Of a DNA stretch of 64,000 nucleotides, positions 1 through 64,000 are shown piece after piece. The notes beneath the pieces were generated by a model. The model worked only from the letters and a program-made list of their open reading frames with translations, had not been told where the DNA came from and did not search any database. The translations under genes and the position numbers were made by a program. Origin of the DNA: an uncultured Candidatus Binatia bacterium (GTDB lineage: Bacteria; Desulfobacterota; Binatia; UBA9968; JAJDTQ01); NCBI GenBank assembly GCA_965242525.1, contig OZ251459.1, forward strand, positions 2,624,001-2,688,000, given 5' to 3'. The stretch's first letter is position 1. Every line of letters starts with the position of its first letter.

Positions 1-91
1 GCGCCGTGCTGCAATCGTAGAACCTCATGACGTCGTCGCCTCCCTTCCCGTCGAGGAAACCCCGAACAACGATCCCCGCCGACTACAACCC

Positions 92-221
92 GGAACCTCT
101 GAACAATCGAGGTAACATGAGCGCGTCCTTCGACTTCGCTTCGCTACGCTCAGGATGAACGGGGATAGAAGTGTCAGAGTGAGGGAAGCCATCCTGGACG
201 TCTCGATTATTCAGATGTTCC
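92..221. mobile_element. MITE family A copy (IS5-like TIRs, internal REP-like palindrome)
   Basis: TIRs GGAACCTCTGAACAATCGAG / CTCGATTATTCAGATGTTCC (18/20 match), flanked by the 4-bp direct repeat ACCC. Confidence 0.8.
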
Positions 222-369
222 ACCCGTTCGTCCCGAGCGCAGCGCCTCGTCAACCATATCCGTCCCGAGCGTGGCGCCTTGCCAACCATACCCGTTCGTC
301 CTGAGCGTAGCGAAGCGAAGTCGAAGGACGCGCTTTCCCGTGGGGACGAGGTTCATCGAGGCGGAACCT

Positions 370-1260
370 TCAAGTCGAGCCGCGGAAGGAGCGCAGCAGT
401 TCCAGGGTCTCCCGGTCTTCCTTCAGGTCCTTGCCCTTGGGGGTCTCCAGGCACATGGGCAGGCCGAAGAAACGCCGGTCGTTCACCAGCAGGCGGAAGG
501 CTTCCAGGCCGATGTGCCCCTTGCCGATAATCTCGTGCCGGTCCACGCGGCAGTTGAGTTCCTTCTTCGAATCGTTCAGGTGGAACGCGGCGATGAGGCC
601 CAGGCCGATCTTCTCGTCGAACTCCTCGAACGTGCGTTCGTAGCCCTCGCGGGTGCGGATGTCGTATCCCGCGGCAAAGGCGTGCTCGGTGTCGAAGCAG
701 ACCCTCAGCCGCTCGCCGGTCTTCACGCCGTCCATGATGCGGCGGATGTGCTCGAAGCGATGGCCCAGGTTGGTGCCCTGGCCAGCGGTGATCTCCAGCG
801 CCACCCGGACCCGGTAGCCTTGGCAGCGCCGATGGACCGCGTCCAGGGAGCGGGCGATGGTGCGGAGTCCGGCCTCCTCTCCCTGTCCCGTGTGCGCCCC
901 AGGATGGGCGACGAGCCAGGGGATGGCCAGGGCCTCGCAGCGCTCCATCTCGTCCACGAAGGCCGCCACCGACTTCTTGCGCAGCTCCTGGTCCGGGGCG
1001 CCGAGGTTCAGCAGGTAGGAGTCATGGGCGATCACGGTGTGGATCGGCCCGGCCTCCCAGGCGTCCCGGAACGCGCGGACGTCCTCCTCGCCCAGGGGCG
1101 CCGAAGCCCACTGCCGCGAAGACTTGGTGAAGATCTGTACGGCCTCGCAGCCGACGCTCTCCCCGGCGTGCAGCGCGTTCCGGACCCCGCCCGCGATGGA
1201 CATGTGCGCTCCCAGCAACGGACGGTCCGCGGGTTTCTCCTTTCGGGGCGCGGAAGTCAT
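370..1260 (-). CDS. nfo: Endonuclease IV (AP endonuclease)
   Basis: LGAHMSIAGG, HDSYLLNLG, HPG, LEITAGQG, CFDTEH, HLNDSK, DRHE, ETP motifs. Confidence 0.95.
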   Translation of the reverse strand: MTSAPRKEKPADRPLLGAHMSIAGGVRNALHAGESVGCEAVQIFTKSSRQWASAPLGEEDVRAFRDAWEAGPIHTVIAHDSYLLNLGAPDQELRKKSVAAFVDEMERCEALAIPWLVAHPGAHTGQGEEAGLRTIARSLDAVHRRCQGYRVRVALEITAGQGTNLGHRFEHIRRIMDGVKTGERLRVCFDTEHAFAAGYDIRTREGYERTFEEFDEKIGLGLIAAFHLNDSKKELNCRVDRHEIIGKGHIGLEAFRLLVNDRRFFGLPMCLETPKGKDLKEDRETLELLRSFRGST

Positions 1261-1390
1261 GGACGCTTCTTACCACAGAGACGCGGTGCGCTACAGGGGG
1301 GACGGACATGGTGGTTCCTTCGCCCCGGCCCCGGTTGCTCCCCGCGCCGGATTGAAGTATTCCAGACAACCGGGAACGAGGAGGCTTGCC

Positions 1391-1798
1391 ATGGCGAACT
1401 GGCTGCTCAAGACCGAACCCGGCGTTTATTCCTTTGCGGACCTTCAGCGGGACAAGAGGACGGTGTGGGACGGGATCAAGAACAACTTGGCCCTCATGCA
1501 CCTGAAGACCGTGAAGAAGGGCGACCGCTGCATCATCTACCATACCGGCGGGCAGAGGGTGTGCATGGGCCTGGGCACGGCCACCACCGGCGCCTATCCC
1601 GACCCCGAGAAGGACGACCCCAGGCTCCTGGTGTTCGACATCGAGGTGGGCAAGCCCCTGGCTCGCTCGGTGTCGCTGAACGAGATGAAGCTCAACCCCA
1701 AGCTGGAAGGCTTCGACCTGTTCCGCCTGGGCCGGCTTTCCTTCGTGCCCGTGAGCGACGCCCACTACGAAGTGATCCTGGACATGTCCCGGAGTTGA
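1391..1798 (+). CDS. EVE domain protein
   Basis: MANWLLKTEP..YSF.DL, WDGIKN, GD..IYHTG, RLS..PV; GAGGAGG RBS upstream of ATG 1391. Confidence 0.9.
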   Translation: MANWLLKTEPGVYSFADLQRDKRTVWDGIKNNLALMHLKTVKKGDRCIIYHTGGQRVCMGLGTATTGAYPDPEKDDPRLLVFDIEVGKPLARSVSLNEMKLNPKLEGFDLFRLGRLSFVPVSDAHYEVILDMSRS

Positions 1799-1850
1799 AC
1801 CAACCTCTCCGGCGCATCCGGGAGGCTCCGGGCAACGAGAGGAGGGACCC

Positions 1851-2117
1851 GTGAAAAAGGCGGACTTCCGGCAGTTCTACCGCGACGCCCACGCCGTCGA
1901 TTGCCTCAGCGAGCGGGAGAAGATCTTCCTGGGCCTCGCCGTGGCCATGACCCGGAACTGCGACCCGTGAGTGGATCGACGCCTTGCGGACGCAAGGAAA
2001 TCGGGACTCACGGAGGAAGAATTGGACGCCGCGGTGGACGTCATCGCCGCGGTGGACGCCGGTATCCTGCAATCCCTCAACCAGCGCATCAAGCAGCGGC
2101 GGAAGGAGCGGGAATGA
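1851..2117 (+). CDS. AhpD/carboxymuconolactone decarboxylase-like protein, predicted selenoprotein (CxxU; Sec TGA at 1968-1970)
   Basis: RBS GAGGAGG + GTG 1851; reads MKKADFRQFYRDAHAVDCLSEREKIFLGLAVAMTRNCDP-TGA-VDRRLADARKSGLTEEELDAAVDVIAAV...; the CMD-like pattern continues in frame past the TGA; hairpin follows. Confidence 0.8.
1971..2003 (+). promoter_or_regulatory. Candidate bacterial SECIS element
   Basis: Stem CCTTGC (1982-1987), loop GGAC, GCAAGG (1992-1997); loop starts with G, 17 nt after the TGA. Confidence 0.7.
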
Positions 2118-2239
2118 CGGGGGTGAGCGTCTGCGGGAATGACGGGATAAGCGCCCGTAGCCTCGATGATTGAAACTATGCTACAATTCGACCCTGTTTC
2201 ACCCTGAGCACTCCCGATGAACCAGGAAGGAGACTCCGC

Positions 2240-4036
2240 ATGAGGAAACTCTACACGATCATCCCCGTTCGTCCCGAGCGTAGCGGAGCGAAGTCGAAGG
2301 ACGCCCTCTTCGTCCTCGCAACCGTCCTCATGGTCGCGGCCCTCGCCGGCTGCGGCGGCAGCGGCAGCAAGATGGCGGCGCTGCCCATGCCTACCCCCAT
2401 AGCGCTGCCTCAGGGCATCGTGCTGGAACCGGGCGCCATCTTGACCATCCCTGCAGGCACGAAACGGACCGTCGGGCAGGCCGACGGCATCAGGGCCGTC
2501 GCCAGTTGCCCCCAAGGCGGCGAAGACTGCGTCATCACCGCCGGAGCCGACGGCGCCGCCCAGTACACCGGCGGCATGCCCACCGTAGATACCGTTCCCT
2601 ATACCACCATCCAACTGCCCGAAGGCGACCTCATGCTGCCCGAGGATCCCATCACCATCCTTGCCGGCACCTCCTACATACTTCGCCAAACCTTCGACGC
2701 CAGGACCGAACTCAAATGCCCCGACGACGGCCCGGACTGCGTCGTCTCCCTTGCCGAGAACGGCGCCGCCGAATCCACCGGCGGCGCCCCCACGGTCGTG
2801 ACCTACACCACCCTGTACCTGCCCATTGGCCATACCCTGACCGAAGGCCCCATCCTTGCCGGTGAGAGCCGGCCGTTGGGCGGCTATTCCAAAGGCAGCA
2901 GCAATGTCCTCGTGTGCCCGGCCGACGGCCCGGACTGCGAGATCGTCCTCGGGGAATACGACTTCGAATCCACCGGCGGCGCGCCCTACGTCGATACCAC
3001 GGTCACCAACCAGATGGTCTGGCAGGCCAACAACGGCCCTGACGGGACTTCCGACGGAGCCCACGCCAGGGGCCTCGAAGGGAGGCTGATCCGGGGCAGC
3101 AACCTCAACGTCACCAACCCCCTGCTCGGATCAGGGGGGAGCCAGCGGGCCCAAAGGCAGACAGCCGTGGTGAACAACACTCGGAACATGGGATCGGATC
3201 CCATGCGGACGGTGACGCCCACCGCAAGCTGGGCCAGCAGCGACGCCGCGCCGACGCTGGGGTTGACCGTGTCGAACACGGGGGCCAACACCTTCTCGGT
3301 TGACGACGACAGTGATCTCCCCAGCCTTGGAACCGGTTGGAACGGCGCCGTGCTGCACAAAACCGTCCCCACCGGAAACACCGGGCATGCCATCCTCTAC
3401 TCGGACATCACGAAGCAACCTGCCGGGGGAAGCGCGGACACCTTCTACATGACCCTCGGAGTATGGCTGGTGATGCCCGACGACCCCGCCGCCGCCAGCA
3501 CCCTCTACGACCTGGGGGCCTTCGCGCATGGCTCGTCGGGCCTGCTCAGCAGTGTGACCGGCTCAATCCACCCTATCACCGGCATGGCCACCTTCAGAGG
3601 TCCGGCAGCCGGTCTCTATTCCGCGGCTACCTACAGCGACTCGGGCGGCTCGCGCGCGCTGGAAACCGCAGAGGTCGGCTCCTTCACCGCAACCGCCACC
3701 ATCAACGCGAACTTCGGCGGGGCTGGCTCCTTTTCAGGTGTCAGCGGAACCGTGACCGATTTCATGGAGAACGGCGAATCCCTCGGCAATTGGAGAGTGA
3801 ACCTCGACACTACGTCCAACAGCACCGCCGGCAGTCCGGCACTCTTCATAGGCCAGATTTCTGGCGGTCAAGCAGGCAGTCGTAGTCTGGGTACCGGAAA
3901 CTGGGGAGTCGAGTTCTACCGGAGCGGCGCCAGCGGTCACCCGGACTTCGCCGTGGGGATTTTCACTGCCTCCACCCTCGGCCCCGCTGAAGATGCCCTG
4001 CACATCGTCGGCGCCTTCGGCGCAGAACGACAATGA
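2240..4036 (+). CDS. Surface lipoprotein with three Cys-pair repeats and a TbpB-like C-terminal beta-barrel
   Basis: RBS AGGAAGGAG; lipobox LAGC; 3x CPxxGxDC...TGGxP repeats; ends ..HIVGAFGAERQ like transferrin-binding-protein-like barrels. Confidence 0.7.
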   Translation: MRKLYTIIPVRPERSGAKSKDALFVLATVLMVAALAGCGGSGSKMAALPMPTPIALPQGIVLEPGAILTIPAGTKRTVGQADGIRAVASCPQGGEDCVITAGADGAAQYTGGMPTVDTVPYTTIQLPEGDLMLPEDPITILAGTSYILRQTFDARTELKCPDDGPDCVVSLAENGAAESTGGAPTVVTYTTLYLPIGHTLTEGPILAGESRPLGGYSKGSSNVLVCPADGPDCEIVLGEYDFESTGGAPYVDTTVTNQMVWQANNGPDGTSDGAHARGLEGRLIRGSNLNVTNPLLGSGGSQRAQRQTAVVNNTRNMGSDPMRTVTPTASWASSDAAPTLGLTVSNTGANTFSVDDDSDLPSLGTGWNGAVLHKTVPTGNTGHAILYSDITKQPAGGSADTFYMTLGVWLVMPDDPAAASTLYDLGAFAHGSSGLLSSVTGSIHPITGMATFRGPAAGLYSAATYSDSGGSRALETAEVGSFTATATINANFGGAGSFSGVSGTVTDFMENGESLGNWRVNLDTTSNSTAGSPALFIGQISGGQAGSRSLGTGNWGVEFYRSGASGHPDFAVGIFTASTLGPAEDALHIVGAFGAERQ

Positions 4037-4042
4037 AACCGC

Positions 4043-4080
4043 GCGCTTCATGCTTTCGTCCCCCCGAAAGCATGAAGCGC
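4043..4080 (+). terminator. 16-bp perfect hairpin after the lipoprotein gene (possible terminator)
   Basis: GCGCTTCATGCTTTCG...CGAAAGCATGAAGCGC; no U-tract; a second GC hairpin lies at 4106-4133. Confidence 0.5.
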
Positions 4081-4184
4081 CCTCCCGCCCAACCCCAACT
4101 CGCCTGCCCCGGGTCCGATGGCGGACCCGGGGCTCCGGCGTTGTTGAAACCCGCGGGCCAAGGTGCTAAAGGTCAGGGATCCGT

Positions 4185-4261
4185 GGTCGCATAGCTCAGC
4201 CGGTTAGAGCGCTTGCCTCACATGCAAGAGGTCGCAGGTTCGAGTCCTGCTGCGACCACCA
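4185..4261 (+). tRNA. tRNA-Val (anticodon CAC)
   Basis: Acceptor stem GGTCGCA/TGCGACC, D-arm AGCTCAGCCGGTTAGAGC, anticodon arm CTTGC-CTCACAT-GCAAG, GGTTCGAGTCC T-arm, encoded CCA. Confidence 0.97.
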
Positions 4262-4296
4262 CGAACTCCCTTCCTCGTCCCTTCCTTCCGCATCCA

Positions 4297-4469
4297 GGAA
4301 ACCCTGAACGACCCTCCCGGTTCGTCCCGAGCCTGGAATCCCCGTTCATCCTGAGTCTGAACAGCCATCCCCGGTTCGTCCTGAGCCTGAACGACCATCC
4401 CCGTTCGTCCTGAGCGTAGCGAAGCGGAGTCGAAGGACGCCTTTCCCGGGAAAGACGACCAGACGTTCC
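4297..4469. mobile_element. MITE family A copy with tandem partial REP units
   Basis: Left end GGAAACCCTGAACGA, four GTTC(G/A)TCC(C/T)GAG units, right end ..CAGACGTTCC; flanks TCCA/TTCA. Confidence 0.6.
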
Positions 4470-4470
4470 T

Positions 4471-4764
4471 TCACCGTTCCCGACGGAGAGACTTGGCATC
4501 GCGTCCCCTCCTTCCCCGCCCTCGGAGGACCAGCGCCGCCGCGGTTCCGTAAACCATGCCGTTGAGGACCGCGATGCACCCCACCGCCCACACCGGGCTC
4601 GGGACGAGGTTGACGACGGGAAGCGAGAGCGCCACTCCGGGAGCCGCAAGGAACTGGATCGCCGCGTGGATTTGCGGGGTCGCTGCGGGAAGGGCGGCTG
4701 CGCCCGCCAGGACCACGGCGAACCCGGCCAGGAATCCCCATGTGAAGACCCGCGCCCCGGACAT
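4471..4764 (-). CDS. Small hypothetical membrane protein
   Basis: MSGARVFTWGFLAGFAVVLAG..., 2-3 hydrophobic segments, directly downstream of the MFS gene. Confidence 0.55.
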   Translation of the reverse strand: MSGARVFTWGFLAGFAVVLAGAAALPAATPQIHAAIQFLAAPGVALSLPVVNLVPSPVWAVGCIAVLNGMVYGTAAALVLRGRGRRGRDAKSLRRER

Positions 4765-4793
4765 TCGAGGACCCTCCAGGACTGGACGACGGC

Positions 4794-5978
4794 CTACGCG
4801 GAGGTCTCGCGGACGCTGATCACCAGCAGTCCGAACACCGCGAAGGCCAGCGCCGACCCCAGCAGCATGGACAGCGTCATGCTGTCCAGCCAGGTGATGA
4901 GCTGCCCCATGGCCACCGGGGTGGTGAGGGCGGCCACGTAGTGCATGGACATGATGAGGCCGCTGGCCGCGCCCACCCGCCCCGTGGCCGCGGAGTCCTG
5001 GGCCAGGGCCACCACCAGCGAGGGCACCGGGGACTTGCAGAGGCCCAAGAGGCAGATCCCCGCGGCCAGCGCCAACGGCTGGGCCAGCCATCCATAGACG
5101 GCCGCGGCCACGGCCACGCCGGGAAACGCGCCCAGCAGGATGATCCGCTTCCGCCCCAGGCGGTCCGACAGTATCCCCAGCACCATGGCGCCGATGATGG
5201 GTGTGGCGCCCCAGGAGGCCATGACCATCCCGGCCTCGTCCAGGGTCAGGCCGGCGGCCGTGCGCAGGAACGTGGGCGTCCAGGACGAGGTGATCCAGAA
5301 CACCGCGCCGCCGAAGAACTGCGCCACCGCCAGCAGCACCATGTTGCGGTTCAGCACCCCGGCCTTTCCCTTGCCGGACGGGCGGCGGGCGGGCCCTGCC
5401 CGGCGCGGTTCCCGCACCCGCAGCCACTGGACCAGCGCGATGGCCCCGGCGATGAAGCCCACCGAGGCGGTGGCCCCGCGCCAGCCGAAGCGCCGGATCA
5501 TGGCCGCGGCGGTGACGGGGCCGGTGACGCTGCCCAGGCCGTAGGTGGAAGAGAGCAGGCCCATGCCCAGTCCCCGCCTGCCGGGCAGGAGGTCCGAGAC
5601 CAGGGACAGCACCGTGGCGGTGATGAAGCCGTAGCCCAGCCCGGCCACCGCCAGGAACGCCACCGCGGAGCCGTAGTCCCGGACGGCGGACACGAGCCCG
5701 AACCCGGCGCCCAGGGCGATGCCGCCGGCCACCAGGACCCGGCGCCGGCCCAGGCCGTCGGAGAGTCGTCCCGCCAGCCAGCTCGCGGATGCCGCGGCGA
5801 CGAACACCGCGGAGAAGAGGGTTCCGGCCCGGACCGCGGAAAGGTCCAGGGCGGCGCGGATCTCCGGCAGGGCGATGCCCAGCACCGAGACCACCATGGC
5901 CGGTCCCACGGCCGAGAGGGCGGCGATCCAGACGGACCCCCAGTCGGTGCGGACGGACTGGGGGGGTTCGGCAGGCAC
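4794..5978 (-). CDS. MFS transporter
   Basis: About 12 TM segments; GRLSDGLGRRR and GILSDRLGRKR motif A. Confidence 0.9.
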   Translation of the reverse strand: MPAEPPQSVRTDWGSVWIAALSAVGPAMVVSVLGIALPEIRAALDLSAVRAGTLFSAVFVAAASASWLAGRLSDGLGRRRVLVAGGIALGAGFGLVSAVRDYGSAVAFLAVAGLGYGFITATVLSLVSDLLPGRRGLGMGLLSSTYGLGSVTGPVTAAAMIRRFGWRGATASVGFIAGAIALVQWLRVREPRRAGPARRPSGKGKAGVLNRNMVLLAVAQFFGGAVFWITSSWTPTFLRTAAGLTLDEAGMVMASWGATPIIGAMVLGILSDRLGRKRIILLGAFPGVAVAAAVYGWLAQPLALAAGICLLGLCKSPVPSLVVALAQDSAATGRVGAASGLIMSMHYVAALTTPVAMGQLITWLDSMTLSMLLGSALAFAVFGLLVISVRETSA

Positions 5979-6049
5979 GGGTCAGGGGTTCCGGGAACGC
6001 GCGGCTGCGGGCTCCGCGGTCGGACCGAGGCGCAAGACGGCCAAGCGGG

Positions 6050-7027
6050 CTACGCGCCGAAGGCGATCTCGGATATGCACGGCAGCCCGCTGGCCACCGT
6101 GCGGCAGCTCGATCCCTCCACCACCATGATCTCGCCTTCGGAGGTGGCGGCGATGACGCCGGGGCCGTCCGGGTCGGGCACGGTGTCCATGATGCCGCCG
6201 CGGAATCCCTCGGCCAGCACCTTCCAGTCCGCGGCCTCGTGCTCGCTCCGCAGGATGGCCGAGCTGGCCCGTTCCTTGCGCACCCAGGTGTTGGGCCGGC
6301 CCAGGGCGACCCCGAGGTAGAGGCTGCCGTCGTCGGTCTCGGTCACGGTGGTGCCGTAGGTCCGGGCTTCGGACGGGGTGATCTCTTCCCAGTGGGCGGC
6401 CCGGTCCAGGCTGCGGAAGACGCCTTCGCCGCACGCGGCCACCACCAGCTCGGGCTCGTGCTCCGAATGGTGGAGCTGGTGCACGTCCCGGTCCCACATG
6501 CCCTCGTTGGCGGCGCGCCAGCCCCCGCCGTTGTCGTCGCTCAGGAGCAGCCCCCCCACCTCGATGCCCGCGTAGAGGCGCGACGGCGAGGAAGGGTCCG
6601 CGGTCAGGTAGCGGGTGCGGGGCGCCTGGGCCGGGTTCGGCGGAAAGGTCCCGCCCGCGCCGCCTTCCCGCACGTCCGGAAGCTCTTGCCATCCCTGCCC
6701 CGGGCTCCCGTGGAAGAGCGCCGCGGGACGGGTCCCCACGAACACGGACCCGGGCACGGCCCACAGCGAGAAGATGTCCAGGTGCGGCACGTTGGGGTCG
6801 GACCGGGTCCAGGTCTCCCCCCGGTCACGGCTGAAGAACAGGCCCGAGTGCTCGGTGCCCGCATACACGGTCCGGGGGTCTTCCGGGTCCACCGCGACGC
6901 AGGTGAGGGCCCAGAACGTGAGGGCGCGATCGACCTCGTTCCAGGAATCGCCGTTCTTCTCGAAGCGGTACCACCCGGAATGGGTCATGACGTGGAGTGC
7001 CCTGGTATGCCCGTTGGTGCTGCTCAT
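6050..7027 (-). CDS. BNR/Asp-box beta-propeller protein
   Basis: Repeated SxDxGxTW boxes (SRDRGETW, SDDNGGGW, SLDRAAHW); start MSSTNGH with GGAGG RBS. Confidence 0.8.
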   Translation of the reverse strand: MSSTNGHTRALHVMTHSGWYRFEKNGDSWNEVDRALTFWALTCVAVDPEDPRTVYAGTEHSGLFFSRDRGETWTRSDPNVPHLDIFSLWAVPGSVFVGTRPAALFHGSPGQGWQELPDVREGGAGGTFPPNPAQAPRTRYLTADPSSPSRLYAGIEVGGLLLSDDNGGGWRAANEGMWDRDVHQLHHSEHEPELVVAACGEGVFRSLDRAAHWEEITPSEARTYGTTVTETDDGSLYLGVALGRPNTWVRKERASSAILRSEHEAADWKVLAEGFRGGIMDTVPDPDGPGVIAATSEGEIMVVEGSSCRTVASGLPCISEIAFGA

Positions 7028-7106
7028 GGCGCTTTCCTCCGGCGGGGTTGGCGGACGACATGGGTAACCTGCGACCTGTACCAGCCCTACCAGCCTCCCG
7101 GCTCCG

Positions 7107-7220
7107 GTGTCAAGCTCGGAGAGGCCGGGGCCGGCGTGTTGCCGACTTGGTGGCGGCCGCGGAGCAGGGGGGGTGAGGCGTGTGTCAAGCTCGGAGAGGC
7201 CGGAGGCGGCGTGTTGCCGA
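7107..7220. repeat. Two 39-bp direct repeats, each containing TTGACA on the minus strand
   Basis: GTGTCAAGCTCGGAGAGGCCGG..CGGCGTGTTGCCGA at 7107-7145 and 7182-7220. Confidence 0.7.
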
Positions 7221-7328
7221 GGCCGGGTTCCGGCTCGAACACGCCGCAACGCCGCTCGAAACCGTCGGCGGTCCGGGGGAGGGGCGCACGGCCGCCCTGC
7301 CTCCGGCCCGGTCCCGGGGCCGGCGGGG

Positions 7329-8081
7329 TCAGGCGTCGGACAGCAGCGGGTTCAGGTTGCGGAAGAACTCGCCGATCTCTCCCTGGTAGAGGTAGTCGGC
7401 CAGGGAGTCCATGGGGGTCGCCTCGCGGTTGACGATGGCCAGCAGCGCGCCCGCCTGCTTGGCCACCACCGGGAACGACGCCGCGGGCTGGACCACCAGC
7501 GAGGAGCCCACCACCACGAAGACCTCCGCGGCTTCGCTCCACGCCTGCGCCCGCTGCATGGCCTCCCGCGGCATGGGCTGGCCGAAGGAGACGGTGCCGG
7601 ACTTGAGCAGGCCGTTGCACGCGTCGCAGCGCGGCGAGACGAACTCTTCGCCCAACGCATCCAGCACCGCGTCCGGGTCGAACGCCTTGCCGCAGCCGAG
7701 GCACGCCACGGTCCGGTCTGAGCCGTGCAGCTCGACGATCTTGTCCTCGGAGACGCCGCCCCGGCTGTGCAGGCCGTCGATGTTCTGGGTGATGAGGCCG
7801 AGCAGTTGCCCGCGCTTCTCCATGTCGCGGATGGAGGTGTGGCCGATGTTGGGCTCCACCTCCCGGTAGAGGCGATGGCTCTCCTTCTTCCGCCGCCACG
7901 CCCGCACCCGGGCCTCTTCGCTGCTCAGGAACTCGTCGAAGTAAACCGGCTTCATCCGGGTCCAGGTCCCGCCCGGGCTGCGGAAGTCCGGGATGCCCGA
8001 CTCGGTGCTGATGCCGGCCCCGGTAAAGAACACGATGTCCGCGGCGCGCCGGACCCTTGCGGCGAAGTCTTCCAGCGTCAT
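7329..8081 (-). CDS. cobB: Sir2-family NAD-dependent protein deacylase
   Basis: FTGAGISTESGIPDFRS, ITQNIDGLH, ELHG, Zn-binding CxxC pairs, VGSSL.VQPAA. Confidence 0.9.
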   Translation of the reverse strand: MTLEDFAARVRRAADIVFFTGAGISTESGIPDFRSPGGTWTRMKPVYFDEFLSSEEARVRAWRRKKESHRLYREVEPNIGHTSIRDMEKRGQLLGLITQNIDGLHSRGGVSEDKIVELHGSDRTVACLGCGKAFDPDAVLDALGEEFVSPRCDACNGLLKSGTVSFGQPMPREAMQRAQAWSEAAEVFVVVGSSLVVQPAASFPVVAKQAGALLAIVNREATPMDSLADYLYQGEIGEFFRNLNPLLSDA

Positions 8082-8231
8082 GGCTTGGCCCCCGGAGCGG
8101 ACGGACGCCCGGAACTCCCGGCGGTCGTCCGCTCGCCCATGGCCCGCAAGTGTCGTGAATGTCGCTCGAGAAGTCAAACCCGGCCGCCGGGGGAGGTTCC
8201 GTTGACTCGCTTCATGGAGAGGGATATTCAT

Positions 8232-8601
8232 GGAACGTCTGGTCGATTCCGGATCGATTTCCGTCTCCGTGCGGGAAAGCGCGTCCTTCGACTCCGCTTC
8301 GCTACGCTCAGGACGAACGGGGAGGATTCCGCTTTGCTCGGGGCGAACGGAGAGGACTTCGTTTCGCTGCGCTCGGGACGAACGGGGAGAGTCGTTTCCT
8401 CATGGAAACTCCGAACAATTCCGGCTTGAACTCCATCTCCGTGCGGGAAAGCGCGTCCTTCGACTTCGCTTCGCTACGCTCAGGACGAACGGGGAGGACT
8501 CCGCTTTGCTCGGGGCGAACGGAGGGGACTCCGCTTTGCTCAGGACGAACGGAGAGGACTCGGTTTCGCTGCGCTCGGGACGAACGGGGAGAGTCGTTTC
8601 C
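8232..8601. mobile_element. Tandem pair of MITE family A elements
   Basis: TCAT-[8232-8399]-TCAT-[8404-8601]-TCGT; each contains the REP-like unit plus degenerate partial copies. Confidence 0.7.
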
Positions 8602-8699
8602 TCGTGTTCGACGGGGGAAGGGATGCATGCCGGTGACGGAGTTCGAAACGAGGCAGGGCCAATCCGCGGGTCCCGCCTGACCACTCGCCCACGCGCCCC

Positions 8700-9947
8700 A
8701 TGTCCAACTGGTGGATCGTCTTTGCCGGCGCCCTCGCACACGCGGTGAGCACTGGCTTGGCCTACTTCGGCCTGAGCGCCTACTTCCCGTCCTTCGAGCG
8801 GGAGTTTGGCTGGAGCCGGACCGCCATCTCCGGCGCGTTCTCCCTGGCCCGGGTGGAGTCGGGCCTCCTGGGGCCGGCCGAGGGGTACATGACGAACCGG
8901 CTCGGGCCGAAACGGGTCATGTACGTGGGCATCGTCATCTGCGCCCTGGGATTCGTGGGCCTGAGCGCGGTGACCTCGCTGCCCATGCTCTACGCCAGCA
9001 TCGTGCTGGGCATCGTGCTGGGTTCCAGCATCGGGTTCTACATCCCCATCAGCGTGGTGGTGGCCACGCTCTTCCGCGCCCGCCGGAGCCTCGCCTTCGG
9101 CATATTCAGGATGGGGCCGGGCCTGTCCGGGGCGCTGGTGCCGGTGGTGGGCTCGATGATCGTCTGGTGGGGCTGGCGCACCGCGGCCCTGGCGTCGGCG
9201 TTGATCATCGTCGCCCTGGGCTGGCCCCTGGCCCGGTCCATCGGGGGAGCGTACGAACGGCATGAACGGGGCGAGGAGCCGCCCCCCGCCCGAACCGGCG
9301 CGGCTTCCCGCGGCTCCCGGGAGCGCGCCCCGGACCCGGAGTCCTCGCTGACCCTCCGGCAGGCGCTGCGCACCCGGTCGTTCTGGCTGCTCTCCGCGGT
9401 CATGGGGTTGCGGCAGATGGTCACCGAGGGGGTCTCGGTCCATTTCGTGATCCTCCTGGTGGACCGGGGCTGGGGCCAGAAGGCGGCCAGCAGCCTGCTC
9501 GGCGCCTCCACGCTCATGGGCGCCCCGGCGCGGCTCCTCTTCGGGTGGCTGGGGGACTTCCTGGACAAGCGGCGCCTGATGATGGGCCTGCTCCTGGCCC
9601 TGGGCGCGGCCGTCCTAGTCATGGGCGCCACCGACGACACCCGATGGTTCCTGTCCGCGGTGGTCGTGTATTCGCTGTGCTACGGCGGTCTCGCGTCGCT
9701 GCAGGAACCCATCCGCGCGGACTATTTCGGCATCCGCCACTTCGCCAGCATCCAGGGTTTCAGCCGGCTGTTCGTGACCGCAGGCAGCGTCATGGGCCCC
9801 ATCAGCGCAGGGTTCTTCTTCGACCGGACCGGCAGCTACACGGTGACCCTGACGGCCTTCTCCCTGGCCTCGTTCGCCTCCACCGCACTGATGTACTGGA
9901 CCACCGCCCCCGCCAGACCCGCCCCGGAGGAAGCGCGGGGGCGCTGA
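8700..9947 (+). CDS. MFS transporter (MCT/OFA-like)
   Basis: FEREFGWSRTAISGAFS, GWLGDFLDKRR, ADYFGIRHFASIQG. Confidence 0.9.
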   Translation: MSNWWIVFAGALAHAVSTGLAYFGLSAYFPSFEREFGWSRTAISGAFSLARVESGLLGPAEGYMTNRLGPKRVMYVGIVICALGFVGLSAVTSLPMLYASIVLGIVLGSSIGFYIPISVVVATLFRARRSLAFGIFRMGPGLSGALVPVVGSMIVWWGWRTAALASALIIVALGWPLARSIGGAYERHERGEEPPPARTGAASRGSRERAPDPESSLTLRQALRTRSFWLLSAVMGLRQMVTEGVSVHFVILLVDRGWGQKAASSLLGASTLMGAPARLLFGWLGDFLDKRRLMMGLLLALGAAVLVMGATDDTRWFLSAVVVYSLCYGGLASLQEPIRADYFGIRHFASIQGFSRLFVTAGSVMGPISAGFFFDRTGSYTVTLTAFSLASFASTALMYWTTAPARPAPEEARGR

Positions 9948-10038
9948 GGCGCGGCATCTCCGGGAAATGTCCCCGCGAACGCGGGCGGCTTCGTCGGAAC
10001 CGAGCGGAGGAAACTCTGAACAATCGGGAGGAAACTCT

Positions 10039-10374
10039 GGCTCTTCCGGCTTTTGTGCAGGTAAGGTAGAAGGGAAAGATGAGCGAAAGGGGAGGGAAAG
10101 GGGTCATGCCGTCATTGCTCCGCAGACGCCTGCCCCGTCATTCCCGCGAAAGCGGGAATCCAGTTTCATCGTTCTCATGCAGGGGGCCATGGGGTTGGGT
10201 CGGAAGGATGGAAGCACGGGGAGTTTTCACAAGGATGGATTCCCGCTTTCGCGGGAATGACGGGATGGGGCGTCCGCGCCGCCAAACCGAGGACGGCATG
10301 GTCGGAATGGGAGGGAAGCGGATTTCGTCGCGTGCGTGGGGAGTGTCTCAACCCATACGAATTCCTGAAGCGCC
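10039..10374. mobile_element. MITE family B (GGC[T/G]CTTC ends, internal GTCATTCCCGCGAAAGCGGGAATC palindromes) inserted into a family A TIR
   Basis: Ends GGCTCTTCCGG.. / ..CCTGAAGCGCC, flanked by GAAACTCT / GAAACTTT (8 bp, 1 mismatch); related inverted copy at 61664-61901. Confidence 0.65.
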
Positions 10375-10666
10375 GAAACTTTGAACAATCGAACCGTGGA
10401 TGAGTGGTATTCCCTCGCGTGACCTTCCTGTCCCCGTTCGTCCTGAGCGTAGCGAAGCGGCGTCGAAGGACGCTCTCATGCCCTCTGCCCGATTGTTCAG
10501 AGGTTCCTCTCGTCATTCCCGCGAAAGTTCCACTCTCGTCATTCCCGCGAAAGCGGGAATCCATAGAATCCGGAGTTTCCCGGAAGTTGCCACCGGGCAG
10601 GCTTCTAGTCTATATCCCACGGATACCGCGCCGGGCGGACCGGGCTCGGCCGGGTGAGGGACGGCG

Positions 10667-11191
10667 ATGAAGGCGCAAGGGTTCAGCGTTCCCGTAGAGG
10701 AACGGTACTTCGAGGACTACGTGTCCGGCTCGGTTCACGAGTTCGGCCCGGTGACCATGGAGGAGTCCGAGATCATCGAGTTCGGCAAGCGGTTCGTGCC
10801 GCAGCCCTACCACACGGATCCGGAGCTTGCGAAGAAGACCATCTACGGGGGCATCATCGCCAGCGGCTGGCACACCGCCGCGGCCATGATGCGCGTCTAT
10901 TCCGACAACTACCTGTCCAGGGTGGCGAACCTGGGTTCGCCCGGGGTGGACGAGCTCCGCTGGAACAAACCCGTGCGCGCGGGGGACCGCCTGGCCATCC
11001 GCGTAACGGTGCTGGAGACCCGGCGGTCCAGGTCCAGGCCCGAACGCGGCATCGTCGTGTCGTTGGTCGAGACCCTGAACCAGCACGGGGAAGTGGTGAT
11101 GAGCATGAAGATGACCAACTTCATGACCGCCCGGCAGGCGCCGCCCCGGGAGTCCGAGGGGGACTCGTCCGCGGCGCGGGGAAGCGAGTGA
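10667..11191 (+). CDS. MaoC-family dehydratase
   Basis: RYFEDY, PQPYHTDP, GIIASGWHT, ELRWNKPVRAGD. Confidence 0.9.
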   Translation: MKAQGFSVPVEERYFEDYVSGSVHEFGPVTMEESEIIEFGKRFVPQPYHTDPELAKKTIYGGIIASGWHTAAAMMRVYSDNYLSRVANLGSPGVDELRWNKPVRAGDRLAIRVTVLETRRSRSRPERGIVVSLVETLNQHGEVVMSMKMTNFMTARQAPPRESEGDSSAARGSE

Positions 11192-11198
11192 CGAGCAC

Positions 11199-12200
11199 GT
11201 GATCTACGACATCGAAATCAATTCCGCGGCCCACTACCCGGCCGCGGACGTGGTGGGTCTGGTGGAGCGGGCGGAGCAGGCCGGCTTCGGCGCGTTCTGG
11301 AAGGGCGAGTCCAACAGCACGGACCCCATGGTGCTGATCTCGGCCGCGGCCAGCCGCACCAGCGCCATCGGGCTGGGGACCGCCATCTACCACATGTTCG
11401 GACGCAGCCCCGTGGCCCTGGGGTTGCAGGCGGCGACCCTCCAGGACCTCTCCGGGGGGCGCGTGCTCCTGGGCCTGGGCGTGGCCAACAAGGCCATCGC
11501 GGCGTGGCACGGCGGGGTCTTCGACCGTCCGCTACGGCGCGCCCGGGAATACATGGACATCGTGCGCAAGGTGGTTGCGGGGGAGCGCGTGGAGTACGAG
11601 GGGGAGATCTACCGGACCGGCAAGCGTTTCCAGCTCTCGTGGAAGCCCAGGCACCCGGAGGTGCCCCTCTATCTGGCCGGCCTGGGCCCCCAGATGACCC
11701 GGCTGGCGGGAAGGATATCCGACGGCGTCTTCATCAACATGGCGACGCCGGACAAGATCCGCGAGATCGCGGCCCGGGCCCGGGCCGGGGCCGAGGCGGC
11801 CGGCCGGGACCCGGGCAGGTTGGAGATCATCGGCAAGGTGCGGGTCTCCCTCGCCCCGGACCGGGACACGGCCCGCTCGAAGCTGCGCCAGGCCCTGACG
11901 TTCTACAACATTGCGGACCATTACGGCGACATGCTGCGGGAGCAGGGCTTCGCCGCGGACGTGGACGCGGTCCAGGAAGCGTTCAAGAGCGGCGGCTTCA
12001 AGGCGGCCATGGCCCGTCTCACCGACGACTACATGGACCGGCTGCCGGTGGTCCCGGCCACCTCCGCGGCCGAGATCAAGGACCGGCTGGCGCCGTTCGT
12101 GGAGGCCGGGGTGACGCGGATGGTGGTGCCGTACGTTCCGGTGGGCGAACCCGCGGCCGAAGACGCCGCGCGGTTCATCGCCGCCTGGGGACGGGCGTAA
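11199..12200 (+). CDS. LLM-class flavin/F420-dependent oxidoreductase
   Basis: AEQAGF..W, TSAIGLGTAI, LSGGRVLLGLG, PLYLAGLGPQM..LAG..SDG. Confidence 0.9.
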   Translation: MIYDIEINSAAHYPAADVVGLVERAEQAGFGAFWKGESNSTDPMVLISAAASRTSAIGLGTAIYHMFGRSPVALGLQAATLQDLSGGRVLLGLGVANKAIAAWHGGVFDRPLRRAREYMDIVRKVVAGERVEYEGEIYRTGKRFQLSWKPRHPEVPLYLAGLGPQMTRLAGRISDGVFINMATPDKIREIAARARAGAEAAGRDPGRLEIIGKVRVSLAPDRDTARSKLRQALTFYNIADHYGDMLREQGFAADVDAVQEAFKSGGFKAAMARLTDDYMDRLPVVPATSAAEIKDRLAPFVEAGVTRMVVPYVPVGEPAAEDAARFIAAWGRA

Positions 12201-12359
12201 GGGAAACGCCGGGCAACGACCTCCGTTCGTCCTTCGACTTCGCTTCGCTACGCTCAGGACGAACGAGGGCAATCGTTCAGTGTTCGTTCAATGTTTCCCT
12301 GATGTATGGGGCAAGGGCGCGCTGCCGGCGCGCGAGGGAAACGGAAAAGCGAGGAGACC

Positions 12360-13373
12360 ATGTGTGACTTTGCAGCGGACGCGGAAGCGGCGGGCATCCT
12401 GGTGGGGCGCACCCTGACCCTGGAGCGGGTGCGGCAGCTCAACGCCAAGGACTACTTCTACCAGATGCTCAAGGACAACCCCGAGATGCTCAAGATCTAC
12501 CCGGGCATCGAGGACTCGCTGCTGGAAGGCGCCATCGACTGCCACATCCACGCCTACCCGGACTTCGTGCACCGTTCCCAGGACATGATCCAGATCGCGG
12601 TGGAGGCGTCCCGCGCGGGCATGAGGGCGCTGGCCTTCAAGGACCACTGGAACGTGAGCGCCAACGCCTGCTACCTGGCCCAGCGCCACGTGGACCACCT
12701 GGTGGAAACGGGAGAACTGGAGCACCGGGTGGAGGTTTACGGCGGCGCCGGCACCTGCCACGGCATGAACCCCGAGTACATCCGCATCGCCTTGCAGTAC
12801 CCCAACGCCAAGATGATCTGGTTCCCCACGTTCACATCCCTGGGCTTCTGGCGCAGCGCCGGCCATCCCGAGAAAGGCGGGGTGCGCTTGGTGAGCGAAG
12901 AGGGGGAGGTGCTCCCGGAGGTGGTGGAGGTCATGAAGATGGCGGTGGAGAAGAAGGTGGGCATCGGCTTCGGCCACACCGACTTCCAGGAACTGCTGCC
13001 CCTGGCCAGGAAGGCCGGGGAACTCGGCGTGCGCGCCACTCTGGACCACCCGCTGCTGGAGCTCAACAAGCTGCTGCTGGACGAGATGAAGGAGCTGGCG
13101 GACCTGGGCGTGTTCGTGGGCACCTACTGCCAACCCATGATACCGAGCCTCTACCAGCCCATAGCCGACCCCATGGAGACCGTCCGCACCATCGCCGAGA
13201 TCGGCCCCGAGCGCTGCATCATCGGCAGCGACTTCGGCCAGGTGCTGCACCTGAACGCCATCGACGGCATGCGCGTCTTCATCCGCGCCCTGCTGGGCTT
13301 CGGCATCACCGAGGACCAGATCGCCGTCATGCTCAAGGACAACCCCGCCAAACTCATGTGGCTGGACGACTGA
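12360..13373 (+). CDS. Amidohydrolase-superfamily metalloprotein (DUF6282-like)
   Basis: AIDCHIH, KDH, WFPT, GFGH, DHP, GSDFGQ motifs; GAGGAG RBS. Confidence 0.75.
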   Translation: MCDFAADAEAAGILVGRTLTLERVRQLNAKDYFYQMLKDNPEMLKIYPGIEDSLLEGAIDCHIHAYPDFVHRSQDMIQIAVEASRAGMRALAFKDHWNVSANACYLAQRHVDHLVETGELEHRVEVYGGAGTCHGMNPEYIRIALQYPNAKMIWFPTFTSLGFWRSAGHPEKGGVRLVSEEGEVLPEVVEVMKMAVEKKVGIGFGHTDFQELLPLARKAGELGVRATLDHPLLELNKLLLDEMKELADLGVFVGTYCQPMIPSLYQPIADPMETVRTIAEIGPERCIIGSDFGQVLHLNAIDGMRVFIRALLGFGITEDQIAVMLKDNPAKLMWLDD

Positions 13374-13548
13374 GGGCGGGCAGGGAACGAGGCCGCCGCG
13401 GTTGCGGCCACGGTCCGCGGCAAGTGGCGTCCCTGCCGTGAGAACACCGACTGGCAGCAAGGGACCGGGGGGATTTCGGAGTTGATGGGACCGGCCGACT
13501 CCCATATACTGAAGGCATGGCGATGAGCCGGAAACCGGCGGTGAACGC

Positions 13549-14250
13549 ATGAAGGTCCTCCAGGTTCGTCTTCACGACGCGACGATCAACGTCAGCTTCA
13601 AGCTGGGCCGGTTCATTGCGGATTGGCCGTCGGCGCAGTCGAAGTTCATCACCGGAATCGCCGACGGGTTCCGTGACTGGCTTCCGATCGGCCCGCGGAA
13701 CTTCAGTGTGAACCCGGCCTTTGCGCTGGAAGACCTGCGGTGCAGATGCCATCTCTTCGGGGGCGCATGCAGCATCGTCCTGGCGCCGGAGGCGTTGCAT
13801 CTCGATTTCGAAAACGTGAAACAGGGAGACGGCCCCATCGTCCAGGAGACGGTTCGCAGGGCATCGGGATGGCTTGCCGACGCTCTGGGAGACCACGGCC
13901 GGGACTCGCTGTCGTTCCAGACAACTGCGCACCTGGAGGCGCTGGAAGCGGACGCCGCGGATGCTTACCTCGCTCAGTTCATGCCGGCGGAAGCCGACGA
14001 GTTGATGAGGTCGGAACCGAACGTGAAGTGCCTGCCTTCCAGCCGCATCCTGTTGTCGGGAGAGACGGAAGGATGGGTGTTGCGGCGGGTGTTCGAGAAA
14101 TCGCTGTCGGCCGACAACGCCGTGTTCGTGCATACATCGGTTTACATGCAGTCGTTGGATCCCGTGGGATTCGACGATCAGATACGGCTCCTTGGCCGCG
14201 TCGAGAAGCTGGCGGACCGGGCGGTCGGGCTCGATTGCGAGGACAAGTGA
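13549..14250 (+). CDS. Hypothetical protein (gene 1 of coupled 3-gene cassette)
   Basis: 233-aa ORF; its stop overlaps the next start (TGATG). Confidence 0.7.
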   Translation: MKVLQVRLHDATINVSFKLGRFIADWPSAQSKFITGIADGFRDWLPIGPRNFSVNPAFALEDLRCRCHLFGGACSIVLAPEALHLDFENVKQGDGPIVQETVRRASGWLADALGDHGRDSLSFQTTAHLEALEADAADAYLAQFMPAEADELMRSEPNVKCLPSSRILLSGETEGWVLRRVFEKSLSADNAVFVHTSVYMQSLDPVGFDDQIRLLGRVEKLADRAVGLDCEDK

Positions 14251-14963
14251 TGACTACGATACAGTACGGGAAGGTCTCGGCATACGACGTCCATGAGCGT
14301 CCGCGGATTGGGCCGGAAGACGTTGCGCGGTTTCTGGCGGAAAGCGGCGCGGGATACGAAGTTCCCAGCGTCGAACCAGGCCTCCGAGCCTTCGGGAGCG
14401 GTCGGAATGCGCCTCCGTCGCGCTTCGCTTTGGTGACGCCGTGGAAATGGGCGCTGTCGGGTGATCCGAACGCGACGTCATCAGGTGAGGCGCGCGCGTT
14501 CGACGCGTACGGGCGGTTCCACCTGCCGGAATCGCGCTGGCTCGCGGACGCCCTGGCGGAGCTGGCGGAGGTCGACGACGAGATCGCGGAGGATGATCTT
14601 CCCCAAGTCGGTGATACCACGAAGGCGGAAGCGGAAAGGCTCGTCAGGGCCTTGGCGTGGACTCCGCTGGCGCCTTCCGTCTACCCCACGCAGGATGCCG
14701 AGATCGCCCTGCATTTCAAGTCGCCCGGCGTGTCGGGCACCGTCGTCATCCTGTTGAGCGATGGCGGGCGGGCGGACTGCCATGCGTACGTCGACGGCAG
14801 GAGCCGGCGCGCCCACTATCAGACTTCCTCGGACCTTCCTGATGCATTCGTCCTGGATCAACTGCGACGCCTGACGCCGGATGGAAATGCCTTTTCGGGG
14901 GCGGTCGCAAGAGTCCTCCCGTTCCCGACGGCGTTTCAGACGAACCTGCTGTCGAAGTGGTGA
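14250..14963 (+). CDS. Hypothetical protein (gene 2 of cassette)
   Basis: ATG overlaps the upstream stop; C-terminal half has an acidic helix then P.VYPTQDAEIALHF. Confidence 0.65.
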   Translation: MTTIQYGKVSAYDVHERPRIGPEDVARFLAESGAGYEVPSVEPGLRAFGSGRNAPPSRFALVTPWKWALSGDPNATSSGEARAFDAYGRFHLPESRWLADALAELAEVDDEIAEDDLPQVGDTTKAEAERLVRALAWTPLAPSVYPTQDAEIALHFKSPGVSGTVVILLSDGGRADCHAYVDGRSRRAHYQTSSDLPDAFVLDQLRRLTPDGNAFSGAVARVLPFPTAFQTNLLSKW

Positions 14964-15418
14964 ACACAGGAGCGCGATCGACCCAAGCGCCGTCGGCGGA
15001 GCTGGATGCGAACGAAGATCTGGGCCGAGCCGTGTTCTCGCGGCGGAGGCGCGACCGTGCGCGCAAAGTCGGCCGCATCCACATGGATGTCTTCCTGGAA
15101 CGCGAACAAGCCGAGTCGATCTCGGTCGACCGGATGGACCATGCGCCGATCGATGAATTGGCCGAGTGGTCCCGGGAGCAGGCGCGGAACCGGGAGCCTT
15201 CCCGGCAGTTCTACGGCTGGGCAATCCTGAAGGTCCAGGATGCCGAGAAGAGCGGGAGAACCGTCGAGGCAACCCCTACACCGCAGAACAGATGCCACGC
15301 GGACATCTTTCTGAACGTCACAGGGGAGGAGAGAAGGCGCCGGCAGAGGGACCACGCCGTTGAACTGGCGGACAAGTCCTGGTGGCTGGAGGCTCCCGCG
15401 GTTCCGGATTCCGGGTGA
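14960..15418 (+). CDS. Hypothetical protein, possible ADP-ribosyltransferase-like fold (gene 3 of cassette)
   Basis: GTGA overlap; LGRAVF...SISVDR...N..HADI pattern. Confidence 0.55.
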   Translation: MNTGARSTQAPSAELDANEDLGRAVFSRRRRDRARKVGRIHMDVFLEREQAESISVDRMDHAPIDELAEWSREQARNREPSRQFYGWAILKVQDAEKSGRTVEATPTPQNRCHADIFLNVTGEERRRRQRDHAVELADKSWWLEAPAVPDSG

Positions 15419-15473
15419 CGGGACCCGCCGGACGCTTCGCCTTCGTCGAAGCCCGCTCCGGCAGGAAGCGCCG

Positions 15474-16115
15474 ATGCTGCGTCTCTACGACAACCGCCTG
15501 TCCGGCAACGGCTACAAGCCGCGGCTGTTGCTCGCCCACTTGGGCCAGACTTACGAGCGGGTCGAGGTGGATATCCTGAAGGGCGAGACGCGGACCCCGG
15601 CTTTCCTCGCCATGAACCCCAACGGGCGCATTCCCCTGCTCGTGCTCGAAGACGGCGCGTACCTCGCCGAGTCCAACGCCATACTGTGCTACCTTGCCGA
15701 GGGGTCCCGTTTCTGGCCCGACGACCGGATGGCGCGAGCGCTCACTTTGCAATGGATGTTCTTCGAGCAGTACAGCCACGAACCCAACATCGCGGTTGCC
15801 CGCCACTGGCTTCAACACGTTGCAATGACCGAGGCGCAACGCGCCCAACTCCCCGCCCGGCAGGAGGGCGGCCGCGCCGCGCTCGCGGTCATGGAGCGCC
15901 ATCTCGCCAGTTCCCCCTGGTTCGGCGGGGAAGCCATGACCATCGCAGACATGGCGCTCTACGCCTACACCCACGTCGCAGACGAAGGAGGCTTCGATCT
16001 GGCGGACTATCCGGCCGTCTCGGCGTGGCTTGCGCGGGTGGCCGCCGAACCCCGCCACATCCCCATGAACCCGGCGCCGGAGGGCATCGTCACCCCGGCG
16101 CCGAAGGCGGATTGA
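15474..16115 (+). CDS. Glutathione S-transferase
   Basis: SGNGYK, NPNGRIP.L, LAESNAILCYLAEG, TIADMALYAYTH. Confidence 0.93.
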   Translation: MLRLYDNRLSGNGYKPRLLLAHLGQTYERVEVDILKGETRTPAFLAMNPNGRIPLLVLEDGAYLAESNAILCYLAEGSRFWPDDRMARALTLQWMFFEQYSHEPNIAVARHWLQHVAMTEAQRAQLPARQEGGRAALAVMERHLASSPWFGGEAMTIADMALYAYTHVADEGGFDLADYPAVSAWLARVAAEPRHIPMNPAPEGIVTPAPKAD

Positions 16116-16287
16116 AAACCGGGGAGCTTCGGGGTTTCAGGCGGCTGACCAACGACCCGCCGCAATTGGGACAGGCGGCGTCCATCGAAGCCGTGCAGTT
16201 CGGGCAGAAGGTGCACTCGTGGGAACAGATGAACGCCTCCGACACTTGCGTCAGCGGCGCGCGGCATCTCTCGCACTCGGTTTTCAT
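16090..16287 (-). CDS. DUF1272-family Cys-rich protein
   Basis: CERC...AFICSHECTFCPNC...CPNCGGSLV.R. Confidence 0.85.
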   Translation of the reverse strand: MKTECERCRAPLTQVSEAFICSHECTFCPNCTASMDAACPNCGGSLVSRLKPRSSPVFNPPSAPG

Positions 16288-16606
16288 TTCAGCGCCATGT
16301 CCGTGCTCCTCTCCCGGTGGCCGGGGGATTTTCCGGTAGCCATGGTCGGAGGCCCCCTTTCAATCTGTCTTGGTTGGATCGCACCTGATCTCCAGTTCAG
16401 GAAAGGCGCTTCGCAGAGATGCCGCGGCCTCAGCAGTCTCGTCGCCCCATTGATTACTTATCGCGTAGGTTTATTGGAGTCACTCCAACTCTTTGAAATT
16501 ATTAAGGTTTCTTCTACATCGGGCGTTCCCGAAAGTCAGGGGCGAAAGGTGGGAAAATCGGGTCCCTGGGGACGGTTCCGGGCGCCGTCTTCAGGGTCAG
16601 CCCGGA

Positions 16607-17833
16607 CTAGGGGTCAGGGGTTACTCCGAATACACCTTGCATGTCTTTGCTCCTATCTCCATATCCTATGTATTCAAATGCATCTTCGTTATCAGGATCC
16701 TGCTTCCTTATATGTAGTCGCCTGAAATAACCCGCAATCTCCGCCCTCCCGGCAGGGTTCCCTTCATAAGGTGTAAAGTCAATCGCATAGTAATAGGGAG
16801 CCTCCGCGTCGCCAACGAGTCCGACCTGGTTGTCTGAATCAGCATAAACCTTTTGCGAACCACTCCAATCGTTTAGATTGGAAATAAGCCTTATGGGCGG
16901 AAAATTTATTTGGCCATGTCCTGTTGAGAAGTCCAGGGATAAGGTTGCAGTAGGGTCATCAACATCGTCGATTGCCCTTCCGTAGTAATTGGTCAGGCTA
17001 AGGTTCAATGTGGCAGTTGCCCAGTTGCCCTTCGAGTCAACGGCCTGTCCGCTATATGCTGCGGACAATGCAAACGGCGAGGAGGGGCCAATGGTATGGG
17101 AAGTGTCGCCGAAGTCCCCGAAATCCTCATCGAGCATCACATCGCCCATTCTACCGAAATGGACAATGCCCTGATCCTCTGTGGACTCTACAATGAAGAT
17201 GGCGTTGTCCGTCCAACCACCCCAAAAATTCGACGGATAGGAAGTGGCGCTGGAAACGGGCTTGGGCGGCGGCACAGGGGATCTTAGTGTTGCAGTTCCC
17301 GAAAACCGCTGTCTGGCATAGTCATAGTCTGCGTCCTCGAGAATCTCATCAATCCGAGATGGGCGCACCAGGTCTTCCATATAGGGGTTCCATTTACCGC
17401 CTTCATGCCCGACCGTCCCGAGAGAACCAAAGCTGACAGGAGTATAAGTTACCGAGTCTATAGAGAGTCGGTTGTTGAACGAGTTGCTATCATACAAAGC
17501 ATCAATCCTGTCCAGCAATAGCCCCCTGACTTCCGCTGCACCGCCGCCTCCGCTAGGCTCACCGCTGCCGCTTCCAACAGGCTGACCGACTTCGTCCATA
17601 GACGCGGTTTTGCTCCCGCCTCCGCACCCGGCCAGCATCAACACTACCGCCAACGCCAGGACAATCCCCACCGGACGCCGACCGGCACCCTGCGGCCACG
17701 GATAGTAGGGATCTACCGCATCCACCAGCTTCTGCCACGGGATCATTGCGTTCATCTCCTCCAGAAACTTCCCCTTCCGCGTCTGCTTGCCGTACTCCTC
17801 GAAATTCGCCGCGCCAAACGTCTGCTGTTTCAT
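16607..17833 (-). CDS. Chimeric ORF: IS5 transposase N-terminal fragment fused to a surface lipoprotein (TbpB-like C-terminus)
   Basis: MKQQTFG...TRKGKFLEEMNAMIPWQKL..YYP...GRRPVGI joined in frame to VLALAVVLMLAGCGGGS; AT-richer body; ends ..MQGVFGVTPDP. Confidence 0.7.
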   Translation of the reverse strand: MKQQTFGAANFEEYGKQTRKGKFLEEMNAMIPWQKLVDAVDPYYPWPQGAGRRPVGIVLALAVVLMLAGCGGGSKTASMDEVGQPVGSGSGEPSGGGGAAEVRGLLLDRIDALYDSNSFNNRLSIDSVTYTPVSFGSLGTVGHEGGKWNPYMEDLVRPSRIDEILEDADYDYARQRFSGTATLRSPVPPPKPVSSATSYPSNFWGGWTDNAIFIVESTEDQGIVHFGRMGDVMLDEDFGDFGDTSHTIGPSSPFALSAAYSGQAVDSKGNWATATLNLSLTNYYGRAIDDVDDPTATLSLDFSTGHGQINFPPIRLISNLNDWSGSQKVYADSDNQVGLVGDAEAPYYYAIDFTPYEGNPAGRAEIAGYFRRLHIRKQDPDNEDAFEYIGYGDRSKDMQGVFGVTPDP

Positions 17834-17933
17834 ACCCTCTGCCTCCACTTCCCTGTAACCCTCCCATCCTACCTCTTGCTTTCTCTTTTCGCTACCTTTA
17901 TCCTCCTGGAACAGGGAATAAATCAGAGGTTTC
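17663..17933 (-). mobile_element. IS5-family remnant (left end plus first ~57 transposase codons)
   Basis: IS5 transposase N-terminal motif; putative left end GAAACCTCTGATTTATTCC at 17933-17915. Confidence 0.75.
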
Positions 17934-18016
17934 GAAGTCCTTGAAAGAACATTGGCTATACGGCATTGTTTCAGGGGACTTTCCTTTGCCGTAGCCGGAA
18001 GCAGGAGACGACGTAC

Positions 18017-19690
18017 ATGGCGGAACCACTGAATCGACGCAGCCGGGTCATTACCCAGGGGCCGGACCGGGCGCCGTCCCGGGCCATGCTCAAGGCTGTG
18101 GGGTTGACGGACGAGGACCTGGACCGGCCGCTGGTGGGGGTGGCCAACACGTGGATCGAGGTGATGCCGTGCAACTTCCACCTGCGCCGGTTGTCGGCGC
18201 GGGTCAAGGAGGGCATACGCGCGGCCGGGGGCACGCCCATCGAGTTCAACACGGTGGCGGTCTCTGACGGCATCTCCATGGGCACCGAGGGGATGAAGGC
18301 GTCGCTCATCAGCCGCGAGGTCATCGCCGACTCCATCGAGCTGGTGACCCGCGGACACCTGTTCGACGCGGTGGTGGCCCTGTCCGGCTGCGACAAGACC
18401 ATACCGGGCACGGTGATGGCGCTGGCGCGGCTGGACCTGCCGTCGCTGATGCTCTACGGCGGGTCGATCATGCCGGGGCGGTTCCAGGGCCGCGACGTGA
18501 CCATCCAGGACGTGTTCGAGGGCGTGGGCGCCCACGCGGCCAAGAAGATGACCGACGCGGAGCTCCTGGACCTGGAGAGCCGCGCCTGTCCGGGTCCCGG
18601 GGCCTGCGGCGGGCAGTTCACCGCCAACACCATGGCCACCGCCTTCGAGGTCCTGGGGATCTCCCCGGTGGGCACGGCGAGCGTGCCGGCCATGGACGAG
18701 CGGAAGGACGACGTGGCGTTCCGCGCCGGGGAGATGGTCATGGAGCTCCTGAAGAAGGGCGTGGGCGCGCGCCAGATCATCACCCGGCCCGCGCTGGAGA
18801 ACGCGGTCGCCGCGGTGGCGGCCACCGGCGGCTCCACCAACGGCGTGCTGCACCTGCTCGGGGTGGCGCGCGAAGCGGAGGTGGAGTTGCGCATCGACGA
18901 CTTCGACCGCATCAGCTCCCGGACCCCGTTGATCGCGGACCTGAAGCCCGGCGGCCGGTTCGTGGCCAACGACCTCTACCACGCCGGCGGCGTCCCCCTG
19001 GTGGCGCGCCGTCTGCTGGACGCGGGCCGGCTGGACGGCGGCTGCATGACGGTCACCGGGCGCACCATCGGGGAGGAGGTCCGGGACGTGGAGGAGACCC
19101 CCGGACAGGAGGTGGTGCGGCCGGTGGCGGCGCCGCTGAAGCCCACGGGCGGACTCGTGATCCTCCGGGGCAACCTGGCCCCGGAAGGGTGCGTGGTGAA
19201 GGTGGCGGGCCACGAGCGCAAGCTGCACCGGGGTCCCGCGCGGGTGTTCGACCGGGAGGAGGACTCCTTCCGGGCGGTGCAGAACGGCGAGATCCGGGAG
19301 GGCGACGTGGTGGTGATCCGTTACGAGGGTCCCGTGGGAGGTCCGGGCATGCGCGAGATGCTGGGGGTGACCGCGGCCCTGGTGGGCGCGGGTCTGGGCG
19401 AGTCCGTGGCGCTCCTCACCGACGGCCGGTTCTCGGGCGCCACCCACGGGCTCATGGCCGGCCACGTGGCGCCGGAGGCCGCCCGGGGAGGTCCCATCGC
19501 GGTGGTCCGGGACGGCGACCCCATCGTCTTCGACGTGGACGCCCGGCGCCTGGACGTGGAGGTCTCCGAGCAGGAGATGGACGCGCGCCTGCGCCGGTGG
19601 AAGGCGCCGGAGCCCCGCTACGCCAGCGGCGTCATGGCCAAGTATGCCCGTCTCGTGTCTTCGGCTTCCGAAGGCGCGGTGACGCGTTGA
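18017..19690 (+). CDS. ilvD: Dihydroxy-acid dehydratase
   Basis: [63 protein letters not shown]. Confidence 0.97.
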
Positions 19691-19717
19691 CTCGAAATCC
19701 GTTCCGGGGAGGACGAC

Positions 19718-20137
19718 ATGGCCAAGTACAACAAGCTCTCCATGCCCATAAAGGACGTGAAGGACAAGGAGTTCCTGGCGCGCCGCCTGAAGTGCGAAGG
19801 GGTGGGCTTCGGGATCGTCCGCATCAAGCCGGGCAAGGGCGCGGAGTACGTGCACCAGCACCGGGTGCAGGAGGAAGTGTTCATCACCCTCAAGGGCGAC
19901 GGGACCATCATCCTGGACGGCCGCAGGATCGCCATGCCCGAGGGAACCGTCGTCAGGGTCAGCCCGGAAGTCAACCGGGCCATCGGCAACGACTCGAATC
20001 GGGACGTGGTGTTCCTCATCATGGGCGGCGTCCCGCCCAAGGACTTCCCGCTGGGCAGCCGCACGCTCTTCGGCGACGGCATCCCCCATCGGGACAAGGT
20101 CCCGCGCTGGAAGCCGGCCGGGAAGCAGGCCAAGTAG
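19718..20137 (+). CDS. Cupin domain protein
   Basis: HQHRVQEEVFITLKGDG cupin motif; GGAGGA RBS. Confidence 0.8.
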   Translation: MAKYNKLSMPIKDVKDKEFLARRLKCEGVGFGIVRIKPGKGAEYVHQHRVQEEVFITLKGDGTIILDGRRIAMPEGTVVRVSPEVNRAIGNDSNRDVVFLIMGGVPPKDFPLGSRTLFGDGIPHRDKVPRWKPAGKQAK

Positions 20138-20272
20138 GCGCCCGGCGGACCGGCGGCCGGCAGGCCGCGGAGAGGTCCCGGCGCCGGGCCCGTCCATTGA
20201 ACCCTCGTCCCGGTCGTACTAACATGCACGGCAACCTGCACGGCGCGGAAGAGCCTTCGGGGGACCCACTTC

Positions 20273-20587
20273 ATGAGCGAGCACCAGCGAGACCTGGACC
20301 GCGACGTCGTCGTCGAAACCGAGAAGAAGCTCAAGCGCCCGTCCCTGTTCAAGGTGCTGCTGCACAACGACGACTACACCACCAAGGAGTTCGTGGTCCA
20401 GATCCTGGAGTACGTCTTCCACAAGGACAACACGGAGGCGGTGCAGATCATGCTGCACGTGCACCGGACCGGCATCGGCGTAGCCGGGGTGTACACCTAC
20501 GAGGTGGCGGAGACCAAGGTCAAGACCGTGGAAGGCTTGGCGCGCCAGTACGAGTTCCCGCTCAAGTGCAGCATCGAAGAGGAGTGA
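20273..20587 (+). CDS. clpS: ATP-dependent Clp protease adaptor
   Basis: KVLLHNDDYT..EFVV, IMLHVH..G.GVAG.Y..EVAETK, FPL. Confidence 0.97.
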   Translation: MSEHQRDLDRDVVVETEKKLKRPSLFKVLLHNDDYTTKEFVVQILEYVFHKDNTEAVQIMLHVHRTGIGVAGVYTYEVAETKVKTVEGLARQYEFPLKCSIEEE

Positions 20588-20588
20588 C

Positions 20589-22832
<2,244 letters not shown>

Positions 22833-22989
22833 TAGGGACGGTGTAGGGATCGCCCCGCGGATCAGCGCCTCTTCCAGGAACGCCGGACTGCAGGCCGAGA
22901 CGCACTCCGGCAGGCAACAGCCAAGCGTCGCGAAGGCCCGCCCCATCGCCCCTGCAGGCACCCAGCCCCTGCGGACGGGACGCCCACCT

Positions 22990-23068
22990 TCCCGCGAAAG
23001 CCCACCCCTCGTCATTCCCGCGAAAGCGGGAATCCATCTGCCTTACCCACGCGAAAGCCGGAAGAGTC
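22990..23068. repeat. Partial family B element (ATTCCCGCGAAAGCGGGAAT palindrome plus end AAAGCCGGAAGAGTC)
   Basis: Matches the ends of the 10039 and 61664 copies. Confidence 0.6.
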
Positions 23069-23070
23069 AC

Positions 23071-23463
23071 TCAAATGAACGGGTTGACCACCGTCAGATC
23101 CCCGATGCGCCGGCCGGTCTGGAGGTCTTCCGTCAGCAGGGTGTCGCATCCGGCTTCGAGAGCCGAGGCGATGATCAGCGAGTCATAGAAGTTGAAGCCG
23201 TTGGAGCGGGCAAGAGAGACGGCTTCGGTGTGGGTTGAGACGTCGATGGGACGAACGGGGTCCAACGTGGTCCTCATGTCGGCGATGGCTTCTTCGATCA
23301 CGTCCCAATCCAGACGGAACTTTCGGCGAAGGACTGCGGCGAACTCGTTGAGAACCTGCACGCTGATGACGCCTCCCGTGAGGATCAACTGTCGCGCAAC
23401 CTCGCCTTTGGCGTCGTCGCTTTGGGCATAGACCAGTACGTTGGTGTCGAGGAACGCGGTCAT
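23071..23463 (-). CDS. vapC: PIN-domain toxin (VapC-type)
   Basis: FLDTNVLVY, SVQVLNEF, FYDSLIIASALEAGC..L.TED. Confidence 0.9.
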   Translation of the reverse strand: MTAFLDTNVLVYAQSDDAKGEVARQLILTGGVISVQVLNEFAAVLRRKFRLDWDVIEEAIADMRTTLDPVRPIDVSTHTEAVSLARSNGFNFYDSLIIASALEAGCDTLLTEDLQTGRRIGDLTVVNPFI

Positions 23464-23690
23464 CGGGAGTTGGCTTCGTCTCGGTTGAATGCGTAGCCTT
23501 CGGGTATTGGCCAAGCGCGCTTCCGCATCCGCTCAACCGCCAACCGCCGACGCTCATCCTTGGCGACGACGACCCGTTTCGGCGTGGCGGACACCAACTC
23601 CAACTCGTCGCCAGGCTTCAGGCCGAGATCCTCAGCCAACGCCTTGGGCAGTCGGATGGCCAAGCTGTTCCCCCATTTCGAGACCCGCAT
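23460..23690 (-). CDS. AbrB/MazE-type antitoxin
   Basis: MRVSKWGNSLAIRLP...LGLKPGD; ATGA overlap with the PIN gene. Confidence 0.9.
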   Translation of the reverse strand: MRVSKWGNSLAIRLPKALAEDLGLKPGDELELVSATPKRVVVAKDERRRLAVERMRKRAWPIPEGYAFNRDEANSR

Positions 23691-23908
23691 AATATCCTCC
23701 ATGAGCGTGATATACTCCACAATATCCCACAAAACTTGAAATGGCAAGACTCCCCCAGATCACTGACTCCTGGCCTCCTGGTCGCTCTCTTGCCGTAGGG
23801 AACTCCGATCAAAGGGCTGTCCTGGGTTTACACGGGGAAGCCGCGAAACCCCAGGTTTTAGTCACCACATATTGAATAAACTTATTCATCTGGTATTATC
23901 TGAATCCA

Positions 23909-25294
23909 GTGGCCGTTGCTGATCCCCGCTTTGCACCGCACAACCTTCATCTTGAAGATCCGGACCTGTTTCGCAGCATGGATCCGCAGCTTCGGGAGTT
24001 GTGTCGTCTGCCCGTCGCGTACCGTTACCCCATCCTCGCCCACCTGCCGGCGGATCAGCCGGGGACCTACTCCATTACCGGCGGCCGGAGGGTCGGCAAA
24101 TCGACGGTGCTCAAGCAGTGGATGTGTGACCTGCTGGACCGGGGCGTGAACCCGCAACGCATCCTCTACCTGACCGGAGAACTGATCGACGACCATCACG
24201 CCCTCGTTGCGTTGATTACCAGGACCGCCCCGGACCGCTCCCCCGAACGGCCGGCCTACCTGCTGGTGGACGAAGTGACCTACATTCGCGGCTGGGACCG
24301 CGGCGTCAAGTTCCTGGCCGATGCAGGTCTGCTGGAAGACGTGATCCTGGTCCTCACCGGCTCGGACTCGGTCGTCATCGGCGAAGCCCGCAGGTTCCTT
24401 CCGGGTCGCCGAGGCCGCGCGCCGCGCGTCGATTTCCATCTCTACCCGCTGTCTTTCGCGGAGTACCTCAATGTGACGGGAATCGCCGGCCGCGCCTCGG
24501 GAAGTCCGTTTTCCTCCGAGGCCGCCGCGGTCCTGACCGACGCCTTCCAGCGTTACCTGATGCACGGCGGATACCTGACCGCCATCAACGACATGGCGGC
24601 GCACGGACGCATCGAACCCGCCACCTTTGCGGTGTATTGCGACTGGATTCGCGGCGACATGGCGAAACGCGGCAAACAGGATCATTTCCTCAACGAGGTC
24701 CTTGGCAGCGTGGTCCGGCGTCATGGCAGCCAAGTGACCTGGAACAGCTTGGCGCGGGATCTTTCCATCGACCATCCGGCGACGGTGGCCGACTATATCG
24801 CGCTCCTTTCCCGGATGGACGTGCTCATCGTGCAACACGCGCTGCGGGAAGACCGACTCGCCGCGGCGCCGAAGAAGGCGCGCAAGGTGGCCTTTACCGA
24901 TCCCTTCATCTTCCACGCGGTGCGGAGTTGGCTCGATCCGGTGGAGGACCCCTTCGACACCCAGGTCAAGGAGGCGCTGGCGGACCCCGAGTGGACGGGA
25001 AAGCTGGCCGAAGCCTGCGCCGTAGCGCATCACCATCGCCTGCATCCCACGTTCTACATCAAGGGCGACGGCGAAGTGGACATCGCCTACGTCACCCGCG
25101 GCGGGTTTCAGCCCGTGGAGGTAAAGTGGACCGGCCAAGTCCGCTCGACGGACCTGAAGCAGGCCCGGAAGTATCCCAACAGCGTCATCTGCTCGAAGGC
25201 CGCCATGGCGGACCGCATCCACGGCCTGCCGAACGAGTTGCTGCCCTTGCACCTGCTGCGCCTGGGCCAGTCGCCCTGCTACGTTACTTGGTAG
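23909..25294 (+). CDS. AAA_14 ATPase with DUF4143 and C-terminal PD-(D/E)xK-like domain
   Basis: GGRRVGKS, LLVDEV, LTGS, HGGY, EVDI...PVEVKW. Confidence 0.85.
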   Translation: MAVADPRFAPHNLHLEDPDLFRSMDPQLRELCRLPVAYRYPILAHLPADQPGTYSITGGRRVGKSTVLKQWMCDLLDRGVNPQRILYLTGELIDDHHALVALITRTAPDRSPERPAYLLVDEVTYIRGWDRGVKFLADAGLLEDVILVLTGSDSVVIGEARRFLPGRRGRAPRVDFHLYPLSFAEYLNVTGIAGRASGSPFSSEAAAVLTDAFQRYLMHGGYLTAINDMAAHGRIEPATFAVYCDWIRGDMAKRGKQDHFLNEVLGSVVRRHGSQVTWNSLARDLSIDHPATVADYIALLSRMDVLIVQHALREDRLAAAPKKARKVAFTDPFIFHAVRSWLDPVEDPFDTQVKEALADPEWTGKLAEACAVAHHHRLHPTFYIKGDGEVDIAYVTRGGFQPVEVKWTGQVRSTDLKQARKYPNSVICSKAAMADRIHGLPNELLPLHLLRLGQSPCYVTW

Positions 25295-25364
25295 CCGGAT
25301 GCGAGGACCAGCAGTTCTCCGGTCTCAACCGGAACGATCCCCTCCGTCTTTGGCTTCCCACCTC

Positions 25365-25553
25365 GTCATTTCCGCGAAAGCCCACCCACGTCATTCCCGC
25401 CGACGCCCACCCACGTCATTCCCGCGAAAGCGGGAATCCATTCAGATCCGCGGAACGGGATTCGACGTGACACCGACAGATGGAACCACGGGGAGTTTTC
25501 ACAAGAATGGATGGATTCCCGCTTTCGCGGGAATGACGGAGGGAGGGGAATGA
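25365..25553. repeat. Cluster of GTCATTCCCGCGAAAGCGGGAATCC palindromes (REP/dRS3-like)
   Basis: Direct and inverted copies between convergent genes; internal segment similar to 10200-10260. Confidence 0.8.
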
Positions 25554-25646
25554 CGGGGGTGGACGAAGGACGGGGGTGGGGGGTCGTGGGATGGACGGGA
25601 TAGGGGCCGCGGGAATGGCAGGATGGGCGTCTGCGGGATGGACGGC

Positions 25647-26819
25647 TCACTCGGACAACATCCCGGGCTCTTCGGCCTTCTTGAGCGGGCTTTCTTCCAG
25701 CAGGTATTCCTGCCGGGCGAGGGTCTCCGAGCGTTCTTCCTGGAGGTAGCGGGCCAGGGCGTTCCGGAAGCGGGGGTCGCAGATGTAGTGGGCGCTGTAG
25801 GTCTTGGCGGGTTCCAGGCCGCGCAGGTTCTTGAAGCTGCCGCCGGCGCCGGCCTCGAAACGGGCCAGGGAACGGTGGATGCAGTGCTCGATGGCGGCGT
25901 AGTAGCACACGTTGAAGTGCAGGTAGCGGTGGTCCTCGAAGGCGCCCCAGTAGCGGCCGTAGAGGGCGTCGGGTCCCCGGAGGTTGAAGGTCCCGGCGAT
26001 GATCCGGTCGCCGCGTCGGGCCACGATGGGACAGAGGAACGGGAAGGGCCGCTTCAGCAACTCGTCGAAGAAACGCGCGTTCAGGTACTGGTTGCCGTAG
26101 TAGAGGCGGTCGATGTGGTGCTTGTACAGTTCGAACAGGGTGCGCTGTATCTCCGGCGTCAGTTCGTCGCAGGCCAGCGCGCGGATGCGGATGCCCTGCT
26201 TGTCCAGCTCCCGCCGCTCCCGCTTGATCTTGTTGCGGCGCTCGCTCCGAAACGCTCCCAGGTAGTCGTCGAAGGTCTCGTAGCCGCGGTTGCGCCAGTG
26301 GAACTGGAGCCCGATCTTCGGGATGAAGTCGAGATGCTCCAGCACATCCATCTCGTCGGCGCTGCAGAAGTTGACGTGGATCGACGACAGCTCGTTGCTG
26401 CGGCAGACCTCCACCAGCGCCCGCCCCAGGAGGCCGACGAGCCCGCGGCGGTCGGTCCCCGCCGCGGTAAGGAAACGCGAGCCCGCCACCGGCGTGAAGG
26501 GCACGCCCACGAGCATCTTGGGGTAGTACCGGATGCCCGACTGCGCGGCGTAGGAAGCCCACTGGTGGTCGAAGACGAACTCTCCCATGCTGTGGGACTT
26601 GAGGTACAGGGGGCAGGCGCCGACCATCTCCCCTCCGCGCTCCACGACGACGTGGTGCGGCGCCCATCCGGTGCGGTCGCAGACGCAGCCCGATGCTTCC
26701 AGGCAGTCCAGCCAGTCCCACTGCATGAAGGGCGAGCCGTCTTGCAGCAGGGCGTTCCAGGTCTCCCTCGACACGTCGGCGATGCGGCGAACGACTCGAA
26801 CCGAGAGCCCTTCCTCCAT
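25647..26819 (-). CDS. FemAB-like GNAT-family protein
   Basis: LYLKSHSMGEFVFDHQWA, YYPK...VPFTPV.G, LYGRYWG, LHFNVCYY. Confidence 0.9.
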   Translation of the reverse strand: MEEGLSVRVVRRIADVSRETWNALLQDGSPFMQWDWLDCLEASGCVCDRTGWAPHHVVVERGGEMVGACPLYLKSHSMGEFVFDHQWASYAAQSGIRYYPKMLVGVPFTPVAGSRFLTAAGTDRRGLVGLLGRALVEVCRSNELSSIHVNFCSADEMDVLEHLDFIPKIGLQFHWRNRGYETFDDYLGAFRSERRNKIKRERRELDKQGIRIRALACDELTPEIQRTLFELYKHHIDRLYYGNQYLNARFFDELLKRPFPFLCPIVARRGDRIIAGTFNLRGPDALYGRYWGAFEDHRYLHFNVCYYAAIEHCIHRSLARFEAGAGGSFKNLRGLEPAKTYSAHYICDPRFRNALARYLQEERSETLARQEYLLEESPLKKAEEPGMLSE

Positions 26820-26911
26820 GGCGTCACCTGTGGCTCGTGGTCACGAGCGCGTCCTTCGACTCCGCTTCGCTACGCTCAGGACGAACGGGGAGTGGGTTGG
26901 GATCGACATAT

Positions 26912-27050
26912 GGAACCCCTGATCAATTCCGGCTTGAACTTCCTCTTCCTGTGGGAAAGCGCGTCCTTCGACTTCGCTTCGCTACGCTCAGGACGAACGG
27001 AGGGTCTTCACTACGCTCGGGACGAACGGGGACAATTGTTCAGAGGTTCC
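26912..27050. mobile_element. MITE family A copy
   Basis: GGAACCCCTGATCAATT...AATTGTTCAGAGGTTCC flanked by ATAT duplication. Confidence 0.8.
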
Positions 27051-27238
27051 ATATGGGACAAGGCTCATGAAGCGGCTTCGCCATGCTCAGGGCGAACCGG
27101 GAAGGGAGGGGGTCGGGGTGGATTCCCTCACCCTGGCTCTCCCGTCTTCGTCCGTCCTCGTTCCCGTTCGTCCTGAGCGTAGCGAAGCGAAGTCGAAGGA
27201 CGCGCTCATTCCCCCTGTCCCGATCGTCCGGAGGCTCC

Positions 27239-29932
27239 CTAAGCCTTTCCGGCCAGTTGCCGGAGCACGTACTCCAGGATGCCGCCGTGGCGGTGGTACG
27301 CGAGTTCTGCGGGCGTGTCGATGCGGCAGGTCACCCGGAACGAGGTGACCGCGCCGTTCTCGCCCCTGGCGGTGACCTCCAGTTCCTTGCGAACGCCCAG
27401 GCCGTCGGCCACTCCGGTGATGTCGTAGGTCTCGAAGCCGGTGAGTCCCAGGGACTCGGCGTTCTGGCCCGGCAGGAACTCCAGCGGCAGGATGCCCATG
27501 CCGATGAGGTTGCTGCGGTGGATGCGCTCGAAGCTCTCGACGATGGCGGCCTTGATCCCCAGGAGGCGGGGTCCCTTGGCGGCCCAGTCCCGGGACGAGC
27601 CGGTGCCGTACTCCTTGCCCGCGACCACGATCAGCGGCGTGCCCTCTTCCTGGTACTTCATGGCGGCGTCGAAGATGGACATGGACTCGTTGTCGGGCTG
27701 GTGCACGGTCCAGCCTCCCTCGGTCCCCGGAGCGATCCGGTTCCGCAGCCGCACGTTGGCGAAGGTCCCCCGCATCATGACCTCGTGGTTGCCCCGGCGG
27801 GCGCCGTACTGGTTGAAGTCCCGGGGCTCCACGCCGTGCTCGGCGAGGTAGCGCGCGGCCGGCCCGTTCCGCTCAATGGACCCCGCGGGCGAGATGTGGT
27901 CGGTGGTCACCGAGTCGCCCAGCAGGGCCAGGACCCGGGCCCCCCTGATGTCCGCGGGCGCCTCGGGCTCCGCGGGCATGTGGGCGAAGAAGGGGATCTG
28001 CCGGACGTAGGTGGAGTCCGGGTCCCAGGCGAACAGTTCCCCCTCGGGCGCGGGCATGCTCCGCCACATGTCGTCGCCCTGGAACACGTCGCTGTACTCC
28101 TTGCGGAAGGCGTCCGCGGTCACGCCCCTGCCCACTTCCCGGCGCACTTCCTCGGGCGTGGGCCAGATCTCCCGCAGCATGACCGGCTTCCCTTCCGGGT
28201 CCTCGCCGATGGGGTCGTTGTAGAGGTCCACGTCCACGTTGCCCGCGATGGCGTAGGCCACCACCAGCGGAGGCGACGCCAGGTAGTTGGCCCGGACGCT
28301 GGGATGGATGCGGCCCTCGAAGTTCCGGTTGCCCGAAAGCACGGCGGTGGTCACCAAGTTGCCTTCCCGGATGGCGTTGTCGATGTCGTCCGGCAGCGGT
28401 CCGCCGTTGCCCACGCAGGTGGTGCAGCCATAGCCCACCAGGTGGAAACCCAACTCGCCCAGGGGTTCGAGCAGTCCCGTCCGCTTCAGGTATTCGGTGA
28501 CCACCTTGGAGCCGGGGGCCAGGCTGGTCTTGACCCAGGGCTTGGCCTTCAACCCCCGGGCCGCGGCCTTCTTGGCCAGCAGGCCCGCGCCCACCATCAC
28601 CGACGGGTTGGACGTGTTGGTGCAGCTCGTGATGGCGGAGATCACCACCGAGCCGTGGGTGAGGTCGTAGGAATCGCCGTTCTGCTGCACGCGCACGCGG
28701 CTCGGGGCGTCGCCGCCCTTCATGCTCGGCAGGACCTCGGCGAAGGCCTGCTTCACGCCCCGCAGCGGCACCCGGTCCTGGGGCCGGCGGGGACCCGCCA
28801 AGCTGGGCTCCACCTCCCCCAGGTCGAGATCCAGGGTGTCGGTGAACACCGGGTCCGGCGTGTCGTCCGTGCGGAACAGGCCCTGCTCCTTGCAGTACGC
28901 CTCCACCAGGGCGATGAGCTCGGGACTCCGGTTCGACAGCTTCAGGTACTCCAGGGTCTCGTGGTCCACCGGGAAGAAGCCCACCGTGGCGCCGTACTCC
29001 GGGGCCATGTTGCCGATGGTGGCCCGGTCCGCCAGCGCCAAGCTGGACAGCCCCGGGCCGTAGAACTCCACGAACTTCTCCACCACGCCCTTCCGGCGCA
29101 GCATCTGCACGATGGTGAGCACCAGGTCGGTGGCGGTGGCGCCCTCGGGCAACCGGCCGTGCAGCTTGAAGCCGATGACCTCGGGGATGCGCATGATGAG
29201 CGGTTGCCCCAGCATGGCGGCCTCGGCCTCGATGCCGCCCACGCCCCAGCCCAGGACCCCCAGCCCGTTGATCATCGGGGTGTGGGAGTCGGCGCCCACC
29301 AGGGTGTCCGGGTAGGCCAGGGCGTGGCCGTCGGAATCCCTGGTGAAGACCACCTTGCCGAGGAACTCCAGGTTGACTTGGTGGACGATGCCCGTGTCCG
29401 GCGGCACCACGCTGAAGTTGTCGAAGGCCTTCTGGCCCCAACGCAGGAACGCGTAACGTTCGCGGTTGCGCTCGTATTCGAGGCCGGAGTTGAAGGCGAA
29501 CGCTTCGCTGGAACCGAAGTGGTCCACCTGCACGGAGTGGTCGATGACCAGGTCCACGGGCTGCAACGGGTTGATCCGCGCCGGGTCGCCGCCCAGGCGT
29601 CGGATGCCTTCCCGCATGGCGGCCAGATCGACGATGGCCGGGACCCCGGTGAGGTCCTGCAACAGGATGCGCGCCGGCATGAAGGCGATCTCCCGGTCGG
29701 ACTCGGCGGCCGGGTCCCAGCCCGCCAGCCCCTGGATGTCGGCGCCGGTCACGTGCCGGTCGTCCTCGCAACGGAGCAGGTTCTCCAGCAGGACCTTGAG
29801 GGAGAAGGGCAGCCGGTCCACCGGCAGGGATGTCTCCCGGGCCAGGGAATCGAGCCGGTAGATTCGGTAGCGGTTGCCGCCCGCCTCGAGGGGGGCGGCG
29901 GTGTGGAACGTGTCGATGCTGTTCGATGCCAT
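27239..29932 (-). CDS. acnA: Aconitate hydratase A
   Basis: LQDLTGVP, DLVIDHSVQVD, GIVHQVNLE, DSHT, AITSCTNTSN, GYGCTTC, GSSRDWAAKG. Confidence 0.97.
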   Translation of the reverse strand: MASNSIDTFHTAAPLEAGGNRYRIYRLDSLARETSLPVDRLPFSLKVLLENLLRCEDDRHVTGADIQGLAGWDPAAESDREIAFMPARILLQDLTGVPAIVDLAAMREGIRRLGGDPARINPLQPVDLVIDHSVQVDHFGSSEAFAFNSGLEYERNRERYAFLRWGQKAFDNFSVVPPDTGIVHQVNLEFLGKVVFTRDSDGHALAYPDTLVGADSHTPMINGLGVLGWGVGGIEAEAAMLGQPLIMRIPEVIGFKLHGRLPEGATATDLVLTIVQMLRRKGVVEKFVEFYGPGLSSLALADRATIGNMAPEYGATVGFFPVDHETLEYLKLSNRSPELIALVEAYCKEQGLFRTDDTPDPVFTDTLDLDLGEVEPSLAGPRRPQDRVPLRGVKQAFAEVLPSMKGGDAPSRVRVQQNGDSYDLTHGSVVISAITSCTNTSNPSVMVGAGLLAKKAAARGLKAKPWVKTSLAPGSKVVTEYLKRTGLLEPLGELGFHLVGYGCTTCVGNGGPLPDDIDNAIREGNLVTTAVLSGNRNFEGRIHPSVRANYLASPPLVVAYAIAGNVDVDLYNDPIGEDPEGKPVMLREIWPTPEEVRREVGRGVTADAFRKEYSDVFQGDDMWRSMPAPEGELFAWDPDSTYVRQIPFFAHMPAEPEAPADIRGARVLALLGDSVTTDHISPAGSIERNGPAARYLAEHGVEPRDFNQYGARRGNHEVMMRGTFANVRLRNRIAPGTEGGWTVHQPDNESMSIFDAAMKYQEEGTPLIVVAGKEYGTGSSRDWAAKGPRLLGIKAAIVESFERIHRSNLIGMGILPLEFLPGQNAESLGLTGFETYDITGVADGLGVRKELEVTARGENGAVTSFRVTCRIDTPAELAYHRHGGILEYVLRQLAGKA

Positions 29933-30094
29933 GATGATGGGCTCCTCGATGTGTCTTTGGGGTCCACGCAGCGCGGGAAACGCAGGCGGATGGCCGACCC
30001 GGGGCCTGGAAACCTTCCCTATCTAGCGTAACGGGGGCGGCTTTCCAAACCGCCCGGAACCGGTCCGTACCGGCGAGGGGGGCGCCCGCAGGAC

Positions 30095-31294
30095 TCAGAC
30101 CGCCTTCTCCCGGCGCAGCCGCGCGATGGAGTCGGCGTCGTAGCCCAGCTCCTCCAGGATCGAGTCGGTGGCGCCGCCCAGTTCCGGGATGGGGTCCAGG
30201 CGCGCGGGACTGCCGGACAGGCGCAGCGGGCTGCCGATGACCGGCACCTTGCCCACGGGCGAATCCACCTCCCGGATCATGCGCCGGGCCGCCACCTGGG
30301 GATGGGCCAGCACCTGGGCGATGCCCCGGACCCGTCCGTTGGGCAGGCCCGCGTCTTGCAGGCGCTGGAGCCAAGTCTCGTGGCCGTGCTCCAGGAACAG
30401 GTTTTCGATGGTCTCTTCGAGCACGCCGCGGTTCTCCCGCCGGGCCTCCACCGTGGCGAAGCGGGGGTCCTCCGTCAGCGAGGGGCGCTGCATCACCTTG
30501 AGGCAGAAGACCTCCCAGTCCCGGGGGGTGGCCACCGCCAGGTTGACGTACTCGCCGTCGCCCGCCAAGTACGGCCCGTAGGGGGTGACGTAGTGGTGGC
30601 GCATTCCCACGCGGGCGGGTTCCTCGCCCCGGTGCCAGTAGTGGTGCGGGAAGTACCCCAGCCAGGAAAGGATGCTCTCGAACATGGAGATGTCGATGAC
30701 CTGCCCGGCGCCGGTCTTCTCCCGCTGGAACAGCGCCAGCACGATGCCCAGGGCCGCGTACATGCCCGAGGCGATGTCGGAGATGGACACGCTCGCCCGG
30801 GCGGGCCTGTCGGGGTAGCCGGTGGTGGCGATGATCCCGGCCTCGCCCTGGATCAGGAGGTCGTATGCCTTCACGTCCCGGTAGGGGCCGTCCTGTCCGT
30901 AGCCCGAGAGGGAGCAATAGACCAGGCGGGGGTTCAACTCGCGCAGCCGCTCCCAGCCGAGGCCCAGCCGCTCCGCCACCCCCGGCGCGTAGTTCTCGAA
31001 GAAGACGTCGCTCTTGCCTGCGAGCTTGTGGAGGACCTCCAGGCCCTGGGGCTTCTTGGCGTCCACGGTGAGGCTCTTCTTGTTGCGGTTGAGCCACACG
31101 TAGCCCGACGACAGGCCCCGCACCGCGGTGTCCCAGTGGCGGATCAGGTCACCCACTTCCGGGCGCTCGACCTTGACGACCTCCGCCCCCATCTCCGCCA
31201 GCAGGCCGGTGCAGAAAGGGCCGGAGAGGACCTGTTCGAAGGCCATGACCCGCACGCCGCCCAGGGCCAGGGCGTGGTTGCCGCTACTCGCCAT
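30095..31294 (-). CDS. Family III CoA-transferase (CaiB/BaiF)
   Basis: GAEVVKVERP, NRNKKS, SGYGQDGPY, DIASGMY. Confidence 0.93.
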   Translation of the reverse strand: MASSGNHALALGGVRVMAFEQVLSGPFCTGLLAEMGAEVVKVERPEVGDLIRHWDTAVRGLSSGYVWLNRNKKSLTVDAKKPQGLEVLHKLAGKSDVFFENYAPGVAERLGLGWERLRELNPRLVYCSLSGYGQDGPYRDVKAYDLLIQGEAGIIATTGYPDRPARASVSISDIASGMYAALGIVLALFQREKTGAGQVIDISMFESILSWLGYFPHHYWHRGEEPARVGMRHHYVTPYGPYLAGDGEYVNLAVATPRDWEVFCLKVMQRPSLTEDPRFATVEARRENRGVLEETIENLFLEHGHETWLQRLQDAGLPNGRVRGIAQVLAHPQVAARRMIREVDSPVGKVPVIGSPLRLSGSPARLDPIPELGGATDSILEELGYDADSIARLRREKAV

Positions 31295-31790
31295 CGACGA
31301 TCTCCGGGAAGATGTCCCGCCGGGGGGCATGGGCCTTGCGCCATACCATGACGCTGCGGACGTAGTCGATGACCACCTTGCCTTCCTGCTGCACCCCCCG
31401 GGTGCGGACCTTGACGATGCCCCACTGGGGCTTCGACTTGGAGTCGCGCTTCTCCAGGACCTCGGACTCGGAGTAGAGGGTGTCCCCGGCGAACAGCGGG
31501 TTGGGCAGCCGGATCCGGTCCCAGCCCAGGGCGAACCCGTTCTCGCTCACGTCCGCCACCCCCATGCCGGCCACGATGGCCAGGGTCAGCGCGCTGTTGA
31601 CGAGGCACTTGCCGAACTCGGTCCGCTTGCCGTACTCGTTGTTGAAGTGGATCTGGTTCGTGTTGTTGGTGAGCAGCGTGAACCAGATGTTGTCGTTCTC
31701 CGTCACCGTGCGCCCCACCCGGCACCGGTACACGTCGCCGACGGCGAAATCCTCGAAATAGCGTCCTTCCCAGCCTGTCTTGACTGCCAT
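31284..31790 (-). CDS. MaoC-family dehydratase
   Basis: GRYFEDFAVGD, RTVTENDN.WFTLLTNN..QIH, LGW..IRL..PLFAGDT; overlaps the CoA-transferase. Confidence 0.9.
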   Translation of the reverse strand: MAVKTGWEGRYFEDFAVGDVYRCRVGRTVTENDNIWFTLLTNNTNQIHFNNEYGKRTEFGKCLVNSALTLAIVAGMGVADVSENGFALGWDRIRLPNPLFAGDTLYSESEVLEKRDSKSKPQWGIVKVRTRGVQQEGKVVIDYVRSVMVWRKAHAPRRDIFPEIVDGE

Positions 31791-31847
31791 GGGGGCCTCC
31801 TCGATCCAGGGAACGTCTGACCCATACCGGCTTGGGCACGAACCGGC

Positions 31848-32394
31848 AACATGGTTTACACGGCAAGGCGTATGGTACAAACCGGGAGCATGACTTACAA
31901 TGGGCGGAACCCCGGCCCCGAAGAACAGGGCCGCCCGGACTGGCCGACCGGGCCAGGGAGCCGCCCGGGAGAAGGAAGAGGACGCTGATGACGACTTGCG
32001 CCACCGCCACCCCTGAAACCGTGCGCCGTGTCCGCCGGCGTCCCTGACCGGCAGGGAGAATCCGCCATGGCCGCCCTCAGCCGCCCGGACGCCGAGCTTG
32101 CCGCCAAGATCGACCTCAAGCAGGAGATCGCTGCGTTCAAGGCCAATCTCAAGCAGGAGTTCGCTGCATTCAAGGCCGATCTCGCGCAGGATCTCAGGGC
32201 GGTCAGGGTTGCCATCGCTGCGGTCAGGGCTGACATCGCTGTCTCTCGGTCTGAGCGGGAGGCCGCCCTCAACGCCGCCGTTCGCAAGATAGTGTTCGGT
32301 CAAATTGCCGTCGCCGTTTGGCTCTTCGTCGCCATCAAGTGGTTTTAGTGGACTTTCCCTCCTTGCCCGTACCCCTTGCCGTGTAAACAATGTT
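31848..32394. repeat. 25-bp inverted repeat pair flanking a small coiled-coil gene
   Basis: AACATGGTTTACACGGCAAGGCGTA (31848-31872) vs TACCCCTTGCCGTGTAAACAATGTT (32370-32394), 2 mismatches. Confidence 0.75.
32067..32348 (+). CDS. DUF1640/CCDC90-like coiled-coil protein with C-terminal TM helix
   Basis: 11-residue repeats LKQEIAAFKAN/LKQEFAAFKAD; hydrophobic C-terminus; GGGAG RBS. Confidence 0.65.
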   Translation: MAALSRPDAELAAKIDLKQEIAAFKANLKQEFAAFKADLAQDLRAVRVAIAAVRADIAVSRSEREAALNAAVRKIVFGQIAVAVWLFVAIKWF

Positions 32395-32473
32395 CCAGGT
32401 CTGTACCGATCTATTAGACACCATCGGCATTCTGTGCTACAGAAGCAGGTGGTTAGACAAGGAGAAAAAAAAC

Positions 32474-33325
32474 ATGGAATATCAGGTAGCCTTATCTTTT
32501 GCTGGTGAACAACGGTGCTATGTTGGCAAGGTAGCAAGGTCTCTTCAGGAGCAAGGCATCAGTGTATTCTACGATGAATTCGAAGAGGTATCTCTTTGGG
32601 GAGAGTCCCTTATCGAGAAATTTAAAAAGGTATATGCCGAAGATGCTTCATTTGTCGTGATGTTTATTTCCAAAGAATATGTCAAAAAATCATGGCCATC
32701 TCACGAGGGACGTTTGGCTCTAAATTGTGCGGTCCAGGAAAAGACAAATTTTGTTCTGCCGGTTCGATTTGACAACACACCGGTTCCTGGATTGCCAGAA
32801 GACATTGGCTTCGTAAATGCCGAGGAACATTCGCCAGCGGAACTTGCGGCGATGGTTGCCGAGAAGCTTGGCATAAAGCCTTTCGAGGGCAAAGCATCCC
32901 AGGGGCCGCCGCCACAAGAGGTTTCGCCGACTGGCGAGATTGAGTTCGACTACAGCAGGTATAACGGTCGCTACATTATCGGCTCTGGACAAGTGAAATT
33001 CGAGACGGAATGGACCAGGGCGAGTAATACATGTATTCATGTGTACAACGATCCTGAGTCTATCAATGGTGTTGCGCTTGCCTCTGAGTTCAGATCCATT
33101 GGAGAAGTGAAGGACGCCAGTTCATTGGACTACACGTCGCGTGCGCATTCTCCTTGTCTCGGACAGATCGTCGTATGGCGTAACGTAAACGGCTTCTACG
33201 CTGCTGTTCAGGTGCTTGAAATCAAGGACTCTACGCGTGGGGATGACAGAGACGAAGTTCGTTTCCGATACGCCATTCAGTCCAATGGTTCAGATAGTTT
33301 CGCCGAATTCCAGGGCAACGAGTAA
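32474..33325 (+). CDS. TIR-domain protein with uncharacterised C-terminal beta domain
   Basis: YQVALSFAGE.R, VFYDEF...LWG, VVMFISKEY..K.W..HE, VLPVRFD; AT-richer. Confidence 0.88.
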   Translation: MEYQVALSFAGEQRCYVGKVARSLQEQGISVFYDEFEEVSLWGESLIEKFKKVYAEDASFVVMFISKEYVKKSWPSHEGRLALNCAVQEKTNFVLPVRFDNTPVPGLPEDIGFVNAEEHSPAELAAMVAEKLGIKPFEGKASQGPPPQEVSPTGEIEFDYSRYNGRYIIGSGQVKFETEWTRASNTCIHVYNDPESINGVALASEFRSIGEVKDASSLDYTSRAHSPCLGQIVVWRNVNGFYAAVQVLEIKDSTRGDDRDEVRFRYAIQSNGSDSFAEFQGNE

Positions 33326-33391
33326 TATGCAACATCGAATCAGATGGCGAGTTCGCCGTTCATCTATCCGTGAGTGCGATCGTCGATGGGC

Positions 33392-34696
33392 CTACAGGTC
33401 CTTCACCCGTATGTTCTCTTTGCGCAACAACTTCGGGTCGGCTTTGGGTTTCTCCAAGGTCTTCTCGGCTGATCGCGCCCTAGTCGGATTAAGCATTGCA
33501 TCCTTTACGCGCTTCGCCGTCGCCAGGCCAATCGGAGACCACGATACCGCAACCACAGCGACCCGTTGACCATTTGCCGGATGCGGTACAACCCACCGGC
33601 CTACGATGGAGAGACCCGTTAGCGTCACGGCCTTCGCCTGTGACTCCAGTTTTTCGACGAACTGGCTCCCAACGGCTCCGCTGATCGACGCGTCGGCGTA
33701 TTCGATGGCGATTTCGCTACCTTCCTCCGAGGTCTCCGACCTCACCACCTCACCGACAAATCCCCTTATCGATCCCTTGGCTCGGAGTTCAGCGCGGCGC
33801 AGTGCTGCTTCTTCCGCGCGGGAGCGACGACTTGGCGACGCCTTGCGGGGCGCTGCCTGCCCAAAACCGATGAAAACCTGATCTCCATTTTCATCTGTCA
33901 GTTTGTGGACCCCCCAACTCGCAGCTATCGACTCCTTTTGCTTCGGCAACCAGTCTGCAATCCGTACACCGGCCTGTCCCTTGTTCCTGGGTGCGTGCCC
34001 GTCCGCGATGGCCCGCGCCGCGACCTCCAGTCTGGGGCTCCAAACCAAACCCACCAGAACCTCGTATGAGTTCCCCTCCTCGACCGGCCCCTCCAGCACC
34101 TCCAAGGGAAGTGCACCGGATATGTGGCTTGACGCTACTTCTCGAATTTGCCGCTTGAAAGCTCCTCGAAATGCCTGTTCCTTCTCTTTTCGACTACCGT
34201 ACCTACTCGGATCGTAATCCGAGTCAATCTTCTCAAGTTCTCGGTCGAGCGTCGCTTCGGTGAGGTCTTTCAGTTTCCTGGAAATCCTATCGGTCTGCTT
34301 CAGACGCTGAAGAGCTTCGCCTTGGCCCGTCGACCATTGAGCGTTTTCCAGCGCCTGGTAGGAGTTGTTCTGCTCGATGGAAGCTCCCAAAAATTTCACC
34401 AGCTCTGTTTTCGCCCTGAGAAACGCGATGTCATACGCTACACTGCGAGATTCATGGAAACCTGGATGATCAAGAGGAAAATCCACTGTCTTCCGGCCAC
34501 TGGCTACGAAAATATCCCGTTCGTTAGCCCCCTCTCGAAGACGCTTTTCGTCGAGACCCTTCTCCCACTCTGCCATCAGACCAGGGCTATACATTCCGAC
34601 ATGCTGGTTGTCCGCCTCGTCGGCTGCCATCGCCGACCATAGAGACCCAAACAGTAAAACCGACACAACGAAAGCCCCGGTCAAGTTCTTGTTCAT
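33392..34696 (-). CDS. Secreted protein (LPP20/DUF6844-like)
   Basis: Signal peptide (..SAMA); SRSVAYDIAFLRAKTELVKFLG and AELRAKGSIRGFV LPP20-like helices. Confidence 0.6.
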   Translation of the reverse strand: MNKNLTGAFVVSVLLFGSLWSAMAADEADNQHVGMYSPGLMAEWEKGLDEKRLREGANERDIFVASGRKTVDFPLDHPGFHESRSVAYDIAFLRAKTELVKFLGASIEQNNSYQALENAQWSTGQGEALQRLKQTDRISRKLKDLTEATLDRELEKIDSDYDPSRYGSRKEKEQAFRGAFKRQIREVASSHISGALPLEVLEGPVEEGNSYEVLVGLVWSPRLEVAARAIADGHAPRNKGQAGVRIADWLPKQKESIAASWGVHKLTDENGDQVFIGFGQAAPRKASPSRRSRAEEAALRRAELRAKGSIRGFVGEVVRSETSEEGSEIAIEYADASISGAVGSQFVEKLESQAKAVTLTGLSIVGRWVVPHPANGQRVAVVAVSWSPIGLATAKRVKDAMLNPTRARSAEKTLEKPKADPKLLRKENIRVKDL

Positions 34697-35133
34697 CGTT
34701 CATCCTCCTTTATCGCGCCACATACCAGGTTGCCTACTTCCCTGGACAGTTCGTTGGAGTAAGACAACGTGTAAACGAACAGCAGTCTTGACCCCGCCGC
34801 CTTCCGTGATCGACGCACCATGTTCCGCAGGAAGCCGGCGGTCTTGGATGAACGCTTGATCTCCACGACCGTAGCCCCATCCTCATTTGACTCCATAGCC
34901 GTCGTCCCCACTGTCTCTGTGCCAAACAGGTGTTCCACCAGAAGTTGCTGTGCCCGACTTCGCGCTCGTCGCGTCTGCACGGCCAAATGCCGCCCTGACG
35001 CCATCTCCACAGTTACGTAATAGTCTGCCCCCGCAGGGCATAATCGTTGCTCCACTGCGGGTCGAACCCCGAAGGGCGCTGCAGATGCCATACCGACGAT
35101 TCCCAATCCAATGAGTATGGGGATACATCTCAT
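34693..35133 (-). CDS. Small secreted hypothetical protein
   Basis: Signal peptide (..MASA); ATGA overlaps on both sides. Confidence 0.65.
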   Translation of the reverse strand: MRCIPILIGLGIVGMASAAPFGVRPAVEQRLCPAGADYYVTVEMASGRHLAVQTRRARSRAQQLLVEHLFGTETVGTTAMESNEDGATVVEIKRSSKTAGFLRNMVRRSRKAAGSRLLFVYTLSYSNELSREVGNLVCGAIKEDER

Positions 35134-36146
35134 TTGGCTAACATCCCGAGGTTGCGCTGAAGGTCGTGCAGCGCTATGGCTCCGACTAGTCCGAAACCCT
35201 CGTGGAAAAATTCGCGACGGGCGACTTGCTTATCATTTGCGCTCTTGACGAGGCCTTGGGATTCATATGGTTGACGAAACGACCGGCAATCACCACTGTG
35301 GGTATCACAGATCTTGATTTGGAATATTGCCTTCGCTTCGAATCTTTCACCCGTAACCAATTGAGGCGGATCTCCACAGGAATCGGCGCTGCTGACCAGG
35401 GCTGCGACGATTCCCAGGATCGCCAGGCCCTGCTCAAGCGATCCCTTTTGTTGGCCGGGGCTTTGGTAGTGTTGGTTCTGTTGGTTACGAGTTTGAGCAC
35501 GTTGCTCCTTCTTCTGAACGCAGTCCTTGTGCGCCTGTACTTCATTGATGTTGGTATAATTGCGTACTGAGATATTCTCCGAAAACACCTGCCCCAGCAG
35601 TTTGTATGCGGCCTCGTCGGCACGCAGCTCGCCTGGCCGCACCAACTGAATTCGATCTGTCGGACTGTGGAATCGAGACTGCATCCATTCGATAATTCCG
35701 TGCGCCTCTGACCTGACCTCCTCGATCCGAACGTACCAGACTTGGTCCGCAGGAGTTACGCAAACGTTCACGCGCATCGTGATCCTCAACGTCTCTCGAC
35801 TGCCAATCCGTCCAGGTGTTCTTTCCAGTATTTCGTGTGACGTGACCGTACCGCGGAACCGCTGTGAGGTGTCGGACTTGAAGCTGATGTCGTCGTTGCG
35901 GATACTCTCGCTACTTTTGCTCAACACCCGCGTGGTCGTGACCTGTTCCACCGCCAATCTGCGGCCATTTGCTATCAGTCTCGACATCAGGTCCGTAAGG
36001 GAAGTGTCGTCTACGTATTCTTCCGGATGGACCGTCACACTGGTTACATCGTCACAGATACGGCTGTCTGCCGACAAGGCTGGCCGCTCACCAAACGAAA
36101 CCAGGCAGAAAAGGCACATGACACTGGCGCGTATTATGCGTTCCAT
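35130..36146 (-). CDS. Secreted protein with FlgT-N/LPP20-like N-terminal domain
   Basis: Signal peptide; RRLAVEQV..V.S...G.V...EIL pattern; GAGGAGGG RBS. Confidence 0.6.
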   Translation of the reverse strand: MERIIRASVMCLFCLVSFGERPALSADSRICDDVTSVTVHPEEYVDDTSLTDLMSRLIANGRRLAVEQVTTTRVLSKSSESIRNDDISFKSDTSQRFRGTVTSHEILERTPGRIGSRETLRITMRVNVCVTPADQVWYVRIEEVRSEAHGIIEWMQSRFHSPTDRIQLVRPGELRADEAAYKLLGQVFSENISVRNYTNINEVQAHKDCVQKKEQRAQTRNQQNQHYQSPGQQKGSLEQGLAILGIVAALVSSADSCGDPPQLVTGERFEAKAIFQIKICDTHSGDCRSFRQPYESQGLVKSANDKQVARREFFHEGFGLVGAIALHDLQRNLGMLAK

Positions 36147-36278
36147 GGCGCTCCCTCCTCGGATTTCCTACCGATGTACCCATACCTTGCGACCGTTGAG
36201 CGCGTCAAGCAGTGGGTGGTAGAGGGACTGAAGGAGGTCTCTCCAAGGAGCGGAGTAGTCCGAGGGAACCACTCGAGG

Positions 36279-39161
36279 TCAGGCCGTGGCTGCGAGGATG
36301 GCGGCGATGCGGCGAGCGGTATCGGTGAAGTGCTGGACCTCCTCCGGCCGCAGCGGGCGTCCGAGGACGTCGCGTTCGCGGTAGGAAAGCCATTTCTTGA
36401 GGACCTGGTAGCCGCCGAGCTGGTAGCTCCAGACCGCGGCGGGGACGTTGCGCCAGAAGGCGCGGGCGTTCAGGTACACGTCCAACGTCGTGTTGCCGAG
36501 GGCGGGGAGCGCGTCGCCCATGGCGGCGCGTTCGTCCGGCGCAAGGGCGCGTTCGATTATGCGGCCCTGACCGGGCATGACCGTGCCGCCGTTTTCGTAA
36601 TGGCCCCAGCCGACGGTGAGGGCGAAGTCGTCGCCGGTCATGTTGCGCCCGTCCGTGGTGGCAGGCACGGCGACGGCGGCTATCTCCGGGCGCAATGCGC
36701 CGGTGGTGACTTCGGGGACCGGCGTATCGGGACCGAGCAGGGCCGCGAGTTGGCGGCCCCGGGCCGCTGATCGGGCGAGGGTTTCCGCCGCTTGCCGATC
36801 CGGGGATGCGGGACTGCGTTGGGATGCGGGCGAAACGCCCGTGGCGCCGGGGGCGGACCAACCGGGAAGCGGGATGCGCGGCCACTCCATGCGGAGCGCC
36901 CCGGCGTTGGCCTCGCGGTAAGCGGGGTCGTGGAGGGTTGCCAGGACGTGGTGGAACAGGTCCTCGACGCCGAGACCGTGGCGTTTGAGGTAGCGTTGCG
37001 CCGTGCCCGAGAGATTGGGGCGGCGGCCGCCGTCTTCGTTGTCGTCGCGGAGCCATGCGGGGATGCATGTTGCGCCTCGGTCCATGAGATCGAGGCAACC
37101 GATATGCGGGATCGCTTGTGGCGGCGACCATTCCCGGCGAGGTTTCTGCTGCGTCACCAGCCATGCGTTCCTCTCGAATACATGGGATGGGTAGTCGGCG
37201 CGCGGACGGTCGAGCAGCCCGCCATCCGCCTCCCAATACAGCCATCGGTTGTCGAACGGCCGGTAGGCAAAACGAACGAAGCCGTCTTCGTTCGGCCCGC
37301 CGCGGGAAAGCAACGCCTCGCGCACCGCGCGGGCGTCGAAGCCATCCGTCGTCTTCATCGCCGCGGGATGGCGCCGGGTGATCTCCTCGTGGCTCGAACC
37401 CGGATCGAAATAGTCCCTGATCCGCGCTTGCAACAGGTCGAGGTCGGTATCGACGAGGAACGGGTCCCGGCTGGTCTTGACCCCCGGGAACGACACCGGG
37501 AACAGGTCGGGCAACGACGGCCAGTCGAACCAGTCCTTGCTGACCGACGTTTGCATGAAGGGGAGGCCAAGGGGCAGGACCGGATGCACTTCTTCGTACA
37601 GGTGGTCCGGTTCCGCCTCTGCTGTCGCGAGCAACTCCTGCCGCTTCGCCTGCCCCCACAGATGGCGGAAGCCGATGGCCTTTGCCGGGGCGTGGTCGCC
37701 CTTGCGCACCAGCGTCGTGATCGCCGTCCCCACCTGGATGCCCACCGGCCCTCCCTCGGTCGAGAAGATGCTCGGGTCCGGCGTCCCGTCCGGCGCTACC
37801 TTCCCGGTCTTGTACTTGTCCCCGTTCAGGCAGTCGATGCGCACCGCGTCGAAGGCGTCCAGGTAGCGTTCCCGCATTCCCGTGAACGCCAAGCCGTCGA
37901 GCCAGGAGTAGTTGGAGATGAAGCAGACCACGCCCCGGCCCGTCTTCTCCGCAATGCGCCGTTCCGCCATGCGGAAGAAGCGCACGTACAGGTCGTTCAA
38001 CTTTCCCTTGGGCCGCCTTACCCGCTTCGTCCTTCGGTAGGACTCCGAAAGCTCCCGCTCCTCGTTGCCTTCCGGCTCGGGGGCAAAGCCGTTGTAAGGC
38101 GGGTTGCCCAGGATCACCAGGATGGGCCTGTCCTGCTTCACCCGCTCGGCCCGGTCCCGCTCCTCCTCCAGTTCCAGGAAGGGCAAGGGCTTGGTGGTGT
38201 GCGGCTCCCAGCCGGTGAGCGCGTTGGTGAGGAAGACGCCGGGCCGTTCCTCCCCGTCATCCTTCAGGGGCGCGTCCAGGGCTTGCATGGTGAGTCCCAC
38301 CTGAAGGTGAGCCACCACGAAGGGCGCGGGCATGATCTCGAAGCCGAACACCCGCTCGGTGGCCGCCTGCTTCACCCGCGCCCCGACCAGCGCTCCCATC
38401 CCCCGGCCTTCCAGGTTGGCGGCGATGCGGCGCAAGATCTCCGCCAGGTAGGCCCCGGTGCCGCAGCACGGGTCCAACACATAGACGTTCTCCGCGGCCA
38501 GTCCCTCCGGGATGCCCAGGTCGTCCTTCAACGCCCGGTCCGCCCGCGCCACCATGTAGCGCACCACTTCGGAAGGCGTGTACCAGACACCCAACTCTTT
38601 GCGCAGGTCGGGGTCGAATGCCTTGAGGAAGGGTTCGTAGAAATAGGGCACGGCCTCGCCCTCGTCGAAGCGGGCGAAGAAGGCGGCGTGGTCCACCCGG
38701 TCCAGCGCCGCCGCGGTCCAGTCCAGCACTTCCACCAGGCCCAGGGGTTGCAGGCGGCCGGGGTCGGACAACTGCTGGAACAGCGCACGGAGCACCGGCG
38801 CGCGCAGGTGCCATACCGCGGTGCGCCAGTCGAAAGAAGCGGGCGGGACGCCCGCGTTCCCAGGGGGGACGTTGGCAGGGATGTTCGGACTGCCGGCCCT
38901 TGCCCACAGCACCCAGGCCGAGAAGACGCCGTAGAACAGCGTCTGCACCAGGGTCGAACGGAAGAAGCGCACGCCCCGCTCCCCCTCGAAGCGGACGCCC
39001 AACGCCTCTTCCAGTGCCTTGCGCACCAACTCCAACGATGGCGCGTCGCCTGCGGCCTCCACCCGCGCAAGCCCGTCCCGGGCATAGGACGCCAGCAGCC
39101 ACGCCAAATCCTTCGCTGCGGTCATCGTGTCCTTTGTCGCCGAGCGCGGCCTGACATGCAA
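36279..39161 (-). CDS. Type ISP/IIG-like R-M protein (N6-adenine MTase plus C-terminal specificity domain), apparently 5'-truncated
   Basis: GVWYTP, VLDPCCGTG, ILGNPPY, YRPFD, Y.LGGYQVLKKWL..R; begins abruptly next to a REP copy. Confidence 0.8.
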   Translation of the reverse strand: MHVRPRSATKDTMTAAKDLAWLLASYARDGLARVEAAGDAPSLELVRKALEEALGVRFEGERGVRFFRSTLVQTLFYGVFSAWVLWARAGSPNIPANVPPGNAGVPPASFDWRTAVWHLRAPVLRALFQQLSDPGRLQPLGLVEVLDWTAAALDRVDHAAFFARFDEGEAVPYFYEPFLKAFDPDLRKELGVWYTPSEVVRYMVARADRALKDDLGIPEGLAAENVYVLDPCCGTGAYLAEILRRIAANLEGRGMGALVGARVKQAATERVFGFEIMPAPFVVAHLQVGLTMQALDAPLKDDGEERPGVFLTNALTGWEPHTTKPLPFLELEEERDRAERVKQDRPILVILGNPPYNGFAPEPEGNEERELSESYRRTKRVRRPKGKLNDLYVRFFRMAERRIAEKTGRGVVCFISNYSWLDGLAFTGMRERYLDAFDAVRIDCLNGDKYKTGKVAPDGTPDPSIFSTEGGPVGIQVGTAITTLVRKGDHAPAKAIGFRHLWGQAKRQELLATAEAEPDHLYEEVHPVLPLGLPFMQTSVSKDWFDWPSLPDLFPVSFPGVKTSRDPFLVDTDLDLLQARIRDYFDPGSSHEEITRRHPAAMKTTDGFDARAVREALLSRGGPNEDGFVRFAYRPFDNRWLYWEADGGLLDRPRADYPSHVFERNAWLVTQQKPRREWSPPQAIPHIGCLDLMDRGATCIPAWLRDDNEDGGRRPNLSGTAQRYLKRHGLGVEDLFHHVLATLHDPAYREANAGALRMEWPRIPLPGWSAPGATGVSPASQRSPASPDRQAAETLARSAARGRQLAALLGPDTPVPEVTTGALRPEIAAVAVPATTDGRNMTGDDFALTVGWGHYENGGTVMPGQGRIIERALAPDERAAMGDALPALGNTTLDVYLNARAFWRNVPAAVWSYQLGGYQVLKKWLSYRERDVLGRPLRPEEVQHFTDTARRIAAILAATA

Positions 39162-39357
39162 GCGCTACTCATGCCCCGGCCTTCACCTTGGCTTCTTCCA
39201 GAGGGAGAGCGCGTCCTTCGACTTCGCTTCGCTACGCTCAGGACGAACGGGGAGAGGATGGTCAGGGTTAGGGAAGCCCCCCATCCCCCGTCCATGAATC
39301 GATGGAAAGCTGCGATTCGCTGAATCGGACAGGCCCTTGGCCCGGTCACGGGGCGGC

Positions 39358-40200
39358 TCAGGACCCCTTGAACACGATGTCCCCGAAATAGGCGACCGCG
39401 GACTCTCCCGTGTTGTCGGTGTCGGTCATCACGGCCACGCCGGAGATCAGGGGCGGGTCTTCGCCGAAGGCGTTTCGGTAGTCTTGGTAAACGTTCCGCG
39501 ACTCGGTGACCCACTGGCCGACCTTGGCTTCCCCGCTTTGGATGACGATCATCATGGCGCGCTGGGTGTAAGGGTTCGGGACGATGGTTCCCGCGGGGGT
39601 CCTGGCCTCCCAGATGTAGTTGATGGCGCCGAGGGGCGGGTATTGCCCGTGGATGAGGCGGTACGCTTCGTACTGGGTCCTCTCGAAGAAACCGGCCTTG
39701 CTGCTGTCGTATGCGAAGGTGATGTACAACCGGGCCGGGTAGTCGTCGCCGTCCTTCTCCATGACGTTGCCGTTCTTCAGGACGTTCTCGACCTTCCAGC
39801 GCCATTGGACCACGGGATACTGCTTCGGGTCGATGCTCACGGCCCGGGTCAGGCCGGAGGCCGCGGCCCGGCTCACGGCCTTGAGGACCACCGTCCCGTG
39901 GTCCTCCACCAGAGAGTACTCCGTGTGCTTCTCGATCTTCTCGAAGGTCAGGGGCTGCCAGGAATCAGGGTGGGGTCCACCGGCTTTCGCGCTTGAGAAC
40001 TTCCCGACTTCCAGGGTGGCCGGCGGTTCTTCCCGGAGGTTCGGCACCCCTTGGGACGAGGGCGTCCCGCCCGTCCCCGTACCTTCCAGGGCGGGCGGCG
40101 TTTGTCCGAGGAGGTTTGGCGCAGACAGGGCAAGGATCAGGCATACCGCGGCGGACCCGACGAGAGACCCGGGGACCGTATGCCTGGCTGGACGACCCAT
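39358..40200 (-). CDS. DUF3047 exported protein
   Basis: Signal peptide; WRWKV, DDYPARLY, INYIW, W....RNV..DY..AFGE, MTDTDNT. Confidence 0.85.
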   Translation of the reverse strand: MGRPARHTVPGSLVGSAAVCLILALSAPNLLGQTPPALEGTGTGGTPSSQGVPNLREEPPATLEVGKFSSAKAGGPHPDSWQPLTFEKIEKHTEYSLVEDHGTVVLKAVSRAAASGLTRAVSIDPKQYPVVQWRWKVENVLKNGNVMEKDGDDYPARLYITFAYDSSKAGFFERTQYEAYRLIHGQYPPLGAINYIWEARTPAGTIVPNPYTQRAMMIVIQSGEAKVGQWVTESRNVYQDYRNAFGEDPPLISGVAVMTDTDNTGESAVAYFGDIVFKGS

Positions 40201-40272
40201 GCGATACCTCCTCGTCGCCGGACAACGCCGGAATTGGTCTGGGCAATCCTTGCCCTACAGCCTTTGCCTATG

Positions 40273-40473
40273 GGAACCTCTGAACAATCGAGACATCCAG
40301 TTCCCGATTCCCTCACCCTGACGCCCCTATTCCCGTTCGTCCTGAGCGTAGCGAAGCGGAGTCCCCCATTCATCCTGAGCGTAGCGAAGCAGAGTCCCCC
40401 GTTCATCCTGAGCGTAGCGAAGCGGAGTCGAAGGACGCGCTCATGCCCTCTGTCCCGGTTGTTCAGAGTTTCC
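40273..40473. mobile_element. MITE family A copy with three REP units
   Basis: GGAACCTCTGAACAATCG...CGGTTGTTCAGAGTTTCC flanked by TATG duplication. Confidence 0.8.
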
Positions 40474-41468
40474 TATGGTGTGCCGAGGGTCCGGGCGCGT
40501 TCCGTGAAGACCGAAGGGTTGGCTCGCCAGTCCGAATAGTCGATGCGCCCGTTGTCTGTGAGCAGGTTGATCTTCCGGTCGAGACAGGCCGCCAACGCGG
40601 CGTCCCCTGCATCGAGGGCAAAGCCGCCGCGTTCGCGTTTGGCCGGGTCGGGGTCCTGCACCGAGACCGCCAGGGCGCCGCGGGACGCCGCGCTGGCCTC
40701 GCCGTTGCCGATGTTGCCCCTCGCCACCGCGTCGATGTCTCCGTTCTTCAGGGCGGCCAGCATCTTTCCTTCCTGGTCGTAGTACCTCACTTGCGGCATG
40801 GTCGGGCCTGCCGGGGTGATGGACGTCCGTCGTTCGAGTTGGTCCGACTCCCTGGCTGCGGTGATGACATGATCCTTGCCCCCGTCCGCGGTCACTACCG
40901 CCCCTCCCTCCACCGTCACCTTCGTACCCGCGGCCAGGACCCCCTTCCCGTCGGTAAGGCCCGTCAGTTGCAGCAGCCGCTCTTCCCCGGTGGTTTCCGC
41001 CACCACGCCCACCCGGTGGGCGCTGGTCAGACTGTCGTAATCGCCGAGACGCTCCTTGTCCGCGGCGCGCACCAGCAGGGTCTGCAGGAACGAGATGTGC
41101 CCCGAGGTGAAGACTACTACTTTCTTGCCGGCCTCGTTGCGGGTGCGGTCTTCACGGATGGTGATGCCGCCGCCCACCACGTCGAACTCCGGCCGCGCCG
41201 CCTTGAGCCAGATGCCGCGGAAGGGGTCGCCGACGCCCCGGCGGGAAAAGGCCAGTCCGGCGCCCTCCATGGCCTCCAGCGCGGTGAGCAGGTCCGCTTC
41301 GTAGCCTCGATGGACGTCGAACCCGGGGGAACCCGGGGTGCGGTCCCGGCTGTAGCTGACGGGCTTGAAGTCGGAGTAGAACCCTGCGTTGAGGACACGC
41401 CCGCCGTGGGTGCACGCTTCCGACCCGGAGGCAACCAGAAGGGCAGCCACCGCGGACAGGACCGCCAT
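40473..41468 (-). CDS. ABC transporter substrate-binding protein (family 3-like)
   Basis: DFKPVSY, GYEADLL, GITIREDR, VGV...TTGE, ALKNGDIDA; start uncertain because MITEs lie at the 5' end. Confidence 0.8.
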   Translation of the reverse strand: MAVLSAVAALLVASGSEACTHGGRVLNAGFYSDFKPVSYSRDRTPGSPGFDVHRGYEADLLTALEAMEGAGLAFSRRGVGDPFRGIWLKAARPEFDVVGGGITIREDRTRNEAGKKVVVFTSGHISFLQTLLVRAADKERLGDYDSLTSAHRVGVVAETTGEERLLQLTGLTDGKGVLAAGTKVTVEGGAVVTADGGKDHVITAARESDQLERRTSITPAGPTMPQVRYYDQEGKMLAALKNGDIDAVARGNIGNGEASAASRGALAVSVQDPDPAKRERGGFALDAGDAALAACLDRKINLLTDNGRIDYSDWRANPSVFTERARTLGTP

Positions 41469-41481
41469 GAAGACGACTTTG

Positions 41482-41705
41482 GGAAACCCTGAACAATTAT
41501 CCCCCTTCGTCCTGAGTGTAGCGAAGCGAAGGAAACCCTGAACAATTGCCCCCGTTCGTCCTGAGCGTAGCGAAGCGAAGTCGAAGGACGCGCTTTCCCG
41601 CAGGGAGAGACGCCTCGAACCGGAATTGATCAGATGTTCCCGAAGTCGAAGGACGCGCTTTCCCACAGGGAGAGACGGTTCAAACCGGAATCGTTCAGGG
41701 TTTCC
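41482..41705. mobile_element. Nested MITE family A elements (inner copy 41531-41640)
   Basis: Inner copy flanked by CGAA duplication and splits the outer copy's REP unit. Confidence 0.85.
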
Positions 41706-41948
41706 CATGCTCGAAGGTTTCGTCGAGAAGATCATGCCCCATGATACACCGCGGCGATGGCCAAGTGAACACTTGGCGCGGCGTCGCGTGCCTGCCTTGC
41801 ACATGGTTGGCGACCGGACGAGGCTGTGGCCTGCGGCGGCCTCGGGCTGCCCACCGCTGCCGGAGTCCCAAAGGGACTGCGCTGTTGCACACTGAACCAA
41901 TCAGGAGTAAACTCCTGTCTGGTTAGACCAATCGGGAGTGCGCTACCG

Positions 41949-43094
41949 ATGAGTTTCCACCGACTCCTCACGATGGACTTGCCTCCGGGGCGGTCTGCGT
42001 TCCTCTGGGGGGCGCGTCAGACCGGCAAATCGACGTTCCTTCGCGAGCGGTTCCCGGACAGCGTTTACGTCGATCTGCTCGACGCCGACACCGTGTTGCG
42101 CCTCGGCGCCCGCCCTACGCGGCTTGGCGAGGAACTGCAATCCGCGCCGGCAGCCCTTGCCCATCCCGTCATCATCGACGAAGTCCAGAAGGCGCCGGGG
42201 CTGCTCGACGAGGTGCACCGGCTGATCGAGAACCGCGGCCTGTCGTTCGTGCTCTGCGGCTCGAGCGCCCGGAAGCTGAGGCGCGCGGGGGTCAACCTGC
42301 TGGGCGGCCGCGCCTGGCGCTTCGAGTTGTTTCCCCTCACCTGGGCGGAGATACCGGACTTCGACCTCCTGCAGGCGTTGAACCGCGGCCTGCTCCCCGG
42401 CGTCTATTCCGAGCCGCGTTTCCGGCGGTCGCTGGCCGCCTACGTGCGCGACTACCTCACCCAGGAGATCGTCAACGAGGGCCTGACCCGCAACCACGCC
42501 GCCTTCACGCGGTTCTTCGAGACGTTGCGGTTCTGTCACGGCGAACTGCTGAACTACGCAGCCATCGCCCGCGACTGCGGCGTCGAGGCGAAGACCGTGC
42601 GCGCCTACTTCGAGATCCTCCAGGACACGCTCGTGGGTTACCTGATCTACCCGTTCCACCGTCGCACGGGCCGCCAGAGCATCTCCGCGGCGCCCAAGTT
42701 CTACCTCTTCGACGTGGGCGTGGCCGGGCAGGTGTGCGGGAGGACCCTGACCGCCGCGGGGGGAGCGGAGTTCGGGCGCGCCTTCGAACATTTCCTGCTG
42801 CTGGAGATCATCGCCGCCCGCAGTTATCGGGAAATGGAGTACCCCATCGAGTTCTGGCGCACCAAGAGCGGCCTGGAGGTCGATTTCGTGCTCGACCGCG
42901 GCGCGGTGGCGGTGGAAGCCAAGGCCCGGGTGCGCAGCGGCGACCTGCGGCCCATCAGGGCCTTCGTGGAGGAATTCGCGCCGCGCAGGGCCATCGTCGT
43001 CACCGCGGAAGCCGACCGCCGCCGGGTCCACGGCATCGACGTCATGCCCTACCACGAGTTCCTGGAAATGCTGCACGCCGGTGAAATCGTCTGA
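41949..43094 (+). CDS. AAA_14 ATPase with DUF4143
   Basis: GARQTGKST, IIDEVQK, GSSARKL, KFYLFDVG, WRTKSGLEVDFV...VEAK. Confidence 0.88.
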   Translation: MSFHRLLTMDLPPGRSAFLWGARQTGKSTFLRERFPDSVYVDLLDADTVLRLGARPTRLGEELQSAPAALAHPVIIDEVQKAPGLLDEVHRLIENRGLSFVLCGSSARKLRRAGVNLLGGRAWRFELFPLTWAEIPDFDLLQALNRGLLPGVYSEPRFRRSLAAYVRDYLTQEIVNEGLTRNHAAFTRFFETLRFCHGELLNYAAIARDCGVEAKTVRAYFEILQDTLVGYLIYPFHRRTGRQSISAAPKFYLFDVGVAGQVCGRTLTAAGGAEFGRAFEHFLLLEIIAARSYREMEYPIEFWRTKSGLEVDFVLDRGAVAVEAKARVRSGDLRPIRAFVEEFAPRRAIVVTAEADRRRVHGIDVMPYHEFLEMLHAGEIV

Positions 43095-43167
43095 GGCGCC
43101 GGCGGCTGCTCCGAGGGACCGGGCCGATTGGCATTCCCGCCCCTCGTTTGTATAGTTGCGGGCGCCC

Positions 43168-44331
43168 ATGATGGACTTCACCCTGACCGACGAGCAGGCG
43201 CAACTCCGGGAGGAGATCGGCAAGGTCTGCCAGGACTTTGCCGACCCCTACTGGCGCGAGGTGGATGCCAAGGGCGAGTATCCGGAGGCTTTCGTGCAGA
43301 GGCTGACGGAGTTGGGCTGGCTTGCCGCGCTGGTCCCCGAAGAGTACGGCGGCGCCGGACTCGGCGTCACCGAAGCGAGCATCATCCTGGAGGCCGTCAA
43401 CCGCTGGGGCGGCAACTCCACCGCGTGCCACGCGCAGATGTACACCATGGGCACGCTGCTGCGCCACGGCAGCGAGGAGCAGAAGCGGCGCTACCTGCCC
43501 GGGGTGGCCAGCGGGGAGCTCCGGCTCCAGGCCTTCGGCGTCACCGAGCCCGACTCGGGCTCCGAGACCACGCGCATCCGCACCACCGCCGTGCGCAGCG
43601 GCGACCGTTACGTGGTCAACGGGCGCAAGGTCTTCATCTCCCGCGTGCTCCAGTCGGACCTGATGTTGCTGCTGGCCCGGACCACGCCCTACGACGAGCT
43701 TTCGGACAAGACCCGGGGGCTGTCGGTCTTCTTGGTGGACTTGAGGGACGCGGGCGGCGCCATGGAGGTGACGCCCCTGGACCTGATGATCAACCACCAC
43801 GCCAACGCCCTCGTGTTCTCGGACCTGGAAGTCCCCGTGGAGAACCTCGTTGGCGAGGAAGGGATGGGCTTCCGTTACATCATCGACGGGTGGAACGCCG
43901 AGCGCATACTGATCGCCGCGGAGGCGGTGGGGGACGGCCGGTGGTTCGTGGAACGGGCGTCGCGCTACGCCGGCGAGCGGCAGGTGTTCGGCCGGCCCAT
44001 CGGCGCCAACCAGGGCGTCCAGTTCCCCATCGCCCAGGCATATGCGCACATCGAGGCGGCGGACCTGGTGCGCTACCACGCCGCCTCGAAGTTCGACCGG
44101 GGCGAGCGTTGCGGCGCCCAGGCGAACATGGCCAAGCTGCTGGCGTCGGAAGCGGCGTGGGAAGCGGCCAACGCCTGCATGACCGCCCACGGCGGCTACG
44201 GGTTCTCGGTGGACTACGACGTGGAGCGGAAGTTCCGCGAGACCCGGCTGCTGACCGTCGCGCCGGTGAGCAACAACCTGGTGCTGGCCTACCTGGGGCA
44301 GCACGTGCTGGGCATGCCGCGGTCCTACTGA
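43168..44331 (+). CDS. Acyl-CoA dehydrogenase
   Basis: FGVTEPDSGS, NGRKVFISR, R.VFGRPIGANQGVQF, HGGYG. Confidence 0.93.
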   Translation: MMDFTLTDEQAQLREEIGKVCQDFADPYWREVDAKGEYPEAFVQRLTELGWLAALVPEEYGGAGLGVTEASIILEAVNRWGGNSTACHAQMYTMGTLLRHGSEEQKRRYLPGVASGELRLQAFGVTEPDSGSETTRIRTTAVRSGDRYVVNGRKVFISRVLQSDLMLLLARTTPYDELSDKTRGLSVFLVDLRDAGGAMEVTPLDLMINHHANALVFSDLEVPVENLVGEEGMGFRYIIDGWNAERILIAAEAVGDGRWFVERASRYAGERQVFGRPIGANQGVQFPIAQAYAHIEAADLVRYHAASKFDRGERCGAQANMAKLLASEAAWEAANACMTAHGGYGFSVDYDVERKFRETRLLTVAPVSNNLVLAYLGQHVLGMPRSY

Positions 44332-44336
44332 CGGGA

Positions 44337-44470
44337 GGAACCTCTGAACGATCGAGACGTCCGGGACGGATTCCCTCACTCTGACCCTCCTGTTCCCGTT
44401 CGTCCCGAGCGTAGCGAAGCGGAGTCGAAGGACGCTCCCATGCCCTTTGTCCCGGTTGTCCAGAGGTTCC
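44337..44470. mobile_element. MITE family A copy
   Basis: GGAACCTCTGAACGATCG...CGGTTGTCCAGAGGTTCC flanked by GGGA duplication. Confidence 0.8.
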
Positions 44471-44531
44471 GGGAACAGGACGGTCCGCCGAGGTTTCCCC
44501 CCTCGGCCCGGACCGGAGACAGGACGCCTCC

Positions 44532-45410
44532 ATGGATTTGCAACGTTCCTGGATGTTCGTTCCGGGCCACCGGCAACGGATGATCGACAAGGCATTGGGG
44601 CTGGACGCGGACGCCCTCATGCTGGACATCGAGGACGGCGTGGCTCCCGCGGAGAAGGACCAGGCCCGGCGGCTCATCGGCGAGGCCTTGGCGCGGGAAC
44701 GCCAGCCGCGGGAGCCGTTGCGGTTCGTGCGCGTCAACGCCATCGGACACCGGCGCATGGAGGACGACTTGGCCGCGGTGCTGCGCCCCGGGCTCGACGG
44801 GCTGGTCCTGCCCAAGGTGGAGACCCCGGCGGAGGTCGCCGCGGTGGAGTCCCGGGTGGCGGCCCACGAGGCGGCTTGCGGCGCCCGGTTGAAACTCCTG
44901 GTGGCCATCGAGAGCCCTGCGGGGCTGCTGGCGGCGCCTACCATCGCCTCGTGCTCGGATCGGGTGGCGGGCCTCATGTTCGGCGCCGAGGACTTCGGGC
45001 GGGAGCTGGGGCTGCCCGCGTCCCGGCAGGGGGAAGCGCAGGATCTCCTGTATGCGCGCTCGGCGCTGGTGGTGGCCGCGGCTTCGGCCCGGGTCCAGGC
45101 GGTGGACGGGGTGTGGGTGGACCTGCGAGACCCCGAAGGCCTGGAGCGCTTCGCCCTGCAGTCGCGGCGGCTGGGCTTCACCGGCATGTCGTCCATCCAT
45201 CCGTCGCAGGTGGCGCCCATCAACGCGGTCTTCCGCCCCGGGGCGGAGGAGATCGACTACGCCCGAAAGGTCATCGCCGCATACGAGGAGGCGGCCGCCC
45301 GAGGCGACGGATCGGTGGCTTTCGGCGGTCAGCTCATCGACCGTCCCATCATCGAGCGGGCGCGCCGGACCCTGGAACTCGCCCGCTCCCTGACCGACGA
45401 AGAACCTTGA
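44532..45410 (+). CDS. CitE/HpcH-family acyl-CoA lyase
   Basis: RSWMFVPG, DIEDGV, VRVN, LPKVE, IES, FGAED, IHPSQV. Confidence 0.92.
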   Translation: MDLQRSWMFVPGHRQRMIDKALGLDADALMLDIEDGVAPAEKDQARRLIGEALARERQPREPLRFVRVNAIGHRRMEDDLAAVLRPGLDGLVLPKVETPAEVAAVESRVAAHEAACGARLKLLVAIESPAGLLAAPTIASCSDRVAGLMFGAEDFGRELGLPASRQGEAQDLLYARSALVVAAASARVQAVDGVWVDLRDPEGLERFALQSRRLGFTGMSSIHPSQVAPINAVFRPGAEEIDYARKVIAAYEEAAARGDGSVAFGGQLIDRPIIERARRTLELARSLTDEEP

Positions 45411-45423
45411 GGAGGACGCACAC

Positions 45424-46242
45424 ATGCCGGAAGTGGAGAACGCAGAGAACGTCCGTTGCCTGACCGCGGCCAACCCCGGCTACATGACCCTCAAGGGAAC
45501 GAACCAGTACCTGCTGGGCCGGGGGGAGGTCACGGTCATCGACGTGGCCTTGGGCTCGGACGCCAACCTCGACGGGCTGCTGGCCGAGATGGAGGCTCTG
45601 GGCGGGACCCGCATCAGCCGCATCCTGCTCACCCACGTCCACCTGGACCACTGCGGCGGCGCGCTGGCCTTGAAGCAGCGGACGGGCGCGGAGGTGGGCG
45701 TCTCGCAGGTGCGCGCGGGCCATCTCGGTTGCGAGGACTTCACCTACGCGGAGGGAGACCGCATCGCCTACGATGGCGGGGAGCTGGAGGTGGTGTTCAC
45801 TCCGGGGCACGAGGCGGGGCATTGCTGCTTCTACGAGCCGGAGCGGAAGATCCTCTTCTCCGGCGACCACATCCTCGGCAAGGGCACCACGGTGGTGCCG
45901 GCCGGCGAAGGCAACATGGCCGACTACATGGCGTCCCTGGAGAAGCTGCTGTCGCTGGACATCCGCCTGTTGCTTCCGGGGCACGGCCCGTTCGTCACCG
46001 ACCCCCTGGGGAAGATCCGGGAGTACATCGACCACCGGGTCCTGCGGGAGGAGCAGATCCTCCGGGGGCTGCGGGAAGGGCGGCGCACCATCGGCGACTT
46101 GGTGGCGGCCATCTACGCGGACTACCCGTCGGCGTTGATGCGCGTGGCCCACTCGTCGGTGGAGGCCCACCTGCTGAAGCTCGTGGCCGAGGGACGGGTG
46201 CGCCGGGAGGGCGACCGGTATCTTCCGGGCGGCGGCGCCTGA
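45424..46242 (+). CDS. MBL-fold hydrolase (LACTB2-like)
   Basis: ANPG.MTL.GTN.Y, THVHLDH, TPGH, FSGDH, PGHG. Confidence 0.9.
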   Translation: MPEVENAENVRCLTAANPGYMTLKGTNQYLLGRGEVTVIDVALGSDANLDGLLAEMEALGGTRISRILLTHVHLDHCGGALALKQRTGAEVGVSQVRAGHLGCEDFTYAEGDRIAYDGGELEVVFTPGHEAGHCCFYEPERKILFSGDHILGKGTTVVPAGEGNMADYMASLEKLLSLDIRLLLPGHGPFVTDPLGKIREYIDHRVLREEQILRGLREGRRTIGDLVAAIYADYPSALMRVAHSSVEAHLLKLVAEGRVRREGDRYLPGGGA

Positions 46243-46316
46243 CGAAGCCGGGAGCCTGTCCGAGCAAGCGAATGGTAGCGAGAGGCAGGCAAGGGCGCCC
46301 GGGATCGGGATCCGCC

Positions 46317-47024
46317 TCAGGGCTCCACCGCTGGCCACTTTTCCACCACCATGGCCGGGAAGCCTTCCCGTGACAGGCGGGCGGCGTATTCCCTGGCCTC
46401 GGAATGATCGTCGAAGGTCCCGAGCCGGACCCGGTGGTAGCCCGCGTGGGGCTCGATGACCACCGGCCGGTCGTAGCGGCTCTCGAGTCGCGCTTTCAAC
46501 TCACGGGCCTTGTCCGGGTCCGCGAACGCCCCCAACTGCAAGGTGTAGTCGAGCCGGTCGGGGATGGCCGTGAGTTCCCGGCCGCCGGTGTCCAGCACCT
46601 CCACCCGCACCGGCGCCGTTCCCGGCCCGATCATGTCCACCGCCTGGGCCGCGGCATAGGAAAGGTCGATCACCCGCCCCTTGACGAACGGCCCGCGGTC
46701 GTTGACCAGCACGGTCACCGACTTGCCGTTGGCCAGGTTCGTGACCCGGACGCTCGACCCCAGCGGCAGGGTCTGGTGCGCCGCGGTCATCCCGTACTGG
46801 TCATAGACGGCGCCGCTGGTGGTCTTCTTCCCGTGGAAGCCGGGACCGTACCAGGATGCGATCCCCCGTTGCGAAAGCTCCACGGACGGCTCCCCGACGC
46901 CGGGCGAAGGGGCAGGCGCCGGAGGCTCCGGCGCCGAAGGCGCGCAGCCCGAAAGCAGGAAGAGGACGACCGCGGCGCAAGGCAAGGAGCCTGCGCCCCG
47001 CGGCCAGGGACGTGCAGAAACCAT
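46317..47024 (-). CDS. rlpA: RlpA-family lytic transglycosylase lipoprotein with SPOR domain
   Basis: LSGC lipobox, [26 protein letters not shown]-terminal SPOR. Confidence 0.92.
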
Positions 47025-47170
47025 CGCCCCCTGATTATAGCGCAACGCCGCCCGCATGGAAGCGGTACGCCCGCCGGCGCTTACGGTGTGGGGGGAATTA
47101 TGGTACTTTTCTCACAGGTCCGCGGACGAGAACCGCGGGATCCAGTCCCGTTCGAGGAGAAGGCGGCGTC

Positions 47171-47917
47171 ATGTCCGGACATTCCAAATGGAGCACCATC
47201 AAGCACAAGAAGGCTGCCAAGGACGCCAGGAGAGGCAAGCTGTTCACCAAGTTCATCAAGGAGATCACCGTGGCCGCGCGCATGGGCGGGGGAGACGCGG
47301 CCACCAACCCGCGGCTGCGCACCGCGGTGCAGACGGCCCGTGACAACAGCATGCCCAACGACAACATCGAGCGCGCCATCAAGAAGGGCACTGGCGAGCT
47401 CGAAGGGGTCTCCTACGAAGAGGTCAGCTACGAGGGCTACGGACCCGGGGGGGCCGCCTTCCTGGTGCAGGCATGGACCGACAACCGCAACCGCACGGTG
47501 TCGGACATCCGGCGGCTGTTCTCCAAGCACGGCGGAAGCCTGGGCGAGACCGGCTGCGTGGCGTGGATGTTCGACAGCAAGGGGCTCATCGTGGTGTCCA
47601 GGGACGCGGTGGAGGAAGAGGCGTTGTTGGGGCTGGCCCTGGAGGCCGGGGCGGAGGACGTGACCGAAAGCGACGACGTGTTCGAGGTCCTCACCCGGCC
47701 CGAGGACTTCGCCGCGGTGCGGGAGAGCCTCGAGAACGGGAAGGTCCCCATGCTCTCGGCCGAAGTAACCATGATCCCCAAGAACACCATGAAGCTCGGC
47801 GAGAGGGAAGCCGAGCAGACCCTCAGCCTCACCGAAGACCTCGAGGACCTCGACGATGTCCAGAGCGTTGCGGCGAACTTCGACATCCCGGCCGACCTCC
47901 TCGAGAAGACCGGCTGA
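47171..47917 (+). CDS. yebC: YebC/PmpR-family protein
   Basis: [34 protein letters not shown]. Confidence 0.97.
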
Positions 47918-47941
47918 CGCGGACGGGGTCGGAGAAGGAAG

Positions 47942-48499
47942 ATCGTCACGATCCTGGGCATAGACCCCGGAACCGTCAAGACCGGTTGGGGCGTGGTCCG
48001 GTCGGACGGCAGCCGCCTGGAGCACGTGGCCCACGGCACGGTCCGGGCGTCTCCCGGCCAGTCCCAGGACCGGCGCCTCCACCGGATACACACGGAGTTG
48101 GCCGAAGTCATCCGTCGGCACGAGCCCGCGTGCGTCAGCCTGGAGAAGGTCTTCCTCGCGCGCAACGCCCAGAGCGCCCTGAAGCTCGGCCAGGTGCGCG
48201 GGGTGGCGCTGCTGGCCGCGGCCCAGGGCAGCGTCCCCGTGTCCGAGTACAACTCGGTCCAGGTCAAGAAGGCGCTCACCGGGTACGGGCACGCGGGCAA
48301 GGGCCAGATGCAGCAAATGGTCGCCGCCATCCTCCGCCTTGCCGACGAACCCCAGGAGGACGCGGCCGACGCTCTGGCGGCCGCCATATGCCACGGCCAC
48401 CTGAGCGCTTACGGGAGCAGGGTGCTGGCGGCCGCGGGGCGGACGGGGAGGAGCTCCCGGGGGTTGCGCTGGGGGGCGGATGCCCTGTCCCGCCGGTAG
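47942..48499 (+). CDS. ruvC: Holliday junction resolvase (non-canonical start, probably ATC)
   Basis: ILGIDPG at 47951, LEKVF, KLGQVRG, VKKALTGYG.A.K, DAADALA; no ATG/GTG/TTG upstream in frame. Confidence 0.9.
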   Translation: MVTILGIDPGTVKTGWGVVRSDGSRLEHVAHGTVRASPGQSQDRRLHRIHTELAEVIRRHEPACVSLEKVFLARNAQSALKLGQVRGVALLAAAQGSVPVSEYNSVQVKKALTGYGHAGKGQMQQMVAAILRLADEPQEDAADALAAAICHGHLSAYGSRVLAAAGRTGRSSRGLRWGADALSRR

Positions 48500-48589
48500 T
48501 CCGCGGATGCCGGGAGCCTCCGCGGGCCGCAAGGCCCTGGGGGTTTCCGGTGGAACGCCGGGCGTCCCCCGGTCGTCACGGATCCCGTC

Positions 48590-49174
48590 GTGATCGCCAA
48601 GGTTCGCGGAACCCTGGACCACAAGGAGCCGGGCGAGGTGGTCGTGGACGTCGGCGGCGTCGGCTACCAACTGTCCATCGCGCTGAGCGTGTTCTACCGG
48701 CTGCCGGAGGTGGGCGAGCCCGTGACGCTGCTCGCGTACACCCATGTCCGGGAAGACTCCCTCCAGTTGTTCGGCTTCTTCGACCCCGCGGAGAAGCAGG
48801 TCTTCGTGCTCCTGACCGGGGTGTCGGGCATCGGTCCCCGGCTGGCCCTGAACATCCTTTCGGGCATGGCGGCCGACGAGTTGCTGGGGGCCCTCAAGGA
48901 CGGCGACGTGGCCCGGCTGGTGTCCATCCCCGGGGTGGGCAAGCGCCTGGCGGATCGCATGATCGTGGAGTTGCGTGATAGGATAACGACGCTTCCGGAA
49001 GCCGCGCCGGACCCGGCCGCGGACCCGGGCGTCAGGGCCGACGCCCTGTCGGCGCTGTCGAACCTGGGGTATCGCCGCGCCGATGCGGAGGGGGTCGTGC
49101 GGCAGGTGCTGCGCAAGGGAGCGTCCGACCTGGAAACCGTGCTCAAGGAAGCCCTCCGCCTGCTCAGCCGGTAG
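48590..49174 (+). CDS. ruvA: Holliday junction branch migration protein
   Basis: VDVGGVGY, HVRED...LFGF, VSGIGP, IPGVGK, AL..LGY. Confidence 0.96.
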   Translation: MIAKVRGTLDHKEPGEVVVDVGGVGYQLSIALSVFYRLPEVGEPVTLLAYTHVREDSLQLFGFFDPAEKQVFVLLTGVSGIGPRLALNILSGMAADELLGALKDGDVARLVSIPGVGKRLADRMIVELRDRITTLPEAAPDPAADPGVRADALSALSNLGYRRADAEGVVRQVLRKGASDLETVLKEALRLLSR

Positions 49175-49207
49175 CGGACCGGCGGGCTGCGCAGCGGACC
49201 TCCGTTC

Positions 49208-50245
49208 ATGGAAAGCAGGATCATCTCTCCCGCGGGCGCCGAAGAGGACGTCGTTTACGACAACAGCCTCCGGCCTCGACGGTTCAGCGAGTACGTCGGA
49301 CAGGACAAGGTCAAGGCGAACCTGGGGGTGGCCATCACCGCGGCCAAACGGCGCGGGGACGTCCTGGACCACCTGCTCTTCCACGGGCCTCCCGGCCTGG
49401 GCAAGACCTCGCTGGCGCACCTCATCTCCAGGGAGATGGAGGTGGACATCCGGCCCACCTCGGGTCCGGTGGTGGAGCGGCCCGGGGACCTCGCCGCGTT
49501 GCTCACCAACCTCGACGCGGGGGACATCCTGTTCATCGACGAGATCCACCGCCTCAACCACGTGGTGGAGGAAGTGCTGTACCCCGCCATGGAGGACTTC
49601 CAGGTGGACGTCATGATCGGCCAGGGACCAGGGGCCAAGTCCATCAAGCTGGAGCTCAAGCGCTTCACCCTGATCGGCGCCACCACCCGTTCGGGGTTGT
49701 TGACCCCGGCCTTGCGCAACCGTTTCGGCGCGGTGTTCCGCCTGGACTTCTACGAGCCCGCGGTGCTGGCCGCGCTGCTCGCCCGGTCCGCGTCTCTGCT
49801 GGGGGTGGACGGCGACGAAGAGGGTTTCCTGGAGATCGCGCGCCGGTCCCGGGGCACCCCGCGCATCGCCAACCGGCTGTTGCGGCGGGTCCGGGACTAC
49901 GCGGAAGTCCATGCCGAGGGAAGGATCACCCGGCCGGTGGCGTGCCATGCCCTGGAGATGCTGGAGGTGGACGAGCAGGGCTGCGACAAGATGGACACCC
50001 TGATCCTGGCCACCATCATCGACAAGTTCGACGGCGGCCCCGTGGGGCTGGACACCCTCGCCGCGGCCATCGGCGAGGAAAGGGGCACCGTAGAGGACGC
50101 GTACGAGCCGTACCTGATCCAGGCGGGCTTCCTGGAACGGCGGCCCCAGGGCCGGGTGGCCACGCCGGTGGCCTACCGGCACCTGGGAAGGTCCCAGTCC
50201 GAGTCGCGCATGGACCGGGAGAAACGGCAGAAGCGGCTGTTGTGA
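49208..50245 (+). CDS. ruvB: Holliday junction helicase
   Basis: [45 protein letters not shown]. Confidence 0.97.
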
Positions 50246-50320
50246 GCGCGGCGGTCCCTTTGCGCTTTGCCGGCGCAAGCGATAGCATGTCCTTTGGGAG
50301 CAAGCAGTCGGGTCATTCCC

Positions 50321-52552
50321 ATGAGCGCGGTCAAGGCTGACGAAAAGTTGGCGGAGACGCTCCGTTCCGACGAACGGAAGCGGCGCAGGCGCGAAGGGTG
50401 GGTGATTTTCGCCGCCACCCTGGTGATACTGCTGTTCGCCTACTCCGAGGTGTTCCTGCCGGGCCTGCCCGCGGACTACGGCTTCTTCGGCAACGCCGCG
50501 GTCTTCCTGCTGTTCAACCTCAACATCCTCCTGCTGGTGCTGGTGGTCTTCCTCGTGGCCCGGAACCTGCTGAAGCTGGTCCTGGACCGGCGGCGGCGGA
50601 TCCTGGGGTCCCGTATCCAGATCCGGCTCGTGCTGGCCTTCGTCTGCATCGCGCTGGCGCCCACCGTGACGCTGTTCGTGCTGGCCGAGAGCTTCGTGAC
50701 GCGGGCGGTGGACAAGTGGTTCGACTCGCAGATCGTCAACGCCCTCAGGAACTCCCTCGACATCACCGAGACCTACTACGAGAACTCGGCCGGCAACGCC
50801 CTTTTCTTCGCCCGGCAGATCAGCGGGCGCGTCGGCGGCGCGGAGCTACTGGACCCCGGCAAGCTCGACGAGTTGCAGCGCCTCGTCGAGGACAAGCAGA
50901 AGGAGTACGGCCTGGGCACTGTGGAGATCTACCGGCCGGACGGGGCCGCGGTGGTGAAGGCGTTCAACGACCAGGTGCCCACCGGGGTTACGGTGAGCCC
51001 CCAGGCGGACTTCCTCAAACGCGCGCTCCGGGGCCTGGAGGCCACCCGCGTCCAGCCCTTGGGCGAGGGCGACGTGCTGCGCGGCGCGGTGCCGGTGTAC
51101 GGCGAGGGCCGACGGATCATCGGGGTCGTGGCGGTGGACTACTTCGTGCCCCGGAGCATCAGCAGGAAGGCGCAGCAGGTATCCCGCTCGTACGAGGAGC
51201 ACAAGGATCTGGCGGTGCTCAAGGAACCGGTGAAGCGGACCTACATCACGACCCTGCTGCTCATCACCCTGACGATGATCTTTGCGGCCACCTGGTTCGG
51301 CCTCGCGCTGGCCAAGGGCATCACCGTGCCCATCCGCCAGCTCGCGGAAGGCACCCACGAAGTGGCCCAGGGCAACCTGGATCATCGTATCGAGGCCGGC
51401 GGAGACGACGAGTTCGGCGCGCTGGTGGCCTCCTTCAACCGCATGACCGAGGACCTCGAGCATACCCACTCCGAGTTGGACCGGCGGCGGCGCTACATGG
51501 AGACGCTGCTGGCCAACATCACCGCGGGGGTGGTCTCCGTGGACTGGTCCGGCCGCGTGAACATCGTCAACAAGGCGGCCGAGATGACGCTGGGGATCCG
51601 GGCGCCGGAGGTGCTCCACCGGCCCTACGACGAGGTGTTCCAGACCCCCAGGCTGCAACCCCTGCTCGACGTGGTCCGGGACGTGAGGGGGGGCGCCGGC
51701 GTGGAGCGCGACGTCCGCATCACGGGCAGGGACGGGAGCCTGACCCTCATGGTCGTCGCGGCGAGCCTCCAGGACGACGAAGGCAACACCCTCGGGGTCA
51801 TGGCGTTCATGGAGGACGTGACCGAGATCCAGAAGGTCCAACGCGTGGAGGCTTGGCGCGAGGCGGCTCGCCGCATCGCCCACGAGATCCGGAACCCGCT
51901 GACGCCCATCCAGCTTTCCGCCCAGCGGCTGCGCAAGCGCTACGGGAACCTGCCGGACGGGGACGGGGCGGTCCTCGACAAGTGCACTTCCACCATCATC
52001 CGGCAGGTGGAGGAGTTGAAGACCCTGGTGAACGAGTTCTCCAACTTCGCGCGGCTGCCCACGGCCCGGCTCGTCCCGGACGACCTCAACGCGGTGGTCC
52101 GGGAAGCGCTGGTGCTGTTCCGGGAAGGGCGCCGGGAGGTGGAGTTCGACTTTTCCGAGGACGCGGCGATTCCGCCCGTGGAGCTGGACCGCGACCAGAT
52201 CAAGCGCACCCTGTTCAACCTGCTGGACAACGCGGTGGCCTCCCTCGACGGCGCCGGACGGGTCGAGGTCGCCACGCGGTTCGACGAGGCCTTCGACATG
52301 GTGCGGCTGGAGGTGGCGGACGAGGGCGGGGGCATCGCCCGGGAAGACCGGGGCCGGATCTTCGAACCCTACTACTCGAGCAAGGAGGACGGCACCGGAC
52401 TCGGCCTGTCCATCGTCGGGACCATCGTGGCCGACCACCGAGGATACATCCGCGTGCGCGAGAACCAGCCCCGGGGCACGCGCTTCATCATCGAGCTTCC
52501 CGCGGCAACGCCCGGGGCCGCCGTGGAGGCGAGGGCCAGCAAGGCGTCGTGA
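50321..52552 (+). CDS. ntrY: NtrY-like sensor histidine kinase (TM-HAMP-PAS-HisKA-HATPase)
   Basis: AWREAARRIAHEIRNPLTPIQLSAQRL H-box, NLLDNA, D.G.G, GTGLGL; HAMP DEFGALVASFNRM. Confidence 0.9.
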   Translation: MSAVKADEKLAETLRSDERKRRRREGWVIFAATLVILLFAYSEVFLPGLPADYGFFGNAAVFLLFNLNILLLVLVVFLVARNLLKLVLDRRRRILGSRIQIRLVLAFVCIALAPTVTLFVLAESFVTRAVDKWFDSQIVNALRNSLDITETYYENSAGNALFFARQISGRVGGAELLDPGKLDELQRLVEDKQKEYGLGTVEIYRPDGAAVVKAFNDQVPTGVTVSPQADFLKRALRGLEATRVQPLGEGDVLRGAVPVYGEGRRIIGVVAVDYFVPRSISRKAQQVSRSYEEHKDLAVLKEPVKRTYITTLLLITLTMIFAATWFGLALAKGITVPIRQLAEGTHEVAQGNLDHRIEAGGDDEFGALVASFNRMTEDLEHTHSELDRRRRYMETLLANITAGVVSVDWSGRVNIVNKAAEMTLGIRAPEVLHRPYDEVFQTPRLQPLLDVVRDVRGGAGVERDVRITGRDGSLTLMVVAASLQDDEGNTLGVMAFMEDVTEIQKVQRVEAWREAARRIAHEIRNPLTPIQLSAQRLRKRYGNLPDGDGAVLDKCTSTIIRQVEELKTLVNEFSNFARLPTARLVPDDLNAVVREALVLFREGRREVEFDFSEDAAIPPVELDRDQIKRTLFNLLDNAVASLDGAGRVEVATRFDEAFDMVRLEVADEGGGIAREDRGRIFEPYYSSKEDGTGLGLSIVGTIVADHRGYIRVRENQPRGTRFIIELPAATPGAAVEARASKAS

Positions 52553-52587
52553 CCGGCGCCGGACGATAAGAACCACGGGGGGACGCC

Positions 52588-53931
52588 ATGCAGTCGGAGC
52601 AGAAAACGGTGCTGGTGGTGGACGACGAGGACGGCATCCGCGAGACCGTGCGCGAGATCCTGGCCGACGAGGGTTACCGCGTGGTCGCCGCTCCCGATGC
52701 GAGGGAGGTCCCGGACTTGGTGGCCGCAGAGGCCCCGGACGTGATCCTCCTGGACGTGTGGATGCCGGAGCTGGACGGCATCACGCTCCTCAGGCGCATC
52801 CGGCGGGAGCGTCCGGAGGCCCGGGTCATCATGATTTCCGGTCACGGGAGCATCCACACCGCGGTGGCCGCAACCCGGCTGGGAGCTTTCGACTTCATCG
52901 AGAAACCGTTTTCCCTGGACGGGTTGCTGGCCGCGGTCGAGCGGGCTTGCGGCGACCCCAGGCGGCGCGAGGACCCCGCGGCGGTGGAGGACCTGCAGGC
53001 TCGTCGGCTCCGGGCGGCGGGGCCGTCCGGCCCGGGGGAGGGCGGCCGCGGCGCGCCCCAGAAGACCATCGGGAAGAGCGTGGTGGCGTGCGGCCTGGGG
53101 CTGCATTCCGGCGTCAGCACGGGCGTCATCCTGCATCCGTTGCCGGAGGACAGCGGCATCCAGTTCGGCGGCATCTCCACGGACGCCACCGTGCCGGCGC
53201 ACCTGGACTGCGTGCGCTCCACCGAGTTCGCCACCTCGCTGCAACGGGGCGGGGTGGTGGTAGGCACCGTGGAGCACCTGCTGGCCGCCCTCCACGCCTA
53301 TGGCATCACCAACCTGCTCATCAAGATGTACGGCGAGATCCCCATCATGGACGGTTCCGCCATCGAGTTCTGCCGGTTGATCGAGGAGGCCGGGGTGGAG
53401 GAGCAGCGCGGGGAATGCCCGGAGATCGTCATCGACCGGACCTTTCGCGTGCGCGGGGACGGCCCGGAAGAGATCGTCGTCGAACCCGCGGACCGCTTCA
53501 CCGTCCACTACGAGTTGCAGTACCCGAGCCCGGTGGGGACCCAGGAACACACCTACGTCCACTACGGGGCGGACTCGTTCCGCGACGAGATCGCCCCCGC
53601 CCGGACCTTCGGTTTCCTGCGGGACTTCGGGAAGCTCGAGGGCATGGGCCTGATCAAGGGGGGCCGGCTGGGCAACTGCATCCTCGTGGACGACGAGAAG
53701 GTGGTCAACACTTCGCTCCGGTTCGAGGACGAGTTCGCGCGTCACAAGATCCTGGACATCGTGGGGGACTTCTCGCTCATCGGCCGCCCCGTGCGCGGCC
53801 GCGTGACCGCCCGGATGACCGGCCACGCGGACAACATCGCGCTCTTGCGGCAGGTGGCCGAGGCCTTCGGTTCCCCGGAACCCCGTTCCGCTTCGGCGGC
53901 TCGTCCGTCCGCGGATACGCTGTCCCCTTGA
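52588..53931 (+). CDS. lpxC: Receiver domain fused to UDP-3-O-acyl-GlcNAc deacetylase
   Basis: REC: VLVVDDE, LLDVWMP, MISGHG, FIEKPF; LpxC: QKTI..GLGLHSG, TVEHLLAAL, EIPIMDGSA, EIAPARTFGF, RHKILDIVGD, GH..N. Confidence 0.92.
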   Translation: MQSEQKTVLVVDDEDGIRETVREILADEGYRVVAAPDAREVPDLVAAEAPDVILLDVWMPELDGITLLRRIRRERPEARVIMISGHGSIHTAVAATRLGAFDFIEKPFSLDGLLAAVERACGDPRRREDPAAVEDLQARRLRAAGPSGPGEGGRGAPQKTIGKSVVACGLGLHSGVSTGVILHPLPEDSGIQFGGISTDATVPAHLDCVRSTEFATSLQRGGVVVGTVEHLLAALHAYGITNLLIKMYGEIPIMDGSAIEFCRLIEEAGVEEQRGECPEIVIDRTFRVRGDGPEEIVVEPADRFTVHYELQYPSPVGTQEHTYVHYGADSFRDEIAPARTFGFLRDFGKLEGMGLIKGGRLGNCILVDDEKVVNTSLRFEDEFARHKILDIVGDFSLIGRPVRGRVTARMTGHADNIALLRQVAEAFGSPEPRSASAARPSADTLSP

Positions 53932-53948
53932 CGGGGTCGGCTCGTCCC

Positions 53949-54347
53949 CTATTCGAACCCGAGCAGGCGCGCGTAGGTTTGCGGCAGGGGGATGAGCTTG
54001 CGGTCGCGGCCGAGGCAGGCGTGTTTGGTCCAGCCCGTTGCGATGGCGGCGCGGTCCGCTTCCCGACCGATCCGGTAGTGGAACTTCAGCGCCACGCGGT
54101 TCAGCGATTCGACCGTGGTCTCGATCCGCAGCAGGTCGTCGTAGCGGGCCGGCCTGCGGTAACGGCATTGCGCCTCGGTGACCGGGAAGAAGACGCCGTC
54201 TTCCTCGGCTCGCCGGTAGGGTATGCCGGCTTCGCGCATGAGCTCGGTCCTGCCGACCTCGAACCAGCGAAGGTAGTGGGCGTAGTAGGCCACTCCCATC
54301 TGGTCCGTGTCGCCGTAGATGACGCGGTAGGCGGTGACGTTCTTCAC
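53949..54347 (-). CDS. YbgC/FadM-family acyl-CoA thioesterase
   Basis: RVIYGDTDQMGVAYYAHYLRWFEVGRTE, PARYDD; start uncertain. Confidence 0.88.
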   Translation of the reverse strand: MKNVTAYRVIYGDTDQMGVAYYAHYLRWFEVGRTELMREAGIPYRRAEEDGVFFPVTEAQCRYRRPARYDDLLRIETTVESLNRVALKFHYRIGREADRAAIATGWTKHACLGRDRKLIPLPQTYARLLGFE

Positions 54348-54384
54348 GTGCGGAGGAGGCTCTCCCCGCGGGTCCCGGCGGCGT

Positions 54385-55308
54385 TCAGTGGTCCGCTTTC
54401 CCGCCCCGCGGGCCGGGTTGGTTGAAGTCCCAGCGGTCACGGCTGGCCACCCGGACTTCCATCGAGCCGTCGCCCCGGAGGACATGGAAGTTGACCGGGT
54501 CTCCGGCTTGCTTCTTCCAGAGCTCCCGGTAGAGCTGGGGCCGGGTCTGCACCTCCCGGTCCTCGACCGTGAGGATGATGTCCCCCTGCCTGAGGCCGGC
54601 CTCTTCCGCGGGTCCCGAGGGCGTGACCCCGGTCACCACCACGTGGCCTTCCACCCCCTGGGGATGGAAGCCGAGCCAGGGTCGCGGCGGCCGGCTGCGG
54701 ACCCGCCCGAACCGTTTCAGTTCGTCCGCGTCCCGGAGGTAGTACTCCACCGGGATGGCCAGTGTGAACTTGGCGATCTCGTTCAGGTTCAGGGACACCA
54801 CGCCCAGGAGACGGCCCCGGGAGTCGGCCAGCGTGCCGCCGCCGAAGCCCGGGTTGAACGCGCTCAGCCGGATGGAGCGTTCGAGCAGGTACTCCCACTG
54901 GGCGTCGTAGCCTTCCAGGGAGGTGACGCAGCCATCGCTGACCCGTCGAGCCTGCTGGCCCCCGCTGGCGACCATGAACGCGGGTTGGCCGACGTTGACG
55001 GACTCCGCCGGCCGCAGGAACGGCAGGCCCCCGGCGTCGATCCTGACCAGGGCGAGGCCGGTGTCGAAGTCCTGCGCGGCCAGCCGGCCCGGGCGCCGTT
55101 TCCCGTCCGAGAGCGTCACGGTGATGGACTCGGCCCCGTTGACCACGTAGTTGACGGTCAGGATGACGCCGGTGGGATCGACGATGGTCCCGGAGCCCAT
55201 CCTCTCGGAGCCCAGGTTCCGCGCGGAAGGATGGCTCGACGGCACCCTCACGTCGAGGTCCACCGTGGCCGGCAGCACCGAATGTACCAGACCCAACCGT
55301 GCGTTCAC
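54385..55308 (-). CDS. HtrA-like trypsin-fold plus PDZ protein, catalytic triad degenerate
   Basis: GSG.IVD..G.ILT, PWLG, GPAEEAGLRQGD PDZ; His, Asp and Ser positions substituted. Confidence 0.8.
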   Translation of the reverse strand: MNARLGLVHSVLPATVDLDVRVPSSHPSARNLGSERMGSGTIVDPTGVILTVNYVVNGAESITVTLSDGKRRPGRLAAQDFDTGLALVRIDAGGLPFLRPAESVNVGQPAFMVASGGQQARRVSDGCVTSLEGYDAQWEYLLERSIRLSAFNPGFGGGTLADSRGRLLGVVSLNLNEIAKFTLAIPVEYYLRDADELKRFGRVRSRPPRPWLGFHPQGVEGHVVVTGVTPSGPAEEAGLRQGDIILTVEDREVQTRPQLYRELWKKQAGDPVNFHVLRGDGSMEVRVASRDRWDFNQPGPRGGKADH

Positions 55309-55372
55309 GCGCAACCTCCCACTTTCCCGCAGGGAGAGGGAATTCAAGCCGGAATCGCCCGGAGTTCCACGA

Positions 55373-55499
55373 GGAAACCCTGAACGATGGAGCCGTGGAC
55401 GGGGGATTCCCTCACGCGGCCCTCCCGTCCCCGTTCGTCCTGAGCGTAGCGAAGCGGAGTCGAAGGACGCGCCCTTCCTCCGGGATCTTTCAAGGTTCC
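55373..55499. mobile_element. Degenerate MITE family A copy
   Basis: GGAAACCCTGAACGAT...REP unit...TCAAGGTTCC; no clear TSD. Confidence 0.55.
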
Positions 55500-55650
55500 C
55501 TTAACAGAATCGGCGTGGGTCCACAAGGTTCCGCACTCCGGGGTCCGGGTCCGCGGGGCTTCGGGCCGTTTGGCGGGGCCGGCGGCAAGTAGCCGGAACA
55601 ACGGGGCTTTCGTCGTGCCCGGCGTTTGACAAAGAGGCCGGCCGGCGGGT

Positions 55651-56196
55651 ATGAAGACCGTTTCGACGGGGGTTGCCTTGAGGATTGCATTGGCCCGGAT
55701 CGACGCCGTACCCAGGGAAAGCCGTTTCTCCGAGACCCTGGACTTGGCCCGGGATGACGTTTCGGCAGGGGTGCGCTTTCCCTCGCCCATACAGGTGAAC
55801 GTGAGCTGCTACCGGTCGGGCCGGGAGATCTTCTTCCGCGGCGGACTCAGGGGCGAAGCGGAGGGGGATTGCAGCCGTTGCCTGGAGAGCTTCCCGTTGG
55901 TCATCGAAAAAAGTTTCGACTTCGTGTTGACCCCGGACCCCCTTCCGACTAATAGAAACATGGAGCTCACCGCGGACGAGATGGGTTTGAGCTTCTACTC
56001 CGGCGAGGACATCGACCTTTCGCCCTATGTCCGCGAGCAGGCGTTGCTTGCCTTGCCCCTGCGGCCGCTGTGCAGCGAAAGCTGCCGCGGACTTTGCCCC
56101 GACTGCGGCGCCGAGTTGAACCGGGATCCCTGCGGGTGCACGCCGCCCGGGGACCCCCGTATGGCGGTTTTTCGCAACCTCCGGTTGGACCGGTAG
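55651..56196 (+). CDS. yceD: YceD/DUF177 protein
   Basis: CSRCL, IDL...VREQ.LL.LP..PLC.E.C.GLCP.CG..LN, DPR; precedes rpmF. Confidence 0.9.
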   Translation: MKTVSTGVALRIALARIDAVPRESRFSETLDLARDDVSAGVRFPSPIQVNVSCYRSGREIFFRGGLRGEAEGDCSRCLESFPLVIEKSFDFVLTPDPLPTNRNMELTADEMGLSFYSGEDIDLSPYVREQALLALPLRPLCSESCRGLCPDCGAELNRDPCGCTPPGDPRMAVFRNLRLDR

Positions 56197-56243
56197 CGCC
56201 GGCGGGCGCCGGAAACGACGAACAGGCAGGACGGATACCAGAC

Positions 56244-56426
56244 ATGCCCGTACCCAAGAGACGAACCTCCCCCAGCAAGCGAAACAAGCGCCGGTCCCAT
56301 GACGCCATTGCCGCGCCGCAGTGGATCACGTGCCCTCGTTGCGAGGAAGCGGTCCTGAGGCACAGGGTCTGCGCCAAGTGCGGCCACTACAGGTCCCGTT
56401 CCGTGACTCCCGGCGAAGAAACCTGA
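56244..56426 (+). CDS. rpmF: 50S ribosomal protein L32 (Zn-ribbon type)
   Basis: MPVPKRRTS.SKR..RRSH, CPRC, HRVC..CG.Y. Confidence 0.96.
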   Translation: MPVPKRRTSPSKRNKRRSHDAIAAPQWITCPRCEEAVLRHRVCAKCGHYRSRSVTPGEET

Positions 56427-56442
56427 AGCCGCCTGTTGCCTG

Positions 56443-57474
56443 GTGATGCGGCGGGTTATCGTTGACGGGATGGGCGGTGACCACGGCCCGGGTGTCGTCG
56501 TAGCGGGGGCGCTGCAAGCTGCGAAGGAATACGGGGTGGAGGTCACCCTGGTGAGCGAATCGGGCGCGGTGGAATCCGAGTTGTCGCGCCATTCGTTCGA
56601 CCCGTCGTCCGTGCGCGTCCTGTCCGCGGCCGCCTCCATCGGCATGCACGACTCGCCGAGCCGTGCGCTGAAGCGCAAGGACTCCTCCATGCGGGTCGCC
56701 TTCGACCGCCTGAAGGCGGGTGAAGGCGACGCGGTGGTGAGCGCCGGGAACTCCGGGGCGATGATGGCCATCGGCATGTTCGTGCTGGGACGGTTGCCCG
56801 GGGTGGACCGGCCCGCCATCCTGACGGTCAGCCCCTCCCTTTCCGGCGGCACGGTCCTCCTGGACGGGGGGGCCAATACCGACTGCAAGCCGCGGCAGTT
56901 GGCGCAGTTCGCACGGATGGGCGCCATCTACGCGGAGAAGATCCTCGGAGTCCCGCGGCCCCGGGTGGGCATCCTGAGCAACGGCGAGGAGGACGAGAAG
57001 GGCAACGACCTCACGCGGGAGGCGGTCCGCGAGTTGCGGGCCACGGAGTTGAACTTCGCGGGCCACGTGGAGGGCCGGGACATTGCCAACGGCCGAGTTG
57101 ACGTGGTGGTCTGCGACGGCTTCACCGGCAACGTGGCGTTGAAGACCATGGAGGGACTCGGACAGTTCGTCTCCTCGGTCCTGAAGGAGGCGTTCCGCAG
57201 CAGCCTGCTCAGCCGGCTGGGGTTCCTGTTGTGCCGGCGGGCGGTGCGGCGCGCCTACGACCGCCTCGATTATGCGCACTACGGCGGCGCGCCCCTGATC
57301 GGCCTGGACGGCGTCGCCATCGTGGCCCACGGCGGCTCGTCCGCCAAGGCCATCAAGAACGCCGTGCGGGTGGCGGCCGAAGCCGTCTCCCAGGACATCA
57401 ACGGCTACATCGTGAACGCGTTGGAGCGTGCGCCGGAGCCTCGCGAGCGGACGGATGGCTCCGGTCACGCCTGA
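56443..57474 (+). CDS. plsX: Phosphate acyltransferase
   Basis: DGMGGDHGP, SAGNSGA, DRPAI, DGGAN, NGEE..KG, CDGFTGN, HGGS. Confidence 0.96.
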   Translation: MMRRVIVDGMGGDHGPGVVVAGALQAAKEYGVEVTLVSESGAVESELSRHSFDPSSVRVLSAAASIGMHDSPSRALKRKDSSMRVAFDRLKAGEGDAVVSAGNSGAMMAIGMFVLGRLPGVDRPAILTVSPSLSGGTVLLDGGANTDCKPRQLAQFARMGAIYAEKILGVPRPRVGILSNGEEDEKGNDLTREAVRELRATELNFAGHVEGRDIANGRVDVVVCDGFTGNVALKTMEGLGQFVSSVLKEAFRSSLLSRLGFLLCRRAVRRAYDRLDYAHYGGAPLIGLDGVAIVAHGGSSAKAIKNAVRVAAEAVSQDINGYIVNALERAPEPRERTDGSGHA

Positions 57475-57483
57475 GTGGGGCTG

Positions 57484-58431
57484 ATGGCGGACCCGGGACG
57501 TATCGCGTTCGTCTTTCCCGGGCAGGGATCCCAGTACGTGGGCATGGGGAAGGCCCTGTGCGAGGGGTTCCCGGAGGCGAGGGCGGTCTTCGACGAGGCG
57601 GAGGACGCCCTGCGGATGGACCTCCGCAAGGTGTGCTTCGACGGTCCCGAGGCCGACCTGAACCGCACCGCTTGCACCCAACCCGCGATCCTCGCCGTGT
57701 CCGTGGCCGCGCTCCGGGTGCTCGAAGGACGTTGCCGGGCCAGGCCCTCGTGGGCGGCGGGACACAGCCTCGGCGAATACAGCGCCTTGGTGTGCGCGGG
57801 TGCGCTCCGGTTGGCGGACGCGGCGGCGGTGGTCCGGGAGCGGGGGCGGCTGATGCAGGAAGCCGTGCCCGAGGGCGCAGGGGGCATGGCGGCGGTCCTC
57901 GGTTTGGAAGCGTCGGTGGTGCGGGAGGTTTGCGAGCAGGCGGGGGGCGGGGAGGTGGTGGCTCCCGCCAACTTCAACGGCGGCGGGCAGGTGGTGGTTT
58001 CCGGCGCTCGCGAAGCGGTGCGGCGGGCGGCGCAACTGGCCCGGGACCGGGGCGCGCGGAAGGTGGTGGACCTCCCGGTGAGCGCTCCGTTCCACTGCGC
58101 GCTCATGGAGCCCGCGTCGGAGGGGTTGCGGGAGGTGCTGGAGGGAGTCGAGGTGCGGCCCTTCCGGGTGGGCGTCGTCACCAACGTGGAGGCGGCTTCG
58201 AACTCCGACCCGGAGCGTGTCAAACCCCTTCTGGTGGAGCAGGTGGCGGCCCCGGTCCGATGGGAGGAGTCGGTGGAGACCTTGGCCGGGCTGGGCTGCG
58301 AGTGCGCCGTGGAGCTGGGTCCGGGGAGGGTGTTGTCCGGGCTCATCCGGCGCATCGACCGGAGGATGAAGACCCTCCACATGGAACGGCCCGAGGACCT
58401 GGAAGGGGTGCTCGCGGAGTTGGGGGGCTGA
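57484..58431 (+). CDS. fabD: Malonyl-CoA:ACP transacylase
   Basis: FPGQGSQ, TQPAI, GHSLGEY, VSAPFH. Confidence 0.96.
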   Translation: MADPGRIAFVFPGQGSQYVGMGKALCEGFPEARAVFDEAEDALRMDLRKVCFDGPEADLNRTACTQPAILAVSVAALRVLEGRCRARPSWAAGHSLGEYSALVCAGALRLADAAAVVRERGRLMQEAVPEGAGGMAAVLGLEASVVREVCEQAGGGEVVAPANFNGGGQVVVSGAREAVRRAAQLARDRGARKVVDLPVSAPFHCALMEPASEGLREVLEGVEVRPFRVGVVTNVEAASNSDPERVKPLLVEQVAAPVRWEESVETLAGLGCECAVELGPGRVLSGLIRRIDRRMKTLHMERPEDLEGVLAELGG

Positions 58432-58434
58432 ACC

Positions 58435-59187
58435 GTGGCCGCGGGACCGCTGGCGGACAGGGTGGCCCTGGTCACGGGGGGCAGCAGGGGCATCGGGCGC
58501 GACCTCGCCCTGTGCCTGGCCCGCATGGGCGCCCGTGTGGTGGTCAACTACCGGGAGAACCGGGAGGCGGCCGAGGAGGTAGCCGAGCAGGTCCGGCGGG
58601 AGGACGGCGCCGCGGAGACGGCGCCCTTCGACGTGGCGCGCCAGGACCGGGTGGACCAGGCGGTCAAGGACATCGTTGACCGGCATGGAAAAATTGATAT
58701 TCTGGTCAACAATGCGGGGGTCGCGGTGGACGGCCTGCTGTTGCGCCAGAAGGCCGCCGATTGGGAAAGGATCATCGACGTCAATCTCAGGGGTGTCTTC
58801 CACTGCACCCGGGCGGCCAGCAGGAACATGGTTCGGCGGCGGTACGGCCGCATCGTCAACTTGGCCTCGGTGGCCGGACAGATGGGGAACGTGGGCCAGT
58901 CCATATACGCGGCGTCCAAGGCGGGCATCGTGGGGTTCACCAAGTCCATGGCCCGGGAGCTCGCCCCGCGCGGGATCACCGTCAACGCGGTTGCTCCCGG
59001 TTTCATCGAAACGGAGATGACCGCGGTCCTGGACGAGGACACGCGGAGCCGGTATCTCGACGCGATTCCCCTGGGCCGGTTCGGCAGCGGCGGCGACGTG
59101 GCCCTGACGGTGGCGTTTCTGGCAGGCCCCGGAGGGCAGTACATTACCGGACAGACCATCGGCGTCAACGGCGGCCTGTACATGTGA
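58435..59187 (+). CDS. fabG: 3-oxoacyl-ACP reductase
   Basis: [27 protein letters not shown]. Confidence 0.95.
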
Positions 59188-59389
59188 CCCCGCCGCGGGA
59201 GCCGTGTTTCGAGCGGCTCTTCCGGCTTTTATGTATGTGGCAGGGTCCTGTGTGGGCAGGGTCTCACGGCATGGCGTCCCCTCCAGCTCAGGAGGGGATC
59301 GGAGTTTCCCGCCATGCCGAACCGAGGACGACGTGGTCGGAACGGGAGGGATTCGGAATCGGGCAGTGGTACGGAACAGGAGGTGCAAT

Positions 59390-59626
59390 ATGGCAACGGA
59401 CGTCGAGGCGAGGGTCAAGCAGATCATCAGCGAGCAATTGGGAGTGAGCGACGCGGAAGTCAGCCCCGAGGCTTCCTTCGTCGAAGACCTGGGAGCCGAT
59501 TCGCTGGACATCGTCGAGCTGGTGATGGCGTTGGAGGAAGAATACGAGATGGAGATCTCCGACGAGGACGCCGAGAAGATCAAGACGGTGCAGGACGTCA
59601 TCGAATACATCGAAAGCCACCGATAG
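59390..59626 (+). CDS. acpP: Acyl carrier protein
   Basis: [19 protein letters not shown]; AGGAGG RBS. Confidence 0.97.
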
Positions 59627-59627
59627 G

Positions 59628-60899
59628 ATGATTACCGCAAGCCTGGAGCAAGTCGATCCGGAAGTCTTCGAAGCCATCCGGGACGAGGGCGAGCGCCTGG
59701 AATCCAACCTGGAGTTGATCGCGTCCGAGAACGTGGTCAGCGCCGCGGTCCTGGAGGCCCAGGGATCCCTCATGACCAACAAGTACGCCGAGGGCTATCC
59801 CGGCCGGCGCTACTACGGCGGTTGCGAGTACGTGGACGTGGTGGAGCGTCTGGCGGTGGAGCGGGCCGGGGCGCTGTTCGGCGCGGAGCACGTGAACGTG
59901 CAGCCCCACTCTGGCTCGCAGGCCAACATGGCGGTCTATTTCGCGGTCCTCAAGCCCGGCGACACCTACCTGGGGATGGACCTTTCCCACGGCGGCCACC
60001 TCTCCATGGGGAGTCCGGTCAACTTCTCCGGCCGGTTGTACGGGGTGGCGCCCTACGGCGTGTCCGAGGAGACCGGGACCATCGACTACGACGCCTTGGC
60101 CGAGCTGGCCCGGGAGCGCCGCCCGCGGCTCATCGTGGCGGGGGCGAGCGCCTACCCGCGGGTCATCGATTACGAGAGGTTCCGCGCCATCGCCGACGAG
60201 GTGGGGGCGCTGTTGATGGTGGACATGGCGCACATCGCGGGGTTGGTGGCGGCCGGCTGCCACCCGAGCCCGGTGCCCCATGCGGACTACGTGACCACCA
60301 CCACCCACAAGACCTTGCGCGGGCCCCGGGGCGGGATGATCCTCTGCCGCGGGGAGCACGCCAAGACCCTCGACAGCCGCGTCTTCCCGGGCATGCAGGG
60401 AGGCCCCCTCATGCACGTGATCGCCGCCAAGGCGGTGGCCCTGAAGGAGGCGTCCACCGAGGAGTTCGCGAGCTACCAGCGGCAGATCGTGGCCAACGCC
60501 AAGGCCCTGGCCGGCGCGTTGACGGCGCGGGGTTTCCGCCTGGTCTCCGGCGGCACCGACAACCACGTCATGCTCCTGGACCTGCGGGACTCCGAGGTCA
60601 CCGGCAAGCTGGCCCAGGAAACGCTGGAGCGGGCGGGGGTCACCGCGAACCGCAACACCGTGCCCTTCGACCGCCGCTCCCCGTTCGTGACCAGCGGCGT
60701 CCGCATCGGCACGCCCGCGGTCACCACCCGGGGCATGAAGGAGCCGGAGATGCGCGTCATCGCCGAGCTGATCCAGCGCGCCCTCGCCAGGGTGGGGGAC
60801 GAACGCGGCCTGGACGCCATCGCCGCGGAGGTGCGGGCCTTGTGCGAGCGTTTCCCGGTCTATCGCGGGAGCGGCGCCGAGCCGGCCCCGCAACCCTGA
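59628..60899 (+). CDS. glyA: Serine hydroxymethyltransferase
   Basis: [42 protein letters not shown]. Confidence 0.97.
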
Positions 60900-60942
60900 C
60901 CTGCCGGGCGCTGGCCGGGTCCCCGGAATCGGCAGGCCTGCC

Positions 60943-61476
60943 ATGAAATGCCCATTCTGCCGCGACGCCAAGAACCGGGTCATCGACTCCCGTCTCGGGA
61001 AGGACGGCGAGATGATCCGTCGGCGCCGGGAATGCGATTCCTGCCGGCGCCGCTTCACCACCTATGAGCGCGTGGAGGAAGCCATGCCCATGGTGGTGAA
61101 GAAGGACGGGCGCCGGGAGGCCTTCGACCGCCTCAAGATCGTCAACGGCCTGAAGACGGCCTGCCAGAAACTTCCCGTCAGCATGGACGCCATCGAGGCC
61201 ATCGCCGACCGCATCGAGCGGGGGATCCAGGAACGGGGAGAGAAGGAGGTGCCGGGCTCCGCCATCGGCGAGGCCGCCATGCGCGAGCTCCACGATACCG
61301 ACCCGGTGGCCTACGTGCGCTTCGCCTCGGTCTATCGCTCCTTCAAGGACCTCGACGAGTTCATGGTGGAGCTGGAGGACCTGCTCCACGAGCGCAAGCG
61401 CCGGGCCGCGGCCGCGGGCCCGGAAAAGGCGGCCCGAAAGACGCGCCGGAAACCCGCACGCGCGGGGAACGCCTGA
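60943..61476 (+). CDS. nrdR: Transcriptional repressor NrdR
   Basis: MKCPFC, VIDSR, RRRREC..C..RFTTYE, ATP cone, [10 protein letters not shown]. Confidence 0.97.
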
Positions 61477-61663
61477 ACCGTCGTCGTGCGTCACCGCACG
61501 CCCCTGCGCGGAAACCCGCGCAGGGGGAACGCCTCAACGGCAGTCCGGCGGTGATGAACGGGAGGCGCGGAACGTCTGTTGCCCGCCGGGGCCTTGCCCA
61601 GGGAGACCGGCGGAAACCCGCACGCGCGTGGGCCGCGGCGCGTGAACGGGAGCTGCGGAAGAT

Positions 61664-61901
61664 GGCGCTTCCGGAATTCGTGTGGGTTGCGACACTCCCC
61701 ATCCCGTCATTCCCGCGAAAGCGGGAATCCATACAGGGAACCCATGGGGTTTGCTCGCAGGGTATGGATTCCCGCCCCCGCTTCCGCGAGGACATGCTTT
61801 CGCGGGAATGACGAGGGGTGGGCGTCTGCGGAGCAATGACGGCGTGTTCCTTTTCGCTCCCCTTTCCCTCCTGCCTTACCCACACAAAAGCCGGAAGAGA
61901 A
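61664..61901. mobile_element. MITE family B copy (inverted relative to 10039-10374)
   Basis: GGCGCTTCCGGAATTCGTGTGGGTTG... two ATTCCCGC palindromes ...AAAAGCCGGAAGAG. Confidence 0.65.
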
Positions 61902-61911
61902 ACCCTATCCC

Positions 61912-63003
61912 ATGTCCTTGGACCAGGACGAGCGTTACATGCGGGCGGCAATCAGGCTCGCGGGCCGGGCCGCGGGGCGCACCAGTCCGAACCCCATGGT
62001 GGGGGCGGTGGTGGTGCGGCAGGGCCGCATCGTGGGGCGCGGCTACCATGCCCGCGCCGGCGGCGACCACGCGGAGGTCCGGGCGCTCCGGCAGGCGGGG
62101 GAGGCGGCTCGCGGCGCCACGCTCTACGTCAACCTGGAGCCTTGCAGCCACTTCGGCCGCACCCCTCCGTGCGTCAAGGGTGTGGTCGAGGCGGGGGTGG
62201 AACGGGTGGCCGCGGGCATGATCGACCCGAATCCCCAGGTGGCCGGCAGCGGCGTGCAGGCCCTGAGACGCGCGGGCGTCCGGGTGGACGTGCCGGTCCT
62301 GGAGGAGGAATGCCGCCGCCTCAACGAGGCGTTCGTCAAGCACGTCACCCGGGGTCTTCCCTTCGTCGCCCTGAAGTTGGCCGCGTCCCTGGACGGCAGG
62401 ATCGCCACGGCCGCGGGAGACTCCAAGTGGGTCACGGGGCCGGAGGCCCGGAAGTTCGTCCACCGGCTGCGCAACCGCTACGACGCGGTCCTGGTGGGTT
62501 CCGGCACGGTGCTGGCGGACGACCCGCAACTCACCTGCCGGCTGCCGGGAGGGCGGGACCCCTTGCGCGTCGTGCTGGACGGCCGCCTGCGCACCCCGGC
62601 CACGGCCCGGCTCGTGGCCCAGCCGGAGCCCGGGAAGACCGTGCTGGTCACCGGGCGCGACGTCCCCGCGGCCCGGAGGAAACGGCTGGAAGACCTGGGT
62701 GTGCAGGTGTGGAGCTTTCCCATGAGGCAGGGGCGGGTGGCCTTCCGGCGCGTGCTCCGGCGGCTGGCCCGGGAGGGGGTGCTCAGCGTCATGGTGGAGG
62801 GAGGCGCGGTGACCGCGGGCCGGGCCATCTCGGAGAAGGTGGTGGACAAGGCCCTGTGCTTCTATGCGCCCAAGTTCATCGGCGCCGAGGGGCTGCCCAT
62901 GGTGGGCGATCTCGGCATCACGCGCCTGCGCCGTTGCCCGCAACTCGGCAACCCCGAGGTCAGGCGCCTCGGCGCCGACATCCTGGTGTCGGCCTACCTG
63001 TGA
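61912..63003 (+). CDS. ribD: Bifunctional riboflavin deaminase/reductase
   Basis: PNPMVGAV, HAE, LEPCSH.GRTPPC, KLAASLDG, VEGG. Confidence 0.97.
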   Translation: MSLDQDERYMRAAIRLAGRAAGRTSPNPMVGAVVVRQGRIVGRGYHARAGGDHAEVRALRQAGEAARGATLYVNLEPCSHFGRTPPCVKGVVEAGVERVAAGMIDPNPQVAGSGVQALRRAGVRVDVPVLEEECRRLNEAFVKHVTRGLPFVALKLAASLDGRIATAAGDSKWVTGPEARKFVHRLRNRYDAVLVGSGTVLADDPQLTCRLPGGRDPLRVVLDGRLRTPATARLVAQPEPGKTVLVTGRDVPAARRKRLEDLGVQVWSFPMRQGRVAFRRVLRRLAREGVLSVMVEGGAVTAGRAISEKVVDKALCFYAPKFIGAEGLPMVGDLGITRLRRCPQLGNPEVRRLGADILVSAYL

Positions 63004-63012
63004 CAACCGAAA

Positions 63013-63423
63013 GCGCGTCCTTCGACTTCGCTTGCGCTACGCTCAGGACGAACGGTGATAGGAGTGTCAAGGTGAGGGAATCTGTCTGGATGTCTCGATT
63101 GTTCGGATCTTCCTTGGACGACACCCCCCGTTCGTTGTGAACACAGCAAGCCCCGTTCGTCCTGAGCGTAGCGCAAGGAACCTCTGGAAAATCGGGACAG
63201 GGGGCATGAGCGCGTCCTTCGACTCCGCTTGCGCTGCGCTCAGGACGAACGGTGATAGGAGTGTCGAGGTGAGGGAATCCATCCCGGATGTCTCGATTGT
63301 TCAGATGTTCCTCGGGCGAAGGGGCTCCGGATCGAGAAACCCTGAACCACGATCCATCGAGGAAACCCTGAACCAAGCCTCCCCGTTCGTCCTGAGCGTA
63401 GCGAAGCGAAGTCGAAGGACGCG
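63013..63423. repeat. Cluster of family A REP/MITE copies between ribD and ribE
   Basis: Four REP units; one element with TIRs at 63177-63311. Confidence 0.75.
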
Positions 63424-63462
63424 CTTCTTCGAAGCGGGGCGTGACCGTCGAGGGCAGTAGCC

Positions 63463-64000
63463 ATGTTTACCGGACTCATCGAAGACGTGGGCAGGGTCCA
63501 CCGCTGGACCGGCAGGGCCGGGGCGGGGGAGCTCGCCTTCGAGACCGCGCTGCCGGTCCGGGAGATCGCGCCGGGGGCGAGCATCGCGGTGAACGGCTGC
63601 TGCCTGACCGTGGTCGGGAAGGCCGGACGCCGGCTCACCGTGGACGTCTCTCCCGAGACCTTGCAGCGCACCAACCTCGCGGACCTGCGCCCCGGGGACG
63701 GCGTGAACCTGGAGCGTTCCCTCCGGGTGGGCGACCGGCTCGGCGGCCATTGGGTCACCGGGCACGTGGACGCGGTGGGGCAGGTGGCCCGCATCGAAGA
63801 GAGCGGCGAATTCACCTTCTTCCGTTTCCGCGCCCCTGCGGCCGTGGGCCGTCTCCTCGTGCCCAAGGGTTCCGTCTCGGTGGACGGCGTGAGCCTGACC
63901 GTCAACGAGTGCACGCAGCGTTCGTTCTCCGTGGCCATCATACCCTTCACCCTGGCGCATACGAATTTGCAGAGCCGCAACGTTGGTGATAGAGTCAACC
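63463..64000 (+). CDS. ribE: Riboflavin synthase (alpha chain), runs off the window end
   Basis: MFTGLIE, SIAVNGCCLTV, NLERS...GDRLGGH.V.GHVD, KGSVSVDGVSLTVN. Confidence 0.95.
   Translation, partial: MFTGLIEDVGRVHRWTGRAGAGELAFETALPVREIAPGASIAVNGCCLTVVGKAGRRLTVDVSPETLQRTNLADLRPGDGVNLERSLRVGDRLGGHWVTGHVDAVGQVARIEESGEFTFFRFRAPAAVGRLLVPKGSVSVDGVSLTVNECTQRSFSVAIIPFTLAHTNLQSRNVGDRVN

Follow-up and report, generated by a model that had tools for sequence, protein, structure and literature searches.

A receiver-LpxC fusion encoded beside an NtrY-like kinase in a Candidatus Binatia genome: a candidate phosphorylation switch on lipid A synthesis

Organization of the locus

The window, that is, the whole stretch of 64,000 nucleotides that was analysed, contains two tandem genes on the plus strand, as are all of their features described below. 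The first gene (50321-52552) encodes an NtrY-like sensor histidine kinase of 743 aa from its ATG, or of 761 aa if the alternative TTG start upstream at 50267 is used. The second (52588-53931) is a single ORF encoding a 447-aa protein in which Pfam and NCBIfam recognize a receiver (REC) and an LpxC deacetylase domain. The TGA of the kinase ORF is found at 52550-52552 and the next ATG at 52588, which leaves a spacer of 35 nt (52553-52587) with a Shine-Dalgarno-like ribosome binding site, GGGGGGA, at 52577-52583. The two genes are likely to be co-transcribed, because a terminator scan of the plus strand found no terminator-like site between them.

The kinase is predicted to start with three transmembrane segments (residues ~26-127, 50396-50701), which appear as hydrophobic runs at residues 26-51, 54-90 and 94-127 in a Kyte-Doolittle scan, and a hydrophobicity scan places a fourth segment at residues ~307-332 (51239-51316), leading into the HAMP domain (residues 330-380 in Pfam). 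The region between them (residues ~128-306, 50702-51238) is a putative periplasmic sensor domain of the PDC/Cache type. An AF2 model of residues 118-322 built with alignment A2 has a mean pLDDT of 84.3, and its top Foldseek matches are the extracytoplasmic sensor domains of CitA, DcuS and WalK/YycG (E 7e-8 to 1e-6), while the Pfam match of this region to sCache_3_2 is weak (24.8 bits, under the cutoff). HAMP, PAS, HisKA and HATPase_c all exceed their Pfam cutoffs, and the kinase core (51854-52507) consists of HisKA (residues 512-579, 45.1 bits), with its His within AHEIRNPL, and HATPase_c (residues 623-729, 83.1 bits).

The order of transmembrane bundle, periplasmic domain, HAMP, PAS, HisKA and HATPase, upstream of an NtrX-like receiver, is the NtrY-type layout, and the kinase aligns almost end-to-end (residues ~58-743, 28-30% identity) with the proteins at the ntrY position of the Rhizobium ntrBC-ntrYX loci. 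Its NtrY_N (PF19312) score is 19.8 bits, under the 23.2 cutoff for that family. The original prediction had placed an NtrY-like kinase 35 nt before a 447-aa ORF, and both the coordinates and the Rhizobium alignment agree with it. In Geobacteraceae loci, the same kinase family (42-43% identity; 38% in the periplasmic domain) pairs with ordinary REC-AAA+-HTH regulators.

The pair had also been described as lying just upstream of a plsX-fab cluster. This cluster is present, with plsX at 56443-57474 (FA_synthesis, 373 bits) and fabD at 57475-58431 (Acyl_transf_1, 139 bits), but it is not directly adjacent, because a 4HBT thioesterase gene and an HtrA-like protease gene on the minus strand intervene, followed by yceD and an L32-like ORF.

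Domain structure of the REC-LpxC fusion

The receiver of the fusion protein (residues 8-118, 52609-52941) matches Pfam Response_reg (PF00072) with 111.4 bits against a cutoff of 30.2. The acidic pair (D12/D13), the phospho-acceptor D56 in LLDVWMP (codon 52753-52755), the Ser/Thr position (S84 in MISGHG) and the Lys (K106 in EKPF) are all in place and conserved. The receiver is followed by a low-complexity linker of ~35 aa (residues ~122-157, 52951-53058), with an AF2 pLDDT <50 at residues 126-138 and 143-152. In A1, an alignment of 46 diverse REC-LpxC proteins, the linker is poorly conserved, gap-rich and variable in both length and sequence. The LpxC domain (residues 158-424, 53059-53859) matches PF03331 with 275.6 bits (cutoff 27) over profile positions 1-267 of 268, and NCBIfam TIGR00325 (lpxC) with 242 bits (cutoff 187.25). 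Its motifs are E229/H230 in TVEH, H386/K387/D390 in HKILD and H413 in TGH, with T340 and D394 as further zinc-binding or catalytic residues, and all eight align with P. aeruginosa LpxC, to which the domain is 40% identical. We take the E. coli LpxC equivalents of these eight residues to be E78, H79, T191, H238, K239, D242, D246 and H265. The protein ends in a low-complexity tail (residues ~428-447, 53869-53928) with pLDDT <50 at residues 436-447, which A1 shows in the closest relatives only (e.g. P0010, P0020 and P0037; 76-88% identity).

All of the receiver and LpxC motifs named in the original prediction were thus located, and the full-length Pfam match together with the pLDDT profile bears out its description of a receiver, a low-complexity linker and a complete LpxC within one ORF. 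The AF2 model (mean pLDDT 86.9, monomer pTM 0.84) matches 6mae, 1yh8 and other structures in Foldseek with E about 1e-31, TM-scores (to target) of 0.82-0.95 and rmsd of 1.5-2.4 A. Since the LpxC domain makes up ~62% of the chain, a pTM of 0.84 hints that the model places REC and LpxC in a defined mutual arrangement, and gives an indirect hint of a possible CheB-like inhibition, in which the receiver would cover the catalytic site until it is phosphorylated. A fixed contact surface between the two domains is made less likely by the length, disorder and variability of the linker.

The fusion as the sole LpxC of the genome

An LpxC profile search of the genome, which is 98.96% complete, returned the fusion as its single match, with no separate lpxC beside it. 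The genes for LpxD, LpxB and LpxK lie on this contig too, near 1.05-1.06 Mb, therefore the fusion must presumably supply the LpxC activity and is predicted to be a UDP-3-O-acyl-GlcNAc deacetylase. Two other genomes (G034 and G199) encode a canonical LpxC in addition to the fused type, so the housekeeping role may not fall to the fused form in every case.

An assembly chimera or a frameshift artefact that joined a small receiver gene to lpxC has a negligible probability and was rejected. Contigs from three studies cover 52300-53400 unbroken, without indels or joints; one of them shows no difference and could be the source itself, while 13 and 16 substitutions separate the remaining two from the window. 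Moreover, relatives share the fusion: the domain-architecture search found Response_reg plus LpxC to be widespread, with both domains in each of the 120 best database matches and a fused-type LpxC in 47 of the 200 genomes sampled from the phylum. The domain scores and the conservation in hundreds of independent sequences exclude chance as the origin of the architecture.

Origin from an NtrX-like regulator

As predicted, the receiver is closest to that of NtrX, on which three comparisons agree. NtrX is the best regulator match to the fusion in NCBIfam (127.6 bits, REC only, residues 7-131) and also in the PDB, where 4d6x and 5m7n match the receiver best, and identity is 46-50% to the NtrX receiver versus 34-36% to NtrC. 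The 127.6 bits lie far below the cutoff of 600 for the full-length NtrX equivalog NF051870, and by these profile and identity comparisons the window's protein is NtrX-derived and not NtrX itself.

In an LpxC tree (FastTree, midpoint rooting only), a single clade of 73 rows with SH-like support of 100 holds all of the short, long and intermediate fusions, and is fused almost throughout. The long forms are REC-AAA+-HTH-LpxC proteins of ~700 aa and the intermediates are REC-HTH-LpxC proteins of ~490 aa. HTH_8 exceeds the Pfam cutoff in four of the seven long forms tested (P0131, P0136, P0142 and P0125) and scores 25.7 bits in the intermediate P0145 (REC-HTH_8-LpxC). The AAA+ domain of the long forms mostly keeps Walker A, but neither the Glu of Walker B nor a GAFTGA loop is present. 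Since long and intermediate relatives fall in the same clade as the window's protein, their domain architectures show that REC-LpxC descends from an entire NtrX-like regulator (REC-AAA+-HTH) that was joined to LpxC and lost its middle afterwards. The earlier suggestion that the output domain is the enzyme itself therefore holds for the window's protein, in which Pfam finds no HTH or AAA+ domain, but not in the sense of a simple output swap, as the long relatives point to whole-regulator fusion followed by loss. In a receiver tree of 118 columns with weak support, the fused receivers are not resolved as one clade. The fused form spans several phyla: besides Binatia and Nitrospinota, several lineages that are largely uncultured carry it.

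Another reading is that the LpxC domain serves also, or mainly, as a sensor, with bound substrate or product signalling the level of lipid A precursors to the kinase and the receiver and, in the long forms, to the HTH, which would make these forms 'trigger enzymes', at once catalysts and transcription factors. The retained HTH_8 domains, including that of P0145, and the retained Walker A alongside the missing Walker B Glu and GAFTGA loop fit this proposal. It is nevertheless very improbable as the main or an additional role of the domain here, where HTH and AAA+ are both missing; invariant catalytic residues in the sole LpxC match of the genome mean that the window's protein must be an enzyme first.

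Residue conservation and linkage to the kinase

Receiver and catalytic residues are conserved in the fused family. Within A1, D12, D13, S84 and K106 do not vary, and 60 of 63 fused proteins retain the acceptor D56, the exceptions being P0147 (N), P0149 (S) and P0164 (truncated). Among the same 63 proteins, E229, H230, H386, K387, D390, D394 and H413 are present in every one (63/63), and T340 is unchanged in 61 and replaced by S in two. The conservation of the receiver residues argues for selection on the phosphorylation chemistry of the fused receiver.

An orthologous kinase (42-75% identity) is located directly upstream in 21/33 short-form loci with enough upstream DNA (L033 counted as short) and in 4/12 long-form loci, and synteny with ntrY is thus conserved among relatives. 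It is missing from this position in 12/33 short-form and 8/12 long-form loci, so the pairing is not universal.

These data bear on whether the receiver might be a passive relic, might serve protein structure or dimerisation, or might draw phosphate off the kinase as a sink, with LpxC constitutive and regulation located elsewhere. Parts have been lost since the whole-regulator fusion, which makes further decay plausible, many fused genes stand without an adjacent kinase, and P0147 and P0149 form a small clade without the acceptor Asp. However, a decaying domain would not retain its five signature residues in nearly all of the 63 proteins while overall identity falls as low as ~36-45%, and REC is present in every full-length fused protein examined, despite the repeated loss of AAA+ and HTH. 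We regard such roles of the receiver as improbable.

Proposed mechanism

Phosphorylation-dependent control of LpxC appears to be the likeliest function, and we consider it reasonably probable, from domain content and gene order, that the two genes form a module of an NtrY-like kinase and a response regulator with an LpxC output. The kinase would sense a periplasmic or envelope-related cue, autophosphorylate on the His of AHEIRNPL and then phosphorylate the receiver at D56. The receiver switch (S84, K106 and the alpha4-beta5-alpha5 face) may then alter the packing against the LpxC domain or the dimer state, and deacetylase output would rise or fall, followed by lipid A flux. Phosphotransfer, the catalytic effect, its direction and the signal are all inferred. 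The original interpretation is thus supported in part: each computational check that it called for gave a favourable result, whereas tuning of LpxC by phosphorylation and an envelope signal stand as candidates and the history differs from a plain exchange of output domains. By analogy, we lean toward phosphorylation as a brake on LpxC, because NtrYX lowers lpxC expression in alphaproteobacteria.

Alternatively, the receiver could set the amount of LpxC, with phosphorylation exposing or hiding a degron or recruiting a protease such as FtsH or Lon, so that a phospho-dependent stability switch would take the place of the LapB/FtsH route known from E. coli. Proteolysis controls LpxC in E. coli, and in alphaproteobacteria Lon may do so, according to a review (PMC12444477); the genome encodes one FtsH, and the linker and tail, disordered in the model, could serve as protease entry sites. 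Furthermore, no E. coli-type LapB was detected in the genome, where the PF18073 match is RadA and the best NF008757 score is 24.8 bits versus a cutoff of 363. These LapB tests are weak, however, as PF18073 matches Gram-positive controls and NF008757 passes in E. coli alone among the controls. In addition, the tail is confined to the closest relatives, and the locus has no linked adaptor or protease apart from the minus-strand gene for an HtrA-like protease. Control of abundance is an unlikely, though not a far-fetched, explanation.

Implications

LpxC, which commits the cell to lipid A, is where LPS synthesis is chiefly controlled, and it has long been pursued as an antibiotic target. If the proposed mechanism is true, the fusion would be the first case of post-translational, phosphorylation-based LpxC control. 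With the fusion, a biosynthetic enzyme joins the output domains of response regulators. The stepwise reduction REC-AAA+-HTH-LpxC to REC-HTH-LpxC to REC-LpxC is documented among the relatives. The review describes LpxC regulators as diverse, poorly conserved and very little known outside Proteobacteria, with undiscovered strategies probable (PMC12444477), and REC-LpxC, found across several phyla and linked to a kinase, is a concrete candidate for such a strategy. In agreement with the original prediction, which knew of no characterised REC-LpxC, none is described in the literature searched, including this 2025 review of LpxC regulation (PMC12444477).

A broader proposal, for which the odds seem slightly unfavourable, is that NtrYX-type systems at root control lipid A flux. 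In Binatia, Nitrospinota and other lineages, the regulator would have been welded to LpxC so that a phosphoryl signal switches the enzyme, and the ~700-aa ancestors would have been bifunctional trigger enzymes, binding DNA as well as producing lipid A precursors. In that case the fusion would serve as a 'Rosetta stone' for the raised lpxC expression and LPS that follow NtrYX loss in alphaproteobacteria, and it offers independent gene-fusion evidence for the NtrYX-lpxC connection known genetically in Rhodobacter and Caulobacter.

Comparison with known systems

In CheB, PleD/WspR and RpfG, a receiver lies N-terminal to an enzyme domain and is connected to it by a flexible linker; phosphorylation frees an occluded active site in CheB and drives dimerisation in PleD. 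Whereas these are signalling enzymes, the output here is biosynthetic and catalyses the committed step of an essential envelope pathway, and no output domain of this kind was found described in the literature searched. Stand-alone LpxC of E. coli, P. aeruginosa and A. aeolicus has the same fold (34-41% identity in fold alignments) and identical zinc and catalytic residues, but the window's protein adds the N-terminal receiver and linker and belongs to a separate LpxC clade. Most members of the fused clade stop shortly after the last LpxC helix in A1, and E. coli LpxC carries a C-terminal FtsH degron, as stated in the review (PMC12444477). None of the control modes listed there (FtsH/LapB/YejM, MurA activation, Lon and Ght) acts by phosphorylation (PMC12444477).

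A two-component system dedicated to lpxC is found in D. vulgaris, a 'delta-proteobacterial' lineage, where lpxC is the single mapped target of the NtrC-type regulator DVU2934, and in S. fumaroxidans the operon of the orthologous regulator has lpxC as a neighbour (PMC3333781). Unlike the fusion, DVU2931-DVU2934 exert transcriptional control through separate proteins.

NtrY/NtrX of alphaproteobacteria (PlrSR in Bordetella) has the same kinase layout as the window's kinase. The long relatives resemble NtrX in combining an AAA+ domain without GAFTGA with a Fis-type HTH, whereas the window's protein lacks both domains and has LpxC covalently attached. In contrast to the NtrX regulon of dozens of genes, any control here would be post-translational and LpxC-specific. 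NtrYX has functional links to the envelope and to the expression of lpxC (PMC12444477; PMC7240162): in R. sphaeroides and C. crescentus it acts as a repressor of lpxC transcription (PMC12444477), and lpxC mRNA is up 8.8-fold in a delta-ntrYX strain (PMC7240162). Since NtrYX represses lpxC transcription in alphaproteobacteria, REC-LpxC looks like the physical counterpart of this regulatory link.

The receiver and LpxC are encoded in one gene

The fusion gene (52588-53931, + strand) is a single 447-aa ORF in which a receiver domain (REC; residues 8-118, Pfam 111.4 bits) precedes an LpxC domain (residues 158-424, Pfam 275.6 bits) that covers profile positions 1-267 of 268, and with TIGR00325, the NCBIfam lpxC equivalog, the product reaches 242 bits (cutoff 187.25). 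The Pfam and NCBIfam scores thus bear out the original prediction of one ORF with a receiver followed by a complete LpxC. The motifs it named are found in the sequence and in an alignment of 46 REC-LpxC proteins, namely D12/D13, D56 in LLDVWMP, S84 in MISGHG and K106 in EKPF in the receiver, and E229/H230 in TVEH, H386/K387/D390 in HKILD and H413 in TGH in the LpxC part.

An assembly chimera or a frameshift can be rejected, because intact contigs of three studies carry the fusion and both domains occur together in relatives. These contigs, from separate studies, cover positions 52300-53400, a stretch that comprises the end of the kinase gene, the receiver, the linker and the beginning of LpxC, unbroken and without indels or joints, and the junction is therefore spanned. 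One matches this stretch exactly, and the window DNA may derive from it; the others differ by 13 and 16 substitutions. Near-identical DNA of this stretch comes from runs labelled sponge metagenome, X6 among them with 13 substitutions in 1101 bases, which hints at the habitat of the organism.

The fusion is the only lpxC of its genome. A Pfam LpxC search of 4.23 Mb in 7 contigs (98.96% complete) gives exactly one match, the fusion gene, and a second lpxC is rejected on this basis. The genes for LpxD, LpxB and LpxK are clustered on the same contig, near 1.05-1.06 Mb; since the pathway is present and there is a single LpxC match, the fusion is the sole candidate deacetylase and, judged from gene content, the only candidate for the working lpxC of this genome.

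Distribution of the fusion

The combination of Response_reg and LpxC is shared by all of the best 120 among 7679 scored homologues in a collection of 5.8 billion proteins; within these 120, identity extends down to 61%. When the LpxC domain alone was searched against 1.84 billion cluster representatives, the top 50 matches comprised 34 proteins with receiver and LpxC, 8 with an N-terminal extension and no detectable receiver (probably truncated gene calls), 4 LpxC fragments and 4 full-length stand-alone LpxCs.

In a sample of 200 other genomes drawn evenly from the phylum, 47, including all 5 of the same class, have a fused-type match, defined as a best E of 1.5e-79 or lower. The match runs across receiver and LpxC in 26 of them and is confined to the LpxC part in 21, where it sits within open frames of 450-966 aa; ten of these 21 ORFs were inspected, and all ten contain a receiver (6 short forms, that is REC-LpxC, and 4 long forms of about 700 aa, REC-AAA+-HTH-LpxC). 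The best matches in the other 153 genomes have an E of 7e-58 or weaker and are canonical LpxCs of about 300 aa with 35-42% identity, together with a few receiver-only matches. Two genomes, G034 (contigs C11 and C33) and G199 (C52 and C232), encode a canonical stand-alone LpxC in addition to the fused type, and offer natural material for studying the contribution of the fused copy. Fusion loci are labelled Candidatus Binatia, Binataceae, 'Deltaproteobacteria' MAGs, Nitrospinota/Nitrospinaceae and a Nitrospirae MAG, and furthermore Syntrophorhabdus, Syntrophaceae, a Bdellovibrionales MAG and others. In the match list, the public annotation of these relatives is simply 'UDP-3-O-acyl-N-acetylglucosamine deacetylase'. 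In one Syntrophaceae MAG the fusion ORF (L021:1802-3088) is interrupted by two stop codons, through gene decay or a fault in the assembly.

The locus and its kinase

The stop codon of the upstream histidine kinase gene (50321-52552, +) lies 35 nt before the ATG of the fusion, as claimed, and a putative ribosome-binding site, GGGGGGA, is located 4 nt upstream of this ATG. A promoter/terminator scan found no terminator-like site on the plus strand between the two genes; it returned a weak promoter-like site within ruvB and, on the minus strand, a terminator-like site that overlaps the ribosome-binding site, neither of which is informative.

Synteny with the kinase holds in part of the relatives. 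Of the loci with enough upstream DNA, 21 of 33 with a short form (L033 was relabelled short by hand) and 4 of 12 with a long form have an orthologous kinase, 42-75% identical to that of the window, directly upstream, and the remainder do not; as the loci were chosen by similarity and are kin to one another, these counts describe the loci themselves and are not independent tests. The nearest records, two Candidatus Binatia MAGs that are 78% identical, keep the full order of ruvCAB, kinase, fusion, thioesterase, protease, yceD, plsX and fabD. In the window, ruvC, ruvA and ruvB (47993-50245, +) are directly upstream of the kinase, and the ruvCAB-kinase-fusion order is shared by loci L002, L003, L006-L009, L011 and L093. 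Downstream, a 4HBT-type thioesterase gene (53949-54485, -) is convergent with the fusion gene, from which 17 nt separate it, and its ORF is overlapped, as called, by that of an HtrA-like protease with Trypsin_2 and PDZ domains (54385-55347, -); both are common to the two closest Binatia loci (L002, L003). An additional envelope-related gene near the locus encodes an RlpA-like protein with a DPBB_1 lytic transglycosylase fold and a SPOR domain (46317-47057, -). In one short-form subclade (L018:4662-5969 and L020:4628-5941), REC-LpxC is preceded by an adenylosuccinate synthetase gene in place of the kinase gene, and these fusions are therefore orphan regulators.

The kinase is a 743-aa protein with HAMP, PAS, HisKA and HATPase_c domains (Pfam), whose hydrophobic segments (26-51, 54-90, 94-127 and 307-332) enclose a periplasmic domain of about 185 aa. 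Folded with 25 orthologues (mean pLDDT 84.3), this domain is predicted to be a single PDC/Cache-type sensor; among solved structures, the extracytoplasmic domains of CitA, DcuS and WalK/YycG come closest to it (E 7e-8 to 1e-6). In Rhizobium-type ntrB-ntrC-ntrY-ntrX loci, the kinase aligns with the protein in the ntrY position over residues ~58-743 (28-30% identity), versus an alignment with ntrB that is confined to the kinase core. Because the Pfam NtrY_N domain is below cutoff (19.8 versus 23.2 bits), the name 'NtrY-like' denotes layout and near full-length similarity, and not formal membership.

The receiver points in the same direction: the best NCBIfam regulator match of the fusion is NtrX (127.6 bits, receiver part only), and its identity is 46-50% to the receiver in the ntrX position versus 34-36% to that in the ntrC position of Rhizobium-type loci. 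In the PDB, the receiver is matched best by 4d6x and by 5m7n, a structure deposited under the name of nitrogen assimilation regulatory protein. Furthermore, the same type of kinase (42-43% identity; periplasmic domain 38%) precedes an ordinary REC-AAA+-HTH regulator in two Geobacteraceae loci. Three strong sigma-54 activator domains are encoded in other parts of the window genome, and none at the fusion locus.

Long forms and the origin of the fusion

In Nitrospinota and several genomes of the window's phylum, the corresponding gene encodes 665-795 aa with REC, AAA+, AAA lid and LpxC. Such long forms are found in loci L023, L024, L026-L030, L032, L034, L048 and L087-L090 (for example L029:5986-7983 and L087:3151-5331). 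Their sigma-54-type AAA+ domain is weak, scoring 30-128 bits versus 181-249 in ordinary REC-AAA+-HTH regulators of the same set of loci; the alignment shows a largely retained Walker A, another residue in place of the Walker B glutamate, and no GAFTGA loop, which is likewise missing from the co-aligned Rhizobium regulators of the ntrX position. A Fis-type HTH_8 domain lies between the lid and LpxC above the Pfam cutoff in 4 of 7 long forms scanned (P0131, P0136, P0142 and P0125); the seven were L087, L089 and five database proteins, and L087 and L089 gave no match. In the other scan, none of four long forms had HTH_8 at E 0.001 or lower. From their domain content, the long forms may be bifunctional regulator-enzymes. 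Intermediates of about 490-505 aa also exist: P0145 (491 aa) is REC-HTH_8-LpxC without AAA+ (HTH_8 25.7 bits), and P0132 (505 aa) likewise lacks AAA+ and has HTH_8 just below the cutoff (20.9 bits). In the LpxC tree, the sister of each is a long form, suggesting an origin by recent internal deletions.

In this tree (FastTree, 157 domains, midpoint-rooted, SH-like support only, 21 partial-domain rows left out), a single LpxC clade with support 100 holds all 41 short and all 22 long forms together with 6 N-truncated and 4 apparently stand-alone rows, and the remaining 84 stand-alone LpxCs fall outside it. Short and long forms are interleaved, including close pairs such as P0144/P0145 and P0147/P0149, and the starred branches force at least 8-9 state changes. 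The simplest reading of this interleaving is that a whole NtrX-like regulator was fused to LpxC once and that repeated internal deletions followed, the window protein being one of the shortened forms. In the receiver tree (84 rows, 118 columns), the fused receivers are not recovered as one clade, the deep branches being too weak and the stretch too short; the supported local receiver pairs match the LpxC tree, and hence the two domains have travelled together.

Conservation and predicted structure

The 46 aligned REC-LpxC proteins share 36-96% identity with the window protein; none of them deviates at D12, D13, S84 or K106, and D56 has a conservation of 90% or more. In a census of 41 short and 22 long fused proteins (63 in total), 60 retain the acceptor Asp; it is replaced by N in P0147 and by S in P0149, and P0164 is truncated. 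All 63 have S or T at position 84, 62 have K106, and none has lost E229, H230, H386, K387, D390, D394 or H413. P0147 and P0149 are a small sister pair in which the acceptor Asp is replaced and the LpxC catalytic residues are intact. The receiver could alternatively be a relic of the ancestral regulator, which is hard to reconcile with its retention while AAA+ and HTH were lost repeatedly. The conservation of these residues argues for a working switch.

An AlphaFold2 model of the fusion, built with the 46-sequence alignment, has a mean pLDDT of 86.9, and disorder is limited to the linker (126-138 and 143-152) and the last 12 residues. Its LpxC part matches solved LpxC structures with TM-scores of 0.82-0.95 (normalised to the target), and no solved chain among the structure matches contains both domains. 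The pTM of the monomer model, 0.84, exceeds the possible share of the LpxC domain (about 275 of 447 residues), which hints that the model positions the receiver confidently against LpxC. When REC (1-124) and LpxC (153-432) were predicted as separate chains with the same alignment and without controls, the complex score was 0.00, which speaks neither for nor against docking.

A candidate phospho-switch on LpxC

The best-supported reading is that the kinase would phosphorylate D56 of the receiver, and that this would change LpxC output through occlusion or release of the catalytic domain, dimerisation or altered stability. The candidate phospho-switch passed every computational test available, and its probable evolutionary history ties it to NtrYX. 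By analogy, we lean toward phosphorylation acting as a brake on LpxC, because NtrYX loss raises lpxC mRNA and LPS and NtrYX inhibits lpxC transcription: PMC7240162 reports an 8.8-fold rise in lpxC mRNA and an increase in LPS upon NtrYX loss in R. sphaeroides, and a 2025 review (PMC12444477) describes inhibition of lpxC transcription by NtrYX in R. sphaeroides and C. crescentus.

LapB was also sought. The PF18073 match in the window genome (L095, G000:C1:3573798-3576881, ORF 244-1704, -) is RadA/Sms and was rejected; because this family (Pfam 'Zn_ribbon_LapB') matches RadA/Sms and also gives matches in Gram-positive control genomes, it serves poorly as the sole marker of LapB. NF008757 has no match over cutoff in the window genome, and among the controls only E. 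coli passes; LapB may perhaps be absent from this genome.

Full-text literature searches returned no description of a REC-LpxC fusion, and response-regulator censuses or InterPro may list the architecture. The words 'fusion', 'fused' and 'receiver' do not occur in the 2025 review on lipid A regulation in JBC (PMC12444477), whose Outlook states that little is known outside Proteobacteria. As far as could be seen, the architecture is visible in databases and has neither been characterised nor discussed.

To conclude, the REC-LpxC fusion is real, and a phospho-switch on LpxC is its candidate function. Response regulators with enzymatic output are known; here the output is the committed enzyme of lipid A synthesis. 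A parallel is offered by the D. vulgaris NtrC-type regulator DVU2934, for which, according to PMC3333781, lpxC is the single mapped target.
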